Positions 1 to 64,000 of a stretch of 64,000 nt of DNA are shown here, piece after piece. The notes under the pieces are model-generated. The model ran no database searches. It saw only the letters and a program-made list of their open reading frames with translations, and had not been told where the DNA came from. Source of the stretch: a virus. Its lineage: Duplodnaviria; Caudoviricetes. The translations under genes were made by a program, and so were the position numbers. Numbering within the stretch: the first letter of the stretch is position 1; each line of letters starts with the position of its first letter. The DNA lies in the IMG/VR virus record IMGVR_UViG_3300028833_000141, positions 12,579 through 76,578 of that record; one strand, written 5' to 3'.

Positions 1-2004
1 GACATTGTAGAAAACAAGCTGATGAAGAGTAGCAGAAGAGATGTAGCAAAAGCATACATCCTTTATAGAGATAAGCGAACAAGACGCAGAGAAATGCGCA
101 GCGAAATCATGTCGATTGTTCGTGAAAAAGTTAAAGCTGAAAATGTTCAGAATCAAAACGCTAATGTCGATGAAAAATCATTTGGCGGCAGAATGGGCGA
201 AGTTGCAGAAAGCGTCCTCAAAACATATGCGCTGAATGAACTTGTCTCTGAAACAACGAGATATAACCATGTTCATAATCTTGTGTATATTCACGATTTT
301 GGGCATTATGCATTGGGTGATCACAACTGCCTGTCTATTCCTTTTGACGATCTGTTGGCAAATGGATTTGATACAAGACAGACAGATGTAAGACCTGCTC
401 AGTCATTGAGTACAGCTTTCCAACAGGTTGCAGTATTATTCCAGATTCAAAGTTTACAGCAATTTGGTGGAGTATCAGCAACACATATTGATTGGACGAT
501 GATTCCTTATGTAAGAAAATCATTTTATAAACACTACAAAATTGGTGCGAAATACATTTGCGGTTTTGAAGGCAAAATGGATATTGGATGCGATCCAAAA
601 TTAATGTCGATTGAAGATGAATGGTATAAAACCTCTTTCCCTAAAGCATATCAATACGCTGTAGATATGACGAAGAGAGAAACATATCAAGCTGCCGAAG
701 GAATGTATCACAATCTGAATACACTTCAATCTCGTTCCGGTAATCAGTTGCCATTCTCTTCAATCAATTATGGAACATGTACTCTTCCAGAAGGAAGAAT
801 GGTTACAAAGGCTCTACTCGATGTACTTATTAAGGGAATAGGAAAAATATATAGAACATCAATTTTCCCTTGCGGTATTTTCCAATGTATGAAAGGTGTC
901 AATCGTAAAAAGGGTGATCCTAATTACGATCTGTTCCAGTTGGCACTTGAAGCAACATCAAAGAGATTATATCCGAATTATGCCAATGTTGATTGGAGTG
1001 GGAATGCAGGATATGACAGAAATGATCCGAGAACATATTTCTCCACAATGGGTTGTAGGACAGTGAATGGAATGGATATTAACGGCTTCGGTCAGCTTAA
1101 AGATGGCAGAGGTAATATCGCTCCAACAACTATCATTATGCCGACAGTAGCAATGTTAGCTGATGGTGAAGTAGGCAACAAAGATATTGATTCATTTATG
1201 AAGCTTCTCGATCAGAAGATTCATGAGGCAAAAGATTCTCTTCTTGAAAGATTTGAATTTATTTGTTCACAGCCGCCAGAAGCAGCAACATTCATGTATG
1301 CAAACAATACGATGAAAGGCTATATTCCGGAAGAGGGAATAAGAAGCGCATTAAAGCATGGAACACTTGTTATCGGTCAGCTTGGGCTTGCTGAAACTCT
1401 TCAAATCCTTATTGGATGTGACCATACAGAAAAGAAAGCTATGGAACTCGCCAAGAAAATTGAAGCACTCTTTAAGAAAAGATGTGCAGAGTTTAAAGAA
1501 GAATATACTCTTAATTTTGGAGTGTATTATACGCCAGCAGAAAATCTTTGTTACACAGCTATGAAACAGTTCAAAGCTGAATATGGAGAAATGAAAAACA
1601 TTTCTGACAGAGATTTCTTTACAAATTCAATACATGTTCCTGTTTGGAAGAATATCAGTCCATTTGAAAAGATTGATATTGAGTCACAACTTACAGGATA
1701 TAGTAATGCCGGATGTATTACTTATGTTGAGCTTGATGGCGGTGTTAAGAATAATGTAAAGGCTCTTGAAACTATTGTAAATTACGCAATGGATCATGAT
1801 ATTCCATATTTCGCTGTTAATGTTCCTAACGATACATGCCTCAGATGCGGATTTACAGGTGAATTTAATGACTGCTGCCCTGTTTGCGGAAGTACAAATA
1901 TTCAGCAACTTAGGCGTGTAACAGGGTATCTTACAGGGAACTATACAACAGCCTTTAATAAAGGCAAACAGCAAGAAGTTCAGATGAGGGTTAAACATAG
2001 ATGA
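1..2004 (+). CDS. nrdD: Anaerobic class III ribonucleotide reductase, 5'-truncated by the window edge
   Basis: Frame is open from base 1 (DIVENKL-M, tail of an ATP-cone); MGCRT motif; C-terminal CxxC/CxxC zinc site; RRVTGYL glycyl-radical motif. Confidence 0.96.
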   Translation, partial: DIVENKLMKSSRRDVAKAYILYRDKRTRRREMRSEIMSIVREKVKAENVQNQNANVDEKSFGGRMGEVAESVLKTYALNELVSETTRYNHVHNLVYIHDFGHYALGDHNCLSIPFDDLLANGFDTRQTDVRPAQSLSTAFQQVAVLFQIQSLQQFGGVSATHIDWTMIPYVRKSFYKHYKIGAKYICGFEGKMDIGCDPKLMSIEDEWYKTSFPKAYQYAVDMTKRETYQAAEGMYHNLNTLQSRSGNQLPFSSINYGTCTLPEGRMVTKALLDVLIKGIGKIYRTSIFPCGIFQCMKGVNRKKGDPNYDLFQLALEATSKRLYPNYANVDWSGNAGYDRNDPRTYFSTMGCRTVNGMDINGFGQLKDGRGNIAPTTIIMPTVAMLADGEVGNKDIDSFMKLLDQKIHEAKDSLLERFEFICSQPPEAATFMYANNTMKGYIPEEGIRSALKHGTLVIGQLGLAETLQILIGCDHTEKKAMELAKKIEALFKKRCAEFKEEYTLNFGVYYTPAENLCYTAMKQFKAEYGEMKNISDRDFFTNSIHVPVWKNISPFEKIDIESQLTGYSNAGCITYVELDGGVKNNVKALETIVNYAMDHDIPYFAVNVPNDTCLRCGFTGEFNDCCPVCGSTNIQQLRRVTGYLTGNYTTAFNKGKQQEVQMRVKHR

Positions 2005-2522
2005 AATACGCAGGTGTCATAAAAAATGATGTAGTAAACGGTTATGATGTTTGTGTTAGTTATTGGTGTCAAGGGTGTCGTTTTCGATGCCCTGGATGCC
2101 ATAATCCACAAACATGGGATTTTGACGGTGGAACAGAGATAGAGGAATCCGCTCTGATCAAGATGATCATAAATTCAATTTCTCAAAACAATGTTCAGAG
2201 AAATCTTTCGATTCTCGGTGGAGAACCGTTATGTCGAGAAAATGTTAACTTCACTTCAAAGTTAATCAAGAATGTAGTTGAAACCTATCCAGATATAAAA
2301 ATATTCGTTTGGACAGGATATAAATATGAATATCTTTTAGAAATCGCCAAGGAAAATTATTACATGGATCATGTACTGTCAAACATTCATGTATTAATAG
2401 ATGGGCAATTTGAAATTGATAACAGAGATATTTCTTTGCCGTTTAGAGGAAGTAAGAATCAAAGAGTAATTGATATTCAGAAATCTATAAAAGCCGGAAA
2501 AATAATTTTGTATTGTGAATAA
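2001..2522 (+). CDS. nrdG: Anaerobic RNR activating enzyme (radical SAM)
   Basis: CxxxCxxC (CRFRCPGC), GGEP and FRGSKNQR motifs; overlaps the nrdD stop. Confidence 0.95.
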
Positions 2523-2533
2523 TGGAGGGATTG

Positions 2534-3283
2534 ATGGCAATTAAAGTTTTTATTAGTCAACCAATGAGAGATAAAACAGAAGAGCAGATTTTAAGTGAAA
2601 GAAATCGTGCAATTAAAAACATAAAAGAAAAATATCCGAATGAGGATGTTGAAATTATAGATTCATATTTTGAAGATTATGACCCACAAGATGGTTGTAT
2701 ACCGCTGAAATATCTTGCAAAGTCAATCGAACTTCTTGCCGATGCAGATGTAGCGTATTTTGTTGATGGCTGGGATGAAGCAAGAGGCTGTCTTACAGAA
2801 TATCAGTGTGCAACACAATATGATATTCCTGTAATTTGTGAATATTTCCCCGAAAGCACTATAGAAATAAAATACTTTAGTGATGATATAACAAAGATCG
2901 AAAATATAGAACAGGGAGATTGGATAGATTTAAGAGCAGCAGAAGATGTTGACCTTAATGCTAATGAATTTGCACTGATCCCATTAGGAGTAGGAATGAA
3001 ACTTCCTAAAGGATATGAAGCACAGATAGTACCGAGAAGCAGTACATTTAAGAACTTTGGTATCATCCAAACAAATCATATGGGAGTAATAGACGAAAGT
3101 TATTGCGGTGAAGAAGATCAATGGAAATTCCCGGCATATGCACTTAGAGATACAATGATAAGAAAGAACGATAGAATCTGTCAGTTTAGGATAGTCAAAA
3201 AACAGGAAGAAATATTTTTTAAGGAAGTAGATGCTTTAAATCCTGTAAGTCGTGGTGGATTCGGAAGTACGGGAGTTAAATGA
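2534..3283 (+). CDS. dut: Fusion of a DUF4406-like (nucleoside deoxyribosyltransferase-like fold) domain and a trimeric dUTPase
   Basis: N-term [24 protein letters not shown]; C-term [34 protein letters not shown] at 2524 favours ATG 2534 over 2522. Confidence 0.85.
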
Positions 3284-3501
3284 GTGTAGAAAAAGATTAT
3301 ATGCAAATCTTAAATGATTTGTATGATTGCCAATATCTTATGCTACAACCGATGGATGTCCGTAAAATATTAAGAATAGATACAAAAAGTGCATATGATT
3401 TATTTAAGGATGAATCTTTCCCATCCATACTAATATCCGGTAAGAATTACATTTTCAAAGAAAAATTAATTGATTGGCTAAAGAAGAAATATAAATTATA
3501 A
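3280..3501 (+). CDS. Small HTH protein, excisionase-like
   Basis: 73 aa, MerR/Xis-like pattern ([19 protein letters not shown]). Confidence 0.7.
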
Positions 3502-3503
3502 TC

Positions 3504-3701
3504 ATGGAAGAGATACTAACTGTTAAAGATGTACAAGAACATTTACATATAGGGAAGAATAAAGCATATAGTTTATTTAAAGACGATATGACTTTCCCAT
3601 CATTCAGAATAGGCAGAGATCATCTTATTTTAGAATCAAAATATGTAGAATGGCTCAATAAACAAAGCAATAAATCAAAATATAAAAACAGATACAAATA
3701 A
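3504..3701 (+). CDS. Excisionase-family HTH (HTH_17-like)
   Basis: ILTVKDVQEHLHIGKNKAYSLF..FPSFRIG; directly upstream of att/int. Confidence 0.8.
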   Translation: MEEILTVKDVQEHLHIGKNKAYSLFKDDMTFPSFRIGRDHLILESKYVEWLNKQSNKSKYKNRYK

Positions 3702-3863
3702 ATATTTTTAAATTTTCTATTGACAAATTATTTGTGTGTGTTAATATAAGTGAGCGAGTTGAAAAACAGCTTCACAAAAGTGGGGTATAAAGTAGGGTAA
3801 ACGAGATGCGGCAAATCGCTGTAGTCCAGTAATTGCAAGGTGTACAAAATTTTATACATCACA

Positions 3864-3909
3864 TCTCCAAAACCGCGTGCCGTGGGTTCAAGTCCTACTG
3901 CCCCTGCCA
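3864..3909 (+). other. attP core: 3' half of a tRNA-Trp(CCA) from the anticodon loop to CCA
   Basis: T-CTCCAAA-ACCGC-GTGCC-GTGGG-TTCAAGT-CCTAC-TGCCCCT-G-CCA; no D-arm or 5' acceptor strand upstream; lies between the xis-like genes and int. Confidence 0.88.
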
Positions 3910-3924
3910 ATCAGAAGCACGACT

Positions 3925-3960
3925 AAAGGGTTGAAATTTCAAGGTTTCAACTCTTTTTCT
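3925..3960 (+). terminator. Intrinsic terminator after the tRNA fragment
   Basis: AAAGGGTTGAAA/TTTCAACTCTTT stem followed by a T-rich tail. Confidence 0.7.
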
Positions 3961-4105
3961 TTTGTTTTTATGCAATTGTCTATTTCCCTGTTATTCCCTA
4001 CTTTTCCCTACCAATACCCTACAAGTGGGGTATAGAAAGTGGGGTATTATTATGATATGATGGTTATGCCAATCTATTTCTTCTTTCACACAAAGGATTC
4101 ATCAT

Positions 4106-5332
4106 ATGCCAAATAAGAAAAATGAAGGTTCAATAACGTATCTCTCTAATGGTAAAGTCCGATTACGCATTACTAACGGCACAAAAGTTATTATTGATAA
4201 GAAAACCGGAATGCCGAAAAAGATTAAGAATCAAAAAGATTTTATTGGCAATTCTGAAAAAGAAGTTAGAAAGAAATATAAAACCTGGAAAAGCACCGCT
4301 GCCATCAGCGGAGAATCCAATTATGGAAATCGCTCAGTGATGGAATGTATCTATGAGTGGATCAACAATGTAAAAAGTCTTACGCTAAAATCATCTTCCT
4401 TTTCACGTTTAATACAAGTTACTGATACTTATGTCAATCCAAGATTCAATATTTTCAAAGTCAACGAAATAACTCCTGATATAATCCAATTCAATTTAAT
4501 TAACGATCTAAAAAATAAAGGCTATTCGTATAGTACGATAAAAAAATGTGTCAATGTACTCACGGGATTTTATAGATGGGCGATAGGAACAGGTAAGGTA
4601 GATTATAACCCATGTGAAACTCTTATCTTGCCAAGCGATAAACTGCTCAAAGAGGAAAGAGGCGAGACTGACGAAATAAAATATTATTCAAAAGCTGAAA
4701 TTCAAAAAATGATCAATGCAGCCGATTCTAAGAATAAGCATTGTTATGAAATCAATGATTGGAGATTTCCAAGAGCGTATGTTTATTTATTCGTAGTATA
4801 CACAGGATTAAGATTGGGAGAAGTTCTTGCATTAACATGGGATGATTATGATGCTGAGAAGAAAACAATTAGTATTACTAAGGATGTTGTCGAATACAAA
4901 GATACAAAAACAAATAAAACAGTAACCAAAATTCAAACATCACCTAAAACAAGTTCAAGTCGAAGAGTTCTTGCACTCAACGATACAGCAGTCGATGCTC
5001 TGAATAAAATAAAAGAGAGAAGTTTTAACCCTAATAGCAAATATATTGTAGCCAACAGAAATAAAGATGGAAATAAAGAATATGTTGCTCCATCTAATTT
5101 CCGTAATGCCTTTAAAAGATTTTGTAATTATGCCGGCATAGAATATAAAGGTTTCCATGCATTAAGGCATACATTTGCTTCAATGATGTTTTCTCAAAAG
5201 ATCGATGTCAAATATATTTCTATGTGGCTCGGTCACTCGTCAGTTCAGGTTACTTATGATATTTATGTTCATATTATGGAAGAAGTAGGGTATGAAGATA
5301 AAACAGTAATTCCAGTAATCTCACTTGAATAG
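4106..5332 (+). CDS. int: Tyrosine integrase
   Basis: TGLRLGE (R), HALRH, LGHS and TYDIY catalytic motifs; N-terminal arm-binding and SAM-like domains. Confidence 0.95.
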   Translation: MPNKKNEGSITYLSNGKVRLRITNGTKVIIDKKTGMPKKIKNQKDFIGNSEKEVRKKYKTWKSTAAISGESNYGNRSVMECIYEWINNVKSLTLKSSSFSRLIQVTDTYVNPRFNIFKVNEITPDIIQFNLINDLKNKGYSYSTIKKCVNVLTGFYRWAIGTGKVDYNPCETLILPSDKLLKEERGETDEIKYYSKAEIQKMINAADSKNKHCYEINDWRFPRAYVYLFVVYTGLRLGEVLALTWDDYDAEKKTISITKDVVEYKDTKTNKTVTKIQTSPKTSSSRRVLALNDTAVDALNKIKERSFNPNSKYIVANRNKDGNKEYVAPSNFRNAFKRFCNYAGIEYKGFHALRHTFASMMFSQKIDVKYISMWLGHSSVQVTYDIYVHIMEEVGYEDKTVIPVISLE

Positions 5333-5463
5333 AATATTTCCGTTTTAAGCGACTTTATTTTTGAAAACGATTAGTTGCTTGACAACATATATAAACCTCT
5401 CTGAAAAGACCGAAAATGACGCTCTACGATGATATAAATAATATAAGGAATACAGCGCAAAAG

Positions 5464-5497
5464 AATAGGACTACTAAATATCCATAGTAGTCCTATT
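5464..5497. terminator. Probable bidirectional terminator between convergent int and late genes
   Basis: Perfect 13-bp stem AATAGGACTACTA/TAGTAGTCCTATT with an 8-nt loop. Confidence 0.8.
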
Positions 5498-5512
5498 TAT
5501 TTGCCTAATAAA

Positions 5513-5992
5513 TTAGAAACAGCAGATAGAAAAATTAAGAACTCCGCTATATGTTCCGGCTTTACTTTCCATACTTGGATTAATTTCAGAAGAAAAGATT
5601 AAAGATTGTCCTTGACTATTATTTGTAAAACTACCAACATGATTGCTTAAAGGCTGATGATTTACGTCATAAAAATAAACTGTCAGTTTAGCAGATTCAT
5701 CTGTAGCATTCGTTAATTGCAGACAGCTACCACTTTCAAGATTGTCTAAGTTAATATCTATTTGCTTGTCATCCGCAATATTTACTTCGGTTGCTCTAAT
5801 CTCAATATCGTTTCCTGCCACTACAGATTCAGGTATTTCAATCATATAAGTTCCATCGACTGAATAAGTGACCTCTGTATTAGCTTGCTGCATTCCATTT
5901 GGCTGCCCCATATACCCAGAAGCAAAAGCCGTTAATGTAGATAAAAATAATGCAATAGTGCATATTGCTGTTATAAAAATATATTTCCTCAT
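5513..5992 (-). CDS. Secreted/surface protein with signal peptide (WxL/pilin-like, tentative)
   Basis: Likely start MRKYIFITAIC..TAFA (signal peptide); beta-rich body with YMIEIP and YSGVLNFSI. Confidence 0.55.
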   Translation of the reverse strand: MRKYIFITAICTIALFLSTLTAFASGYMGQPNGMQQANTEVTYSVDGTYMIEIPESVVAGNDIEIRATEVNIADDKQIDINLDNLESGSCLQLTNATDESAKLTVYFYDVNHQPLSNHVGSFTNNSQGQSLIFSSEINPSMESKAGTYSGVLNFSICCF

Positions 5993-6005
5993 TTCATCAT
6001 ACTCC

Positions 6006-6464
6006 TTAAACATAAATATCAAATTGAATTTGTCCACCATTTAGTTCTTTTTCTGTTTCGATATTAAAGCAATTAATTTTTAATATCGCATTATAAGTAC
6101 CTGGTTCAAACGATTTGTTGGTCTCTATTTCATAGAAACCAAATCCAGGATAAACTTTATCTGATTGCCATATAACATCACTACCCACAACCAAAGTGAA
6201 TATCATATAGCAATCATTTGAATCCGGATTAAAGAAATTAACATTTTGAACTTTCTGATCAGGTTCAAAATGAATAGAATCAAAACCAGGTATCGTTATG
6301 TACTCTGATGAAACATTGTGCTGATTGTTATGTCTGCCTTTCCAAATTATTCCATCTGATTTCGTAGGATCATCTATGAAGTTAAAAATTAAACAAAATG
6401 TAAAACATAAAATTAGAAATAAAATACAAAATATTAATATGGTCTGTTTCTTATTATTTGTCAT
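6006..6464 (-). CDS. Membrane-anchored Ig-like protein
   Basis: One N-terminal TM helix; IPGF..NP..N.CY..S..V.PG..GTY.A pattern resembling Clostridia surface-protein cassettes. Confidence 0.55.
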   Translation of the reverse strand: MTNNKKQTILIFCILFLILCFTFCLIFNFIDDPTKSDGIIWKGRHNNQHNVSSEYITIPGFDSIHFEPDQKVQNVNFFNPDSNDCYMIFTLVVGSDVIWQSDKVYPGFGFYEIETNKSFEPGTYNAILKINCFNIETEKELNGGQIQFDIYV

Positions 6465-6569
6465 ATTTTTCTCTCTTTCACTTATCTCTTTTCTATTGTT
6501 ATTTTTTTTTTGATTTAGTGTTTATAATTATTAATTATTTAGCAAATTTGTTTATAATAGAAAACAATA

Positions 6570-6606
6570 AAAGGGGCAGGAAAGAATTTCCTACGCCCTT
6601 TATTTT
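6570..6606 (-). terminator. Intrinsic terminator after the XhlA-like gene
   Basis: Minus strand AAGGGCGTAGGAAA-ttc-TTTCCTGCCCCTT followed by a T tract. Confidence 0.7.
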
Positions 6607-6986
6607 TAGAAATTCAATAATGTTGTAATAAGTGCGGTTGCTAATGCAGAGCATATAGCTGTGATAAATGCAAGGCGCACTTTATCAACACCTTCTGCCG
6701 TGTGATGATCTTGTTCTGCTTGTGCTTCTGAAATACGGGATGATAGTTTTGATTCAGCAGACCTCCAGTGTTCTGTCTGAATATCTATCTTCCTTGAAGT
6801 TTCGTCCACCTTTCCTTCAATATGACCAACTCGCTCAACCAAGACTTTTACAGAAGAAGCGATTTCATAAATAGCCTTTTGTTCACTTTTTATTTCTCTT
6901 ACTTCTTCTTCTAACGAATCTAATCGTTTTGTGTTTGACTTGGCACGCTCCTGAGTTTCGATCAAAATTTTTTCGTTGCTGTCCAT
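6606..6986 (-). CDS. XhlA-like coiled-coil membrane protein (holin-associated)
   Basis: ERAKSNTKRLDSLE coiled coil plus one C-terminal TM helix. Confidence 0.7.
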   Translation of the reverse strand: MDSNEKILIETQERAKSNTKRLDSLEEEVREIKSEQKAIYEIASSVKVLVERVGHIEGKVDETSRKIDIQTEHWRSAESKLSSRISEAQAEQDHHTAEGVDKVRLAFITAICSALATALITTLLNF

Positions 6987-7035
6987 GATAATACCTCCTT
7001 GCTATGAGCAAACAACAATTTTGATCCACATTCTT

Positions 7036-7509
7036 CTATTTTGTCTGCATATCTTTTTCTTTAAAATACAATACAACTCTTCCACCCAACATTTTGTAAT
7101 AGGGTAGAGGGGTTGCTGAAAAAACATAATAATTTATTGCATCTGCTATAAATATAGCCACTATAGAAAGAGCCATCCATAATAAAGTGAATGGCAGACA
7201 TATTATCCCTTTATAATTCAGAATCATATTTGAATAATCCCACATTTTCGGAATTAAATTAGTATGTAATGCAAACTCTCCGATTACTAACTCGAAGAAA
7301 GTGATTAGTGCTGATCCACATAATCCCTGTAAGAATAGATCAATATCCCAAGATATTTCATCGTTGATTTTGTCCAATATAACTATAGCCAATCCACCGC
7401 AAACGCCCATGATAGGAAAAGAATAACCTCTGGCAGTAACCTCAATAGCTATATAAGAACAATAACCAACTAAAAATAAAACAATATTTTTATTTATATT
7501 AAGACTCAT
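7036..7509 (-). CDS. Membrane protein, DUF1113/CmpB-like putative permease family
   Basis: Four TM segments; GSALITFFEL and WDYS..N.KG.ICL motifs. Confidence 0.7.
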   Translation of the reverse strand: MSLNINKNIVLFLVGYCSYIAIEVTARGYSFPIMGVCGGLAIVILDKINDEISWDIDLFLQGLCGSALITFFELVIGEFALHTNLIPKMWDYSNMILNYKGIICLPFTLLWMALSIVAIFIADAINYYVFSATPLPYYKMLGGRVVLYFKEKDMQTK

Positions 7510-8269
7510 TGTTTACACCTGTCATTTGCGCTAACATATTTTTAAGTTCATCTGATTGATATTTTTCCGGTATTTCGATACCGTATTCGATAGCTTGAAT
7601 TTTAGAAATCGATCTTAATGAATTGATATAGAATTTTAAAGAATTGAAATAGGTAACATGAAATGTTTTAAATTGAATTGCTTGTTCAACAATCATATTC
7701 ATATCTGCTAAAGAATACTCTTTACAATATTCATCATCAGCGTGGTATGAAATAGTTTCTGCTGTGCCTGACGCAAGCATAAACGAAATCGAAAGAAGAT
7801 TAACCTGATCTTCAATTCTTAAAGAAAAATGATGGCTTTCGCCATCACTTAATACTAAATCAATACCATTAGTAATTGTCTTTTCGCATTTATTGCTCAT
7901 TTCTTTTATTTTAGATTCTTTAGCAAAAGCAACAGTAACTTGCTCTTCTTGCGGTATTTCAGGTTCTTCTGGAGTTTGTTGTTCTTGTTCTTCTATATCT
8001 ATCTGTTCATTATTTTCAATAGCTTCATATAAGCTGTCGTATTCTTCTTTTGAAATAGATATTATACTTGCCGACAAATATGGAACATCGTTTGAAATAA
8101 TAGGTTTCATCCAATTATCTCTATAATACGAATCATTTATTTGAATATATTCAGCAGTATTTTCATCGGCAACTAAAATGATTTTATGTTTAAGTTGATA
8201 GCGTCTAAAGTCATAACTTGTTGCTACCCCTATAAACACTAAATCTTTGATTATCTTAAAATAATTCAT
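7499..8269 (-). CDS. DUF4376-like tail fibre-associated protein
   Basis: KIKEMSNKCEKTI.NGID, HFSL..DQ.NL, YHAD..C motifs; starts 3 nt after the RT stop. Confidence 0.65.
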   Translation of the reverse strand: MNYFKIIKDLVFIGVATSYDFRRYQLKHKIILVADENTAEYIQINDSYYRDNWMKPIISNDVPYLSASIISISKEEYDSLYEAIENNEQIDIEEQEQQTPEEPEIPQEEQVTVAFAKESKIKEMSNKCEKTITNGIDLVLSDGESHHFSLRIEDQVNLLSISFMLASGTAETISYHADDEYCKEYSLADMNMIVEQAIQFKTFHVTYFNSLKFYINSLRSISKIQAIEYGIEIPEKYQSDELKNMLAQMTGVNNES

Positions 8270-8271
8270 AA

Positions 8272-9471
8272 TTAAGCCACCTTCCTTTTACATCGTTCTT
8301 TAGGATGTGATTTATAATATTCCCTCGTTAATTTATAACCACCGAATAATTCATTATATAATTTGATCATATTTCTTGCTGCATGGAAACTATGCGCAAT
8401 TTTAGAATGCGCAAGCCAAGACTGCATGGATGTATAAACATCATCATAAGTCATTTTGCCTTCTTTGACTTTGTTTACATATTTTTTCATTTTTCTACGC
8501 ATACGGATGATTCCACCCTGATCGAGTTTCTTAACAACTTTTCCGGTATCAGTTATATAATATTTAACTTTAAGAAACGCAAAACCTTTACTTGCCTTTG
8601 TAATGTATGTTTTCTTTTTATTAAAATGCATACCATACTTAGCTATTTGTTCATGTAATTCTGCCATTATCTTATTCAACACTTGTTTATCATTATGAAT
8701 AATAATGCCATCATCCATATAACGTATATAAAACTTGATTCCTAATTTATCTTTAATATAATGATCGAATTTATTAAGAACTGCTAAAGCCATGATTTGA
8801 GAAATCTGACTCCCTAAACATATTCCAACATATTCATGGTTATATAATTTCTTTAGTTCAATTTCTCGTTTCTTTTCATCTTTAATTTGATTAATTTCTA
8901 TCAATTTGTAAGATTCGATTATTCCCATAATCAAATTTATAATTCTCGTATCTTCAAATAATTCCGTTAATACTCTATAGCATTGTTTATGAGGTATAGA
9001 ATCAAAATAACTTTTTACATCAAACTTTAAAACGAACAGATCATTAGTTCTATATCTGCGTTTGGCTTTTTCAATAAATAGAGCCGTTCTTTGACGAGCA
9101 AAATCTACACCTTTACCTTTCGTACTCGCACCATTATCATATATAAGTTTTCCTTTAAGGGCTGGTAATAAAGCATAATCACAGATAACTCTTTGAATAA
9201 CTCTATCTTCCATGCATATCGGTGTAATTTTTCTTTCTTTACCTCGTTCTCTTATAAAAATATACTTTTTATTTTGTATTTCAGGTATTAGACCAGATAA
9301 AATTATATCTATAGAATTATCAATCTTGAAAATTGGTAGACAACTATAAGATTGAACGCTATATTTGTAATCAACTGATGCATGGCATTTCTTTAAAGAT
9401 ACGAACGCATTTTTATGTTCAAATAATTCTTCTAATGTAATTTTACATTTCTGTTTAACTTTGGTTTTCAT
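8272..9471 (-). CDS. DGR reverse transcriptase
   Basis: KFDVKSYFDSI, GICLGSQISQ (DGR-type LGxxxSQ), YIRYMDD, SWLAH; 399 aa with no maturase or endonuclease domain; adjacent to TR. Confidence 0.95.
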   Translation of the reverse strand: MKTKVKQKCKITLEELFEHKNAFVSLKKCHASVDYKYSVQSYSCLPIFKIDNSIDIILSGLIPEIQNKKYIFIRERGKERKITPICMEDRVIQRVICDYALLPALKGKLIYDNGASTKGKGVDFARQRTALFIEKAKRRYRTNDLFVLKFDVKSYFDSIPHKQCYRVLTELFEDTRIINLIMGIIESYKLIEINQIKDEKKREIELKKLYNHEYVGICLGSQISQIMALAVLNKFDHYIKDKLGIKFYIRYMDDGIIIHNDKQVLNKIMAELHEQIAKYGMHFNKKKTYITKASKGFAFLKVKYYITDTGKVVKKLDQGGIIRMRRKMKKYVNKVKEGKMTYDDVYTSMQSWLAHSKIAHSFHAARNMIKLYNELFGGYKLTREYYKSHPKERCKRKVA

Positions 9472-10049
9472 GGTAATCTCGACTAATTATGATTAAAGTA
9501 AACCTCTCTATCCGTTGTGGCATCTATATTTGTATGTTTGTTAGATGCTCTTGCCTAAACGCAGAATTTGCCGAAAAATAAACAATAAAAAATACTGTCA
9601 TAGGCAGCATTAAATACCGATTTATATTTCATAACATACAAGACAAATTCCCTTGTTATACCTTTAGGTTTCACAACCGCCTCAAATTAGAGTGGCGTTG
9701 AAAAATTATTCTTTTTCAAGTATATTTGTCAACTTTAATTGAAAGGTTATGATTTCCTTCAATCGGTAGATTGCTTTGATTCTCCACAAATAACAATATA
9801 TTGTGGCGTGCAATCATTCGCCTATAAAGACTACTTAATTACCGCTCGAATCCGACCACGACACCATTGGTGTTGTTCGCGTTGTTGTTGTTGTTCGGAT
9901 TGCCGTTATTGTTGACATTCATAAAGTTCGTAGAGTTGGAGGCATTCGGTGAACGCTCCCACCAATTGTTCGCACGAACCCAATACAAGGCAAAGCAACT
10001 CACACAGCGAGCATTTTCATGATCAAATCATAACCTGCTGATTTATAAT
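9472..10049 (-). ncRNA. DGR template RNA region (post-avd segment, TR and ~375-nt spacer)
   Basis: Non-coding gap between avd and RT containing TR, several hairpins and a 12-bp inverted repeat (9744-9755/10025-10036) bracketing TR. Confidence 0.7.
9848..9984 (-). repeat. DGR template repeat (TR)
   Basis: 137 nt with 18 AAY codons; aligns to 11034-11173 with mismatches almost only at TR adenines. Confidence 0.97.
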
Positions 10050-10922
10050 TTAAAGTGCAGAGAATCTTTTCTTATCAGATTCTTGCACGGACAATAACAT
10101 CTTAGTAGTTTGCTTTATGCATTTAGATGTTCTTTTCTGATTTTTATTAGAAACATCATTATACATAAAGACTTCGCCAAGAGGCTTATTTAGTTTATAC
10201 AATAAAGAAATTGCTGCTGAAAATAAACCTTTTCGTCTTAAATAATCATCTTTCGTTTCAGGGTTTATATTATTAGCAGTATAAGCATTTGCAAAACACT
10301 CAATTGCCAAATCTTTTGCAATCGATATTTCACAATCCCTTTCACTTTTAGGCAATTCCTTCCTGATCTTATTTATATATCTTGATAGTAAATATAAATT
10401 TAATAAAAATCTTGTTTTCTTGATTTTATCGTAATTATATGCAAACATCCTTTTAAATTTGATCTTTGTTGATTTCTTTTCATCGAGAGCTTTAGCTAAT
10501 CCGTATATTAATGCAGTTTCTTTATTGATGATTTCAGCTAAATACACGCGACTATGATAGGGTATTGGTTTAAGACTTGTTTCTGTAGAAGAACTTAAAT
10601 TCCAATAATAATAAAAATATTTAATCAAATCATCAAATTCTGAGAGAACAGTTTTACATAAATCAAATCTTTTCTTATTTCTTTTCTTTTTAAATTCCGC
10701 ATTGTTCTTATCATCTGCATCATAGACACAATATAAATTATTAAGTTCTAAAATATCTTTATAAATATTATTTGCGATTTTCATAATTGGCTTCGAAATA
10801 TCATCTTGATATTTCGGAGGAATATTCCTCACTTTATTCTTAATTTCTTTATATACTCTATGATGATAATTATGAGAGTATTCAATAGTCGAAACTCTTC
10901 TATTATTCTTCAATATACTCAT
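10050..10922 (-). CDS. avd: DGR accessory protein Avd, apparently two tandem four-helix domains
   Basis: Lies between VR and TR; basic; two Avd-like blocks (IPPKYQDDISKPI..ELN and LPKSERD..LA..TAN); ends ESDKKRF. Confidence 0.75.
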   Translation of the reverse strand: MSILKNNRRVSTIEYSHNYHHRVYKEIKNKVRNIPPKYQDDISKPIMKIANNIYKDILELNNLYCVYDADDKNNAEFKKKRNKKRFDLCKTVLSEFDDLIKYFYYYWNLSSSTETSLKPIPYHSRVYLAEIINKETALIYGLAKALDEKKSTKIKFKRMFAYNYDKIKKTRFLLNLYLLSRYINKIRKELPKSERDCEISIAKDLAIECFANAYTANNINPETKDDYLRRKGLFSAAISLLYKLNKPLGEVFMYNDVSNKNQKRTSKCIKQTTKMLLSVQESDKKRFSAL

Positions 10923-10951
10923 TTTATTTCCTTTATTTTCAACATAATAAA

Positions 10952-10985
10952 TCGCTGACTTTTACCGGACTGTAAAAGCCAGCGA
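10952..10985 (-). promoter_or_regulatory. Hairpin/cruciform downstream of VR (DGR target-recognition element and/or terminator)
   Basis: TCGCTGACTTTTAC-cggact-GTAAAAGCCAGCGA, a 14-bp stem with one G.U, 40 nt after the target stop. Confidence 0.65.
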
Positions 10986-11024
10986 CTACATTTTTGTTAA
11001 TAATTCCTCAGATTAAGAGGGAAA

Positions 11025-14000
11025 TTAGATTGAGAAGCCGACCACGACACCATAGGCGTAGTTCGCGGCGCCGTAGTAGCCGTACGGATAGCCGTAAAAG
11101 AGGACATACATAAAGTAAGCAGAGTAGGAGGCATACGGTGAACGCTCCCACCAAAAGCTCGCACGAACCCAAAGACCACCATCATTAGCAGCAATTAAGT
11201 TGCCATCATTCAATCTCCAGAATCCCATACGAGTATGTTTAGCTTTTGTTTCTGCGCTAACATAAATATACCCTATACTTGAATTACCAGTATTAATCCA
11301 AATATCACCTTCTTTAACAGAACTACCTGTATATGCGGTAGGATCGGTATTCCCCGTATAGTATTCAGCATCTTCTGGAATAATAAACCCTGGAATCTTA
11401 ACCCTTGATTTATCAGATGTGAAGAACGAAATAGCAGTACCTTCATCCGAATATGGCTGACTTGTCCAACCGCCAAGCTCTCTGTTCGCAGGAAGATATA
11501 ACCTATCCTCAGAAGTAACAATCTCAGAAGATTGATTACCTGCTGATGCGTTAATCTTAACTGTTTTAATGATCGATTGCAGCCAATACGGAAGTCCATT
11601 CCAAACAAAGGTATTGAGGAATGTTCTCATTTCTGATTCATCCCAACCGCCAACATTTGTTGCAGTAGGATTCATTCTATGAAGCAAAGCTAAAGGATTA
11701 TTTGCTATCCACGAACTGTTGGTTTTTGTACTGGTTTGTCCGGCTAATCTATAACGATCAGCACCAGCAAATTCCATACGCTGTTTCTGATGTGGGAAAG
11801 ACGCAAGTTTGCGTGCGATTGTGTCTCCCAAATCATCGAACCAAACTTTGCACCAATGTATCCAGCCTTTGCCATAATAATCATGACCGCCATCACTGAA
11901 TCTAACAGCACCTAATGCGAGTTTCATACTTCCGCTCGTATCTCTTGTTCTGATAAGCTCCGTAACAGTTATTGCATCATTATATGTATCAGCATTTAAG
12001 TTGAATGTATAAACAAAGAGATGTGATGAACCTTTGGCATGTCTTAATACAACAATACCTCTCGTATCTGCATTTCCAACATTTACTGAGCGATCTCCCC
12101 ATTGTATAGTAGGGTTGCTGCTATATCTAAGTCTGAATCCCTCATTACCGCTCTCATCGAAACAAGAGACTAATGTTGCACCACTCTCATTTGTGTTCAA
12201 GAATTCAAAATCGATAGCCATAGTAAATGATGGCGAATCTTCATCAAATAAAGTAAAGTTGGTATCAAGATATTGAGTACCATCAAAATATCTATCTGTG
12301 ACAATAGTGTTTTCCTGAACATTATTAAATGTGAAATCAGACCCCATTGTAAATTCAAAGAAGTCTTTATCTTCAAAATAGCTACTTGCCATACCGGACT
12401 GGCATACTCCATACAGTTCTGCTGGACTCATATCACTTGCTTCTGTGCCAGCGATAGGACGTTCTTTTCTATCCCATACAGCGTATACATCAGTATCGCC
12501 TGTGATAAATCCTGTGCTCTTATCCCACTGTAAGAATACATTATAGATATATGAACTCTCTTCATCCGTTCTTGTAGGAATATCGCCTGAGTAATCAACG
12601 CATTCACCATATTCTGCGGTCTGTGTTTCCAATGGCAGACCTGCTCTTGAATACCATGTTACCGTGTACTCTCTGACTGTTGTGCTATAGACCGCCTTAA
12701 TAGATGTGGCTGCAAGAATCGCAGAATCTAAAGTATCCCATCCAGAGAAAGTATAATCATATTGTGCATCACTTTCATGTACAGGTGTAGAAATCCATCC
12801 TTCTGTAACCGGATTAGGTGGATATGAACCTCTATCCACATACCATGTGAATAAAATAGTAGTTTCATCATCATTATAATAGGTTACAAGATACTGAGTA
12901 ACAAGATTTCGTGGGTCATAAGTTACATCGAGATCAGCCCAATAATGAGTATAATTAAGAAGTTCCTGATTCCTTATCGCACCGCTGATATAAACATCAC
13001 CACTCAGCAAAGAACTATTCATAGCGATACATTTATTAAGTAAAACTGTATCTGGCAATGTCCAATCTATGCCGAGAATACGGATTGTTTGAAGTGTGTT
13101 TACTGCTGTCTGTAAGATCGATAAGGCATCAATATTTGAATATTCGCATATAAAAGTTTCCAGATTTGCGTAGCTTGCTACTACTAAATCTGTAAGATAA
13201 TTAATATTTCTAAAAGAAAGAGTTGAAATAGTTTCAGGCAAATGCGCTTTCTGCAATTTACCATTTGTTGCGAAAGATACGGCAGATATAGAAGTTCCTT
13301 CCGCATAGAAATTGAGTAAGTTAGCACAAGCTGTAAGGTTAACTGATCCCGTAAGGTTAGGGCAGTTTCTTACATCGAGCGTTTCAAGAAGAGTATTATT
13401 ACCCATATTCAATGTAGTAAGGAATGAGTTTTCGTATCCTTCCGTAGTATTACCAATAACCAAAGTTCTTAATTTAGAAGCCTTTGAAAAATCATTATCA
13501 TGTATATAACAAGCAGATAAATCGTTAAGTGCTTGTATCCTGGATGCACAGTAAATAAGAATTGCCGTATCATCCATTTCTGTGAGAGTTGTTGTTATTT
13601 CGTATTCCTGTCCGGCTTTCGCTCTAATTTGTTGTGGGTTAGAAGAGTTTCCGTAACGGACAGTTAAATACATATCGGAATAAGGAACAATTCTAAGAGT
13701 ATAATCAGGCTCAACAACTACACCGGATTGTGGAGTATTACATCTGAACATAATCTGATCAGCGGTAATGTTTGTTCCGATATATTTTGTTCCAATATAA
13801 GCCTCTTGATCTCTCTCGAATTGCCTTCTTTGGTATTTCTTTCTACCATTCATCATTTCATTGAGGAATCTGATAGTGCCACCTTGATATGTTCTGAGAT
13901 ATTTTCTCTCAATATCAAGCCGCCATAATTCCTCTGGGAATTGTGATTGCCATGCATCAAATTCATTGATAAGAGAAGTTGCGCTCCAACAATTCAAACT

Positions 14001-17000
14001 TTCTCTACTTCTGTACATGGCTTCAAGTTGACTTCCCATGAGGTTACGGATTCTGCGCCAAAATACATTTTCAGCAGCATTATAGATAAAGCCGGAAGAT
14101 GGATTTCCTTCTTGCTTATAATCTATATCTTCATGTCCGTAAGTCATTGTAAGCTCACCTGAGTTATTACATTCTGTTACTTTTATGACCTATTAAAAAA
14201 ATAGGCGAGAGAGGTTCTTCCAAAAGTGTCTTTACACTTGACCTCTCTTCTCGTGTTTCATTATTAAAAGGATTATTTCACGAGTTCAGACTATTGCATC
14301 ATCCTAAGATGTTCCTTCGCTTAGTCGTTGTTCCTCCATATATAAGCAATAAAAAACTCATGCTTTGCACGAGATTAAAGATGAATATATGGTTGGAAGG
14401 CGTTGTCCGTCCTTTCGGAGTTTCGCCGTATATCAGAAGGAATTTTTTATACTTGGCACAAATAATCTATGCCAAGTGCCGTGTCAAAGTCATAACCCCA
14501 TAAGTCGAAACGATAACCGTTATTTATCGCTGCTTTGGCATTATTGATAGTATAATTACGAGCATCAGAACCCATTTCGGTAGCTTCGGCTTCTGTGATA
14601 TAAGTTTTACCGTAGTGCCAGAATGTATTCTTAGCTCTGTTATCAATCATTGTGTATCTTTCAGTAAACAGATACCAATAAAGCGGTGATTCAGATATAA
14701 ACCAATCATCAATTTCTGATACAAATTCAGCGTCAGTCGAAGTGATAACCCATTCATACATATCGCGCCATACCTGTTTTGACGCTTCTTGCTGTGCTTC
14801 GATCTCCGCACTTGAAATTGTCTCACCGTCTTTTGTTCCCATATCATATCTAAACTCAAACGAATCATCCCATGCTTCATATAGAGATTGGCGTTTCAGA
14901 TTGTTCTCATTATTCCATTGTTCAGAAGTAATAGGGTAAACCATAGAAACACCCTCGTTAGGGTCATAAGTGATTTCATCATTTTCGTCAAGATAAACAC
15001 CAGTCTGAAACCAACTGTTAGGAAGTGTATTATCTGATACCTCGACAACAAATTCTGCTAAATCTGTCGGATCATTTACACGAGTGTTATCAGTTTTCTT
15101 TGAATCTCCAATATTTCCAATTCCATAGAAATGCCAGCCTGTATCGGCAAATTCTCTATGAGTAGAAACATCAGGATCACTTTCTTTAATAAAGATAACG
15201 CAGTTGCAAAATTCCATTGAGTTTTTAACAAATGGATTTCGCTTCTGTCCTGGCGTTTTATAAGGAATATAATCATTAAATCTCTTTTGGAGAAGGGCAT
15301 TATTCGCATTCTCAGAACTTGCGATATTCACCTTGATATTAAACCAATCATTAGGTACGGATGTACGAGTCAATGCGACTTTACCGCTACCATCTGAATA
15401 TTGTGTCCCATCGCCAAGCGTAAGTTCTGTAATATATGTTGAGTCAAGCGGAATCTTACTTACGACTTGATGTTCGCCATCAAAGCCGAAGATAATATCA
15501 ATATTTCTTCCTGCATAACCGTATTCATTTGATGTAGTTCCTTCAATTTGTTATCCTATAAGCTTTTTATCTTATAGTTCTAATAGTTACAATTCCTATT
15601 AGTTCAGCATATCTTTTCACCCTCGTTATAGCGTTAGGTTTGCAGTTCGCTAATCTGCTCAAATCACCCTATATGTGATTGTGCTGCGGACTCGTGGGAA
15701 GATTATATTCTGCTATGCAGTTTCACTTCCTATGCGTTGCGTGTGACTATATTGTTACACATAGCCTTCCACTCTGATTTGCATTTCAGCATCCCAGATT
15801 TCTTCCGCAGTAAATATATCTATATTTCTATAGATAGTGGGTAAGTTTTTCGCCCAGCATGATAACCATTGACGAATCTCCAATTATCTAAAATAGGATC
15901 ACCATTTTTATGAATACACTCAACATTCGTATATTTAACATAGTCCTTTTTATCGTTAGTAAAATGAGGACAATCGATTTTTATAACTTTCAAATCCGGA
16001 CAAGCATTAGCAACCGATTCCGGTGTTAATGTATTATTCTCGTCATAGATTTGATTTCTCTCATATCTTGCAATCATTGTTTCTGCGTCTGGCGCATCAG
16101 CAATAAAGTTCTTCAAGATATTTGAATCGGTCAAAGACGAAGAGTATGCTTTCATTCTATAAATGTATACATCACAATCATCTGAGCCGATAGTGATAGG
16201 AACAGGCTGATACTGATAAAGTCTGTGTGCATCACTATAAAGCATTGGACGAGCAGCAACACCATCCTCGTAACTCATAATATATGATGTCGCATCTTCA
16301 TTTTCCGTATCAAGCGGATTGATATTAAACTCATATTCAATAATATCCTCTTCGCTGTAAGGAGTATAAAGATTATCAGTTGACGAGTACAGATACGCTT
16401 CGTGAGCGTTCATCTTTAATCCAACCTTTACATTATCCTCAGTAGGATAACAAGACAGGAATGTGGTCTGATTATCCCTGACATTCATTGTCTTGAATCT
16501 AACCTTAAATTCCGCACCGGATTGTTTAGGATCATTAGCAAATAAGTTATAGCTAATATACGCCCTTGTTCCAGCCTTTACGCAGAAATATTGATTTCCG
16601 TCAGAATCAAGATTGTAACCACCGTTATTCCAATCGAAGTTTTCAGATACAGACATTTTGACATTAGCATTATTAGCATCTTGCCAAAGCCTGTTTGCGC
16701 TACTATTAGACATTCCAACAGGGTTAAAATCAAATTCGAGATTTGCTGTGACAGGGGATATATCGTATCCAAGTTCTGCAACATCAACCTTGATGGTTAC
16801 TGATGTAGCACCGCAAGTAATTGTCAATTCATGTAAAGCAATTTCTTCTGACTTGAACGCCCATGTATTAGCGTATGAAGATAATCTCAGAGTATTAACA
16901 ATTTCACCGTCTACTGATAATGTAACAGATGGGGTAGTAGTTCTTGGATCAAAAACAACATAAGGAATTGTAACGGTATTATACTGTTTCGCTTCAACTT

Positions 17001-19275
17001 CACCATAATGATCGTATCTGTAAATACAGCCGATAATTGGTACTGTAGATTCCGAATCGTACCACATAATATCCTTGAAGATATGTTCTGTTTCAATTTC
17101 TACATTATTGATTTCCGCTGTCATCCAACATTCAAGTAAATGTGCTCCATGTGCTTGTGATGGGAGAGAATATGACTGTAATACGCCGGATGCAGAGGTT
17201 GTTACAGATGTTAATTCAACGCCATCAAGCTTGAAATGAACAGTTTTTTGAATCGCTCCATAAGGTGTATATGTAAAGTTAACCGCTGAACCTACAGGAT
17301 AAGTATTCCTATCGCTGAAATTTGATTCAAGTCTTACATCCGTTACTTGAACAGTCCAACTCTTTACATTGATAGAGCCGCCTTCGTCTGTGACAGTCAG
17401 CGTAAACTTCTGACTTCCAATAGAACAATAATCAGTAATATCAAAGGTATTTCTGCCTTGTACAAGGTTTCCGCTCATAACCGTTGTTGAGCCACGTTTA
17501 ATTGTATATGTACCATCTACATATTCATTGTCTGAATCTGTCGATGAATAATCAATAACAATCAGAACAGGATCAGTGGTAGTACAAATAATAGGGGATG
17601 GGGTGATCTTATCTACAACAAGATTTGTAGTAGAACTTGAACCGCCACCGCCACCACTCGGAAGTGTGAACTGACTTTTTACTGTTTCTGTCGAACCATC
17701 GACTTCATATAATGTATATACATAAGTCTGATTATTTTCAGTCGTTAATGTCGCATAGTATGAAAGTCCTTCAACATCAATAGAATTGATTTGTTGTGCA
17801 AGCCTTTCAAGTGTTCTGCTCAGTCCTGTAATATTCTGCGTATTAACACTTACTTGGTCATTAAGTGCGCTTGTCATTACATCGATTTCACTCTTTGTGT
17901 AAGCATCTGAACCGATAGGACGGAAAGCATTATTAATCCATCTATAATGCTGATATAATCCTGCTGAGTTCAGAACATAATAATCAGTATATTCGTTTCC
18001 GCTTTCAGGAAGGGCAGATAATACTTCTGCTACTGAACCACCAACGATTTCCCAATATCCTGAGATATATTTATAGTAAATATAAGTTCCGTTATTTGCG
18101 AGAATGTAATCTGTATCTTCATCACCGACTTCTGGCAATTCAGTTACTACTAATGTTGTTGCGCTACCGAATGTATCCCATCTTGATACATTATTTTCAT
18201 CTGTAATCCACCAATATTTATCAAAACTGCCTGATGAATTTGGTATTAAATAGAATGTACGATTTTCTCCGACCGCTGGCAGTTCATTAACAATTGTGAT
18301 TGAAAATGCGTCATAGTCAGCTAATGCAGCCTGAGTGTAGTTTCTCGCAAGCATCAGTATGCCTTGAAGCGCATCATGCAGATTATTATAGGTGAGCGTA
18401 TCGCTTACTTGATAGGCTGCTCTGACAATACTTGCCAAATTATCAACGTCAAGTTGTACTGCGTCAGCCTTTGCTTTTGCATAATCGAATATATCTACTC
18501 GTCTGTTCTGAGGGTCATAGACAGACGGTTGCATAGCATTATCTGCTTTTACAAGCGTTGATTCAAAATCGGTATCGACTTTTGATCTTGATAAAGTACC
18601 GTCTGCAATACTCAGCGCAGCCATAGAACCAGAAGAAATGAGTTCAGCAAGTTCAGCCTGTACAGCATCATCAATAGCATTTGCGATAACATCACTGTTT
18701 TCAAGTGCGTCAAGCTGTTGTGCCATTCTATCGACTTGTGCCTGAGAAGCCTTTAATGATAATGCACTATTTATACTGTTGATGCTTGTTCCAATATCAT
18801 CTATATCCGACTGATCCGCTTTTGTATTAATCTGTCTTTGTAATTCTCTGTCGGCTGCAACTAACTCAGCAGAGTTTTGTTCATTCCATGTAGTAAGATT
18901 ATTTACTCTTGTTACAAGCTGTGTATATAATGATTGTGAAATATCTGTACTTTGAGCATCAGACACAAGAATATTAGGATCAATATTCAGAGTTAAATAA
19001 TTTGTAGTAGCAATTACATCTTCATCACTACCATATAACATAACGGTGCAAGTTCCAGGTTGTATTTCCGATGGTAAATAAGCTCCGTTATCCTCATCGA
19101 GATAAACATTATAAAATACTCCCTCTTGACCAAACTGAGCGAATGTAGTAAGACTATCCCATTCGCTTGGTAAATTAAATACCAGCTTTATAAAATTTTG
19201 TGTACCTTCAATAAGTGTTTTAAGGTTTGTCGTAACTTTTAATTTTTGATTAACGACAGCTATTAAAATTTCCAT
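11025..19275 (-). CDS. DGR-targeted tail fibre/receptor-binding protein, 3 exons (19275-15852, 15543-14469, 14169-11025), 2547 aa spliced
   Basis: Exons sum to 7644 nt = 2548 codons in frame; junctions restore HAGQGTTS and ALGINNSG. Contains BppU-like N-term, CotH-like, LRR-like, B-repeat-like, LamG-like and DUF6273/CLec-like C-terminal regions. Confidence 0.88.
11034..11173 (-). repeat. DGR variable region (VR) at the 3' end of the target gene
   Basis: About 25 substitutions at TR adenines, 1 G>T and one extra codon versus TR; GC-rich GGTGTCGTGGTCGG near the 3' end. Confidence 0.97.
14170..14468 (-). mobile_element. Group I intron (299 nt, no ORF)
   Basis: P1 ACUUGGCAU/GUGCCAAGU with U.G at the splice site; R CAACGACUA, S AAUAGUCU, P3 UUCCUUC/GAAGGAA; ends in G; removal restores the frame. 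Confidence 0.92.
15544..15851 (-). mobile_element. Group I intron (308 nt, no ORF), variant: C.A at the 5' splice site, P7 GCAUA/UAUGC
   Basis: P2 with GAAA loop, P3 CUGCGGA/UCCGCAG, P6a GGCUAU/AUAGUC, P9 hairpins, terminal G; removal restores the frame (C+AA = Gln). Confidence 0.82.
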
Positions 19276-19301
19276 ATATTATTCTCCTTTTCGGTAAAAA
19301 T

Positions 19302-19325
19302 AAAAGCGGTACGAATACCGCTTTT
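19302..19325 (-). terminator. Intrinsic terminator upstream of the DGR target gene
   Basis: AAAAGCGGTA-TTCG-TACCGCTTTT followed by ATTTTT on the minus strand. Confidence 0.8.
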
Positions 19326-19352
19326 GAAAACTATTAGAGATAACAGAACGAG

Positions 19353-19805
19353 TTATTTATCCTCGTTTTCCTCATTCTGTTTATCGTTTTCTTCTTCACA
19401 TAAAATGCTTTGAAGAATAATAATATCTTTTGGTGCAAGTACATCATACTTGCCATTATTATCATCATAATTGAATAATTCTTCGTCAATATGATAAAGG
19501 TCTATATCGAGTTCTATGTCTGCAAGCTCCTGATATTCTTCGCGGAAATCTTCAAAATGTCCGTCAAGTTTGAAAACAGGTGAACCGTTATCCGCTCTTA
19601 TAATTTCTCCATCATCATCCTTTTTAATATCATCGTCATACTTTTTTTCAAGCTGACGAAACGCCATTTCATAGGTATCTACTTCCGGTTGAAGTTTTTT
19701 AAGATTTTTTATTATGGCATATGATATTTTTTGAGGAAATTTCATTCCTAATAAACTATCCAATATTTGATATATATTTATTATTTCCAAATTTTTATAT
19801 TTCAT
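19353..19805 (-). CDS. Hypothetical tail-region protein (DUF1617-like, tentative)
   Basis: 150 aa ORF with RBS; SYAIIKNLKKL..E pattern. Confidence 0.6.
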   Translation of the reverse strand: MKYKNLEIINIYQILDSLLGMKFPQKISYAIIKNLKKLQPEVDTYEMAFRQLEKKYDDDIKKDDDGEIIRADNGSPVFKLDGHFEDFREEYQELADIELDIDLYHIDEELFNYDDNNGKYDVLAPKDIIILQSILCEEENDKQNEENEDK

Positions 19806-19827
19806 TATCTTTCTCCTAAATTCTTAA

Positions 19828-20046
19828 TTAAGAATCACTATCTTCTTGACTGTGCGCAAAAAATTTATGTTCAATCACTTGTCCTTCTTCCGTTAAAATT
19901 GCAGCGGAATGAAGCGGCAATTGGCTTTTTGCTGCGTATGAAAGAACAGAATAATACTTACTATACGCATCATTTCTATTATCATATGAGTCAACAAGCG
20001 TTGCTACGCTATTACTCTTTTGAATTTCAATTACTATATAATTCAT
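19828..20046 (-). CDS. Hypothetical small protein
   Basis: 72 aa, GGAGG RBS, overlaps the end of the upstream tail gene. Confidence 0.6.
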   Translation of the reverse strand: MNYIVIEIQKSNSVATLVDSYDNRNDAYSKYYSVLSYAAKSQLPLHSAAILTEEGQVIEHKFFAHSQEDSDS

Positions 20047-23000
20047 TGACAGCCTCCTTTAATTGATCTATTTCACTTTGTTGTTCTTGAATGACTTTTA
20101 CCATTGGAGCAATCAATTGTTCGTAGCACATACCCCAAGTTAATTCGTTATCATCTACATCCTCTCCATAATATGGAACAAGTTCATCATCTTTATAAGA
20201 GGCACTATATAGAGCTAAATTCAAATCTCTACTATTACACCAACTTGCCACATCTTGCGCAATAAACCCCATGCGAGTACGGCGATGATCGCCATGCTTC
20301 CAATAGAAATCAACAGGATTTAAGCCCATTATTAAGTCATGCGCAAAACTAATAGAACCAGTTACATCTTTTTCTTTTCTATCGGATGTACTATTGTTAG
20401 AGTTAATACAATATACAGCCGCCCAACGGTTTGACGAAGTACCACTTACAACAGATTGATCTCCGTCCGGTCTAAATATGCCATTACCGTTAGAAGAAAC
20501 CTCTCTTCTTAAAACAAGACCGCAACCAGCCGAATCAATTTTTACACCGCCGCTACCAGCCCAAATGTGCAAAGCCCCACCAGAGGAAGATGCTTCTGTT
20601 GAACCCCCACTATATATTTGCATATCTCCATCGGTTCTAAATACACCTGAACCATAACTACGATAGGTCAAATTATAGCCACCATCATTTAAGTCAATTT
20701 TCCCTCTATCTGTAGAGCTGTTTCTAAAATGTACTGTACTACCACTAATATACATATTATATGAATTGGCTTCTCCCAATCTTATCGAAGAACCAAAACT
20801 TGCTATTTGGGTAGAACCATCGTAGACATCCATTCCGCCACTTGTAATGATGCATCTCCCATTTGTGCTTGATGATGTAATAACTAAACCTGAGTTTGTA
20901 ACGGAAAGAAAATTAGTTGCGGTTTTGGCAGCGTTACTTGCAGCAGAGTATGCACTTGAAGCATAACTATATGCGCTACTCGCATCTGACGCAGCATCAT
21001 TAACATCACTGACTAATCCATTTAATGTAATATTTCCAATTTTGACAGTTCCATCAATAGTAAGAGTTGAGCCATTATAAACCAACTTTCCATAAGCAAG
21101 GTTAAATGTTCCATCAGAATTGATCTGCGTTTGATTGTTACTACCTGCATATAAATTTCCGTTTGAATCTATATAAAGTCCAGTCTGACCTGTAGCACTC
21201 GAAGTCTTATTGCCAGCAGAAAGGGAAGTAGCCGAAACCGCACCTTTGACAGAAAGGGAAGAACCATTAAATACAAGTTTGTCTGTCCCTAAAGTCAGAG
21301 TGCCACTACTTCCGATTTGGACTTCATTGTTACTACCTGCATATAGATTTCCGCTTGAATCAATATAAAGTCCGGTCTGCCCTGTAAGATTAGAAGTCTT
21401 ATTTCCTGTTGATAAAGAAATGGCTTTTACATGACCATCAACACTTAATGTTACTCCATCGTATTTAAACCTACCGCCACCAAAATTGAATAATCCTGTG
21501 TCGAGATTCAGAATCGATCCTTCTGTATTATCAACACCGCCATTCAAACCATTATAGTTAATGTCTTTGATGTAGCCTGTCGTGATACATTTTCCGTCAA
21601 TCCAAGTTGTACCTTGCGCCAAACCGCCAAATGTGGCAAGCCGAGCGGTTATCTTATTTACATCAATAGTATCTAAGATAATATCTGTAACTCTTGTACC
21701 GAATGTTTCCGAATTTAATAACTTGGCAAGCATAGTATTACTGAGTGTTACATCAATATCATCAGATTCACCATAACCGCCTGAACCATCATTACCAGAT
21801 GATGAATTGCGTCCACCGCTGCCCGATCCGTTTCCAAGTAAATAACCCCAATCGTTATAATCAGACCTTGACCGAGTAAAATTAGAAAACTCGATAGACA
21901 AACTATTTGAAGAAGGCAGGCAAGGATTGAAAGTAAATCCAATCATGCGAAGCCTGACATAAGTTTTATCTCTGTATTGAACTAAAACATAATTTCCCGG
22001 ATTAAAGGAATCCCAAAATGGTTCAAATTCACTCAGACCTAATAAATTATCAGCTTCAACAGAAAACACTAATTGTGGTCTTGAAGTTTCAGAAACCTTG
22101 TCTTTCGCATCTTCTAATAATTCACGCATTATATCTATTTTGCGTGACGTAGAATCAATAGAAGTCGTTATTATATTTTCATTTTCATAATCAGAATCAC
22201 GCAGTAATCTATAAATCGTATTACATTCATCAGCAGTAAAATAAGAATCGTATTGGACGCTTTGAGTTATCGCAACTCTTTGAGATTGAATATCATTTTG
22301 TAATTGCTTCAATGAATCAATCTGCGTTTGCAGAGTTTCAAGATATGCTTGTGCAGATAAAACATTGTTGTAATAAACCATATAATCATCATAGCGGTAT
22401 AAAAGGGAAGTATTACCATACGATGATTTCTCTGCCGTAGTAAGTTCATTCCAAGTCTTGATTTCATAGCCAGATGAATTTTTACGAATTACAATCGAAG
22501 CCGATTCTCCGCTGCCTACGCCTTCTTGCTCTTCAAGCATTAAATCCATATTCTGCTTATAAGTATCTATTTTGGCTTGTAATTCAATAGTTCCGAACAA
22601 GCTCCAATTTGTTTCCCATTCTTTGATCTTATTCCTATATAAAGTTATCTGTTCATCCGTCCAATAGGATTGATCGTTATAGTTCGGATAAACAACAATT
22701 GCACAGGTAACTTCATCTATCAACGAATTATAAGCGCAATAATCCCACCAATATGGTGTAGTCTTTATATATGATTCTTTAATGCTGCCATCAATATTGA
22801 GTCCTGCGTCACCGTATTCATTCTTATACAGAGTTTTCAAAGTCGCTAACAGATTCTTATAATGAGTCAGCATAGCTTTGAGTTCATCTATAGTGAATGT
22901 ACTCCAATCATTACTGAGTTCATCATTAGGAACACGATTTTCAATTTCTGATATTTCAGCAGCATAAGTTTCATACTGCTTCGACAAGGTGATATATTCT

Positions 23001-24661
23001 TCGCGCTGTTGCTCACGAAATTCTTTAAACGCATTATATTTTTCAGACAGCGAATCAGAAACATATATCTTGTCACCATCTTCATTGACAGCGTTCATTT
23101 TATATCCCAAATCTTCGACATACGGACTACCGAAATTTACTCTTGTGATTCCTAAATCATCACCGCCTGTAACATATAATCGAGTAGCTAATCTATCTTC
23201 CTCGGTATTGATTTTTAAGGAATTAACTAAATTGTCATATCCTAAAACAATACCTGTATCAGAACCAATTTCCGACACAGGCGTTAGATTGACTTTGCGA
23301 TTTAATAAATCAAAGGTGACTATACATTCGGCTGAACTTGACAATGATTGAGTCAAGAATGAATAAACGGTTTCATTTGCTTCAAATTGATATTTCTTAT
23401 TAGCCAAAGAATAATCACCGTTTTCAACACCGTATATATCTCCAACCGTCCATCCTGTGTTTTCCAGAATGATAGGGAGCATACTTAACTGATTTCTATA
23501 TTTTGTGTAAAACTGAATCAGATAGTTTATTCTGCCATCTAATAAATCGGTAAGAATATATGAAGATACTACATTTCCCTCGGTCAGAGAATAAGAGTAT
23601 TTATATGAAGTTACTGCATATACGTTTTCGATAGTGACATTCTCCAAATCAGAAATACCTGTAGCATACCAAACCGCACTCATCAGCATATTTTGGTAGT
23701 CATATATATTGTCACTTAAAACATAGGTGTAATCATATGAAGTTATCTGTCCGTTAGAACGATTTATAGTTTCTTGAATAGTAGGGGAGTTGATACGCTT
23801 TGAACAAACTCTATGTGATGTCTCACCATCATGTACATACGCATAGCTGATACGCAAATCACATGTAACAGGTACATAAGAAACACCGATGCAATTATCA
23901 ATTTGCGCTATACTAATAGTGTATGAATATCTGTTTAATGGCAAAGTAAATTCTACGTTTCTTGAAGTTTCGCCATTGTACTGAGGAATAATATATTCGA
24001 CAAAATTAGTATCCTTTGTACCATCCTCATTATCAAAATAAATCGCTCTATTCTTCAATCGAGGAATGAGTGTTGTAATGTCTGTTATTTCTTGCACCTT
24101 TTCAGCATCAGAAACAACAATATCTCCATTTGCATTTTCAGCACCAAAATGTCCGTTTCGTAATAATGCTAAAAATTCGGTAAGCTGTTCTGGAAATGTG
24201 TTATATAATACGATCCAATCATAAGGTATGCCTGTATATGGATTAACAAGTTCATCCGTTTCGTCAGAATCATATTCTACAAGATATTCCATTGATGTTT
24301 TCTTACCTGTATTGATAGATAAATCTATGTTTTTATCTTCAAGTTCTGAATCAATAGAGTATGCTTTAACACTTTTTCTGCTTTTATTTTCATCATTTAA
24401 TATTTCCGGATGAATCATTTTGAAGAATCCAACATGATCTACATAAAGATACATACCTTCATGGATATAGCTGTACCAATTAGATATATCATCATTATTT
24501 GTAACTTCAAAACTTAATTCATATTGCCGATTCAAATGTATGCTTAAAGATGCTGTTGATTGATCTATGATATTATCAAGACAACCGAGGATCGTCTTAT
24601 CTGCTTTTGCTAAATAAATACTTAAAGGAGTGGGGTTATTATAAATATCTATTGTAAACAT
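20027..24661 (-). CDS. Minor tail/baseplate protein with C-terminal peptidase S74 chaperone domain
   Basis: 1544 aa after Dit; Tal-like N-term, coiled coil, beta-rich repeats, SDRKEK..GFIAQDV..YEQLIAP..Q coiled-coil end. Confidence 0.85.
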   Translation of the reverse strand: MFTIDIYNNPTPLSIYLAKADKTILGCLDNIIDQSTASLSIHLNRQYELSFEVTNNDDISNWYSYIHEGMYLYVDHVGFFKMIHPEILNDENKSRKSVKAYSIDSELEDKNIDLSINTGKKTSMEYLVEYDSDETDELVNPYTGIPYDWIVLYNTFPEQLTEFLALLRNGHFGAENANGDIVVSDAEKVQEITDITTLIPRLKNRAIYFDNEDGTKDTNFVEYIIPQYNGETSRNVEFTLPLNRYSYTISIAQIDNCIGVSYVPVTCDLRISYAYVHDGETSHRVCSKRINSPTIQETINRSNGQITSYDYTYVLSDNIYDYQNMLMSAVWYATGISDLENVTIENVYAVTSYKYSYSLTEGNVVSSYILTDLLDGRINYLIQFYTKYRNQLSMLPIILENTGWTVGDIYGVENGDYSLANKKYQFEANETVYSFLTQSLSSSAECIVTFDLLNRKVNLTPVSEIGSDTGIVLGYDNLVNSLKINTEEDRLATRLYVTGGDDLGITRVNFGSPYVEDLGYKMNAVNEDGDKIYVSDSLSEKYNAFKEFREQQREEYITLSKQYETYAAEISEIENRVPNDELSNDWSTFTIDELKAMLTHYKNLLATLKTLYKNEYGDAGLNIDGSIKESYIKTTPYWWDYCAYNSLIDEVTCAIVVYPNYNDQSYWTDEQITLYRNKIKEWETNWSLFGTIELQAKIDTYKQNMDLMLEEQEGVGSGESASIVIRKNSSGYEIKTWNELTTAEKSSYGNTSLLYRYDDYMVYYNNVLSAQAYLETLQTQIDSLKQLQNDIQSQRVAITQSVQYDSYFTADECNTIYRLLRDSDYENENIITTSIDSTSRKIDIMRELLEDAKDKVSETSRPQLVFSVEADNLLGLSEFEPFWDSFNPGNYVLVQYRDKTYVRLRMIGFTFNPCLPSSNSLSIEFSNFTRSRSDYNDWGYLLGNGSGSGGRNSSSGNDGSGGYGESDDIDVTLSNTMLAKLLNSETFGTRVTDIILDTIDVNKITARLATFGGLAQGTTWIDGKCITTGYIKDINYNGLNGGVDNTEGSILNLDTGLFNFGGGRFKYDGVTLSVDGHVKAISLSTGNKTSNLTGQTGLYIDSSGNLYAGSNNEVQIGSSGTLTLGTDKLVFNGSSLSVKGAVSATSLSAGNKTSSATGQTGLYIDSNGNLYAGSNNQTQINSDGTFNLAYGKLVYNGSTLTIDGTVKIGNITLNGLVSDVNDAASDASSAYSYASSAYSAASNAAKTATNFLSVTNSGLVITSSSTNGRCIITSGGMDVYDGSTQIASFGSSIRLGEANSYNMYISGSTVHFRNSSTDRGKIDLNDGGYNLTYRSYGSGVFRTDGDMQIYSGGSTEASSSGGALHIWAGSGGVKIDSAGCGLVLRREVSSNGNGIFRPDGDQSVVSGTSSNRWAAVYCINSNNSTSDRKEKDVTGSISFAHDLIMGLNPVDFYWKHGDHRRTRMGFIAQDVASWCNSRDLNLALYSASYKDDELVPYYGEDVDDNELTWGMCYEQLIAPMVKVIQEQQSEIDQLKEAVNELYSN

Positions 24662-24662
24662 A

Positions 24663-25553
24663 TTAGAAACCTCCTGCCTTTAAAATATCTCTATAACGAA
24701 TTTGTATATCTTCAATAGTATTTCCATCCGAAGGAGTGAATACTAAATTGTTTTCATTCGGAACAAAGGAAAGCCAATAAAAAAGAACCATATCTGTAGA
24801 TATGAAATTATAATTATCAGCCTCAGATGGAACTACGCCAATATCTCCCAAAGAAACTAATTTACCATTTTGATCTGTAACTATTTTTTGTTCGCAATCT
24901 ATTGTGATTTGGGATTTTCCTTCCGGTAAAGTAATAGCCATAATGCTATTGTTATCTGATGTATTCTTTATCTCTAAAGATTCATCACTACCAAATGTAC
25001 TTGACGATGTAATTATTACCTTTGGTTTTAAATATTCTTGATGTTCCGAAGAAAGATTTATGACTCTTCCATTAACTGCTGCGCTACCATCTGTAACTTT
25101 GAAAACTGATTTTCTTTCATCTGAATATGCGTAAGGTGCATTACAAGTAAACTGTAAATATAAACCAAAACAATCTCCCCGATGATTGAAAGGTTGCACA
25201 TTAGTAAACACTCCAAAATAATGGGCAGTCATATCATCTTGTTTTAATGGCACAACAAGTTCAGTTGGTTTCTTTGGACTTTCAAGCCATCCTCTGAGAT
25301 AATGAATATCATCACCTGTTAATTTAAAATCTTCCCAAGTTTCACATTCATCTTCATCTTTGATAATTAAAAAATCCAAAACAAGGGCATCTGAATATGT
25401 TGTGCCGAAATGGTTTGGTTTCGCTCTTAATGAAGTGATCTCTGATTTATCAATACTTCTTGAAACAAAAGATTGAGAGTTTTCAGGATCGTACATCTTC
25501 ATTGACCATTCAGATAGCCACGAATCACCAAACATAAAATCTTCACTTATCAT
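24663..25553 (-). CDS. Distal tail protein (Dit-like)
   Basis: Position after the tape measure; WLESP..FTCNAPYAY motif; RBS favours the start MISEDF. Confidence 0.75.
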   Translation of the reverse strand: MISEDFMFGDSWLSEWSMKMYDPENSQSFVSRSIDKSEITSLRAKPNHFGTTYSDALVLDFLIIKDEDECETWEDFKLTGDDIHYLRGWLESPKKPTELVVPLKQDDMTAHYFGVFTNVQPFNHRGDCFGLYLQFTCNAPYAYSDERKSVFKVTDGSAAVNGRVINLSSEHQEYLKPKVIITSSSTFGSDESLEIKNTSDNNSIMAITLPEGKSQITIDCEQKIVTDQNGKLVSLGDIGVVPSEADNYNFISTDMVLFYWLSFVPNENNLVFTPSDGNTIEDIQIRYRDILKAGGF

Positions 25554-25579
25554 TAAAATTGCCCTCCTTATAAGAAAAA

Positions 25580-25603
25580 GGGTAGTCACCGAAATGACTA
25601 CCC
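25580..25603 (-). terminator. Intrinsic terminator after the tape measure gene
   Basis: GGGTAGTCA-tttcgg-TGACTACCC followed by TTTTT. Confidence 0.8.
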
Positions 25604-25613
25604 ATGTACTTAA

Positions 25614-28600
25614 CTATATTCTTCTCGTACCACCCGTTCTTACGAAATCTTTTTTGATACGCTCAGTAGTATAGTTATATGATTGCTCTAAGAAATCTTG
25701 ACTAAACCGTTTAAGTTCTTCGACAACAGATCGATCAACATTTCCCTCTATATTGATTAAATTATCATAGTGTTGATTAACACTGGCTGCACCAAATGTA
25801 CCATTAGCGTTTATAGGCATTCTGCCTGATGCCATTTGATACAAGCGTTGGGTGAGGGCAGAAGGTACTACTCCGTCACCAGGATTGAAATGTGATATTA
25901 TGCCGTTCTTAGTTACAAGCAATTCACTTCCAGCTTCATTTGATAAACCAACAAGACTACTTCCTACTCTGCGTGTTCCGGATGCAAAGTGGGTTTGAAT
26001 ACCAGAAACACCATAGAAAGCAAGCAACTTTTCTAAAGATTTTGAAACTAAAGCTGCATTATCTTCTTGAATTGTTTTAGCATCAGCAAGAAGTTGTTTC
26101 ATATCTTCGAGATTTACACCGAGTTTTTCCCATTTTTCGTCAAACTCTTCACTGAGAATGTCCTGCATCTCATCAAGGGCATCGGACGATAAATCGAAAT
26201 AATGATCTCTGCGAGTTTCAGCTAAATCTTCTTGCGCTTCTACAAGCTGTTCTTGTAGCCTCGCCATAGATGCTTTAGCTTCTGCCGTTCCAATTCCTTC
26301 AAGTGCTGCTATCTGTGCAGTCAACTCTTGAATATCTTTAGTCTTATCTTTTATTGTCTTATCATAATCATAATATGACTTTTTGGCTGATAAAGCCTTA
26401 TTTCGTGAGTCAACAAGTTTCTTCAAAGCATCAAGTTCTGCCTGATCAATATCCTTATACATTTCACGAATCTCATTTATATATCCCTTCATATCGGATG
26501 CAGAGGATAAGAGATTTTTTTGTAATTCGGCTTGTTTATCAAAATACTCTTCCTGAGTGTACATGCCTTGTGCATAAAGGTTATTCAGATTCTTAATGTC
26601 ATTAGCGTAGTTGCCAACTTCATCCCTTGTTGCTTCAAACTGCTTTGCTAACAAAGCGACTCTGGTAATACCATAATCTGTAAAGTTATGTTCTCTATCA
26701 AACAACATATCATCATCAATCAAATTAGATAAGCCGTTTAAAGTATCACTAAGCTTTTCTGCTGCTTTGTGCGCACGCTCGAATGAACGCCAATACACAT
26801 CATCACGCAAAGCATCCCTGAGTTTATCAATATCTGCCTGTAAAGAATTGACATCCGCTTTATATCCCATGTAAGCGGTTTCCCATTCATCAGCAGTTTT
26901 GCCGCCATACACTCTATCGCTTGAACTTAATGCCTTTTGCCAATCACGATATGCTTGATTTGCTTCACTTTCCAAATCGGCTAACTTAGAAAGGTTAGCA
27001 TCAATTTGATTTGTATAATCTTGTTCAGAAGAATCACGACCAAGTTGTTCATTCAAATCAAGAATGGATTCGTAATATTTCTCGATAGAGTCAAGACGAG
27101 CGAGTGCTTTGTCAAGAACATCATAAGGCAATTGTGCGATTGCATTATTATATTCTTCTTGATCTTTAGCGCACTCTTGAATCTTAGTTCTATAATCAGA
27201 GACAGCATTAGTAGCATCTATATATTCCTGACTGCTTGTAGTCCAAAGACCTTTGGCTAAATTATCAGCAATTACTTCATTTAATGCACTAATTTCTCTG
27301 GTATAAGAATCTTGCAGACGCATACTATTACCGATCAATGAACCATAATCATAACTACTTAAAGATAATCCTCTTGTAGTTTTCAAATCTTGCTGTGCTT
27401 GCAATAAATCCATATCGGCAGTAATAGTATTCTGCTCATTAGTAAATTCTTGCTGCACATTCTCAAATTTCTGCCGACCAAGTGCAGCTTGTTCGATCTT
27501 AGCTGTTGCTTCGTCAATTTCTAATTGTGCTTGCGCTTCGTTATATGAAGTCAAAGCCATGTTATAGTTATAACATGCTTGATAGAAAGCCATAGATACA
27601 TAGCCTTTAGAAACGTATTCGGCAAGTTTAGTAATTATAGAAGCACTGATTTCTTTCCTGGAATTAACAGCACTTTTTGCAGCTTCGATATATTGTTCAA
27701 CTGCTTTACGAGTCTTATTATTATTTGATAATTTCTTTAATTTGCTCGTAACGCCAGACATATCTGACACTGAACTAATATAAGAATTTACAGAATCACT
27801 TAATCTATTAACAAGTTCTCTGTCATTGTCAACAATAGCAGAGTAGTATGTTGAAGCCTGATCAAGTAAGCTGTTCTTTGCAGTAAACCCTGTTGCTGCA
27901 TCTGCTTGTTTTGACAAAACATCAATTCGGCTGTCTGCTTGATCATTTTGTGCTTCTGTCATATCAAGCATATTTTGGAATATCTCGGCACTTGTTTCAG
28001 CATAATTAACCGCAGCTTCAAGACGAGTATCTTCTAATATCTTCTGAATATCTTTACTTGTCGTTAAACCTTCATTATATGAAACGAAACTAACATACAA
28101 ACTTGGATTATATTTTCTGATAGTTTTAAGAGTACCGGATGCGATTGCGGTTTTTTCTTTTATACAGTTTTGTGCCTTCTTTATAGCATTCCTATATGCT
28201 TTAAGCTGTTTCTTTGATAATTTCTTTCCCTTATACTTCCGCTTTTTAGCATTCTTTGTTTTATACGCTTTTGATGCTTTCTTTCCGGCTGAATTTGCTG
28301 CTTTATCTTCTTGTGCTGCAAAATCACTTTCAATTGATGTGACGTTTTCATCGTATGCGGATTGCTGTGATAAGAGAAGTTCATTCCTTGCTGCCAATTG
28401 ACTCATAGCAAATGCGCCTGTAGCATTTGAACCACTTGTCGCAATTGTCGAGAGAGATTCCGCTAAATCTATTTTAGCATCCCTTTGAGCATCACGAAGG
28501 TCTTTAAGACTCTTGATGTAGTCATAAATGCTTTCTCTGAGTTCATCAACAGCATCTTTAGCATCTTGCGCTTTGTCATAAAATTCCTGGTAATCCTTTA

Positions 28601-31600
28601 TGACTTCCTGCATCTTTTTGCCGTAAGACGAAATATTCAGTTTACCATTTGCAACACCTTTACGGATATTCTTTGCAGCTTTTTTGCTGATTAGTTTTCT
28701 CTTAACAGCTTGATTCAACACAGAATTGGCTTTACTTTGATAACGATTAGACGCTATGCTTTCATTTCCGATTTGCGTAAGAGAAGCGGTAATAGCAGAC
28801 GAATATTGACTTGCAGCTTTGTCGTAATTGCCACGCTCAATATTTAAGTCCGCACGCTTTGTGAATCTTTCTATCTTTTTGGTCTGGCGTTCGAGGCGTA
28901 TTTCGATCCAATCAAATAATTTCTCAAACCAATTTTGGAATTTCTCTAAAGCCTTTCCACCGCCTTTTGCGTAAGCAGTTCCTTCTGCGAGGGCAGAACC
29001 ATTAGCCATAGTTCTTCCACGACCAAGAGCATATCCATTATTTAATAATGAACGAGATTGGAGGTGATTAAATACAATCGCATCTTTTGGCAAATCAACG
29101 AATTCTGCGCCTTTTTCGCCAACAGTATGCCAAGTTGCATTGTGAGGGTCTACTACGATTTCCTCCATTTATATTTTCGCTGATTCGCTACATCAGCGAG
29201 ATTGTAAAACAATCCTCATACTTTCGCATGAGATTAGACTATATCTTTATGTGATATATAATTCACATATTTACCATTTCGGATTACCAATCGCTTGCAA
29301 TCCTACTCCCTAAAAGGGATAGTCGTTGAACCTTTTCCTATTCGGAACTTGGCTGCTGATTATCCAATTCATACAGTTTTCAAACTTTCACGATTAGTCA
29401 TTTTTCATACTTGCGTTGTAGTCTGTATGACTCTAAGGATGTTCCAGCAATTAGATAAATTTGCTCTATACATTACTGTATAGAGGGGCATACGAAATAC
29501 CCAATTCGCCCACTAAAGTACGACCACCTGCGCCAACGCCCCAATAGCCTCCGGCATATGATGTGCCGTAAGCGTGGGCAGAACCATTTGCTCGATTTCC
29601 ACCGCCTGATGGTGGGGAATTAGTTGATACATTCGTCCAATATATGTATCTATATTGATTTGAAACAGATAGAGTGTTGGTATAATTATCTTTCCAGTTT
29701 ACTATTCCGTTAGCAGTTTGGTCTGGCATTTTATCATAATTATCTTTCCAGTTTACTGTTCCGTTAGCATTTTGATCTGGAAGTGGATCAACATTCATAT
29801 CTAATGCAACTGCAAAATCGTTGTTCTGCAACGCTGATTTAATACTATCAACAGAAGAGGTATCTACTTCTGCATCAATTTCCAATTCCGCAGATTGATC
29901 TTGGATTTTCCCTTGAAGTTCTGCTAATTTAGCATCTGATTCAGATGTATCTGCTCCAACTGAAACTTCTATATCTCTTTGGTTTGAAACTTGATTAAAT
30001 TCATTTAATAAACTAACAAGTTCTTTTTGCCCCTTAGATAAGCCTTTTGTGTCTACTTTCAGTATCGCAGGTTTATCAAGTTCTTGTAATTCCGATTCAC
30101 AATAAGCAATTATTTTATTTGCGTTTTCAATATCAGAAGTATCAACATCAGGACGAAGCTTCAAATCGTTCATTTGATTGATATTTCTTTCAAGAACTTT
30201 TCTATAATCATCGCCTTCGGCTGTAATAGTTAGGGCAGAACCTATACCAACTTCATCTTTAAATTTACTTAGTTTTTCTAAAGATTTAACAGCATCCTCT
30301 GCACCATCTTTCAAATCGCCATGAGCGATAGTGTCACCAACATCACTTAATGAGTATTCAAAATCTGAAAGAGATAATCCTGCTTCGGCAAGCTGAGTCT
30401 GTAAATCAGACAGTTTTTCTTCGCCAATGCTTTCGGTAAATTTCTCCATAGAGAAAGATGCTTGATCTGCTTTCGGAACATATTCACTTATGATGTCCGA
30501 TAAGGCTTGTTGCTTTTGAGCCGCAACTTCGGTAGCTGTTCCAGAATATAAAACTGCCTCATTGTATTTACGAACAGTATCAACACATCCCTCGTAAACA
30601 TTTCCGTTAGCATCAAAGAGGGAGGCGTAATTCTCTTGCATTGTCGCAGCATCTTCCGACATTTTCTGCGTAAGTTCTTGTGATTCTTGTTGGATGCGTT
30701 CTAATTCTGCTTTATCATCTTGATAAGCCTGTTGTCTTGCATTCCTTGCAAATGGAGAAACATCTGCCATATCTTCCGGAGTATAGCGTTGCATCTTTGT
30801 GCTGAGTGCTTCTTCTTGCCTATTAAGAGAATTAAGCTGATTTTGTCTTGCACTATACCGATCTATTAAAGATAATGAACCAAATGAATCAGGTTTACTA
30901 AGAACCTCATTAGCCGCTGTTGCTGCACTACGACCTTGAATCTCGGCAAGCCTCTCTTGCAGTTTGATTTGGTTTTCAAGAAGTCTATTTTGCCGTTCAA
31001 GATTATTTAATTCTTGTTGTTCATTTATAGATAACTTATCTTTATTCTGTAATTCTTTTCTGCGAATATTATTTTCCGAAAGCTCTTTATTTAAAGATTC
31101 TAAACTCGATTGAGTTTCATTATATGATTTTCTTGAATCTTCGGCTTTCTTTTGCATTTCACCAAAAGAGGTAGTGCAAAGATCAATAAGTGCAATTGTT
31201 CCGGCAATTCCGGCAGAAACGCCAATAAATGATCCTAAAGCTGTAGTAGATAATCCTAAATATTTTGCTAAAGAAGCAAAGGATTTTTCAACACCGCCTA
31301 ATTTAGCAATCTTTAATATGCCAGCGATTCCTGCTCCTGTTCCTACAGTTCCAAATAAACCAATCTCTCCTGTGATAGAATCAATAATTCCAAGAATTTG
31401 TGTAAGTCCATCAACGACTACACCCATATCTTCCCTTGTGAAAAGATTCTGAGCAATGCCTACTCCGGTTTCTCTAAGTGCATTAAGTTTAAATGTGAGG
31501 GATTCCGATACGGTTTCCATCTCTGCCATAGCTGAACCGGCACTTTCAGACATGGATTTAAGTGATGATTCTACGGCATCAAAATTGTCAAGAATCGCGG

Positions 31601-34600
31601 AAACGATTTGACCTTGCCGCTTTCCTGCTAATTTTTCTAATAGTCGAGCTTGTTGTTTGTCAGTAAGATCATCGTATATTTTAGAAATATCTCTAAGTAA
31701 ATCTACGGTAGATTTATACTCAGTTTTATTTTTATCAGTAAATAAGGATATGCCTTCCGGATGATCAGCAGTTTTTGTAAGATCGGCTATATCTCCGGAG
31801 AGTTGTTCTACACCGCCAATGTATTGTTCGGTCTCTTCATCATATCCTCTGATACGCATTGATAATGTTTTCAAAGCTGTCAATCTGTTACTTTCCCATA
31901 TTCTAATGGTACTGACCATCATTTGATGGCGGTTAGTCATTTCTGGCTAACTCCGCAATTTCATGATTAGGTTATAGTTGCGGTTCGGACTGTATCTTCT
32001 ATGAATGGCTGAACCAACTACATTACTGTATTTGGTATTACAGTCTCTACGGATTCTGTATTATTGTATTCATTTTTTATATAGAAGGATTACAATAATA
32101 CAGTCTTTCCTCGGTCTATGCCGCCTCCGGCTTTTGACCGATATAGCCATTTTTATTGTCGGCAAGCTGTTTACCGACACTTGCAGCATCCCTTGTGACT
32201 TCTGTAGCTGCTGTTCCCAGAGCTATTGTTTCATCAAGAGTGTTGTTTGCGGCAGCCATAGCTGACGATGATCTGGTTAAAAACTCTACAATGTCTTGAT
32301 TTGATACTGCTTGTGTGTTCAAAAAAATCTGTTACTTTCACCTTTAATTGAGGCTACTGACCATATTCTTATATGGCGGTAAGGACGTTAATCCTTACTC
32401 TCACGTTTCTTTTTTAATGAGTTATAGCGTGAGTTCAGACTATATATTCATCCCAAAGAGGGAGGATAACTTCACAATACTTGTTACCAAGTACCGCCTG
32501 TAGTCGTTACGGATTCTAAAAATTTATCTAATTCTTCCTCTATTTGTTCTGTGTTTTGAGTATAATTTAATCTTAATAATGGAATTTTATTATCATTACA
32601 ATAATTGTTTTTAATATTATCTCTTATTACCATTAATTTATAACTCTCTTCTCCACCAAACCATTTAATAGGTTCAAAGTGTTGTTTTCCATCATATTCA
32701 ATTAAACCAATCACTTGTTCATTTTCATCAATTATTGCAAAATCAAATTTCAATTTATATGTGTATCTACAATCAGCAAATGTATATTGTGGAATATGCC
32801 TAATATTATGACTATTCATGTAATGTTTTATTATTTTCTCTCCTTTTGATGTGATCTTGCAACCACAAGAAGTAGTGGAATTATCATTTATATTAGCTGG
32901 CAATGCAACAAATTCTTCATGGCATATCGGACATTCAAACCACCATAACCATGTTCCATTTTCATTCTTTTTATATGGTGTAATTGCTTTAACCCCACAA
33001 TCAGAAACAAAACCAGTCCAATCTTTTGTACTTGTCTCAGTTATTCTTTCTTTATTATAACAACCGCAAGAAGTCGTATGTCCTGTTTGAACATCATTTT
33101 TATTATAAATACCAATTGTTCCGCAGTCACAACGACATTTAACCTTTGGTCTCTTTTCATTCCATAGCGTTTCTAAAACAAGTAGTCTCCCAAATCTTTG
33201 ACCGTCAATTTCTTTGCCAAATGTTCTTCTCATTACTTCCTTTTTCATACATCCACACGAAGTTAATTCTGTGCTTGCTTTTCTTAATGGATATGCTTGC
33301 CTTATCACTTCATTACCACAATCACATTCACATAAACAAAAAGTCTTTTTATTTTTATAATTTGGCAACATTTCTTTGACAACTAAATGTCCATATCTAT
33401 TGCCAACCATATTTATAACACTAATAAAAAATCACCTCCTTACAAGGGGTGATTAGATAAATTTTTAGTCTTTCCTCGGTCTATGCTGCTCCCAGCGTTT
33501 GACCGATATAGTTATCTGCTAAAATCCATTTCGGATTTCCATACGTTACCGTATGTTTCGGCAACACTTTACCGATTTTGTTAATTTTACTTGCGACTCC
33601 ATCAAGCGCATCGCTGGCTTCGATTTTATAAGCCTTCATTACGGAGATTAATCCGTCATTAGCTTGCTCGATCGTCATGCCAGGAGATATCGATTTGAAT
33701 ACACTCGATACTTCTGACATTGTTTTGGAATCTTCCAGATTATATCCAAGACGCGACCAATCCGCTGCACCTTGAATAATATCTTTAGTAGTAGTACCAA
33801 ATTTCTTAGCACTATCATTTGCTGTAAAATAAAAATCGTTCAACTGCTTTCCTGTAGCTGAACTTGTTTTCTTTAAATCAACGAGAGCATCATCGAGTGC
33901 CACAACTTCATTGATTCCTGATTTTATCGTTCTTATAGAACCATATATAATTGTCGAAGCACCAACATAATTTGATAGTTTACTGAATGCACTTTTCATT
34001 CTTGAACCGAAAGTTACAACATTCTTTCCGGCAGCTTTCGATTCTTGACTGATAGTGTTAAATCTTTCGTTAATCCTTTTTAAGTCAGACGAATTGACCT
34101 TGCCGCTTTCGCTTAAAGTATTCAATTCATTTACTAATCTTCTAACTTCTGCACCATATTCTTTAGCAGCCTTAGTGCCGGAGTTTAAGAATTGATTCAT
34201 CTTGTTTTGAGATGAAGCGATTTGTGATGCACTCGCAAACTGTTTCATTTCAGCAGAAACACTCGATATTTGATTCTTAGTAGTTGTTAAAAGTGCATCA
34301 TACTCTCTATACTGATTTACAAGTTTACGAGAACCATCAATACCATTCGATTCAGTTGTACGCATAGCCGTTGCCATTTGTTGCAACTGATTGATATTAG
34401 ATTGAATAGTAGTATTTAATGTATTGCCAGAATTTGCAATCTTATCATAGTTCGCCTTAACTGATTGTAAATCAGAGTTTAATTTTCCAGTATTGACCGA
34501 TTTTAATGCTTTGTTGTAATCAGAGAGATATTTGCTAACATTATTGCTACGCCAAGAAGAACCGCTTTTTGTAGCCTGTTGCATACCATTCTTTAAACTT

Positions 34601-34770
34601 TTACCAGCATTACGACCAATACTATTGAATTGCTTTTGCAAAGCCGACATATCGACATTGCCGATTTTTACATTTTTTAATACTATCGGTTCTTTTCCGA
34701 TTGATTGCAGTTGGGAGCTTATGCCACTTAAATCTAATGTAGCTTTTACTTTTGCTTCAAACTGAGACAT
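25614..34770 (-). CDS. Tape measure protein, 4 exons (34770-33571, 32319-32173, 31880-29499, 29165-25614), 2426 aa spliced
   Basis: TP901-type TMP core continues across junctions (KINKIG|NTQAVS, ASVG|TALKTLSMR, GELG|EEIVVDP); all three junctions are phase 0 after GGT. Confidence 0.9.
29166..29498 (-). mobile_element. Group I intron (333 nt, no ORF)
   Basis: Canonical P AAUUGCUGGAA, Q AAUCAGCAG, R GUUCAACGACUA, S AAAGAUAUAGUCU; P1 with U.G; terminal G. Confidence 0.94.
31881..32172 (-). mobile_element. Group I intron (292 nt, no ORF)
   Basis: P1 GUCGGU/GCCGAC; core GUAGAGACUG / AGAUACAGUCC; ends GUAACAGAUUG; shares TATATCGGTCAA..GCATAGACCGAGGAAAGACT with the 32320-33570 intron. Confidence 0.9.
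32320..33570 (-). mobile_element. Group I intron (1251 nt) encoding a homing endonuclease
   Basis: P1 UCGGU/GCCGA with U.G; R GUAACGACUACA; S AUAUAUAGUCU; terminal G; internal 308-aa ORF. Confidence 0.93.
32484..33410 (-). CDS. Intron-encoded homing endonuclease (Cys-rich repeats plus Vsr/DUF559-like nuclease)
   Basis: Repeated CxCDCG..TxSCGC units; C-terminal FDFAI..IEYDGKQH; 3' end reads into the intron R element. Confidence 0.85.
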   Translation of the reverse strand: MVGNRYGHLVVKEMLPNYKNKKTFCLCECDCGNEVIRQAYPLRKASTELTSCGCMKKEVMRRTFGKEIDGQRFGRLLVLETLWNEKRPKVKCRCDCGTIGIYNKNDVQTGHTTSCGCYNKERITETSTKDWTGFVSDCGVKAITPYKKNENGTWLWWFECPICHEEFVALPANINDNSTTSCGCKITSKGEKIIKHYMNSHNIRHIPQYTFADCRYTYKLKFDFAIIDENEQVIGLIEYDGKQHFEPIKWFGGEESYKLMVIRDNIKNNYCNDNKIPLLRLNYTQNTEQIEEELDKFLESVTTTGGTW

Positions 34771-34784
34771 TGATTACCTCCTTT

Positions 34785-35831
34785 CTACAAATCAGTTAGA
34801 CCGCGCTTTTCTACTTGTTTAATGCCATCTTCACCAAAATATTTTTCAAGTTGAGAATCACTTGTTCTATCATCGTAAACTCTGAGCATTTCGCTGCTCG
34901 TCCATCCTTGAATGGTTTGAACGACCGCCTCAGGTAAATTCTGTTCAAGCAACTGAGTAGTGAAGAAATGTCTTAAAGCATGTAGATAAATTGGTTTACC
35001 CATTATATTTGAAAAAGTTCTCACCCAAGAGTTAAGCGTGGTAATACCAATATGTTCATCGAGCCATTCTCCATCTTGATATTTCGGAAATAACCAATCA
35101 GAAGATATTCCCAATTTCTCACGATCTTTCAGCCATAAGTCTAAATACGGTTGAAATGGTTTAGCTAAAACATAAACATCTAATAATTTTCCTCGTGATC
35201 CGCGACCTTTTGTAACCATTTTCTCAGGCGTTTTATATAACGAACCGCCACAAATCAAATTCTCTTCTTGGAAATAAGAAACTTTGAATCTCGTTAATTC
35301 GGCTTTTCTTTTACCGCTATACATAGCAAGTGCGACAAGACAAGCCTTTTGATAATCTTTTCTCTCAATCAATTTATCTAAAAGAAGCTGCAAATCTTCC
35401 TCTTGAAAAACCGATTTTTCTCTAACCGCTTCATCCGCAGGAGATTCAATTTTACGGACTATCGGTTTATATCCATCAAATTCATCATCCAAAATGTTTT
35501 CTATAAAATTAGAAAGACTACTCAGTGTAGCTTTAACTGTTCTCGTTCTTCTCGGACTCCAACCCCATTCATTGATGCAATGATTTTGAAATTTTGCTAT
35601 CTCTCTCTTGCTTAAATCTACAAAGAATTTGTTTTTGTTATACTCTAAATTCCAACACCAAAATACATGCAGATTTGCACGATATTGTTTTATCGTACTT
35701 TTTGCACGATCAACAGATTCTAAGTATTCTATAAAGTCATTCTCTAATTCTATATTTTCTGGATTTATGTCTTTTAACTTTTCTTCGGTTGTGATTTTAT
35801 TGTAGACAGTTTTTCTACCATCTTTATTCAT
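34785..35831 (-). CDS. Second tyrosine recombinase (SPbeta YomM-like position)
   Basis: SGKRKAEL, HALRH, QGW and RVY motifs; directly upstream of the tape measure gene. Confidence 0.88.
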   Translation of the reverse strand: MNKDGRKTVYNKITTEEKLKDINPENIELENDFIEYLESVDRAKSTIKQYRANLHVFWCWNLEYNKNKFFVDLSKREIAKFQNHCINEWGWSPRRTRTVKATLSSLSNFIENILDDEFDGYKPIVRKIESPADEAVREKSVFQEEDLQLLLDKLIERKDYQKACLVALAMYSGKRKAELTRFKVSYFQEENLICGGSLYKTPEKMVTKGRGSRGKLLDVYVLAKPFQPYLDLWLKDREKLGISSDWLFPKYQDGEWLDEHIGITTLNSWVRTFSNIMGKPIYLHALRHFFTTQLLEQNLPEAVVQTIQGWTSSEMLRVYDDRTSDSQLEKYFGEDGIKQVEKRGLTDL

Positions 35832-35850
35832 TGAATCACTTCCTTTCTAA

Positions 35851-36264
35851 CTAATGAAAATATCTTGCGAATGTACTTTCGAAATCACTTTTGATTTCTC
35901 TTTCCGCTTTGTGCCACCAACCTTGATTACCGACAGCCGGACGCAATCCGCTAACAACACCGTAGTTTGTTAAATTCAGTACAGCAGTCATGCTTGGTTT
36001 TACACCTGTAGAATAACCACCAACTCCTTCATTTAGGAATGCTCTAAATTCCACACTTAAACCACCGCGATAAACAGGATCAGTTTCTCTCGTGTCCATG
36101 AGATGTCCAGTTCTTTGATACATAACAGGAGTACCACCGCTATAGAAGTAAAGCAAAGCATCATCAATTCTTTTGATTGATTTTTTCTCAACTTGCTTCA
36201 TAGCTTTTTCCATTTGATCCATAATTTGCTTTTGAAGCTGTTCAAGACTTGTTGCAACAGGCAT
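35851..36264 (-). CDS. Hypothetical tail-region protein
   Basis: 137 aa ORF in operon context. Confidence 0.6.
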   Translation of the reverse strand: MPVATSLEQLQKQIMDQMEKAMKQVEKKSIKRIDDALLYFYSGGTPVMYQRTGHLMDTRETDPVYRGGLSVEFRAFLNEGVGGYSTGVKPSMTAVLNLTNYGVVSGLRPAVGNQGWWHKAEREIKSDFESTFARYFH

Positions 36265-36266
36265 GA

Positions 36267-36830
36267 TTATTCTCCTTTAGCCATTATCGCTTTAAAGGCT
36301 TCTGATTCTGTAAAAGCATCCGTCACAGCTTTTGCATCATATTTTCCATCCGACACATTCTTTGCAAATTCAAGAAGCTTATCAACTGTCTCTTCATTCA
36401 TAACATTATTAACAGAACTAATCATGTTATCTAAATTACTGACTAATTCTCCAATTTGTCTTGTTGCCTGGCTAATAGCGTAAGTAGGGGAGTTTATTCT
36501 GCTATGAATTATTTCCATAGCGTTTTTGAAGGCATTGGCAAAATCATATTTAATATCACCGTCAAATGTAATGGCTTCATTAAACGCTTCTAAAAATTCT
36601 TCATTCGCAAATATCACATCTGCATCGAAAATATCCGTAATAACTTCCATATCCGAAATAAGATTTTTATTCATAATGCAGCCATTATAAAAAGCTAACA
36701 TTGTACACATATCTCCGATATGCGGAGCATAATTCCCAGCCTCATCAAAATAACTATCAACTATTTCATTGACCAAAGAGTAGTATTCTGCAACTGTAAA
36801 ATAATCTTTATACTCAATCTGTTTACCCAT
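36267..36830 (-). CDS. Hypothetical protein (possible tail assembly chaperone)
   Basis: 187 aa acidic helical ORF in the operon. Confidence 0.5.
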   Translation of the reverse strand: MGKQIEYKDYFTVAEYYSLVNEIVDSYFDEAGNYAPHIGDMCTMLAFYNGCIMNKNLISDMEVITDIFDADVIFANEEFLEAFNEAITFDGDIKYDFANAFKNAMEIIHSRINSPTYAISQATRQIGELVSNLDNMISSVNNVMNEETVDKLLEFAKNVSDGKYDAKAVTDAFTESEAFKAIMAKGE

Positions 36831-37350
36831 TCTTTTCCTCCGAAAATTGTGTTAAAAAATATTCAGTATCATATCTATATCTTGTTCTCTTTTTTGTTTG
36901 TGGAATAATGAAGTAGGGGATATTGTTATCGTCTAAATCTTGTATAGTAAAACTTTTCTTTGTGATTAAAATTAGCATTTTATTAAAAGCTTCTATTGAA
37001 ATAAAAATAGTAGTTTCAATTGATCTAAACTCAATAATAAATCCACATATAATGCCATCATATTTATTCCACTCATTTAATCCATCTATCTGATGTTTAT
37101 GAATCTTTCCTTTGCTGTCTTTTTCTCTCTCAAACGAAATAGATTTTTCCTTAACCGTTTTCATCTCTAAAGCGTACAGCTTCATTTCATGAGAATCCCA
37201 AAGAATAAAATCAAAAGGGTTCTTATTGCTGAATCGCAAATTCGCAGATTTGCTAAAGGATTGAGGGGGATCAGGTAATCTATACGCCAAAACATAATCC
37301 GGAATAGATTTCACAAAATCATCTTCAAATTTTTTTCCTATATTTCGCAT
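36823..37350 (-). CDS. recU: RecU-like Holliday junction resolvase
   Basis: GKKFE, PFDFIL, LEMKT, HQ..L motifs. Confidence 0.8.
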   Translation of the reverse strand: MRNIGKKFEDDFVKSIPDYVLAYRLPDPPQSFSKSANLRFSNKNPFDFILWDSHEMKLYALEMKTVKEKSISFEREKDSKGKIHKHQIDGLNEWNKYDGIICGFIIEFRSIETTIFISIEAFNKMLILITKKSFTIQDLDDNNIPYFIIPQTKKRTRYRYDTEYFLTQFSEEKNG

Positions 37351-37592
37351 TTCTTTTCTGGGCGGTTATCCATCCATTTTTTATACACAAAATTGGTTTC
37401 TGTTTTTAGATACCAGCAAGTGATCCTGCCTTTCTTTAATTCATGTTCACAGACATATACAGGCTGACAACCATGCTGTGTATAAAAGAAGATTTGAGAT
37501 AAATTATCAATTGCAACTAAATTTTCACGCCCATAACACTCAAATACTTCATCTAAATTTGTAAAATTTATATTTGTCATTTCTTTCTCCAT
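37338..37592 (-). CDS. Hypothetical protein
   Basis: 84 aa ORF coupled to recU. Confidence 0.55.
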   Translation of the reverse strand: MEKEMTNINFTNLDEVFECYGRENLVAIDNLSQIFFYTQHGCQPVYVCEHELKKGRITCWYLKTETNFVYKKWMDNRPEKKCEI

Positions 37593-37620
37593 TCATTGCA
37601 ACTTGAAAGCGCAAAAGAAA

Positions 37621-37654
37621 AGGGAGGCTGTACCGATTTTGGTTTATCCTCCCT
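37621..37654 (-). terminator. Intrinsic terminator
   Basis: AGGGAGG...CCTCCCT stem followed by TTTCTTTT on the minus strand. Confidence 0.6.
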
Positions 37655-37682
37655 AATCATAAAATCAAATACAACCTTTAAA

Positions 37683-37970
37683 TTATTCCTCTACAACAGA
37701 ATTATCTTCCGTAAGAGAATCATTCTCCTTTACGCTTTTAGTTGTTTTCTTAACCTTTATTGGTTCATCTTTCTTTATATAATGTCGCTCGGATTTTTCC
37801 TTCTCCGGTTTGACATAATTATCATCAACTACTTTATATCTATCGTTTTCCTTTACGACATTTACAAAATCCGCTTCTTTTCCAATAGAAGGGACTTGTA
37901 CCTCTATATCGTCATATTTGAAAACGGTAACTAAATCGTTGTTGATCAGAACTCTGCATTTCTTAGTCAT
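37683..37970 (-). CDS. Hypothetical protein
   Basis: 95 aa ORF with GGAGG RBS. Confidence 0.55.
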   Translation of the reverse strand: MTKKCRVLINNDLVTVFKYDDIEVQVPSIGKEADFVNVVKENDRYKVVDDNYVKPEKEKSERHYIKKDEPIKVKKTTKSVKENDSLTEDNSVVEE

Positions 37971-37987
37971 AGTTCCTCCGTATTCTT

Positions 37988-38284
37988 TTACTCATCTACA
38001 CGATAGCCATTCTTAAACATATCAATAAGTTGTTCTACTGCTGGAATGCCTTCTTCTCTAATTATTTCAAGAATTTCATCGGCTTTTATAGCTCCAATTG
38101 TAAAGCTATTATTTTTCCACCAAGTCCAAATTGGAACAACAACAACCGTAACGGCTGTTACTAAATCATAAATATAGCTTTCCTGTATCTCAATAGGTGC
38201 GATCCCCATTATTTTTAAAACCGCATTAATTATTACAAGACCAAGTATAATAGTTCTTGCTATTGTATCTGTTTTAACTTTCAT
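37988..38284 (-). CDS. Holin, SPP1 family
   Basis: TIARTIIL..IN and WTWWKNNSFT motifs; two TM helices. Confidence 0.85.
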   Translation of the reverse strand: MKVKTDTIARTIILGLVIINAVLKIMGIAPIEIQESYIYDLVTAVTVVVVPIWTWWKNNSFTIGAIKADEILEIIREEGIPAVEQLIDMFKNGYRVDE

Positions 38285-38297
38285 GTATGTACCTCCA

Positions 38298-40037
38298 TTA
38301 CTTTTTCACCATCTTCATTTTGGCAATTGTATCTGCACCAACAATACCATCGGCAGCAATCTTCTGAGCAAGTTGGAAAACTCTTACATATTTATATGTC
38401 GTGTCACCAAACAAGCCATCGACAACAAGAACCTCTCTTTCAAAATACCAATTGAGATATCTTTGTAAATCTTTGACTCTTGAACTAACTTCACCGTGAC
38501 TAATCACCATAGTTGTATCAACAGAAGATTTATACCTATATACTCGAACAAACTTCTTGTAATCAGAGTCAGTCAGAGTACAGATACTAATAGACTTCTT
38601 CCATCTTGAAGAACCCTTTACATTATCATCGCCGCCACTTGCCTGAACTATCTTGCCATTACCAATGTATAAAGCGACATGTGTATTACTACAGAGAACA
38701 TCGCCTTTTTTGAGCTTTGATTTTGATGGGTGTCCAAGCTTTTTAAATAGAGATGATTTATTATATCCTTCGTTAACAGAGAAACCCCATGAAGAACCTT
38801 TTGCGCAAAGTTGAAGGGCAGTAGGGATGCAACCACCATGCGCCCATGCAGCATGTACAAAGGCATTACAGCAATATGTATGATCATATTCATTGATACC
38901 TTTTTTAGAACGACCGCCTTTTGTAGTATTAGTTCCGCAGAAATAGCAACCATTATGATGGGCATTTGGATTCCATTTTGTGCTATCTGTGCTACCATGT
39001 TTATCCGTATAACCGTAATGAAAATCATTATCTCCGGATATCCACCTCGCCCATCTAACAGCATCATCTATAACTTGTGCGTTATTTTTCTTCAAAACTA
39101 AAGTAGGGAATATACCGCTATATGGCTTCTTCTCAACAGATGCCGGAGCAGCAATGAAATCCAACGGATCGGATGCTATAGGATCAATTTTATCGAAATT
39201 TTTCGCAGCTTTAAGAGAATCTTCACCGAATATACCATCAGGAGTTATTTTACATTTCTTTTGGAATGCCTTAACTGCAACTCTCGTCTTATCGCCAAAC
39301 TCACCGTCAACAACAAGACCTGCGCTTACAGCCCAATTAAGAAATCTCTGTAATTTCTTGACCTGACTGCCTGTATCTCCATGTTTGATATAATTTCTAT
39401 ACTGAGTGCCGTTGCCTGTATATCTAAAGATAATTCTTGCTGTGTAGTTTGTATAATTCCTTGTTGCAATCTGTCTATCAACTGCTGTTTTACCGCCAGA
39501 CCCAGTAGAATCAGTAATTTTTCCATTACCTCTGTAGTAATAAGTATGAGTATATTTATTGCCTTTAAATTGACACATAATATCCCCAGCTTTCCATTGA
39601 GACTGAGGGATATTTTTACCATTCTTACCTCTAATTACTACTAAGTCATTCGTCTTGATAAACTTCTTAGCAATCTTTAAAGCTTCTGCATCAGTCTTTG
39701 CTGCTATAATTTTTTGTGCTGTGTCATTAGCGATAACATGGCAGTTACACCAAGTACCTAATCTGCCACCGTGATGCCAAACCGCAAATGCAAAACCAAT
39801 ACAATTCCAACCATGATGCCCTAAAATAGCTTTAGCCGGATCGTTCGTTTTTGGGTCTTTTGGGTATCCTTTACAAATTGGACATTCTCTTGTCTTTGGG
39901 TCACTTGAACGCCAGATTTTATATTTAAAACTATTATCATTAGCAATTTTTGTAGCCCATGCATTCATATCTGCAACTACATCATCATGTGTATAGTGCA
40001 TTTTAATATCTGGAAAAGTACCTGTATAATTGCCCAT
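38298..40037 (-). CDS. Cell-wall hydrolase with two NlpC/P60-like plus PG-binding modules
   Basis: Two Cys..GD..H modules (WNCIGF and YCCNAF), each followed by a PG_binding_1-like VDG.FG..T. Confidence 0.75.
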   Translation of the reverse strand: MGNYTGTFPDIKMHYTHDDVVADMNAWATKIANDNSFKYKIWRSSDPKTRECPICKGYPKDPKTNDPAKAILGHHGWNCIGFAFAVWHHGGRLGTWCNCHVIANDTAQKIIAAKTDAEALKIAKKFIKTNDLVVIRGKNGKNIPQSQWKAGDIMCQFKGNKYTHTYYYRGNGKITDSTGSGGKTAVDRQIATRNYTNYTARIIFRYTGNGTQYRNYIKHGDTGSQVKKLQRFLNWAVSAGLVVDGEFGDKTRVAVKAFQKKCKITPDGIFGEDSLKAAKNFDKIDPIASDPLDFIAAPASVEKKPYSGIFPTLVLKKNNAQVIDDAVRWARWISGDNDFHYGYTDKHGSTDSTKWNPNAHHNGCYFCGTNTTKGGRSKKGINEYDHTYCCNAFVHAAWAHGGCIPTALQLCAKGSSWGFSVNEGYNKSSLFKKLGHPSKSKLKKGDVLCSNTHVALYIGNGKIVQASGGDDNVKGSSRWKKSISICTLTDSDYKKFVRVYRYKSSVDTTMVISHGEVSSRVKDLQRYLNWYFEREVLVVDGLFGDTTYKYVRVFQLAQKIAADGIVGADTIAKMKMVKK

Positions 40038-40149
40038 AGCATCCTCCTTTCATAAAATTTGCTATCAATACTTTTACGAATTTATTTATTGTATTTTTTT
40101 TACAGCACTCTTATGAGTGCATAATTACGATTAATGTATATAACTCGGA

Positions 40150-41610
40150 TTATTTATCCCAATACGAGATATAACAATGATCCATGTCAACATTACCCTT
40201 AATCCCCTTAACTGATCCTTTTGATGTATATTGCCATATACCAAAGAGGGAAGGGGTTTTATGTGTAATCCTTGTGTTATGCTGTGCAAGCCATAATGGT
40301 CTATCAGAATATTTATCAGCAATTTTTGTAAGGTAATTATTAAACCATGTGAGACTTGCATAAACTCCTGGCTTACCACCAAGTTCGTCTATCTTCTTGA
40401 TAAATGCATCTGCCACAGTATTTGCATACTTTCCAAGTCCATCAGCTTCAAGATCAATATATAAAGGCATATCATAATCGTATTTCTTTGCAGCATCAAA
40501 TAATCTTGTAGCTTCTTTCTCGGCTTGTGCCTTTGTCTTTGCACGACTATATATGTAACAACCAACATGCAGTCCTTGTTTTAACGCGCCCTTCATGTTA
40601 GTATCAAAATAAGAATCGAGTTCGTCACCATCCGCATAACGAATAATAGCTCCATCGATTCCGTCTGCTTTTACTTTTTTCCAATCAATTTTCTTTTGCC
40701 AATAAGAAACATCAATCACTTTATAAACTGATTTCTTCTTACTTGATGTAGCAGTCTTTTTATCAGTTGTTTTTGTTTCTTTTTCAGTTTTTGTTTCAGT
40801 CTTAGGTTGTTCTGCCTCTTTAACAGTAGGTTCTTTAACGGCATATTTTTCTATTAATGTCTTTGCAGCTTTCCTACATCCTGCGCCAAATACACCGTCA
40901 GCATTTGGAACTTTATAAGTTGCTTCAAATATAGAAATAGCCATAACAGTTTTACTACCGCACTCGCTATCAACATCAAGTTTCGCATTGACCGCCCAAT
41001 TTAAGAATTGCTGTACCTTCTTTACTTTCTTTCCAGAATCACCATAAACTACATTTGTAGTTGGCAAGCTACCTGTAAATGGGGTAGAAGGTTTATACTT
41101 CGTTATTAAGGATTCCTCTCCTTTATATTTAGGACAAATAAAACCTCTGATATATCTTGCGTTTATCTTCATTGTCCTTATCCCAACGTATCCTGAACCC
41201 TTATTTCCTTCAATTACATCGAACTCATTACTACCGACTGAAATAACCATGCCTACATGTGAAGCACCGCTTGTATCATCGCCTCTGCCGGAGTCACCCC
41301 AATGATAGATAATGACATCACCGATCTTAGGAATATAAGCATCATTCTCTACCCATATGCCGAGTTTCTTAGCATCATTGATAAGTGTTCCGCAGTTGTA
41401 AGACATAGCCATATTCTTCATAGTCCAACCGCCTTTTAAGAACCATGCAGTAACACTTATCGCACACCATGCGCAACTGTAATTGCCGACTTCGCCATGA
41501 GGCTTTAATCCATTAAATGTATTTACAAGGTCTCTATGTTTTGAAGAACCTCTCGTTGCACCTTTATATGTCAGTGCAAGACCAACCATTTGCCTTCTTG
41601 TATATGCCAT
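40150..41610 (-). CDS. Endolysin: CHAP + PG-binding + GH25 muramidase
   Basis: AWCAISV..SHVG..IEGN (CHAP); IDVSYWQ..YIDLE..WQYT..VDMD (GH25). Confidence 0.9.
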   Translation of the reverse strand: MAYTRRQMVGLALTYKGATRGSSKHRDLVNTFNGLKPHGEVGNYSCAWCAISVTAWFLKGGWTMKNMAMSYNCGTLINDAKKLGIWVENDAYIPKIGDVIIYHWGDSGRGDDTSGASHVGMVISVGSNEFDVIEGNKGSGYVGIRTMKINARYIRGFICPKYKGEESLITKYKPSTPFTGSLPTTNVVYGDSGKKVKKVQQFLNWAVNAKLDVDSECGSKTVMAISIFEATYKVPNADGVFGAGCRKAAKTLIEKYAVKEPTVKEAEQPKTETKTEKETKTTDKKTATSSKKKSVYKVIDVSYWQKKIDWKKVKADGIDGAIIRYADGDELDSYFDTNMKGALKQGLHVGCYIYSRAKTKAQAEKEATRLFDAAKKYDYDMPLYIDLEADGLGKYANTVADAFIKKIDELGGKPGVYASLTWFNNYLTKIADKYSDRPLWLAQHNTRITHKTPSLFGIWQYTSKGSVKGIKGNVDMDHCYISYWDK

Positions 41611-41864
41611 TAGTCTGCCTCCGTATCACAAGGCATCGGTTTAACCCCATGCATTGGCTTGTTATATTTCATCGAAGAAATAAACAGTATAATGTTAAGG
41701 ATTAAAACTGACACCACAATAAATCCAACAATCTGTTCTCCATATGGAAAACCCTTAAATGTACTAAGGGCAAAATATAAAGTACCGATTGTAGGCAAAA
41801 TCATCGTTGCAATTATGTTTAAAATGTTATAAATCTTGTTTGTAAGCATATAGTTATCCTCCAA
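41610..41864 (-). CDS. Holin, Cp-1-like
   Basis: NKIYNIL..ILP.IGTLYFAL..PYGEQIVG motif. Confidence 0.8.
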   Translation of the reverse strand: MEDNYMLTNKIYNILNIIATMILPTIGTLYFALSTFKGFPYGEQIVGFIVVSVLILNIILFISSMKYNKPMHGVKPMPCDTEAD

Positions 41865-41910
41865 TAAAAATAATTTGTTTGCCTTACCAATCAGATTTAC
41901 GGTAAAAAAA

Positions 41911-41943
41911 TAAGGGTTGGACTCAGAACGAGCCTAACCCTTA
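41911..41943 (-). terminator. Intrinsic terminator after the major tail gene
   Basis: TAAGGGTTAGGCTC/GAGTCCAACCCTTA stem followed by T7. Confidence 0.8.
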
Positions 41944-41960
41944 TTCTTAAAATCTAATGC

Positions 41961-42710
41961 TTAATCTTCTGTAACTTCGATCATATCAAGAACATTGCCA
42001 TCGGCATCTTCCATAAGATCAAAAGTCAGAGTTACAGATGCAGGATCGCCCTCAGAACTGAATGAAAGTTCAAAGTTTCTCTGAATCGTAGCTTTATAAG
42101 CTGTCATAATAAACGGAGTCAGAACACCTTCCTCATCCTTATCAACAGTTTTCATAGTAATGAAGTAATCTCTTGGCAGCTTAGTATTGTTAAATGAAAT
42201 CTTCTTAACATTTGAAGATTTAGTAACAATATAACCAACCTTATACTTACTGTTCGCAACTATATCGCCAGCAGTAGTTGCGGTAAATACGCCCTCTGCG
42301 AACGAACCTTTGATAACTGCGGATTCATCACCAAATGAATCAACAGGATATGCGAATACTGTACCAGCCTGAATTGTTTCGCCTGTTGCAGCAGTAATGC
42401 TAAGTTTGCCAGCTTCGGCAGCAGTAACAACCTTAGTTTCTGCATAAGCAGCAGTTGTATCGATTGTGCCGTCAGACATTAAAGCAAACAGCTTAAATGG
42501 GTAAACCTGTGCTTCAATTGTCATAGTTCCTTCAACAGGGTTAGGGAAACCGATTTTTCTTGCACCCTTTGCCATAGCATAAACGCTATCAGAACTGAGT
42601 CCGGCAGTAGTTGTATTGGCTGTATCAAAATCCAGAACTGGAGCTTTTGTTTTAAGATCGCGAATATCTACATCGCACACTTGCCTATTAGCCTTATTAA
42701 GATCCGGCAT
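41961..42710 (-). CDS. Major tail tube protein
   Basis: Position; ELSFSSEGDPASVTLTFDL motif. Confidence 0.75.
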   Translation of the reverse strand: MPDLNKANRQVCDVDIRDLKTKAPVLDFDTANTTTAGLSSDSVYAMAKGARKIGFPNPVEGTMTIEAQVYPFKLFALMSDGTIDTTAAYAETKVVTAAEAGKLSITAATGETIQAGTVFAYPVDSFGDESAVIKGSFAEGVFTATTAGDIVANSKYKVGYIVTKSSNVKKISFNNTKLPRDYFITMKTVDKDEEGVLTPFIMTAYKATIQRNFELSFSSEGDPASVTLTFDLMEDADGNVLDMIEVTED

Positions 42711-42722
42711 TTTATTTCCTCC

Positions 42723-43526
42723 TTATTTATCATATTCATTTTTAAACCATACATGTGGATCATATTTATTATCAGAATCACCCCACACCGACACAGTACG
42801 AGAATCCATTTCGTCTTTCTTTGATATTTGTCTACGCTGAAAAGCATCTACTAATTGAAATACCGTTAAATCCCATACATTAATAGGACTAATAGTAGGG
42901 TGGTTATTTGATACGGCAGAGATAATATTTGGAATAGTATAATTCTTATCAGATTTAACTTTTTCCGCTTCTTCCTGCGCTGCTTTTTCCATTCTTCTGT
43001 ATAGTTTTTCTGCTAAAGAATTTTTAAATTTTAGATTTTCCGGTTGTTCACTTTCTTTATAAGCGCAACAAACCTGTTGGATGGCTTCTAATACTTGCTT
43101 AAATAAATTTGCATCTGCAACAACTCCGCAAATATCATCTTCTGATAACTGAGAAATATCAGATGTATCAGCAGTATTATTAACCCAAATAAAAAATCCT
43201 TCTTCTGAGATTACTTTCTCATCGAAGAAGAAATTTAATAATCCTAAATAATCTTGCAATAATTCTTCATCCGCAATAACAACATTGAATAAGGATATTT
43301 CTTCCTTTTGTTTATCTGTGAATGAATCCCATATTTCTTTTCCACCTTCCTTTAATTTTGTGTAAAATAACTTTGGAGTCAATTTAGTGAATGATTCATA
43401 AGTCATATATTGTTCATATCCAATGGTATGAAATATTTCACCCAAAGTAGGTTTACGCAAAGTACCAATGGACAGCTTGATAGGGTAGGGGGATAATAGT
43501 GTTCCATAGGTAAATTTCATTACCAA
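42723..43526 (-). CDS. Hypothetical tail protein
   Basis: 267 aa ORF in the neck/tail operon. Confidence 0.55.
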   Translation of the reverse strand: MVMKFTYGTLLSPYPIKLSIGTLRKPTLGEIFHTIGYEQYMTYESFTKLTPKLFYTKLKEGGKEIWDSFTDKQKEEISLFNVVIADEELLQDYLGLLNFFFDEKVISEEGFFIWVNNTADTSDISQLSEDDICGVVADANLFKQVLEAIQQVCCAYKESEQPENLKFKNSLAEKLYRRMEKAAQEEAEKVKSDKNYTIPNIISAVSNNHPTISPINVWDLTVFQLVDAFQRRQISKKDEMDSRTVSVWGDSDNKYDPHVWFKNEYDK

Positions 43527-44008
43527 AAATTTGGTATGCTCATAACAAGAGCGACACCATAAAATCTTACGGCATTATAGATATTAACGCTGTCCAATGT
43601 TAATTCTCCAATACCAAAACTATTTGATACTTCTTTATCATTGATTAAAGTTTCAATGATTAGCTCAGACAATATATCAGTTCTATTGCCGTGATAACCA
43701 TTCAAACTATAGTTATCAAGAATATCCCTATGTGATATAGCATAAAGAACAACTTGACATTCTTTTATATTAGATTCAAGCCGAGGAAATGCTACATCAT
43801 AGAAAATATATGTTCCTGTTTCTTTGATTGTATCATCTATAAAAAGATGCGATTTGACATGATCTCTAAACGCACCTTGAACTTCTTTGATCGTCATTCC
43901 GCTCGTATCACCAAGCAACAATTCAACAATTGCTTTATTTTTATATAATGCGGAATGAATTTGTTCTTTGAAGATTCCTTTTTCGTGAATCGAATTCAAA
44001 GTAGCCAT
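43520..44008 (-). CDS. Putative tail terminator/completion protein
   Basis: 162 aa; position in the neck module. Confidence 0.5.
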   Translation of the reverse strand: MATLNSIHEKGIFKEQIHSALYKNKAIVELLLGDTSGMTIKEVQGAFRDHVKSHLFIDDTIKETGTYIFYDVAFPRLESNIKECQVVLYAISHRDILDNYSLNGYHGNRTDILSELIIETLINDKEVSNSFGIGELTLDSVNIYNAVRFYGVALVMSIPNFW

Positions 44009-44020
44009 CTATACCGCCTC

Positions 44021-45103
44021 CTATATAAAAGCTTTAATTGTGATTGTTTTAGATACGGTTTCATATCCATCAGCACTTAACAGGAGATTGAATGACTTAT
44101 TGATTAATTTCTTGTCATTTACAGATATGCAAATCGAATTATCTTCATATGTAATTTCTAATCTATCTTTAAAATCGCAGTCTATATTCCATGAATATTC
44201 AACTTCGATATCATTTCCGTTTTCATCGTAAAACTTAGCAAGAAATCTTACAGGATCAAGACCATTGTATAAGTCGCAATCATCCGCTATTATTTCAGAT
44301 AATAAAATAGGATCATCATTTTGATCCTCTGAAATTTCCTGTATATCTGAACCGCATAACCAATATCCATTACCATTAATTACATAATAGCCATCATCGT
44401 CATGCTGTTCATCTTGATACAACATCAACTCAACGACTCCGCTATCTTGATAATCATAAATAACGTTATTGACTCTTGTTGTTTTATATGTAAGGACAGG
44501 ATTATTGGTATCTTTAGAAACATTAGAATCAAAACTCTTTTCATAAAGTTTGCATCGTTTATCTATAATAAATCTTTGACCGCTTACAATTTCTAAACTA
44601 TCTTTATCATCTGGAATAGAAACTAAAAGCTGATCCGCACGAATTGTATAATTCCTTGTCATTTCTTCACCGTTATTATATTGTGAAGCATTTATAACAT
44701 TAGCCCATCTTTGAAGGATATCACCATTCGCATTTTGCCAAGTTAATTGAGCATTACAAATAGATAAAATAGATTTTTCATAAACTTTATTATCATCAAC
44801 AATGCTTACAATAATCCAATATCTATTATCGTATTCAACATACATTCCGGCTTTACATGTGCCAATCTGTGTAAGCATCATTCGTGACAAACTTTTAAGT
44901 TTTGTATCCTGTACATTATTTTGAATAATTGCTCTTATAGTATTTATTTCCGATAAATCAGCATTGCATATATTTACATCATCTGCCAAATTGGAATCCA
45001 ACGCTTCTAAAAAACCTTCTTCTGCGAAATCATCTAACGCTTCACTTTCAAAACCACTCAGTTGATCATATGGTGATGTCATTAAATACCATTCTTTAGC
45101 CAT
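44021..45103 (-). CDS. Putative head-tail adaptor/closure protein
   Basis: 360 aa; position; CNAQLTWQ motif seen in SPbeta-like neck genes. Confidence 0.55.
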   Translation of the reverse strand: MAKEWYLMTSPYDQLSGFESEALDDFAEEGFLEALDSNLADDVNICNADLSEINTIRAIIQNNVQDTKLKSLSRMMLTQIGTCKAGMYVEYDNRYWIIVSIVDDNKVYEKSILSICNAQLTWQNANGDILQRWANVINASQYNNGEEMTRNYTIRADQLLVSIPDDKDSLEIVSGQRFIIDKRCKLYEKSFDSNVSKDTNNPVLTYKTTRVNNVIYDYQDSGVVELMLYQDEQHDDDGYYVINGNGYWLCGSDIQEISEDQNDDPILLSEIIADDCDLYNGLDPVRFLAKFYDENGNDIEVEYSWNIDCDFKDRLEITYEDNSICISVNDKKLINKSFNLLLSADGYETVSKTITIKAFI

Positions 45104-45114
45104 GACAACACCTC

Positions 45115-45504
45115 CTATACATAAGCGGTTGTTTTCTGATTATTTAGCATTTCCGAAGATTTTGAAGAATCATATTCTAATTCATTTCTTGCAGCGACAT
45201 TTGTATGACCACCGCTATTGATACTGATGTCTTTACCGACTATTGATATTCTTTTATTTACCTTTGACACTTCGCGTTCTTGATAACTCTGTTTCATAAA
45301 TGCGCCAAGCGTATCTATAACATATCTATCTAAATCGTCAGTAAATTCTTGTGATTCTGCGTCAAATTCTAAAGGTTCAATTTCCATTGAGAACCTTCCA
45401 ATCGCTTTCTTTAGCCATTCAAGTTCCAATGCTTCTGGAATTTCTTTTTTATCCTGGAATGAAGCTTCAAAGCTATCGTATATCTCTTGTGCTGTTGTAG
45501 CCAT
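45115..45504 (-). CDS. Putative head-tail connector
   Basis: 129 aa helical protein; position. Confidence 0.5.
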   Translation of the reverse strand: MATTAQEIYDSFEASFQDKKEIPEALELEWLKKAIGRFSMEIEPLEFDAESQEFTDDLDRYVIDTLGAFMKQSYQEREVSKVNKRISIVGKDISINSGGHTNVAARNELEYDSSKSSEMLNNQKTTAYV

Positions 45505-45521
45505 TCCATCCTCCTAACTTG

Positions 45522-46079
45522 CTACAGTTTTACGCCAGTATAATTTTCAACAAACCGAATCTTTGAATAATCGTTGAGCTTAAGCTTTTTAATAGATTGA
45601 AGCGAAGCATGTTTCTCTGCTCTTGTAACGATTGCTCTTTTAAAGCTATCTTCAAAGCTGCCTTGATCATCAATTTTGAAAAGTTTCTTAATCAGATCGT
45701 CGCTGAATACTTCCTGCTTAACTGTTCCATCTAAACTTTCAAAACCAAGTTCTTTTCTTGTTGGAGCATCTTCAATATAATAAGTAGCATGACTGCCTTT
45801 GCCATCAAATCCATTAAAGCCTACATTGCCGCTCTGTGATTGAGCAATTATTTCGCCTCTTGTAAGTCTGACTGATCCATTCGGAACTATCTGAACATCA
45901 CCTATTCCTTCAACGATTCTTGTGAATCCTGTAGCCCACGGTGCAATACTCTTAACCGTGACTTTCTGCTCTAAATTCAGTTCTTCATAAACCTCTTCTT
46001 TTGGTGTTTCAACTGTCTGTTCTGCGACAGGTTCACTTTTTGTCGGCTTGTTATTTTTTTCTGCGTCTGCTTTTGCCAT
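45522..46079 (-). CDS. Hypothetical virion-module protein
   Basis: 185 aa ORF with RBS. Confidence 0.6.
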   Translation of the reverse strand: MAKADAEKNNKPTKSEPVAEQTVETPKEEVYEELNLEQKVTVKSIAPWATGFTRIVEGIGDVQIVPNGSVRLTRGEIIAQSQSGNVGFNGFDGKGSHATYYIEDAPTRKELGFESLDGTVKQEVFSDDLIKKLFKIDDQGSFEDSFKRAIVTRAEKHASLQSIKKLKLNDYSKIRFVENYTGVKL

Positions 46080-46120
46080 CTTTTCTTACCTCATTTCAAC
46101 TATTTTTAATGTGATTACAA

Positions 46121-46306
46121 CTAAACCTTATGTTTAACTTCGTTATATAAAATGATTATTTTATCTAACCTTTCTGACTTGGCGAAAACCCAATAGCGAT
46201 TTCCGGTTAAAGAGTGTTCTTTTGATGCTTTACACTTTTCGCCAAATGCTCGTAGAAAATGATAAAGGTGTAAAGAATAGCAATAAAAATTATCATTATT
46301 ACCCAT
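46121..46306 (-). CDS. Small hypothetical protein
   Basis: Start moved to MGNNDN (GAGG RBS); FYCYS..L..FL motif; the longer start overlaps a terminator. Confidence 0.55.
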   Translation of the reverse strand: MGNNDNFYCYSLHLYHFLRAFGEKCKASKEHSLTGNRYWVFAKSERLDKIIILYNEVKHKV

Positions 46307-46325
46307 TATCGTTTCCTCATTAAAA

Positions 46326-46355
46326 CATGGGGCGCATAGATAGATACGCCCCATG
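46326..46355 (-). terminator. Intrinsic terminator after the capsid gene
   Basis: CATGGGGCG/CGCCCCATG stem followed by TTTT. Confidence 0.7.
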
Positions 46356-46389
46356 ATACTAACAATACTTATATTGTTTTAGTTGTGAA

Positions 46390-47490
46390 TTAGTTTAAGC
46401 CACCAAGCTGTTCATCGTAGAGAACACCGATCTCATGCTCACGACCCTTTGCGATATCACAAGCAACCTCAATGTCAAATCTCGTCAGAACCTTACCAGT
46501 CTTAACATCATTACCGCTGAACGAAGTAAGACCACCACGAGTCCATGTAGCGATAGGGGAGTTAACACCTGTAGGGATAACGAAACCGAGTCCAATAGGG
46601 AGAAGAGTTTCAAAGTTATTGCCAGCAGCATTCTTCTTGAACAGATTATAAGGATTGCTCATCTCAGCGAGAACAGCACCGTTATAAGAAGCAAGAAGTC
46701 CTGTAGCAGCAACCTGATTTATAATCTCATCAGATACGCCATAGAAGTGAGTGCTATTGAGGTTTCCATCATAGCCAGCCCACGGAGTAAACTGAGAAAG
46801 AAGAGCATAATCGCCAACGATTGAAGGCTTACCGTTTCTTCTAACATTGTTGATAACGCCATCAGCACCAGCCTTTGTAAGACCATTCTGACCTGCGAAT
46901 ATGTACTTAACGCCCTGTGCGCTATTAATTGCGGCATAAATCCTCTTAATAATCTTAGCCTTTGCGTTGTTCAGAATATCAGTCTGCACCTGTGTAAGCA
47001 TCTGATTCTCTCTTGACATATCGCCAACCTGAATCCTTCTGTAATCATTCTGAATACCACCGGAAACAGTAAATGTAGCAACAGGATAAGTAACCTTGTT
47101 GAGCATTGTGAACGGTACATCGCCGCTTGCAGCCTGTTCTCTGGACATCTCATCCGCATAGTTATAAACTTCTCTCTCGATTGTCGTATCATAATCGACA
47201 TTCTCATAAGAACCGAAGATTCCGAGAAGATTAAGCTCCTCAACTACAGGTGCTTCGATAACAAAGCGTCTGATTGAATTGAGTTCAGAAATAGCTACAG
47301 GATCGTTATTATCTGCACGACTGCCAAGTTCTTTAATATAGTTAACAGCCTTATCAGCTTTTGCGCCAAATTTATCAAGAGACTCGCCCTTTACCATAGC
47401 AGCAAATACCTCAACAACAGGAGAGGTCTTTGTTATCTTGCTATTCAGTTCGGAATCTCTACGAACATTGTTCATTTCAAAAATATTCAT
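46390..47490 (-). CDS. Major capsid protein
   Basis: 366 aa; follows the scaffold and decoration genes; highly biased codon usage; terminator downstream. Confidence 0.78.
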   Translation of the reverse strand: MNIFEMNNVRRDSELNSKITKTSPVVEVFAAMVKGESLDKFGAKADKAVNYIKELGSRADNNDPVAISELNSIRRFVIEAPVVEELNLLGIFGSYENVDYDTTIEREVYNYADEMSREQAASGDVPFTMLNKVTYPVATFTVSGGIQNDYRRIQVGDMSRENQMLTQVQTDILNNAKAKIIKRIYAAINSAQGVKYIFAGQNGLTKAGADGVINNVRRNGKPSIVGDYALLSQFTPWAGYDGNLNSTHFYGVSDEIINQVAATGLLASYNGAVLAEMSNPYNLFKKNAAGNNFETLLPIGLGFVIPTGVNSPIATWTRGGLTSFSGNDVKTGKVLTRFDIEVACDIAKGREHEIGVLYDEQLGGLN

Positions 47491-47528
47491 TTATTCAAAC
47501 CTCACTTTCGTAATTCTAATTTACAAAA

Positions 47529-47951
47529 TTAAGCTACGAGAATCTTCACTTTAACAGCTTTCTCAGTAAGTTCGCACTTCTCGACAGCCTTGAAATAGAA
47601 ACCCGAATTAGGTGCTTCGGCTGCGATAGCAAGTTTACCGTTGCTGATAGTGAACAGGGTAGTTCCAGCAGTTATATCGCTATAATCCTCACCAGAACCG
47701 TAAGCGATATGCTTCTCATCAACTACGAGTTCCTGATTTACCCATGCCGAAAGGTCGAAACCATTAAGGAACTCACCAGCCTTGATTGTTACAGCATCCC
47801 TGTAAGAATCATCACCAGTAAGAGTATTAGCTATCAGATATGTAACACCATCAACGGTGATAAAATCATAAAGAGTTACATTACTTGCAGAAGTGAGAAC
47901 AGGATTGCTCTTTGCGACTTCTATCATGCCTAATGTCTTGCATTTAATCAT
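47529..47951 (-). CDS. Putative capsid decoration/cement protein
   Basis: 140 aa beta-rich ORF directly upstream of MCP. Confidence 0.55.
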   Translation of the reverse strand: MIKCKTLGMIEVAKSNPVLTSASNVTLYDFITVDGVTYLIANTLTGDDSYRDAVTIKAGEFLNGFDLSAWVNQELVVDEKHIAYGSGEDYSDITAGTTLFTISNGKLAIAAEAPNSGFYFKAVEKCELTEKAVKVKILVA

Positions 47952-47976
47952 TTTTAATTTCCTCCTAATCTATTAA

Positions 47977-48855
47977 TTAAAAGATGCTATCATCGGTTTC
48001 TGCATTACTCTGAGCGTGCATATCCTCAAATATATCTCCGAGGTCTGCTGAATTTTGCTCCGCTGCCTTTGCTTCTGCTTCGGCTTTCGCATTCTTACCG
48101 ATACCAATAAGGATTGCATCTGTTACAGAATTTATTTCACTTTCAAGAGGGTTTTCCTTGAACGCTTCTATCTGCTCTTTTGCATATTCCTGTTGCTCAG
48201 ACGAATACTCAGAAAGTGCAGTATCGAGTGAAGCAAGTCTTTCCTTTACTTTTGCTTCTGTAAGCGACTTTTCAAGAAGTCTCTTTTCCTCCCAAAGAGT
48301 TTCATATTTCTCATTAAGTTCCTGATATTCAGCTTTTAATTGATCAAGAGCAGCCTGAATCTCAGATGCGCTTGCTTCAATTTCATTCTTTTCATTTGTT
48401 ACAGCTTCGACAGCAGCGTTCGCTTCTGCAATCTTATCTGCACATTCCTGTCTGCATTGTTCCATTTCGGAATTTTGCTCAGAAAGCATTTTTATGGTCT
48501 GTTCAACAACAGCCTTTACTTGATCTTCATTCATTACGACTAATTCCTCCTTATGTTCGTTAAGTTCAATCAACTTGGCACTATCATCAGCAGGTGTTAT
48601 GCCGAGAAGAGCATAGCCAGAATAGATGAAGTCCATAGGAATACGACCTTGTTCTTTGTAGCCATATTTATACACAATTGCATCATTTTCATTTGTGTGA
48701 AGAATCTCGACACTACCATTTGGGAAAATGCCTTCTTTAATATCTCGGTCTAATTTCTCTACGAAATTGTGATAACAAAGAGCGTCAATTTCACCTTCTC
48801 CTATACAGGCGGTAAATGTATTGCCATTTTCATCTTCGATTTCATCAATAGCCAT
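47977..48855 (-). CDS. Scaffold-like protein (C-terminal part of the prohead protease/scaffold locus)
   Basis: Acidic coiled-coil C-terminal half; between portal and MCP. Confidence 0.65.
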   Translation of the reverse strand: MAIDEIEDENGNTFTACIGEGEIDALCYHNFVEKLDRDIKEGIFPNGSVEILHTNENDAIVYKYGYKEQGRIPMDFIYSGYALLGITPADDSAKLIELNEHKEELVVMNEDQVKAVVEQTIKMLSEQNSEMEQCRQECADKIAEANAAVEAVTNEKNEIEASASEIQAALDQLKAEYQELNEKYETLWEEKRLLEKSLTEAKVKERLASLDTALSEYSSEQQEYAKEQIEAFKENPLESEINSVTDAILIGIGKNAKAEAEAKAAEQNSADLGDIFEDMHAQSNAETDDSIF

Positions 48856-49162
48856 TGGTAAAAGTCCCTATTTGAACAGCATTCTCAAATATAGGATCAC
48901 CGTCTATAATATCTGTATATCCATGACCGCATAATTCAGTCCTATCTTCATCTAAAAATTCGCAGCGCAAGCTCATACCTTTGATAGTAGGTAAAGCCTT
49001 TTCGCAATACTCACGAATCCAAGTCAAACCATTAAGGTTATACTCAGTACCAACTTCATTCACTTCGTCCACACAAGAGTCGGGAAAGATTGTATGAAGA
49101 ATCATCTTAAATTTCCTTCTTCCATTCTTGGTTTTTCTGCTGGAAATCTCAAAAAATTTCAT
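48845..49162 (-). CDS. N-terminal part of the prohead protease/scaffold locus
   Basis: FEISS..N.NGLTW..Y motif; overlaps the next ORF by 11 nt in the +1 frame. Confidence 0.55.
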   Translation of the reverse strand: MKFFEISSRKTKNGRRKFKMILHTIFPDSCVDEVNEVGTEYNLNGLTWIREYCEKALPTIKGMSLRCEFLDEDRTELCGHGYTDIIDGDPIFENAVQIGTFTNGY

Positions 49163-49203
49163 TCTCCGTTTCACCGCCTTTCGTGTGATGTTTAGAAATA
49201 AAA

Positions 49204-49227
49204 AGATAGAGGTTTACGCCTCTATCT
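49204..49227 (-). terminator. Intrinsic terminator after portal
   Basis: AGATAGAGG/CCTCTATCT stem followed by TTTTATTT. Confidence 0.7.
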
Positions 49228-49334
49228 ATAAAGAACTATTTAATTTTGATAACCGGAATTGCTATCAAAAGATTTTTAGCAGTTTTCTCTGCCCTCGATA
49301 TGGGTTTAAAGTCTCCATTCCGACTATTATATTG

Positions 49335-50966
49335 TTAACCATCTGATGGAGCAGGTAAGTCATTACCTCTGTTGTTCCTGGAAACAACTGTTGCATCAGA
49401 AGGGTTATCACTTGTTGGTCTGCCGCCTTTATCATTATCATTCTTGGACATTGTAAAAGATGTTTTATGTACAGGATATTTTTCCTCAACACCTAATTCC
49501 AATTCTTCATCTAATAAAGCGAAGAACACTTCCGGTTCAATACCGCAAGCAGCCGCCCAAAGTGCAAGACTTCCTTTGCCTTGCAGGTATAATTCTTTGG
49601 CATTGTCGATCATCTCTGATTTGTTCACATTGGTTATCTTTAAATATTTAACTTCAACTCTATTAGCATCATCTTTAATGATATTTGCAGCAATACATTT
49701 ATTTAATTCTTCCGTTATTTGATCAATCCACTGGAATACCTGACCTGTTATCAGTTCCAAATTTTGCATCTGCGCAGAATAACTTCCACTACCGACACCA
49801 TTTAATAAAGAGCCAGCAATACCCATACCCAATGCGATTCTATCTGATATATTTGATTCATATTTATCATCAAATATATCCGTGTTAGGTGGATCGATAG
49901 TATTTAATTTTGTTCCGGCAGCGACAGAGAAGAATGAAATACCGCCACGACTATTTTTAGTCAAAATAGCACCTTTGACTTTTTCATGCTGTTCTCTCTG
50001 CTGTCTTTCTGTCAAAGCAGATTTTCCTTTTTCTTTTCCTTCCGGGAATGTCTCATAGACTACTCTATTATTAATATCATCCAAAATGTTTCTCTTTGTT
50101 TGAATGAAATAATCATTATAGAGAATATCGTTAATGGCAGCTAACACTAATGGTCTGCCATATTTTTCATTTCTCTTTGAGCGTATCTTATGGACTATGG
50201 TTTTGGTATTATCTAATACAACCCAATTACCACCTTTATCAGAACTATTTTTACGCTTTTCATATGCCTCTCTGATTTGTTGAGGATATTTCTTCAATTT
50301 CTTTTCAATTGGCTCATCAAAACTTAAATTAAAATAATTCAAATCAAAAGCTAACACATATGAAGAATTTTTAATCCCAACTATTTCCGTATAATCGGCA
50401 GGTAGGGAAATGATCTCGGCATTAACACCATATGCGTTTAATTCATTTATCTCAGTCATATTTTTAACTTCATAATCCGTCATTAATTTCTGTCGATCAA
50501 TCGGACGCTGTGAAGTTTCAAAATAATAAAACGCTTCGCCTTCGACCATTCCTTTGAATAAAGCATCACGAATTATTTCTTTATGTTTTATAGTTCTAAG
50601 GGTAGAATCCATAAGTTCTTTATTCTTACGCTTTTTGTTTTTATTCTTTCCGTGAGTAACAATTACTCTGTCTAATGTCGGCATAGCTACCATATAGTCA
50701 ACTGTATGGGTATAAGTACCATTAGTGCCATAAAGCATTAATGATAATTCTCTTAATTGACTATTATAGTCCATAGGATACCTTGCTAAATTTTGCAAAG
50801 TCTCCGGAGTGTATGCTTTATATAAATCAAGACCATAAACCGCTGTAGAATATTGTCTTGAATTTCTATATGATTGAAAATCATATGATACCGCCTCATC
50901 AGATTTATGATTATTCTGAGGACGATATTTTTTTCTATTGTTGTAACCTTTATTATTAGAACTCAA
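49335..50966 (-). CDS. Portal protein
   Basis: 543 aa directly after terL; YGRP motif; TTG start with AGGAGG. Confidence 0.8.
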   Translation of the reverse strand: MSSNNKGYNNRKKYRPQNNHKSDEAVSYDFQSYRNSRQYSTAVYGLDLYKAYTPETLQNLARYPMDYNSQLRELSLMLYGTNGTYTHTVDYMVAMPTLDRVIVTHGKNKNKKRKNKELMDSTLRTIKHKEIIRDALFKGMVEGEAFYYFETSQRPIDRQKLMTDYEVKNMTEINELNAYGVNAEIISLPADYTEIVGIKNSSYVLAFDLNYFNLSFDEPIEKKLKKYPQQIREAYEKRKNSSDKGGNWVVLDNTKTIVHKIRSKRNEKYGRPLVLAAINDILYNDYFIQTKRNILDDINNRVVYETFPEGKEKGKSALTERQQREQHEKVKGAILTKNSRGGISFFSVAAGTKLNTIDPPNTDIFDDKYESNISDRIALGMGIAGSLLNGVGSGSYSAQMQNLELITGQVFQWIDQITEELNKCIAANIIKDDANRVEVKYLKITNVNKSEMIDNAKELYLQGKGSLALWAAACGIEPEVFFALLDEELELGVEEKYPVHKTSFTMSKNDNDKGGRPTSDNPSDATVVSRNNRGNDLPAPSDG

Positions 50967-50982
50967 GGCTCGTCCTCCTTTT

Positions 50983-52833
50983 CTAATTTATAAATACGCC
51001 ATATTCATATTCTTCGTTCTGAGATAGTAGGTCTTGTTCTAATTGTGACGCAAAGTATGATCCATACGAAATCGAAGTATATCTATCTTTGCGCTTACTG
51101 CCTTGCTCATGTATAACAATCGCACCAGTCTGTTCCTTCTTTTCATACGCTAATTCCATAGTCTCACTAATGAAAGCCTGTGTTTCGAGAAATGGCATTT
51201 CATAGAGTGATTGCAAATCGCCATCAGGTGTATCATTGTACTCAGGAATATTTGGAAGAATATCTTCTAATGCTGTTTCCAATGTGCATAAAAAATCAAT
51301 TCGTTCATTCTCTAAAACTCTTCTAAAGTCTATAGCAATATCACTATTTAATTTCTGACTGGCGTTAATTACATATATACAAGGAGTCGCACCTTCAATT
51401 TGAATCCTCTTTGCCACATTTTCATCATTCATACAGGAAAGAGGGGAATATTCTATACCACGCTCTTCATCATACATAACCTTTGCAAGCATGTCATATA
51501 TTGAAATACCAGCATTTCTCGAATCGAGAACAATATAATCAGCTTTGAAGTCTGAGAATAATTGTCTGATCCGGACAGCTTGCTTCGTTGTATCTCCACC
51601 TTGATGATGTTCAAGATACGGCACTATTCTTCTATATCCGTTATCTATATCCAAATCTCCTTGATCTCGTTTATAAGTTGTCTTTTCCGGCAACAATCTG
51701 ATACACGAGAAAATAGAATTATCGTTTGCTTCATTTGTAACAAACGCCATATCGCAAGATATGATCCTAATTTCATTTTTCTGTTTAGGAATAGAGTACG
51801 GATTTCTTTTACCTGTCTTAAAATCAAGCAAAGTGCGTGGGTAAAATGGTTGTTTCGATTTCTGATTCTTTTTGATCAGATTATATGTGAAAAATGCATG
51901 GCGGTTTTCTTTGAGTCGTGTATTCATAAACTCTAACTGCCAAGTCATTGGGTCTTGTTTCTTTTTCTCAGTTTGGAAATATCTGAGAGTTTTGATTTTA
52001 TGTTTAAGTGGTACAGATTCATCAAATGCGAGTAAACATGAATCTTTATTATGCATCATGCCATCATATGTCTGATCGACAATATCCCACATCCAATTTG
52101 TGCCATCATCATACCAACTTGAACTGATATAGACATTGATAGGTTCTTCTTCAAGTTCTTTGTTCTTTACATAAAAACTATCATGTAAATAACCTGTTTG
52201 CCTAATGATCTGGAAAGGGGAGAGTACACTATCGTCAATGAATTTCTTGATCTGACGAAACTCTTCACGAACCAAAATTGTACTACGCCATCCACGGCTT
52301 CTGTCATGCGCACAAACTACAGTTATCGAACTGTTGTTATGGAATAATACTGTCGTTTCATCTTGACCAACATGAATCTTCTTTATCTCTCTTCGCAAGA
52401 CAGGAGACATACCCATCAATTCTTTTTGAATCTTTTCCGACACTATAAGTTTACTCTGACCTTTCGTGCCGCTGGAAATAACGATCATTGAGTGTGGATA
52501 TAAAATACACATACAACAAGCATACAAAGCGATAATGAAAGACTTTGCAGCCGCACGACATGCAATTATCGTTGTAAAAGTATTTATACCCATTAAATAC
52601 AAAATCACAACTTGATACAAATGCAATTTGATCCCAAGATAATCAACTGCGAATCTATGCAGATTTCTTCTAAAAAAAGTAATCCACTCTATGAAATTGT
52701 TCATAGTAGTTGGATTACCCAAGAATGGATCACTCGCAAAATGCGTATGTAATTTTACTTGTTTTTCATCAGCAGCTTCGTTATAGTATTCTGAAAATTG
52801 TGTTTCCGATTTGTGTCTACCCATCAGAATCAC
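50983..52833 (-). CDS. terL: Terminase large subunit
   Basis: Walker A RAAAKS, Walker B ILVREE, RuvC-like SCDMA and KDRYTS. Confidence 0.9.
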   Translation of the reverse strand: MILMGRHKSETQFSEYYNEAADEKQVKLHTHFASDPFLGNPTTMNNFIEWITFFRRNLHRFAVDYLGIKLHLYQVVILYLMGINTFTTIIACRAAAKSFIIALYACCMCILYPHSMIVISSGTKGQSKLIVSEKIQKELMGMSPVLRREIKKIHVGQDETTVLFHNNSSITVVCAHDRSRGWRSTILVREEFRQIKKFIDDSVLSPFQIIRQTGYLHDSFYVKNKELEEEPINVYISSSWYDDGTNWMWDIVDQTYDGMMHNKDSCLLAFDESVPLKHKIKTLRYFQTEKKKQDPMTWQLEFMNTRLKENRHAFFTYNLIKKNQKSKQPFYPRTLLDFKTGKRNPYSIPKQKNEIRIISCDMAFVTNEANDNSIFSCIRLLPEKTTYKRDQGDLDIDNGYRRIVPYLEHHQGGDTTKQAVRIRQLFSDFKADYIVLDSRNAGISIYDMLAKVMYDEERGIEYSPLSCMNDENVAKRIQIEGATPCIYVINASQKLNSDIAIDFRRVLENERIDFLCTLETALEDILPNIPEYNDTPDGDLQSLYEMPFLETQAFISETMELAYEKKEQTGAIVIHEQGSKRKDRYTSISYGSYFASQLEQDLLSQNEEYEYGVFIN

Positions 52834-53722
52834 CTTCTTCTTTCACATAGTATTCATAATCTCTATCTGAACTTCCATGTTGAAGATTTCTAAGTGGGCG
52901 CAACACAAATCTTTCAAAATACTCACCAATACCATCATGGTCTTTGTATAATGATTTATCTTTATAAAACTCAGCAGGAGTATATTGCTCAATTGTTTGA
53001 ACGTTTACTGCTATAGAAAATTCATCTGCATTAACAGTCTCTTGTTCAGTTTTTAATCCTGCTTGTTTAAATGTTTTTATATATCCATCTGATAGTTTTC
53101 TATAATCATCAATATTACCCTTGATCACAGCTTTATTTTTAAGCATGTTTGTATAACACAAATCCTTTATGAATATTTCCTGGTTACTATCATAATTAGG
53201 GTTTGCATCGGTTAAATATTTATAATGATCATTTAAAACTTTATAATCTTCTGCTTCGTAACCATCTCCCCATCTCTTAATATCTATCCTTCGTATTTCT
53301 TCCGCATCATCTGGATTGTTGCGGTCGGGGAGTTTCGATTCTGAATTATCTGCCGATTTGTCTATAAACTCAAAACCTTCATTCAACGAATCGTCCATTG
53401 TCTTATTCTTATATTGAACCATATTTAATCTTTTCATATAGTTCCCAAGAATAACTTCTTTATCCATCGAATCACTAATGAAAGACAATCTATCGTTATA
53501 ATAAATATCAAAACACATACAAACTCTTTTAAGAGCCTTGTTGACATCATTATCATACTTATCTAAAAAAGACTCGAATATCTCATATAAGCAATTTTTA
53601 CAAACAGGCATATATCCATTATCGGTATAAATTGGACTATTCGTTTTATAAAAATTTCTTTTATCAAAAGTTTTATGACATCGGCAGCATGTTCTATTCG
53701 TAGAGTTTTGCTTGCTTGCCAT
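52817..53722 (-). CDS. Zn-finger protein upstream of terL (candidate small terminase)
   Basis: N-terminal CxxC..CxxC; overlaps the terL start. Confidence 0.5.
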   Translation of the reverse strand: MASKQNSTNRTCCRCHKTFDKRNFYKTNSPIYTDNGYMPVCKNCLYEIFESFLDKYDNDVNKALKRVCMCFDIYYNDRLSFISDSMDKEVILGNYMKRLNMVQYKNKTMDDSLNEGFEFIDKSADNSESKLPDRNNPDDAEEIRRIDIKRWGDGYEAEDYKVLNDHYKYLTDANPNYDSNQEIFIKDLCYTNMLKNKAVIKGNIDDYRKLSDGYIKTFKQAGLKTEQETVNADEFSIAVNVQTIEQYTPAEFYKDKSLYKDHDGIGEYFERFVLRPLRNLQHGSSDRDYEYYVKEEGDSDG

Positions 53723-53739
53723 AAAATACCTCTTTTCAA

Positions 53740-54411
53740 TTAATCTCTGAAAGCGTCAAAGATGCTATGAGTGTCAATTTTTACGGCAACAAGTTCGTTA
53801 TTATCATCGAAAATATATCCAGCATTCATCATTACATCTTCGATCAAATCAAAAATTGCAGTATAGACATCATTCTCGCGATAATACTCCGCAAGTCCTT
53901 CTTCATCTATTTCATAATCAAAAACTATCTTAGATGGTTCGTCACAGCATTCATCAGAATTATCATCAGGAATATCTAAATCAATATCCTCCTCATCATC
54001 ATAAGAAACATATTCAATTTCATCATTATCAGCAATGAATAATTCTGTATATCTTTTATAATCAACATATTCCAAAAGCCTTGAATTTGCTCCACCATCA
54101 ATGTAGATATAGTCGCTACACGAATCAAGATAAACTCCATCACATAAAGACTTTTGAACAAATAAATCAATTTGATCATCTGAATCTGAATATGAACAAA
54201 GAGTCACATAATATTCATTGTTATAATTGCTTAATGCTGGTTCTTCTAATTCAATATCAATTAATTCAACTTCTTTATACAATAATAATTCTCTAACTAA
54301 TTTCTGTGCTTCTTTATAAAATAAAACAGATGATACTGTTTCGCCATCATAAGCTCTCAACAGCATATCCTCTGATAAAGTCGTAAAATCCTTCATTTTT
54401 TTCTTTCTCAC
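53740..54411 (-). CDS. Acidic hypothetical protein
   Basis: 223 aa, D/E-rich. Confidence 0.6.
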   Translation of the reverse strand: MRKKKMKDFTTLSEDMLLRAYDGETVSSVLFYKEAQKLVRELLLYKEVELIDIELEEPALSNYNNEYYVTLCSYSDSDDQIDLFVQKSLCDGVYLDSCSDYIYIDGGANSRLLEYVDYKRYTELFIADNDEIEYVSYDDEEDIDLDIPDDNSDECCDEPSKIVFDYEIDEEGLAEYYRENDVYTAIFDLIEDVMMNAGYIFDDNNELVAVKIDTHSIFDAFRD

Positions 54412-54686
54412 TTTCTATTTATTAAATCCTTAAAAAACTGACTTGCTCTAACTTTTACAGATTTGACAGCAGGATAGGTTATTACATCTCCGGTCTGCGG
54501 ATTCCTGCCTTGTCTTTCTGGTCGTTGCGTTATTTCAAAAGTCACAAAATTTTTTAAGATTATTTTTTCTCCATCGGCTAAACAATTCATAATTTCATCT
54601 GCGAATGCATCAATTACTTTTTCGCATTTACGATAATCAAGATTTGTTTTAGTCGAAATCCTATGTAATAGTTCTACTTTTGTCAT
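54408..54686 (-). CDS. hup: HU-family DNA-binding protein
   Basis: MTKVEL..NFVTF..R.ERQGRNPQTG motif. Confidence 0.9.
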   Translation of the reverse strand: MTKVELLHRISTKTNLDYRKCEKVIDAFADEIMNCLADGEKIILKNFVTFEITQRPERQGRNPQTGDVITYPAVKSVKVRASQFFKDLINRK

Positions 54687-54709
54687 TTTCCCTTTTCTCC
54701 GTTTCCAAT

Positions 54710-55921
54710 TTATTGCAAACCAATAGGACACATTGATTCAATGCCTCGCTCTCCAACAATGCATACCATCTGCATTGGTTTTCCGTTCAATCTTTTAGAA
54801 ACAGAAAAATCATCCACCGATCCGCAAAAGCTACCGCTGCGAATTATTTTGACATTTGAAATATCTTCGTAAGCACATCGATGTAAATGCCCAAAGAATA
54901 TTGCTTCAACATCACTCGGTTTCAAATCGAGCATTAATAAAAGTTTGGATAATCCACTTTCATTACATGCGTCATAATCTCCATGCACAATAAGATATTT
55001 CTTTCCACGAATATCAACACAGCCAATCGTTGAATCATAATTATCCTGGCTTATAAACTTCACGTTAGAAAGATGGGAGAGTTTCGCTTGCATATACCAC
55101 GGAATCAAATTATCTAATCTATCATTTCTTAATACCTGATCTTTGAATGATAATCTTGAATGATTTCCAGGTACGCTATCTATAGCTACCTCTTTAAAAT
55201 GTTTACTTAGGTCATATATAAAAGCAGAAAGTAATTCTGCACTTTTCTGAACTTGTGTAGTAACATTTTCTCTATTTTGAAGTTGAACAGTAAGATGTAT
55301 ATTCCCAGATAATAAATCTCCAAGTAGTAACACATATGCATTTTCAGTATTATTGGCTTCTTTTAATTTCAATATTTCTTCAAGATATCGTCTTAATCTT
55401 TGCTCTGCAATTTCAGCATTATATGATCCAAAATGATTTGAAACATCTAAACCAAAATGAAAATCAGATAAACAAATAACCATATCTCTATTAGAAATTG
55501 TTTTGTTATATGTAATAGGTGGGAATATCTTTTCGCCATTTTGCTTAATCAATTTTTCTAAATTAAGTAAATCAACTTCATTTCTCGCTGATTCTCTCGC
55601 AATCTTTCTAATAGCAACTCTTTCGTCAAACAGCTTTTGTTTTTCTTTTCTCACATTCAAAGCTGCCTCTCGGAGTTCTTCTAAATATGAACCATCTTCG
55701 TATTTGTTAAACACTCCGGAATCAAAGAATCTTTTAGCACTTTGATAAACTTTTCTATATGCAGCTTCACTTTTATAATCTGTTTCACTATCACGACATT
55801 CTGCGTTCATGACATCGGCAATTTCAGACCAATCTAAATCAATCTCTCCGTTGTCTTTAAGTTGTCCTAATCGCCAAAGAAATTGCTCTTCATTCTCAGT
55901 TTTTTCTTTGTATAAATTCAT
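54710..55921 (-). CDS. Calcineurin-like metallophosphoesterase with N-terminal helical domain
   Basis: SDFH, GDLLSG, GNH, HG and GHLH motifs. Confidence 0.85.
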   Translation of the reverse strand: MNLYKEKTENEEQFLWRLGQLKDNGEIDLDWSEIADVMNAECRDSETDYKSEAAYRKVYQSAKRFFDSGVFNKYEDGSYLEELREAALNVRKEKQKLFDERVAIRKIARESARNEVDLLNLEKLIKQNGEKIFPPITYNKTISNRDMVICLSDFHFGLDVSNHFGSYNAEIAEQRLRRYLEEILKLKEANNTENAYVLLLGDLLSGNIHLTVQLQNRENVTTQVQKSAELLSAFIYDLSKHFKEVAIDSVPGNHSRLSFKDQVLRNDRLDNLIPWYMQAKLSHLSNVKFISQDNYDSTIGCVDIRGKKYLIVHGDYDACNESGLSKLLLMLDLKPSDVEAIFFGHLHRCAYEDISNVKIIRSGSFCGSVDDFSVSKRLNGKPMQMVCIVGERGIESMCPIGLQ

Positions 55922-55936
55922 CTTTACCTCACTAAA

Positions 55937-55965
55937 ATAGCCATAGGATGTTGACCTATGGCTAT
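55937..55965 (-). terminator. Intrinsic terminator after clpP
   Basis: 11-bp stem ATAGCCATAGG/CCTATGGCTAT followed by TTT. Confidence 0.7.
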
Positions 55966-55998
55966 GCTTTGTTTATCTGAAATAGGGGAGTGGAGTAG

Positions 55999-56607
55999 TT
56001 ATAAAATAGCATCTAAGGTACAATCTTCACCAACAATATCTGTGACTACACCTAATTCTTTTGCTTCTTGTGAATACATATACCACTCAGTCCTATATTT
56101 TTCTTTATATAAATCATGCGTTATAGAAGTTCTATCTAAAATATATTCCCGAACGCTTTCTTCCATTTGACCTGCCTCAAATTCAATACGGTCTTTAACT
56201 TTAGCCGTAGAGTCTAAAGCTCCGGTCATTCCATCGTGACAAAGGAAAGTTGAATGCTCCATAGAATATCTTTTTGAACCACTTAAAAAGATCAAAAACC
56301 CCATAGAATAACAAGCTGCCTGATTTATTGTATATACTGGTGTCTGACTCTGTAAAATAGCATCAATCACACCAAAACCGCAGCATACATCTCCACCACA
56401 AGTGTTAATATATAATCTGATTGGTTTGCGGTCTTTTATAGGTTTATCTCGATCTTCACGATTATATCTAAGTATATTATAAACAATGTAATCTATAACA
56501 TTCTCGTCAATATTATCATTCAGATAAAGTCTCCGGCTGGCTACTTCGTCAACCGCTTCTTTATCTTCAAGTCGATAGGTTAATACTTCTTTGACTAAAT
56601 TATCCAT
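55999..56607 (-). CDS. clpP: ClpP-family protease
   Basis: LYINTCGG, YSMG (Ser), LCHD (His), EWYM..QEA.ELG motifs. Confidence 0.85.
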   Translation of the reverse strand: MDNLVKEVLTYRLEDKEAVDEVASRRLYLNDNIDENVIDYIVYNILRYNREDRDKPIKDRKPIRLYINTCGGDVCCGFGVIDAILQSQTPVYTINQAACYSMGFLIFLSGSKRYSMEHSTFLCHDGMTGALDSTAKVKDRIEFEAGQMEESVREYILDRTSITHDLYKEKYRTEWYMYSQEAKELGVVTDIVGEDCTLDAIL

Positions 56608-56617
56608 CGACACCTCC

Positions 56618-58060
56618 TTATAGATGTATAGCCATTCCTTTGAATGAATTTATCACTCGGAATGTTTTATTTTTCTTATATATAGCTTCTCTTAATCCCT
56701 CTGCAAGATTCTTTTTACTTTCAGGTGAACCATGCACAAGAACTAATTTATTTGTATTAACAGAACTTCCATATGTAATCAAATCGTCATAATTAGCATG
56801 GCTGCTAAATGTAGTCAAACTAATACAATCCGCTCTGTTTGGGATATCTTCTTTAAAAATACTGATCGTCTTATGTTTCTTGAATTTTTTAATTCTATAC
56901 GATAAGTACGATGGGTTATCTCCAATATATCCTGAGAAAATAATCATGCTGTTATCATCTCTTAAATATTTTTTTAAATAATTGATAATCCTACCGTTAG
57001 TGCAAAATCCAGAAGATGAAATAATGATCTTTGGACTTGAATCAGCTAAACAGTGCTTTGAATCCTCTTTATCAGAAATGAATCTAACATTATCCCATTC
57101 ATATACTTTATTCCAGTATTTCAAATTATCATCAAACAATAATTTGTTATATAGCTCACTTATCTCACAACTTAACTGAGAGTCAACAATCACATCTGTT
57201 TTAAAATCAGGATCATCACTATATAATTCATAAAGTGTAGTCAATAATTCCTGTGTTCGACTAAAACTAAAACATGGTAGGATTACAGACCCACCACGCT
57301 CTAATACTGTATTGATTGCTGCTTTGAAATGCTCTACATCAAATTTACGAGATTTGTAACGTTTTCTTTTGTTAGAACCATATGTACTTTCCATAATCAC
57401 TACATCGTTATACGAATTAGGAATCTCCGTATCAGTCACATAATGATTGTCTGAATGTAATGCACCTATATCTGATGTGTATAGTATCTTTCTTGTATTT
57501 CCATTTTGACCAAGAATCAATTGTAATTGTGCTGCACCTATGCAATGAGAATTATGTAACCATTGAAAACTGATATTCTCATTCAATCTATAAATCTTAT
57601 TGTATTCTTCGTATATTTCGATAAGTGATAAGGTGCGTTCGACATCATCAAAGCTGTATATTGGTTTATAATCTCTCTTATATTTCTTTGAAAGGATTTT
57701 AGCTTCTTCCTGAATAATAAAACAGGAGTTAAATAACAATGGTTTCATAATCATGGCTGTTTCTCTTGTAGCTATTATCTTGCCATGAAATCCTTCCTTT
57801 ACCAATCTTGGGATTAAACCACAATGATCGATATGAGCATGTGCTACAAACACATAATCCAAATCTTTAGGATTAAACTTAAATTTTTCTGAATTGATTT
57901 TATAAGAATCTAAATAACTATTCTTTGATGATTGATGCAGTCCACATTCAAGTAGGTAACTATGATCTTCAAATTTAACAAAATATTGTGATCCGGTTAC
58001 ATCGTTCGCTGCGTATCCAGTAAAATAAATCCCATTAGCATTGCATTTCTTTTTACTCAT
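56618..58060 (-). CDS. Metallo-beta-lactamase/beta-CASP nuclease (CPSF73/YSH1-like)
   Basis: HAHIDH, HCIG, SDIG, MESTYG, SSH and LVHG motifs. Confidence 0.88.
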   Translation of the reverse strand: MSKKKCNANGIYFTGYAANDVTGSQYFVKFEDHSYLLECGLHQSSKNSYLDSYKINSEKFKFNPKDLDYVFVAHAHIDHCGLIPRLVKEGFHGKIIATRETAMIMKPLLFNSCFIIQEEAKILSKKYKRDYKPIYSFDDVERTLSLIEIYEEYNKIYRLNENISFQWLHNSHCIGAAQLQLILGQNGNTRKILYTSDIGALHSDNHYVTDTEIPNSYNDVVIMESTYGSNKRKRYKSRKFDVEHFKAAINTVLERGGSVILPCFSFSRTQELLTTLYELYSDDPDFKTDVIVDSQLSCEISELYNKLLFDDNLKYWNKVYEWDNVRFISDKEDSKHCLADSSPKIIISSSGFCTNGRIINYLKKYLRDDNSMIIFSGYIGDNPSYLSYRIKKFKKHKTISIFKEDIPNRADCISLTTFSSHANYDDLITYGSSVNTNKLVLVHGSPESKKNLAEGLREAIYKKNKTFRVINSFKGMAIHL

Positions 58061-58075
58061 ACGCCTTCCTTTCGT

Positions 58076-58243
58076 TTATAGATTTTGAGCAATAAGTTTA
58101 AATCTATCTTCGATATACCATCTGTGAGTAGTACGATAAAAACCAACACTGTTTCCGTTCTTATCAACAATTCCTTTTTTGGTATTAAAAATATATTTAT
58201 TATCAAATAATTTCTGAATTTCGTTTTTACTAATCTGTTTCAT
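58076..58243 (-). CDS. Small hypothetical protein (55 aa, not in the ORF track)
   Basis: MKQISKNE..IAQNL*, preceded by GAAAAGGA. Confidence 0.5.
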   Translation of the reverse strand: MKQISKNEIQKLFDNKYIFNTKKGIVDKNGNSVGFYRTTHRWYIEDRFKLIAQNL

Positions 58244-58376
58244 TCTAATTCCTTTTCTTTCTTTATATTTTTTGATAGGGGAATACGGTAATTTGACACA
58301 CTAAATATTTGAATATCTGAATGTTAAAACCTATAAGAAGGATGTGAGCCGTTATCCGTAACGTCCTGATCAATTC

Positions 58377-58462
58377 TGGCGGCTTATGAAGGATTTGAAC
58401 CTGCAACCTCTCGGTTAACTCTCGGTTAACAGCCGATTGCTCTGCCGTTGAGCTAATAAGCC
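58377..58462 (-). tRNA. tRNA-Asn(GTT) with an 11-nt internal tandem duplication (possibly a pseudo-tRNA)
   Basis: Acceptor GGCTTAT/ATAAGCC-G-CCA; D arm GCTC/GAGC; loop CTGTTAA; TTCAAAT loop; GTTAACCGAGA occurs twice. Confidence 0.8.
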
Positions 58463-58617
58463 ATAAAGCTGACATGAGAATCACGCCAGCTACACAAAGA
58501 AAAGAGAAAGACAAAGAAAAAAATGAGGATAAGAGAATAATTTTGTTACTATTCCCTCCATAATACTGTTTTAGGAGTTTTTTTTATTGACCCCAAACCC
58601 TTTGAAAATAAAGGGTT

Positions 58618-59532
58618 TCAGCCATTCAAAAATTGTTTTGGTTCAATTTGTTCTGACTTCATTTTATCAATTTCTCGTCTCATTCTTTGTGTTTCTAACT
58701 TCCTCTGAGATCGGTAAAGCTTGTAACAATCATCACATCTGTTAGTTTGATTATTCTTCGCATCAACTTCAAATACTTTTCCGCAATCTACACAGGTGAC
58801 TTTTTTTATCACTTGGGGGATATAACCGACACAATTAGAGCAGTATTTCTTATCTTTGCGCTTATTATTTCTAAACAACTTTCCGCACTCTGCGCAGCGA
58901 GAAAAATTACCACCAAGATAATTAAGATATTCGTAACCAAGCTCTCTGAAATCAGTTATAAATAATTCATTGCTGCCATCCGGATCAATATATGTAACTC
59001 TGCAACTTAAATTATCAATCTTCTTAGGAAACTCCAATAATGATAATTGACCAAGCACTCCTAAATTCTTATATCTTTCCGAAACATTGCAAGATATTCT
59101 TGCTAACGAAAATATTTCCTTTGCATCGTTATTAACCCAATTATTATTTTTTGGATTCCGCAGATTGCCGAGTTTAGCAAGACACAACATTGTAAATGCT
59201 AATCTTTCCAAAACGGCATTATTTATTTTTTTGATTGTCTCTAATTCATTCTTTGTAATTCCAACCCCATCTATTTCATGCAACTTATGCTTTCCGGCTT
59301 TCTTTGCAATTTTCTCTATATTTTCTTCCCAAATAGATTTGGAGTATTCATACGATGGATATGTTTCCTGAACAAATTCCATCAGTAATTTTTCGATTTT
59401 ACGTTTTCTGTATCCACATTCGTGATAATAATACTTAGCAAGTATAAATAATGTTTTGTATGGTTTTTCTTGATCTATCTCTCTTTTCCTTAAACAATCT
59501 TTTGCATATTCTTTTTCATTCAAGATAATCAT
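58618..59532 (-). CDS. Hypothetical protein with C-terminal Zn ribbons
   Basis: Several CxxC pairs at the C-terminus; coupled to the YonO-like gene. Confidence 0.65.
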   Translation of the reverse strand: MIILNEKEYAKDCLRKREIDQEKPYKTLFILAKYYYHECGYRKRKIEKLLMEFVQETYPSYEYSKSIWEENIEKIAKKAGKHKLHEIDGVGITKNELETIKKINNAVLERLAFTMLCLAKLGNLRNPKNNNWVNNDAKEIFSLARISCNVSERYKNLGVLGQLSLLEFPKKIDNLSCRVTYIDPDGSNELFITDFRELGYEYLNYLGGNFSRCAECGKLFRNNKRKDKKYCSNCVGYIPQVIKKVTCVDCGKVFEVDAKNNQTNRCDDCYKLYRSQRKLETQRMRREIDKMKSEQIEPKQFLNG

Positions 59533-62303
59533 ATATCATCATCCTTATATTCCATTTCGTTCAAATAAACATCTTTCATTTCAAATTGAGAACCGCAATA
59601 TTCAAATTCACCATCACCATCGGAGAGTTGAGGGAATGAAACGCGGTAATTATGCTTTTCCAACAAATTCTTAACAACCGTTTCTCCTGCAATATCCCAG
59701 AAGAAATGTTTAGTAGCTTCGCTTGTATAACAAATATCAGCGAGGATATTACATAATTCTTTTTCGTTCGGACAGACAAGTTCACATTGTCTCCGAAATT
59801 CATTTAGTATTATTGTTTTGTGTTGAGTCAAATCATATGAATCATTCTTTTCAGATTTTGCTTTTTTATTAAAATCATCCATTTTGATTTTATAACGCTT
59901 ATATATCTTTTTAATTTCATTAAAACTTTGCTGACTATAATCTGCATCACACTTTAAAACAGAATAATCGAATTCAGGCTGTTCATATTTCTTAGACAAA
60001 TATCCATCAAACACGCTTTCAAATAACCAACAGATACGATTGACTGTACATGGATTGCTGCCGATAAGATCATCATAGTTTTTAAGGCAGTCATACATTT
60101 CCTGTGTCTTTGGTTCATAGTTAATCAAATCCGAAATGTTATTGATTCCGTATGAACCAAATCTTAATAGAACGCCATTATTGCTGTTCTTATTATGATT
60201 GTTATGCCTTACTCTCAAACTCGGATATACATAGGTCATAAAATAAGGTTTACGATAAGCGGCTATCTTTTGATTAAATATCTTTTGTTCTACGACTTCT
60301 TCCGAGTCTCCATCTTTCACGAGATTATCTCTGATGCTATACCAATATTCAGGCATTGGTTTCGCAATAATCCCCTTAATACTATCAATAACATTCTGCT
60401 GAAATAATTGACTGCATAGAATACGATAGTAGAGTGTTTTATATTCTTCTGAATCCGGTGTAAATCCAGCCTGTACTTCAAACATACTTGTCGCATGATT
60501 AGTAACTATGCCAATTTCATCTGTAAATCCAATCTTATTTGCTTGTATGATATCGGATTCCTGGACTATTTTTTTATCCGCTTTTCGTTGAACACAAACA
60601 ATAGTAGGGGTATGAATAGTGTTCTTTAAAATAATCGGATCATTCGTTGTAAAAAACAAATCTCCATCACAGTCAGCACCATTCAAACTATTTCGTGTGG
60701 AATCCCACGCATTAAGAATTACAGCGGTTTTGATATATCTAAACCAATATTGCGGTTGCTCTCTGTCGCAAACTTTCAATTTAACAATATTGTTATGACA
60801 AGTCATAGGCGCACGAAAACATGCAATTTCTTCCGCATGTTTATCAAGCCAATATTTATGATATACTTCTCCGGCTTTAAGCAATCCTGTAACTTCCAAA
60901 CCAAACATACTTTGACACAATGCATAAGGATCGCCGGATATGATTCCGAAATTAGCATTGATCTTTATTGCTCCACGCTTGCACATTTCAATACGCTTTA
61001 CAATCATGTTCCAAATCTTCCGTCTGATAAATGGATCATTGATCAAAGAAGGTTCAAGAAACAACGCTTTGGTAGGCACATCAAGATTATTTTGTTTAAT
61101 GGTGTTTTCTGTTAAGCCAAAACCAGCGAGAAAAAGGAGACTCTTCCGGTAGTCCATTCCAAGCACGCTTTTAATTTCGTCAATAGATGGTTGGCATAAT
61201 TCCTGTATTTCTTCATCTGTGAAGCTATAGCTTTGCAGGAATTGATAATTTGTATTTCTGACATTTTCAAGCTCTTCCGGACATACTTTGGTAATTGAAA
61301 ATTCATATCCATTCTTTTGGCAATTCTCATAATAATTTTCCCATGAGTCATAACATTCCCATAATTTGAGCATTGATTCTGTCAAAATAACTTCCGCATC
61401 TCTGACATCTCGAATATCTCCCCATACATCCTTGATGTAATATGTTTTAGCTATCTTTTCCGCGAACTCAATGTAATCAAAAGAATATAACATTCCTTTG
61501 TTCCAGGCATATCTTGTGTTCATCCCGGAAAGGGGAGAATCAATCTGATTTATCTGTTGATTAACTTTCTGAGCATAAGAGGGCAGCATAAGTCCATATC
61601 CGTCCGAATCATCATTCTCAATCTCAAAGTCCTTAATAGAAGTCATGACTGGTTCGCCGGGCTGTTCATCATCAAGCATTATCACATCTTCTTTGAAATG
61701 CGTGATACAATCTTTGACTACAATTATTCCCGAAGGTGGAACAACAGGAATAGAACCGGAGCAAATAAGAGCCTGATATGCTTCAAGCTTCGCAGGAACT
61801 AAAGGAATATTTTTATTCCGTCCATTATCCATTCTGCGTTTAAGTTCTGGATATAATTGTTCGTTCACATAAACAATCGTAGAATTCTTGATCCCACCAT
61901 TTGTGCCAAGAAATCTTCTGAACCTGATTCCATTCACGGTAAATCCTTCATTCGCTCTATCATAGTCTCGTTCACTGTTCATAACGACACAAATATAGTC
62001 TGGCTGAAATTGAATCTGATAGAGCTTATTATATAATTCACGAATTTGCATACGAGAATCAGCAGATTTTGGTCTGCGCTTTGCATTTCGCAGCCTGTTT
62101 TTTACATGCGCGATTTCTTCATCTATGCGTTCATCACCGTTCAGCTTATCAATGAATCTTAAAAGCTGGCTGTCGCTGATCGAAACAATGATTTCAGGAT
62201 AGTCCTTGATCGCAGTCTCAAACGGCATAGTCAGATTCCAATTAGCCTTTTTAAGCTGCTTCGTATTGATTTTATATATCAGTCGTAAACTATTACTTTT
62301 CAT
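59529..62303 (-). CDS. yonO: YonO-like single-polypeptide two-barrel RNA polymerase
   Basis: 924 aa; CFRAP and NGADCDGD (DxDGD metal motif); sits at the head of the late module. Confidence 0.85.
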   Translation of the reverse strand: MKSNSLRLIYKINTKQLKKANWNLTMPFETAIKDYPEIIVSISDSQLLRFIDKLNGDERIDEEIAHVKNRLRNAKRRPKSADSRMQIRELYNKLYQIQFQPDYICVVMNSERDYDRANEGFTVNGIRFRRFLGTNGGIKNSTIVYVNEQLYPELKRRMDNGRNKNIPLVPAKLEAYQALICSGSIPVVPPSGIIVVKDCITHFKEDVIMLDDEQPGEPVMTSIKDFEIENDDSDGYGLMLPSYAQKVNQQINQIDSPLSGMNTRYAWNKGMLYSFDYIEFAEKIAKTYYIKDVWGDIRDVRDAEVILTESMLKLWECYDSWENYYENCQKNGYEFSITKVCPEELENVRNTNYQFLQSYSFTDEEIQELCQPSIDEIKSVLGMDYRKSLLFLAGFGLTENTIKQNNLDVPTKALFLEPSLINDPFIRRKIWNMIVKRIEMCKRGAIKINANFGIISGDPYALCQSMFGLEVTGLLKAGEVYHKYWLDKHAEEIACFRAPMTCHNNIVKLKVCDREQPQYWFRYIKTAVILNAWDSTRNSLNGADCDGDLFFTTNDPIILKNTIHTPTIVCVQRKADKKIVQESDIIQANKIGFTDEIGIVTNHATSMFEVQAGFTPDSEEYKTLYYRILCSQLFQQNVIDSIKGIIAKPMPEYWYSIRDNLVKDGDSEEVVEQKIFNQKIAAYRKPYFMTYVYPSLRVRHNNHNKNSNNGVLLRFGSYGINNISDLINYEPKTQEMYDCLKNYDDLIGSNPCTVNRICWLFESVFDGYLSKKYEQPEFDYSVLKCDADYSQQSFNEIKKIYKRYKIKMDDFNKKAKSEKNDSYDLTQHKTIILNEFRRQCELVCPNEKELCNILADICYTSEATKHFFWDIAGETVVKNLLEKHNYRVSFPQLSDGDGEFEYCGSQFEMKDVYLNEMEYKDDDI

Positions 62304-62438
62304 TACAATCCTCCGGCTATATTTTACACCAAAACAACAAATAATGCAATACTTGTTCGATTTGAGCTATAGACACAATAGATCAATGAACATCATAATT
62401 GATCTGGAAGAGAGGGAAGGTGAATTGATTTCAGGACT

Positions 62439-62697
62439 GTCTTATAATACTGTCTTAACTACTTATAAGACACTACACTATGTAAGACTCTTATTATATA
62501 TAATATATATAAGACAATATAGTATTTAATTATTTATAAGACTATATAGCTTTTAAAGAAATATGTAAGACAATATAGTATTATATATAATATAAAATAC
62601 TATATAGTCTTATAAATATATCTTACTTATCTATACTCACTTATAGTATTAAATATTAAGACTGTCTTATATATAATCGTTCGTATAGATAAGTAAG
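62439..62697. repeat. AT-rich palindromic array of TAAGAC/GTCTTA motifs
   Basis: 10 copies; 19-bp inverted repeat 62531-62549/62600-62618; 15-bp inverted repeat 62622-62636/62683-62697; 17-bp direct repeat at 62510 and 62566. Confidence 0.8.
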
Positions 62698-62872
62698 CAT
62701 TGGCTGTTAAATTTTTTCGGATCAAGATTGTTATTTTTTATCCAACATTTTGAAAACATTTTTAATCTTTTTGAACGATGATTTTTCCCGAAAATGTATT
62801 TGTATTTTAACCATTTTAGTCCTCAATCAGCATTGATTTTGAAGATTTTTTTTGGCTGTTGACTAAAACACC

Positions 62873-63231
62873 TGTAAGTTTGAAGGTTTTTCTAAAATAA
62901 AAAGTTTTGTAAGTTTGAGGGTTTATGCATTTACAACTTTTCCTGTTTTTAATGTTTAGTGCTGCTTCGATGTTTCTTCTCCAAGTTTGAGGATTTTTCC
63001 GATGTTTTGAAATTTCGGAAATCCCCAATGTTTGAGGATTATGTTATTTTTCGGAAAGCGTGTAAGTTTGAGGGGATAATAATTGATCGGATTTTTTTGT
63101 GTGAGAGAGAAGAAGAGTACATAGGTGCATAAAACGCCGGAATGTCCGGCTCAGAAATGTAAACTATCCCCTGTAAATACTGTATTTGCGTTAAGTCCGT
63201 AAATGTCCATTTTACAGACTTAAATTTGAGG
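62873..63231 (+). repeat. Dispersed (TGT)AAGTTTGAGG direct repeats
   Basis: Copies at 62873, 62908, 62983, 63027, 63061 and 63222. Confidence 0.7.
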
Positions 63232-63479
63232 TATCCCCACAAATAAAACGATCATTTTATTCATTTTTTATTGTGAAAAGAATATCAATATTTTTTCGGT
63301 TTAGCGTTTCGGTCAGGGTGTTATACCGAAAATAAATTGTATACATATTCATAATTATCGATATGTCTATATGAACGCTAATTCATATGAACCATTATTC
63401 ATATATCCTGGTATTCTCTGATCATTTTGTCATTTTATCGCTTTTTATATCCAACAAATAAAAACAATATACAACAATA

Positions 63480-64000
63480 ACAAACAAATGCAATTTGAAT
63501 ATCTGCAATAATGCAATAATTAAAATTTGCATAAAATAGCGCAAATTTGCACAAATACAGCAATATTTGCATAAAATAAACAATATTTTGCAGATTTTAG
63601 CTAAAATTTGCATAAAATCATAAAAAATTGAATTGCAGAGAATAAGCGCAAATATTACAGCAAAATGATCATATTTTTACATTTTGCAATTTCCGGCGTT
63701 CGCTTTTTTCTTTTTGTCGTTTCATTTCTGCATCAGCGACAGCGCAATATTATTATTGTTGTTGTTGTTGTTATCTGCATCAATACAGCGACAGCGCAAT
63801 TATACAGCGACAGCATATCACTATACAGCTACACAGTAACCACAATACAGCATCAGCATATACAAGCTATACAGCTATACAGCATGAGCGACAGCGACAG
63901 CATATCATGCAATGCAATTATATCATATACTGCAATTATTGCCATTCTGCAAATATTCACAATGCAGAATGCAGATGCAGAACGTTGTGAGGATATGCAG
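63480..64000. repeat. Non-coding low-complexity repeat tract (TGCAA/GCATA, TACAGC, CAGCGACAGC)
   Basis: Many short degenerate repeats; no credible ORF. Confidence 0.6.

Follow-up and report, generated by a model that had tools for sequence, protein, structure and literature searches.

A DGR target gene of a tailed phage interrupted by two predicted group I introns

Does the DGR of this phage diversify a short orphan protein, or the tip of a large tail protein that is completed only when two introns are removed, and do those introns have any part in diversification? The window that we analysed, 64,000 nucleotides from a virus of the Caudoviricetes (positions 12,579 to 76,578 of IMG/VR record IMGVR_UViG_3300028833_000141), shows the candidate target as three separate open reading frames. 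An earlier note, made from the letters of this DNA, had proposed that two self-splicing introns join them. The virus record (76.6 kb) comes most likely from a sheep gut sample, and relatives were found in contigs of Lachnospiraceae and Clostridiales MAGs.

The DGR cassette and its target gene

All elements of the cassette are on the minus strand, in the order target, hairpin, avd-like gene, TR, spacer and RT (Table 1), and the earlier note had both this order and the coordinates correct. It had also described the differences between TR and VR as almost all at adenines; we counted 26 substitutions, 25 of them at TR adenines and the remaining one a G>T change (hypergeometric P 4e-15), in addition to the single extra codon of VR. 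Similarity between the repeats stops directly after a common TTC, the point of IMH/IMH* divergence, and is followed by the 15-bp stem at 10986-10951. This hairpin looks like a DGR hairpin/cruciform, but is terminator-like too. RTs adjoining TR/VR pairs in relatives are 35-55% identical to the RT of this phage. The avd-like gene probably encodes a tandem two-domain Avd, as suggested by its position in the cassette, its pI of 9.65, its match to phrog_3206 (E 8e-4) and its double length. Profile searches of Pfam and PDB sequences gave no match to the Avd-like protein, and its halves did not align with each other in BLASTP, the halves aligning in a relative only. No VR variants were seen in contigs of the source run (depth ~8), a form of data from which rare variants are dropped, and a promoter scan gave no excess over shuffled sequence. 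As judged from its sequence, the DGR is complete and of architecture B1, and it may be active at present.

Table 1. Features of the DGR cassette and of its split target gene, ordered by position in the window.
Feature	Coordinates	Strand	Evidence or remark
DGR reverse transcriptase (RT), 399 aa, YMDD intact	8272..9471	-	RVT_1 E 9e-18; phrog_1423 E 2e-66
TR-RT spacer	9472..9847	-	
Template repeat (TR), 136 nt, 42 A, AAC-rich	9848..9983	-	
Avd-like gene, 290 aa, pI 9.65	10050..10922	-	phrog_3206 E 8e-4, C-half
Hairpin, 15-bp stem and 6-nt loop, downstream of VR	10951..10986	-	
Variable repeat (VR), 139 nt, one codon longer than TR	11034..11172	-	
Target exon 3: kinase end, LRR region, LamG-like part, C-type-lectin-like tip (DUF6273) with VR	11025..14169	-	
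Predicted intron 2, ORF-less group IA, canonical U·G in P1, terminal G	14170..14468	-	z -5.0; RF00028
Target exon 2, 1075 nt, CotH-like kinase core	14469..15543	-	83-86% identity to intron-less homologues
Predicted intron 1, ORF-less group IA, 5' exon ends in C, intron ends in G	15544..15851	-	z -4.2; alignment
Intron 1 internal guide sequence	15838..15845	-	A at 15842 faces last exon base C (C·A)
Target exon 1, aa 1-1141 and 1 nt: BppU-like N-terminus, beta-rich middle, CotH kinase start	15852..19275	-	phrog_14959, phrog_19695
Predicted CotH-like kinase domain, aa ~1094-1640, holds both introns	13749..15996 (approximate)	-	homologue L011 model

The target gene spans 19275-11025 on the minus strand. 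Cutting out 15544-15851 (308 nt) and 14170-14468 (299 nt) leaves 7644 nt, which encode 2547 aa with a single terminal stop; the fusion of three ORFs described in the earlier note was therefore confirmed to the base at both cuts. Among the G-ending cut pairs (910 for intron 1 and 780 for intron 2), exactly one each gives the junction peptide of the homologues, and these are the cuts that restore GQGTTS and LGINNSG, as had been claimed. In about 30 of 40 related IMG/VR loci, the region is a single uninterrupted ORF with identical peptides across both junctions, and the predicted proteins have 2100-2800 aa where complete. The intron-less homologues that the note suggested looking for are thus single proteins and not sets of three. 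Profile phrog_14959 of PHROG (2494 positions) matches the three ORFs of this phage colinearly. Contigs from two other studies carry DNA joined across intron 1 or intron 2, so that empty alleles exist in close relatives. A contig from the likely source run is identical to 9700-19241 letter for letter, and the inserts are therefore not an assembly error, although this match is not independent support for anything beyond the correctness of the assembly. We infer that the full 2547-aa target would arise only after splicing.

The three ORFs could instead be three proteins, with the inserts left unspliced and the true DGR target being the 1040-aa ORF, translated by itself from a start at 14147. There is an SD-like word upstream of the ATG at 14147, but this word is coding (Gly-Glu) and most homologues lack it, the homologues are single ORFs, and the start lies inside the C-lobe of the kinase described below. 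We consider this explanation very improbable, and an internal start at 14147 was rejected as it is not conserved.

Structure of the introns and the 5' splice pair of intron 1

The earlier note had called both inserts group I introns, in line with which each folds as group IA at exactly the ends it gave. In intron 2 we located P1 with its U·G, P3, P4, P6, P7 (GACUA/UAGUC), P8 and P9 extensions, and same-site relatives of this intron are present in other loci. The Rfam model RF00028 scored intron 2 at 23.5 bits (E 0.0027), below the cut-off of 50, and neither intron was found at the Rfam gathering score. Intron 1 gave no match to RF00028 at E 0.1, nor did six relatives, and the model missed the subfamily of intron 1 in every member tested; its incompleteness has been noted before (PMC11878797, PMC6125680). 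The 3' motif of intron 1 was present in more than 119 viral contigs of IMG/VR.

P7 of intron 1 is a variant, GCAUA/UAUGC, in which the G-C pair after the bulge is kept. Covariation in an alignment of 35 family members supports P3, P4, P5, P6, P7.1, P9 and P9.1: 96.6% of the cells are paired (32-43% in slid controls), and 34 of 45 pairs have changed on both sides. Invariance of P7 in this alignment was partly built in by the design of the search. The terminal G is at 15544, and P10 has 3 bp as in orthologues, some of which have 5 bp. On this evidence intron 1 is predicted to be a variant group I intron, despite the exception at its 5' splice pair, which is one of a known kind. The subfamily is already known, if poorly modelled, because the annotated introns of gyrA in Bacillus phage AR9 (KU878088, a CDS in three pieces) carry the identical P7 variant. 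Motifs flanking P7 are also alike in AR9 and in the gyrA region of Yersinia phage phiR1-37, where the P7 variant recurs; these gyrA introns differ from intron 1 in their host gene and in a longer P9 region.

In group I ribozymes the pair at the 5' splice site is nearly always U·G, and C·A is rare there. Exon 1 ends in C because an invariant Gln codon forces it. The guide places G opposite the splice position (C-G) in 17 of 17 orthologous loci and A in this phage, making C·A unique among the 18. Four bases upstream of the splice pair, a G-C pair of P1 has become U-A in this phage, and the Gly codon upstream reads GGG in this phage and in each of the 17 orthologues, as against 7 of 41 alleles that are empty at site 1. 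The compensation from G-C to U-A and the bias toward GGG both back the register of P1. C-G is also the splice pair in L118, an unrelated member in a terminase-like gene, and the remaining short members of the family that were inspected have U·G. None of the alternative, U-ending 5' splice sites of intron 1 gives back the homologous peptide.

As C·A is unique to this phage among the 18 loci, impaired splicing is possible. The C·A may restore the geometry of the wobble, or it may impair splicing. If the G-to-A change in the guide had blocked splicing, the gene would be a recent pseudogene or would yield a truncated protein only. C·A was seen once while G is kept in 17 orthologues, a recent loss would leave the exons unmarked, and immediately ahead of site 2 two substitutions are unusual (WGYDFD vs WDYDND), all of which would fit such a loss. 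The three exons all remain open, however, and their conservation equals that in relatives, and the neighbouring compensation in P1 suggests selection on the helix. Furthermore, C·A can take the place of U·G in mutant ribozymes, and Doudna, Cormack and Szostak reportedly found in 1989 that it is able to imitate the U·G wobble. We regard a blocked intron 1 as unlikely and retain the reading that intron 1 is spliced. A few natural group I introns, from fungi, reportedly have C-G in this position (Hur and Waring in 1995), and share with intron 1 a 5' exon ending in C. The present series differs from them in its phage origin; its lineage has C-G in 17 loci and C·A in one, and L118 provides an independent C-G. 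A splice-site lineage passing from C-G to C·A is a new detail.

The target protein and the intron sites

The model of the kinase region from a homologue resembles Bacillus cereus CotH (5jd9/5jda; Foldseek E 3e-8; Z 19.9, rmsd 3.8, 345 aligned residues), and one family member matches Pfam CotH (E 1.4e-5). The kinase profile matched no PDB sequence, and the kinase exon had no relative among GenBank phages. Identity to homologues is 83-86% in the kinase region vs 61-74% elsewhere in the gene. The kinase region is thus a CotH-like kinase fold by prediction. The model of the C-terminal part (pLDDT 71) gave no Foldseek match at E 0.001; its best Z score was 14.3, to the N-terminal domain of IgAse 9qa6, followed by TvpA 2y3c (Z 6.6, rmsd 4.1, 133 aligned) and many C-lectins including Mtd (Z 4.5-5.6). 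The modelled tip is consistent with a resemblance to C-lectin folds, TvpA included, at middling Z. Finally, the N-terminus of the target resembles BppU_N clusters (score 0.94), a lead that agrees with the virion-anchoring N-terminus of the earlier note, and the gene comes after those for the tape measure, a distal-tail-like protein and Prophage_tail in the tail module. The target is likely to be a tail protein and may be located in the virion.

With its predicted CotH-like kinase, length of 2547 aa, C-terminal VR and phage structural neighbourhood, the target belongs, by domain content and context, to a described family of CotH/LamG/C-lectin DGR targets. Wu et al. 2018 (PMC5758913) defined the DGR target category f1 as very long, with CotH, LamG and C-lectin parts; PC_00012 of Roux et al. 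(10.1101/2020.04.01.020958) is its equivalent, with a suggested role in host signalling, and Benler et al. 2021 (PMC8008677) described CotH-type DGR targets as unstudied. The target shares with f1 and PC_00012 its great length, CotH-like kinase, LamG-like part, C-terminal VR in a putative C-lectin and avd-TR-RT order (B1), and is unlike them in its three exons and in the double length of Avd. The DGR of Bordetella phage BPP-1 (mtd-avd-TR-brt) is alike in gene order, adenine-specific changes from TR to VR, the hairpin after VR and a tip that here is putatively a C-lectin, while its Mtd is much shorter than a 2547-aa target with kinase and introns, and its Avd has 128 aa vs 290. The earlier note was right on the anatomy of the target gene, but missed both the known CotH-kinase family and the non-canonical splice pair of intron 1.

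Site 1 is occupied by related introns in 17 other loci (~8 distinct sequences). Most of these are 870-900 nt long with a NUMOD4-HNH ORF in P9, and one has the ORF partly deleted. Four loci carry introns at site 2, both with an ORF (1.1 kb) and without. Across the gene family we found five intron sites, at aa 1142, 1213, 1280, 1496 and 1500, those at 1213, 1280 and 1496 coming from homologues. All five fall within the kinase domain, the most conserved part of the gene, although our choice of queries tilted the sampling toward the kinase exon. Motif spacing suggests that site 1 lies in the equivalent of the Gly-rich loop and site 2 just past the metal-binding Asp motif. Three more introns, one with an endonuclease, interrupt the tape-measure gene of the same phage, and all five introns of this 76-kb record are thus in tail genes. 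The pattern fits ordinary homing and not control by the DGR. Gain or loss of introns through the DGR RT was considered as well; this agent is not needed, there being endonuclease-bearing orthologues at both sites.

Introns and diversification

Thirteen family members have TR, VR and RT. Eleven of these have no intron in the target, and two, this phage and L034, are split. In L034, an IMG/VR locus, the DGR target has 2260 aa, and its gene is split at aa 1496 by an intron of 1034 nt that bears an ORF. Neither an RT nor a TR/VR pair was seen in the remaining loci that have introns at site 1 or site 2, the DNA examined being short in several. VR lies 3 kb downstream of intron 2, and DGR retrohoming acts on DNA. 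We find no link between the introns and the DGR beyond the gene that they have in common. The suggestion of the earlier note that ribozyme activity stands upstream of DGR-diversified host range was accordingly not borne out, given 11 intron-less DGR relatives among 13 and a VR 3 kb away.

An alternative is that the introns have been domesticated as a switch, in which splicing tuned by the C·A gates a short anchored protein against the full kinase/lectin fibre and so controls the use of DGR host range. The location of all five introns of the record in tail genes is in its favour, as is the 1151-aa protein that unspliced RNA would give, which retains the BppU-like N-terminus. Phage group I introns are also known to allow exon skipping, which occurs in orf142 of Staphylococcus phage Twort and in SIOphi, according to PMC11878797. 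As a virion structural gene with several group I introns, orf142, a tail tube gene, resembles the target; it is unlike it in not being a DGR target, and an in-frame product of skipping is absent here. Both the unspliced product and the half-spliced product (1506 aa) stop inside the kinase fold. Skipping of exon 2, which we tried as a route to a kinase-less fibre, is out of frame and gives 1149 aa. Because failed splicing ends inside the kinase and exon-2 skipping shifts the frame, useful isoforms are unlikely. Most DGR-bearing relatives are, moreover, intron-less, and intron-bearing relatives had no DGR in the DNA examined. We judge such a switch to be quite unlikely; if true, a ribozyme would tune how much of the host range generated by the DGR reaches the virion.

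The explanation that we favour, and hold to be quite probable, is a DGR-diversified CotH tail protein with two homed introns, spliced independently of the DGR to give 2547 aa. An architecture-B1 DGR would diversify a C-lectin tip, carried by a large tail protein of CotH-kinase, LRR and lectin parts that is anchored in the baseplate. Two mobile group I introns would have homed, independently of the DGR, into the most conserved kinase motifs, and both would subsequently have lost their endonuclease genes. Both would be spliced from late mRNA, intron 1 by way of C·A instead of U·G, and the product of splicing would be one 2547-aa protein. Splicing would then be a cost of maintaining parasites, and not a step that controls diversification.

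No intron-split target was found among the titles and abstracts listed in searches for a DGR together with a group I intron, which covered a minority of subscription papers, and a term search of PMC5758913, 10.1101/2020.04.01.020958 and PMC8008677 gave no mention of introns in DGR targets. In this literature, as the earlier note had supposed, an intron-split DGR target has not been described. Such a target is new, with two cases here, this phage and L034; the DGR type, the target family and the invading parasites are all known. In DGR surveys, the ORF called across VR is taken as the target, which here would give a 1040-aa entry without kinase and anchor, and the mis-annotation as an orphan of that length predicted by the earlier note is likely. 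The subfamily of intron 1 is common in gut phages, with its more than 119 IMG/VR matches, yet is missed by RF00028 where tested. Within one phage intron lineage it offers a natural series of U·G, C-G and C·A 5' splice sites that is testable in vitro. Five independent intron sites in conserved motifs of the CotH domain suggest strong selection on a predicted phage kinase, and precise repair of its mRNA.

A second intron-split DGR target and relatives of intron 1

The related IMG/VR locus L034 carries a second complete diversity-generating retroelement (DGR) with an intron-split target, a protein of 2260 aa. The interrupting sequence is a group I intron of 1034 nt with a putative endonuclease ORF inside it; its insertion point precedes site 2 of the window by 14 nt. 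A member of the intron 1 subfamily was found inside a terminase-like gene of another locus (L118, 4310-4581), where the C that ends the 5' exon faces G; this intron is an independent C-type splice site and, like intron 1, precedes a Gly-Gln junction. At site 1 itself, L162 (1362-1806) has a 444-nt intron carrying the remnant of an HNH ORF, which is an intermediate between the full and ORF-less forms.

Repeats and Avd proteins of the DGR

In the window, VR (11034-11172, minus strand) exceeds TR by one codon, within an AAC run, and shows a single non-adenine change relative to TR, G>T. TR is flanked on both sides by a perfectly complementary 12-nt pair (10036-10025 and 9755-9744, minus strand). 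The Avd-like accessory protein is of double length, as in most DGR-bearing relatives (260-290 aa), and in the relative L022 its two halves align with each other (28% identity, E 7e-12); the Avd of L034 is of normal length (134 aa).

Coordinates of Avd genes, tape-measure introns and the second DGR
Feature	Locus	Coordinates	Strand	Remarks
Double-length Avd	window	10050-10922	-	
Double-length Avd	L022	11668-12468		
Tape-measure first intron	window	about 33570-32320 or 32329	-	group I, contains endonuclease ORF
Endonuclease ORF in first intron	window	32484-33410		308 aa
Tape-measure second intron	window	32173-31882	-	group I
Tape-measure third intron	window	29498-29166	-	group I, Rfam 95.6 bits
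DGR and intron-split target	L034	9279-10312 and 13190-15500		

Introns of the tape-measure gene and codon use

Three group I introns interrupt the tape-measure gene (window 25614-34770, minus strand). The 3' end of the first is ambiguous, and the protein after joining of the exons has 2426 or 2429 aa. Because a GGT codon directly precedes all three introns, exon skipping in this gene would keep the frame. A tyrosine integrase-like gene (34785-35831) and a single tRNA gene (58380-58462) were also present on the minus strand. Among the homologues, L014, L018, L030 and L035, when translated with table 11, have frames broken up by in-frame TAG codons, which suggests TAG recoding in these phages.

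Sequence preceding intron 2

Immediately before intron 2 (window 14475-14495, minus strand), the target reads WGYDFD, where nearly all homologues have WDYDND; both invariant Asp residues are retained. This change could possibly represent an escape from the endonuclease homing to the aa-1496 site.

Follow-up and report, generated by a model that had tools for sequence, protein, structure and literature searches.

A phage tail-fibre group I intron with an altered P7 and a predicted C·A pair at its 5′ splice site

Few features of group I introns are as strongly conserved as the U·G wobble at the 5′ splice site, to which there are very few exceptions in nature. Hur and Waring reportedly described, in 1995, a C-G 5′ splice site in two mitochondrial cox1 group I introns, under a title that asks about selection at the protein level, and Doudna, Cormack and Szostak are said to have engineered C·A pairs at the cleavage site in 1989. 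When C·A was engineered in place of U·G in the Tetrahymena and Pneumocystis ribozymes, cleavage and ligation were accurate, and in earlier work on trans-excision splicing only u-G was more reactive than c-A (PMC11417360). A limited literature search turned up no paper describing a natural C·A 5′ splice site.

The intron described here has what we take to be its closest kin in the phage IA2 introns, namely those of orf142 in Staphylococcus phage Twort and of the DNA polymerase gene in Bacillus phage SPO1, the latter with I-HmuI. They and the present family are small, lie in essential or late phage genes, and have a P1-P10 core with an extra element between P7 and P3′. Also shared are a J6/7 of the GCAACG... 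type, a 3′ end of the form ...GAAC-P9-...GUAACA..UUG and HNH (I-HmuI-like) genes in peripheral loops. In contrast to the Twort and SPO1 introns, the present family has a P7 of GCAUA/UAUGC instead of GACUA/UAGUC and goes undetected by RF00028, a single P7.1 with a UGAA/GAAUAUAAU loop replaces P7.1 plus P7.2, and our intron has C, not U, before the cut.

The intron lies in a 64-kb stretch of DNA, called the window below, of a 76.6-kb IMG/VR viral record that is rated about 50% complete. Comparative sequence evidence confirms positions 15544-15851 on the minus strand, 308 nt in all, as a group I intron that interrupts a gut-phage tail-fibre gene; homologues of the tail-fibre protein come mainly from gut-phage contigs of about 150-160 kb. 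The features of the intron and its gene, in window coordinates, are the following.

15852-19275, minus strand: first exon of the tail-fibre gene, with 1141 codons and the C.
15852-15856, minus strand: P1 5′ strand UGGGC, the last five bases of exon 1 (GGGGC in relatives).
15544-15851, minus strand: predicted group I intron without an ORF, from its first base G (15851) to its last base, the terminal G or omega-G (15544); junction placed by homology, by a family HMM built without this intron and by structure.
15843-15845, minus strand: P10 strand CUU (intron positions 7-9), which pairs with the exon 2 start AAG (15541-15543).
15838-15842, minus strand: internal guide sequence ACCCA (intron positions 10-14), A10 (15842) facing C(-1), and CCCA paired with UGGG.
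15817-15836, minus strand: P2 hairpin UAUCUAUA-GAAA-UAUAGAUA, from the MFE fold and double changes in 8/8 pairs.
15804-15810, minus strand: P3 5′ strand CUGCGGA, with UCCGCAG at 15684-15690 as its partner and compensatory changes in 6/7 pairs.
15741-15798, minus strand: P4 UCUGG/UCAGA, P5 UGC/GCA, P6 GUG/CAC and P6a GGCUAU/AUAGUC, from covariation and the MFE fold.
15731-15737, minus strand: P7 5′ strand ACGCAUA (A, bulged C, G of the guanosine-binding pair, C, A, U, A), from covariation.
15697-15730, minus strand: P7.1 (GGAAG/CUUCC), 99.3% paired and with compensatory changes in 4/5 pairs; its inner stem is CUGC/GCAG, and its internal loop, UGAA / GAAUAUAAU, is conserved.
15618-15683, minus strand: P8 region, about 45 nt larger than in other family members by alignments and single-sequence folding.
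15606-15611, minus strand: P7 3′ strand UAUGCU, with J8/7 (AAAAGA) just before it, from covariation.
15556-15602, minus strand: P9 CUAAUAG/CUAUUAG and P9.1 CUAUAAG/CUUAUAG, from covariation; in same-site relatives the P9 loop holds an HNH gene.
14469-15543, minus strand: exon 2, which runs from AA and GTTSNEYG... as far as ...DFDTALG, where the second intron, a canonical one at 14170-14468, begins.

Read on the minus strand, the last bases of exon 1 are ...CAUGCUGGGC and the intron opens with GAAAAACUUACCCAC. An ORF at 15820-19275(-) reads through this boundary to a stop ten codons past ...NGYHAG, and a second open frame starts directly after 15544. Among 120 homologous proteins, 85 are intron-less and continuous across the junction, all with an invariant Gln-containing motif preceded by (H/I/L)(A/S/N); about 35 lose homology at exactly the junction residue and go on as R... 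(RT*, RTPLPLIYGN..., RNIPCPLYMET...). The same picture is seen in DNA, where GGN CAR GGN ACN stands at the junction in 74 of 80 IMG/VR loci, colinear to the nucleotide with the window exons, and insertions of 446-905 nt occupy the identical nucleotide in six of the 80.

Joining the window's exon 1 end, ...GCU GGG C, to its exon 2 start, AA GGA ACU, produces GGG CAA GGA, or Gly-Gln-Gly; the predicted spliced junction reads GGGCAAGGA. Other junctions were considered and rejected. A shift of both splice sites by a single base, in either direction, puts Glu or Arg in place of Gln, the junction GGG|...|CAAAUUGAAGG, with CAA upstream in the intron tail, adds Ile-Glu in the window and a stop in relatives, and junctions after U produce stops or frameshifts. 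The junction C|G...G|AA is thus unique and backed by homology. The earlier note had held that only this junction gives an in-frame Gln, and the comparison agrees, with Gln invariant in the 85 intron-less proteins and in the 74 DNA loci. We regard a functional intron at 15544-15851 that splices at C|G...G|AA as likely, and a full-length tail fibre would be obtainable only by splicing.

The group I architecture was evaluated by covariation in an alignment of 30 family sequences and more than 400 columns. Unaided, RNAalifold recovered P3, P4, P5, P6a, P7.1, P9 and P9.1 from these sequences, with compensatory changes in 33 of 37 pairs. With P2, P6 and the P7 pseudoknot included, the full structure has 89.8% of cells paired, as compared to 28-41% when the 3′ partners were slid, and 50 of its 61 pairs are changed on both sides (29-36 of 61 in the slid controls, over the same 30 sequences). 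The covariation score is 0.613 against at most 0.117 for slid partners, and none of 500 shuffles reached the observed values. The P3-P8 and P4-P6 domains are both present, P7 crosses P3 as a pseudoknot, and the helices are backed by compensatory changes. Between P7 and P3′, one covarying stem, P7.1/7.1a, is found in the 30 sequences; in the window it corresponds to what the earlier note had called a P7 extension (15697-15730). The single-sequence MFE fold of the window intron gives the same stems at -75.3 kcal/mol (z = -4.79), so that P2, P3, P6a, the P7 extension and P9, described before as formable, all form, as do P4, P5, P6 and P9.1. The intron can be assigned to the IA type as IA-like only.

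A family profile was built as an HMM from 29 members at other insertion sites, with the window sequence left out, and searched with nhmmer. It matched the window at 15845-15665 (E = 8.7e-37) and 15627-15544 (E = 4.2e-19) and nowhere else in the 64 kb. The matched segment stops precisely at 15544, the terminal G, in line with the family 3′ end ...GAUAACAnnUUG and with the prior claim that the last base is G. These results bear on whether the insertion is an intron at all. A MITE-like element, a site of translational bypass or recoding, or a spacer between two separately translated proteins would fit the two ORFs given by gene callers and the absence of an Rfam group I match, but would account neither for the covarying architecture with its P3/P7 pseudoknot, nor for a family match that stops at the terminal G, nor for the HNH homing endonuclease in the P9 loop of same-site relatives. 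The intron-less alleles, colinear to the nucleotide, and an exon 2 without a start codon at its head also speak against such readings, which we consider extremely improbable. The identification as a group I intron is borne out by the covariation, the pseudoknot and the HMM match.

The P7 of this intron, ACGCAUA (15731-15737) with UAUGCU (15606-15611), consists of A-U, a bulged C, G-C, C-G, A-U, U-A and A-U. The RF00028 consensus and an Rfam-detected intron of the same window have GACUA/UAGUC, as compared to GCAUA/UAUGC here; below the G-binding pair, C-G and A-U take the places of the canonical A-U and C-G. In the 30 sequences the helix is 100% paired, with compensatory changes in three of six pairs, and the guanosine-binding G-C (columns 166/314) is invariant in all 30, column 165 holding the bulged C. 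The earlier note had proposed a compensated change in which the guanosine-binding G-C is retained, and this is what the alignment contains. The compensated variants in other members are GCGUA/UACGC (L083b), GAGUA/UACUC (L086b) and G...GCAUA/UAUGCC (L122b), and the motifs GCAACGCAUAG and GAAAAGAUAUGCUGAAC are common to nearly all members.

A core profile picked out about 50 further IMG/VR copies of the altered-P7 family, most of them compact at 240-290 nt, among loci retrieved by a 14-mer from that core. In C. difficile phage phiCD211 and Staphylococcus phage 6ec, the tape-measure gene is likewise interrupted by family members, and the window's own tail-fibre and tape-measure genes contain several introns. 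The neighbouring canonical intron is the only one annotated in the phiCD211 record, and the 6ec record has no intron annotation. In species-representative bacterial genomes, the combined 3′ pattern occurs in 109 loci, 99 of which also have the 5′ core, and the host lineages include Bacillaceae, Selenomonadales, Clostridia and others. From its motif (...VVATNPCG|EQPL...), the Bacillaceae host gene is read as nrdJ, and the Selenomonadales host gene (...RRITG|YL...) is read as nrdD. Judged by these sequence matches, the family with altered P7 is large, widespread and uncatalogued by RF00028.

RF00028 gave no match to the window intron either at the gathering threshold (50 bits) or at E<=10, whether 64 kb, 1.4 kb or 341 nt were searched. 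Nor did it match any family member in eight other loci, though it found five canonical introns there. This Infernal search with a group I model was a check that the earlier note had asked for, and the blank agrees with its expectation that covariance models may miss the intron. RF00028 also misses the canonical intron at 14170-14468, so the failure on the window intron is not attributable to the P7 change alone. We take the blank as a limit of the model and not as evidence against the intron; the low sensitivity of RF00028 for phage introns is general, as others have also said (PMC11878797). A recent intron database was seeded with Infernal hits and set the intron start by "the terminal U" (PMC11835236). 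From these two papers, databases seeded with RF00028 probably lack the altered-P7 family. As RF00028 misses the family, genes that carry it appear in annotations as split genes, truncated genes or pseudogenes.

At the 5′ splice site, P1 of the window intron has U-A and three G-C pairs followed by C(-1) opposite A10, and so only four Watson-Crick pairs. C(-1), at 15852, is base 1 of the split Gln codon. The guide 5′-CUU-A-CCCA-3′ matches both exons, CCCA with exon UGGG and CUU with exon 2 AAG, A10 being the base that faces C(-1), and no alternative guide partner giving U·G or C-G was found within the window intron. P10 adjoins the partner of position -1 on the guide, as it does in the U·G members of the family, where P10 is 4-8 bp.

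Introns at the identical position were recovered from IMG/VR and metagenomes (L011, L021-L023, L028, L079, L207, L209 and others). Every one of these same-site relatives, which comprise at least five sequence types (L011/L021, L023/L209, L028, L079, L207), has the exon end GGGGC and the guide (C)CUU-G-CCCC, with a Watson-Crick C-G at the cleavage site. A opposite C(-1) occurs only in the window copy, a single metagenomic sequence. The outer P1 pair differs as well, U-A in the window against G-C in relatives, a compensated change that goes with synonymous exon codons, GCU as against GCG; the register of P1 is therefore fixed. In that fixed register C(-1) faces A10, which upholds the previous description of a C·A 5′ splice site.

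Canonical U·G is present at no fewer than 15 other insertion sites of the family, where the P10 strand adjoins the G. Sites were counted by hand only, as automatic calling from P1/P10 and frame was noisy, with spurious upstream helices winning. Those checked in this way include GGCGU|, CAUGGU|, GAGCCU|, GGGCU|, CCGCCU|, AAUGGU|, ACGGU|, AAUUCCU|, UUGCCU|, GGGU| and AGGU|, together with UGUGGU| in nrdJ and ACAGGU| in nrdD. An apparent C-G site in the Selenomonadales nrdD proved on inspection to be this ACAGGU| with U·G. Even within the tail-fibre gene, a second insertion site 71 codons downstream (site 2, the site of the window intron being site 1) has AAGGU| with U·G. The window's other introns had been described as canonical, and we looked at two of them: 14170-14468(-), CUUGGCAU|...GUGCCAAG, has U·G and ACGACUA/UAGUCU, and 29215-29508(-) has ACGACUA/UAGUCU.

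The hallmark U·G is thus replaced by C·A in the window and by C-G in its same-site relatives. Since rare exceptions are known, this pair is near-universal rather than strictly defining, and other family members have it. At the Gln site C(-1) is forced: the codon is divided as C|AA, and with U in first place it would become the stop UAA. The cox1 introns reported by Hur and Waring are like the same-site relatives in having C-G, and the selection at the protein level that the title of their paper asks about is the explanation reached for the window, a codon-imposed C; those exceptions are fungal mitochondrial and C-G, whereas the window has C·A in a phage family with U·G, C-G and C·A versions. 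The ribozyme C·A pairs were made in the laboratory, while that of the window is natural and predicted from sequence.

Other altered-P7 members use ordinary U·G, so the altered P7 and the C·A are independent oddities. Of the earlier proposal of a distinct lineage missed by covariance models, the lineage and the Rfam miss stand, but P7 and C·A are not its joint mark, since the P7 is family-wide and the C·A belongs to one copy.

NUMOD4/HNH-type enzymes are the usual homing endonucleases of phage group I introns. Most of the same-site introns carry an ORF of about 180 codons in the P9 loop; the domains it matches are NUMOD4, HNH_3 and, below threshold, the NUMOD-like domain of I-HmuI. The relatives thus have an endonuclease ORF in a peripheral loop and patchy occupancy (6/80 IMG/VR loci), as mobile introns do, and the window copy is without the ORF. 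The HNH-carrying relatives are presumably the active mobile forms.

A simple derivation of the window intron from the same-site C-G lineage was not supported, as its core is 80.8% identical to a site-2 intron (L005) and 73-76% identical to the same-site introns. Diagnostic positions are mixed, the P1-P2 5′ end and the 3′ end being more site-1-like and parts of the core site-2-like. With so few data, recombination, a separate colonisation of the site and plain divergence may each account for this mixed signal. At position 10 the two neighbouring lineages both have G, so by parsimony G is the older state.

The window copy may instead be a decaying remnant with impaired splicing, in which the endonuclease was lost, the guide changed from G to A and P8 gained an insertion, leaving a gene that is in effect truncated or only weakly expressed and a C·A of no function. 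Its lack of an ORF, the P8 larger by about 45 nt, its standing as the sole copy with A10 and an incomplete source record (about 50%) could all be viewed in this light, and with an endonuclease gene that was lost or never had, G to A could be neutral or harmful. However, most family members are equally without an ORF, at 240-290 nt, and both exons are open and 72-80% identical to intact homologues. P2, P3, P7.1 and P9.1 differ from the relatives by compensated changes, and with the outer P1 pair also compensated (U-A for G-C), selection on pairing continued after divergence. We consider such decay improbable.

Under the reading of a functional intron, removal from the mRNA would be required for the full-length tail-fibre protein. 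The guide would align both exons, with CCCA/UGGG as P1, CUU/AAG as P10 and A10 facing the last exon base. Free guanosine, bound at the invariant G-C of P7, would attack after C(-1), and the terminal G (15544) would then occupy the guanosine site while the exons are ligated, as in the standard two-step mechanism. The change from G to A in the guide would be a derived one that restores a wobble-like geometry (C·A+) in a copy that still splices. What the sequences show is the junction, the structure, the place of the intron in its family, the distribution of C-G, C·A and U·G, and selection on the stems of this lineage; splicing itself, the use of C·A as the pair at the cleavage site and an adaptive origin of the change are our inferences.

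The HNH-carrying relatives manage with C-G, so wobble geometry is evidently not essential in the family, and G to A need not be adaptive. Non-wobble geometry being tolerated, the intron could splice with C(-1) unpaired or mismatched beside a 4-bp P1, the site being set by helix length, P10 and tertiary docking; no protonated wobble or pH dependence would then be expected. The conservation of P10 and of the P1 register, whatever the pair at -1, is compatible with this second possibility, and nothing in the sequence speaks against it; we hold it to be rather unlikely but not negligible. That the C·A pair was selected as a wobble substitute and is not a tolerated mismatch has, in our view, a little less than an even chance. 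The fuller proposal, that it is a natural protonated C·A+ wobble which evolved when G to A in the guide compensated for a codon-imposed C, within an uncatalogued and widespread subclass with permuted P7, is put forward tentatively, as a possibility that falls somewhat short of even.

Natural C-G exceptions and engineered C·A pairs were already known, and what the sequences add here is a putative C·A in a natural phage intron of an altered-P7 family. The reason for the exception to U·G is visible at this site, where U would make a stop codon. The two solutions, C-G and C·A, occur in close relatives beside U·G copies in the same gene, and so provide a comparative set for ribozyme enzymology. If the reading is true, recognition of the cleavage-site pair, and any dependence of splicing on pH, could be tested directly on the series of U·G (site 2), C-G (relatives at site 1) and C·A (the window copy at site 1).

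The tail-fibre gene of the window carries, besides the group I intron with C·A at its 5' splice site (site 1, 15544–15851 on the minus strand), a second and canonical intron:

14170–14468, minus strand, canonical second intron of the tail-fibre gene

In P1 of this intron, the exon end ...CUUGGCAU| is paired to GUGCCAAG over 8 bp with U·G; P7 reads ACGACUA/UAGUCU, and the final base is G. It was not reported by Rfam RF00028, even at E <= 0.1. Elsewhere in the window there was a tRNA match at 58380–58462 on the minus strand (54.6 bits), with a 12-nt insertion relative to the model in the variable-loop region. A weak CRISPR-DR8 match at 15586–15622 on the plus strand (18.4 bits, far under the threshold of 39) falls on the strand antisense to the P9 region of the site-1 intron and was taken as chance.

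Relatives of the site-1 intron, which share its altered P7, also occupy a second position (site 2) of the same tail gene in other phage loci, 71 codons downstream of site 1 in the context ..WFNIKV|NIASSEN..:

L005:3313-, family member at site 2
L011:3747–4810, family member at site 2
L180:6852–7143, family member at site 2

The site-2 introns follow AAGGU| with U·G and form a P10 of 7 bp, while site 2 of the window's own tail gene is intron-free. The core of the site-1 intron matches the site-2 introns at 80.8%, as compared to 73–76% for introns at its own site, and its diagnostic sites are mixed. Judged from these sequences, the site-1 intron may have a mosaic origin or may stem from a separate colonisation of its site.

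Across the family (30-sequence alignment A2, columns 176–219), the internal loop of P7.1 (UGAA / GAAUAUAAU) is near-invariant, while its flanking stems covary freely; the loop is probably a tertiary-contact motif.

Family members were also found in phage tape-measure genes. That of the C. difficile phage phiCD211 (L225) holds two introns only a few tens of bases apart, and that of Staphylococcus phage 6ec (L224) is split by a member for which, despite its presence, no intron is annotated:

L225 about 2295–2577, first phiCD211 intron, unannotated family member
L225 about 2600–2865, second phiCD211 intron, canonical, annotated Intron_gpI
L224 about 1560–2572, family member with an annotated HNH ORF

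The annotated Intron_gpI likewise gave no report in the E-value Rfam run.

In Bacillaceae (L253, L302, L233, L246 and other loci), the family splits a chromosomal gene at ...QQVVATNPCG|EQPLAPYSVCNL...; by its active-site motif, this gene appears to be nrdJ, for class II ribonucleotide reductase. Many genomes of Neobacillus, Mesobacillus, Metabacillus, Virgibacillus, and Oceanobacillus have this site occupied; part of the copies are ~1.2 kb long and presumably contain an ORF. The members in Selenomonadales MAGs (L229, L249, and L262) lie within ...ERIRRITG|YLV...; by its apparent glycyl-radical motif, the gene resembles nrdD (anaerobic ribonucleotide reductase), the host gene type of the T4 sunY/nrdD intron.
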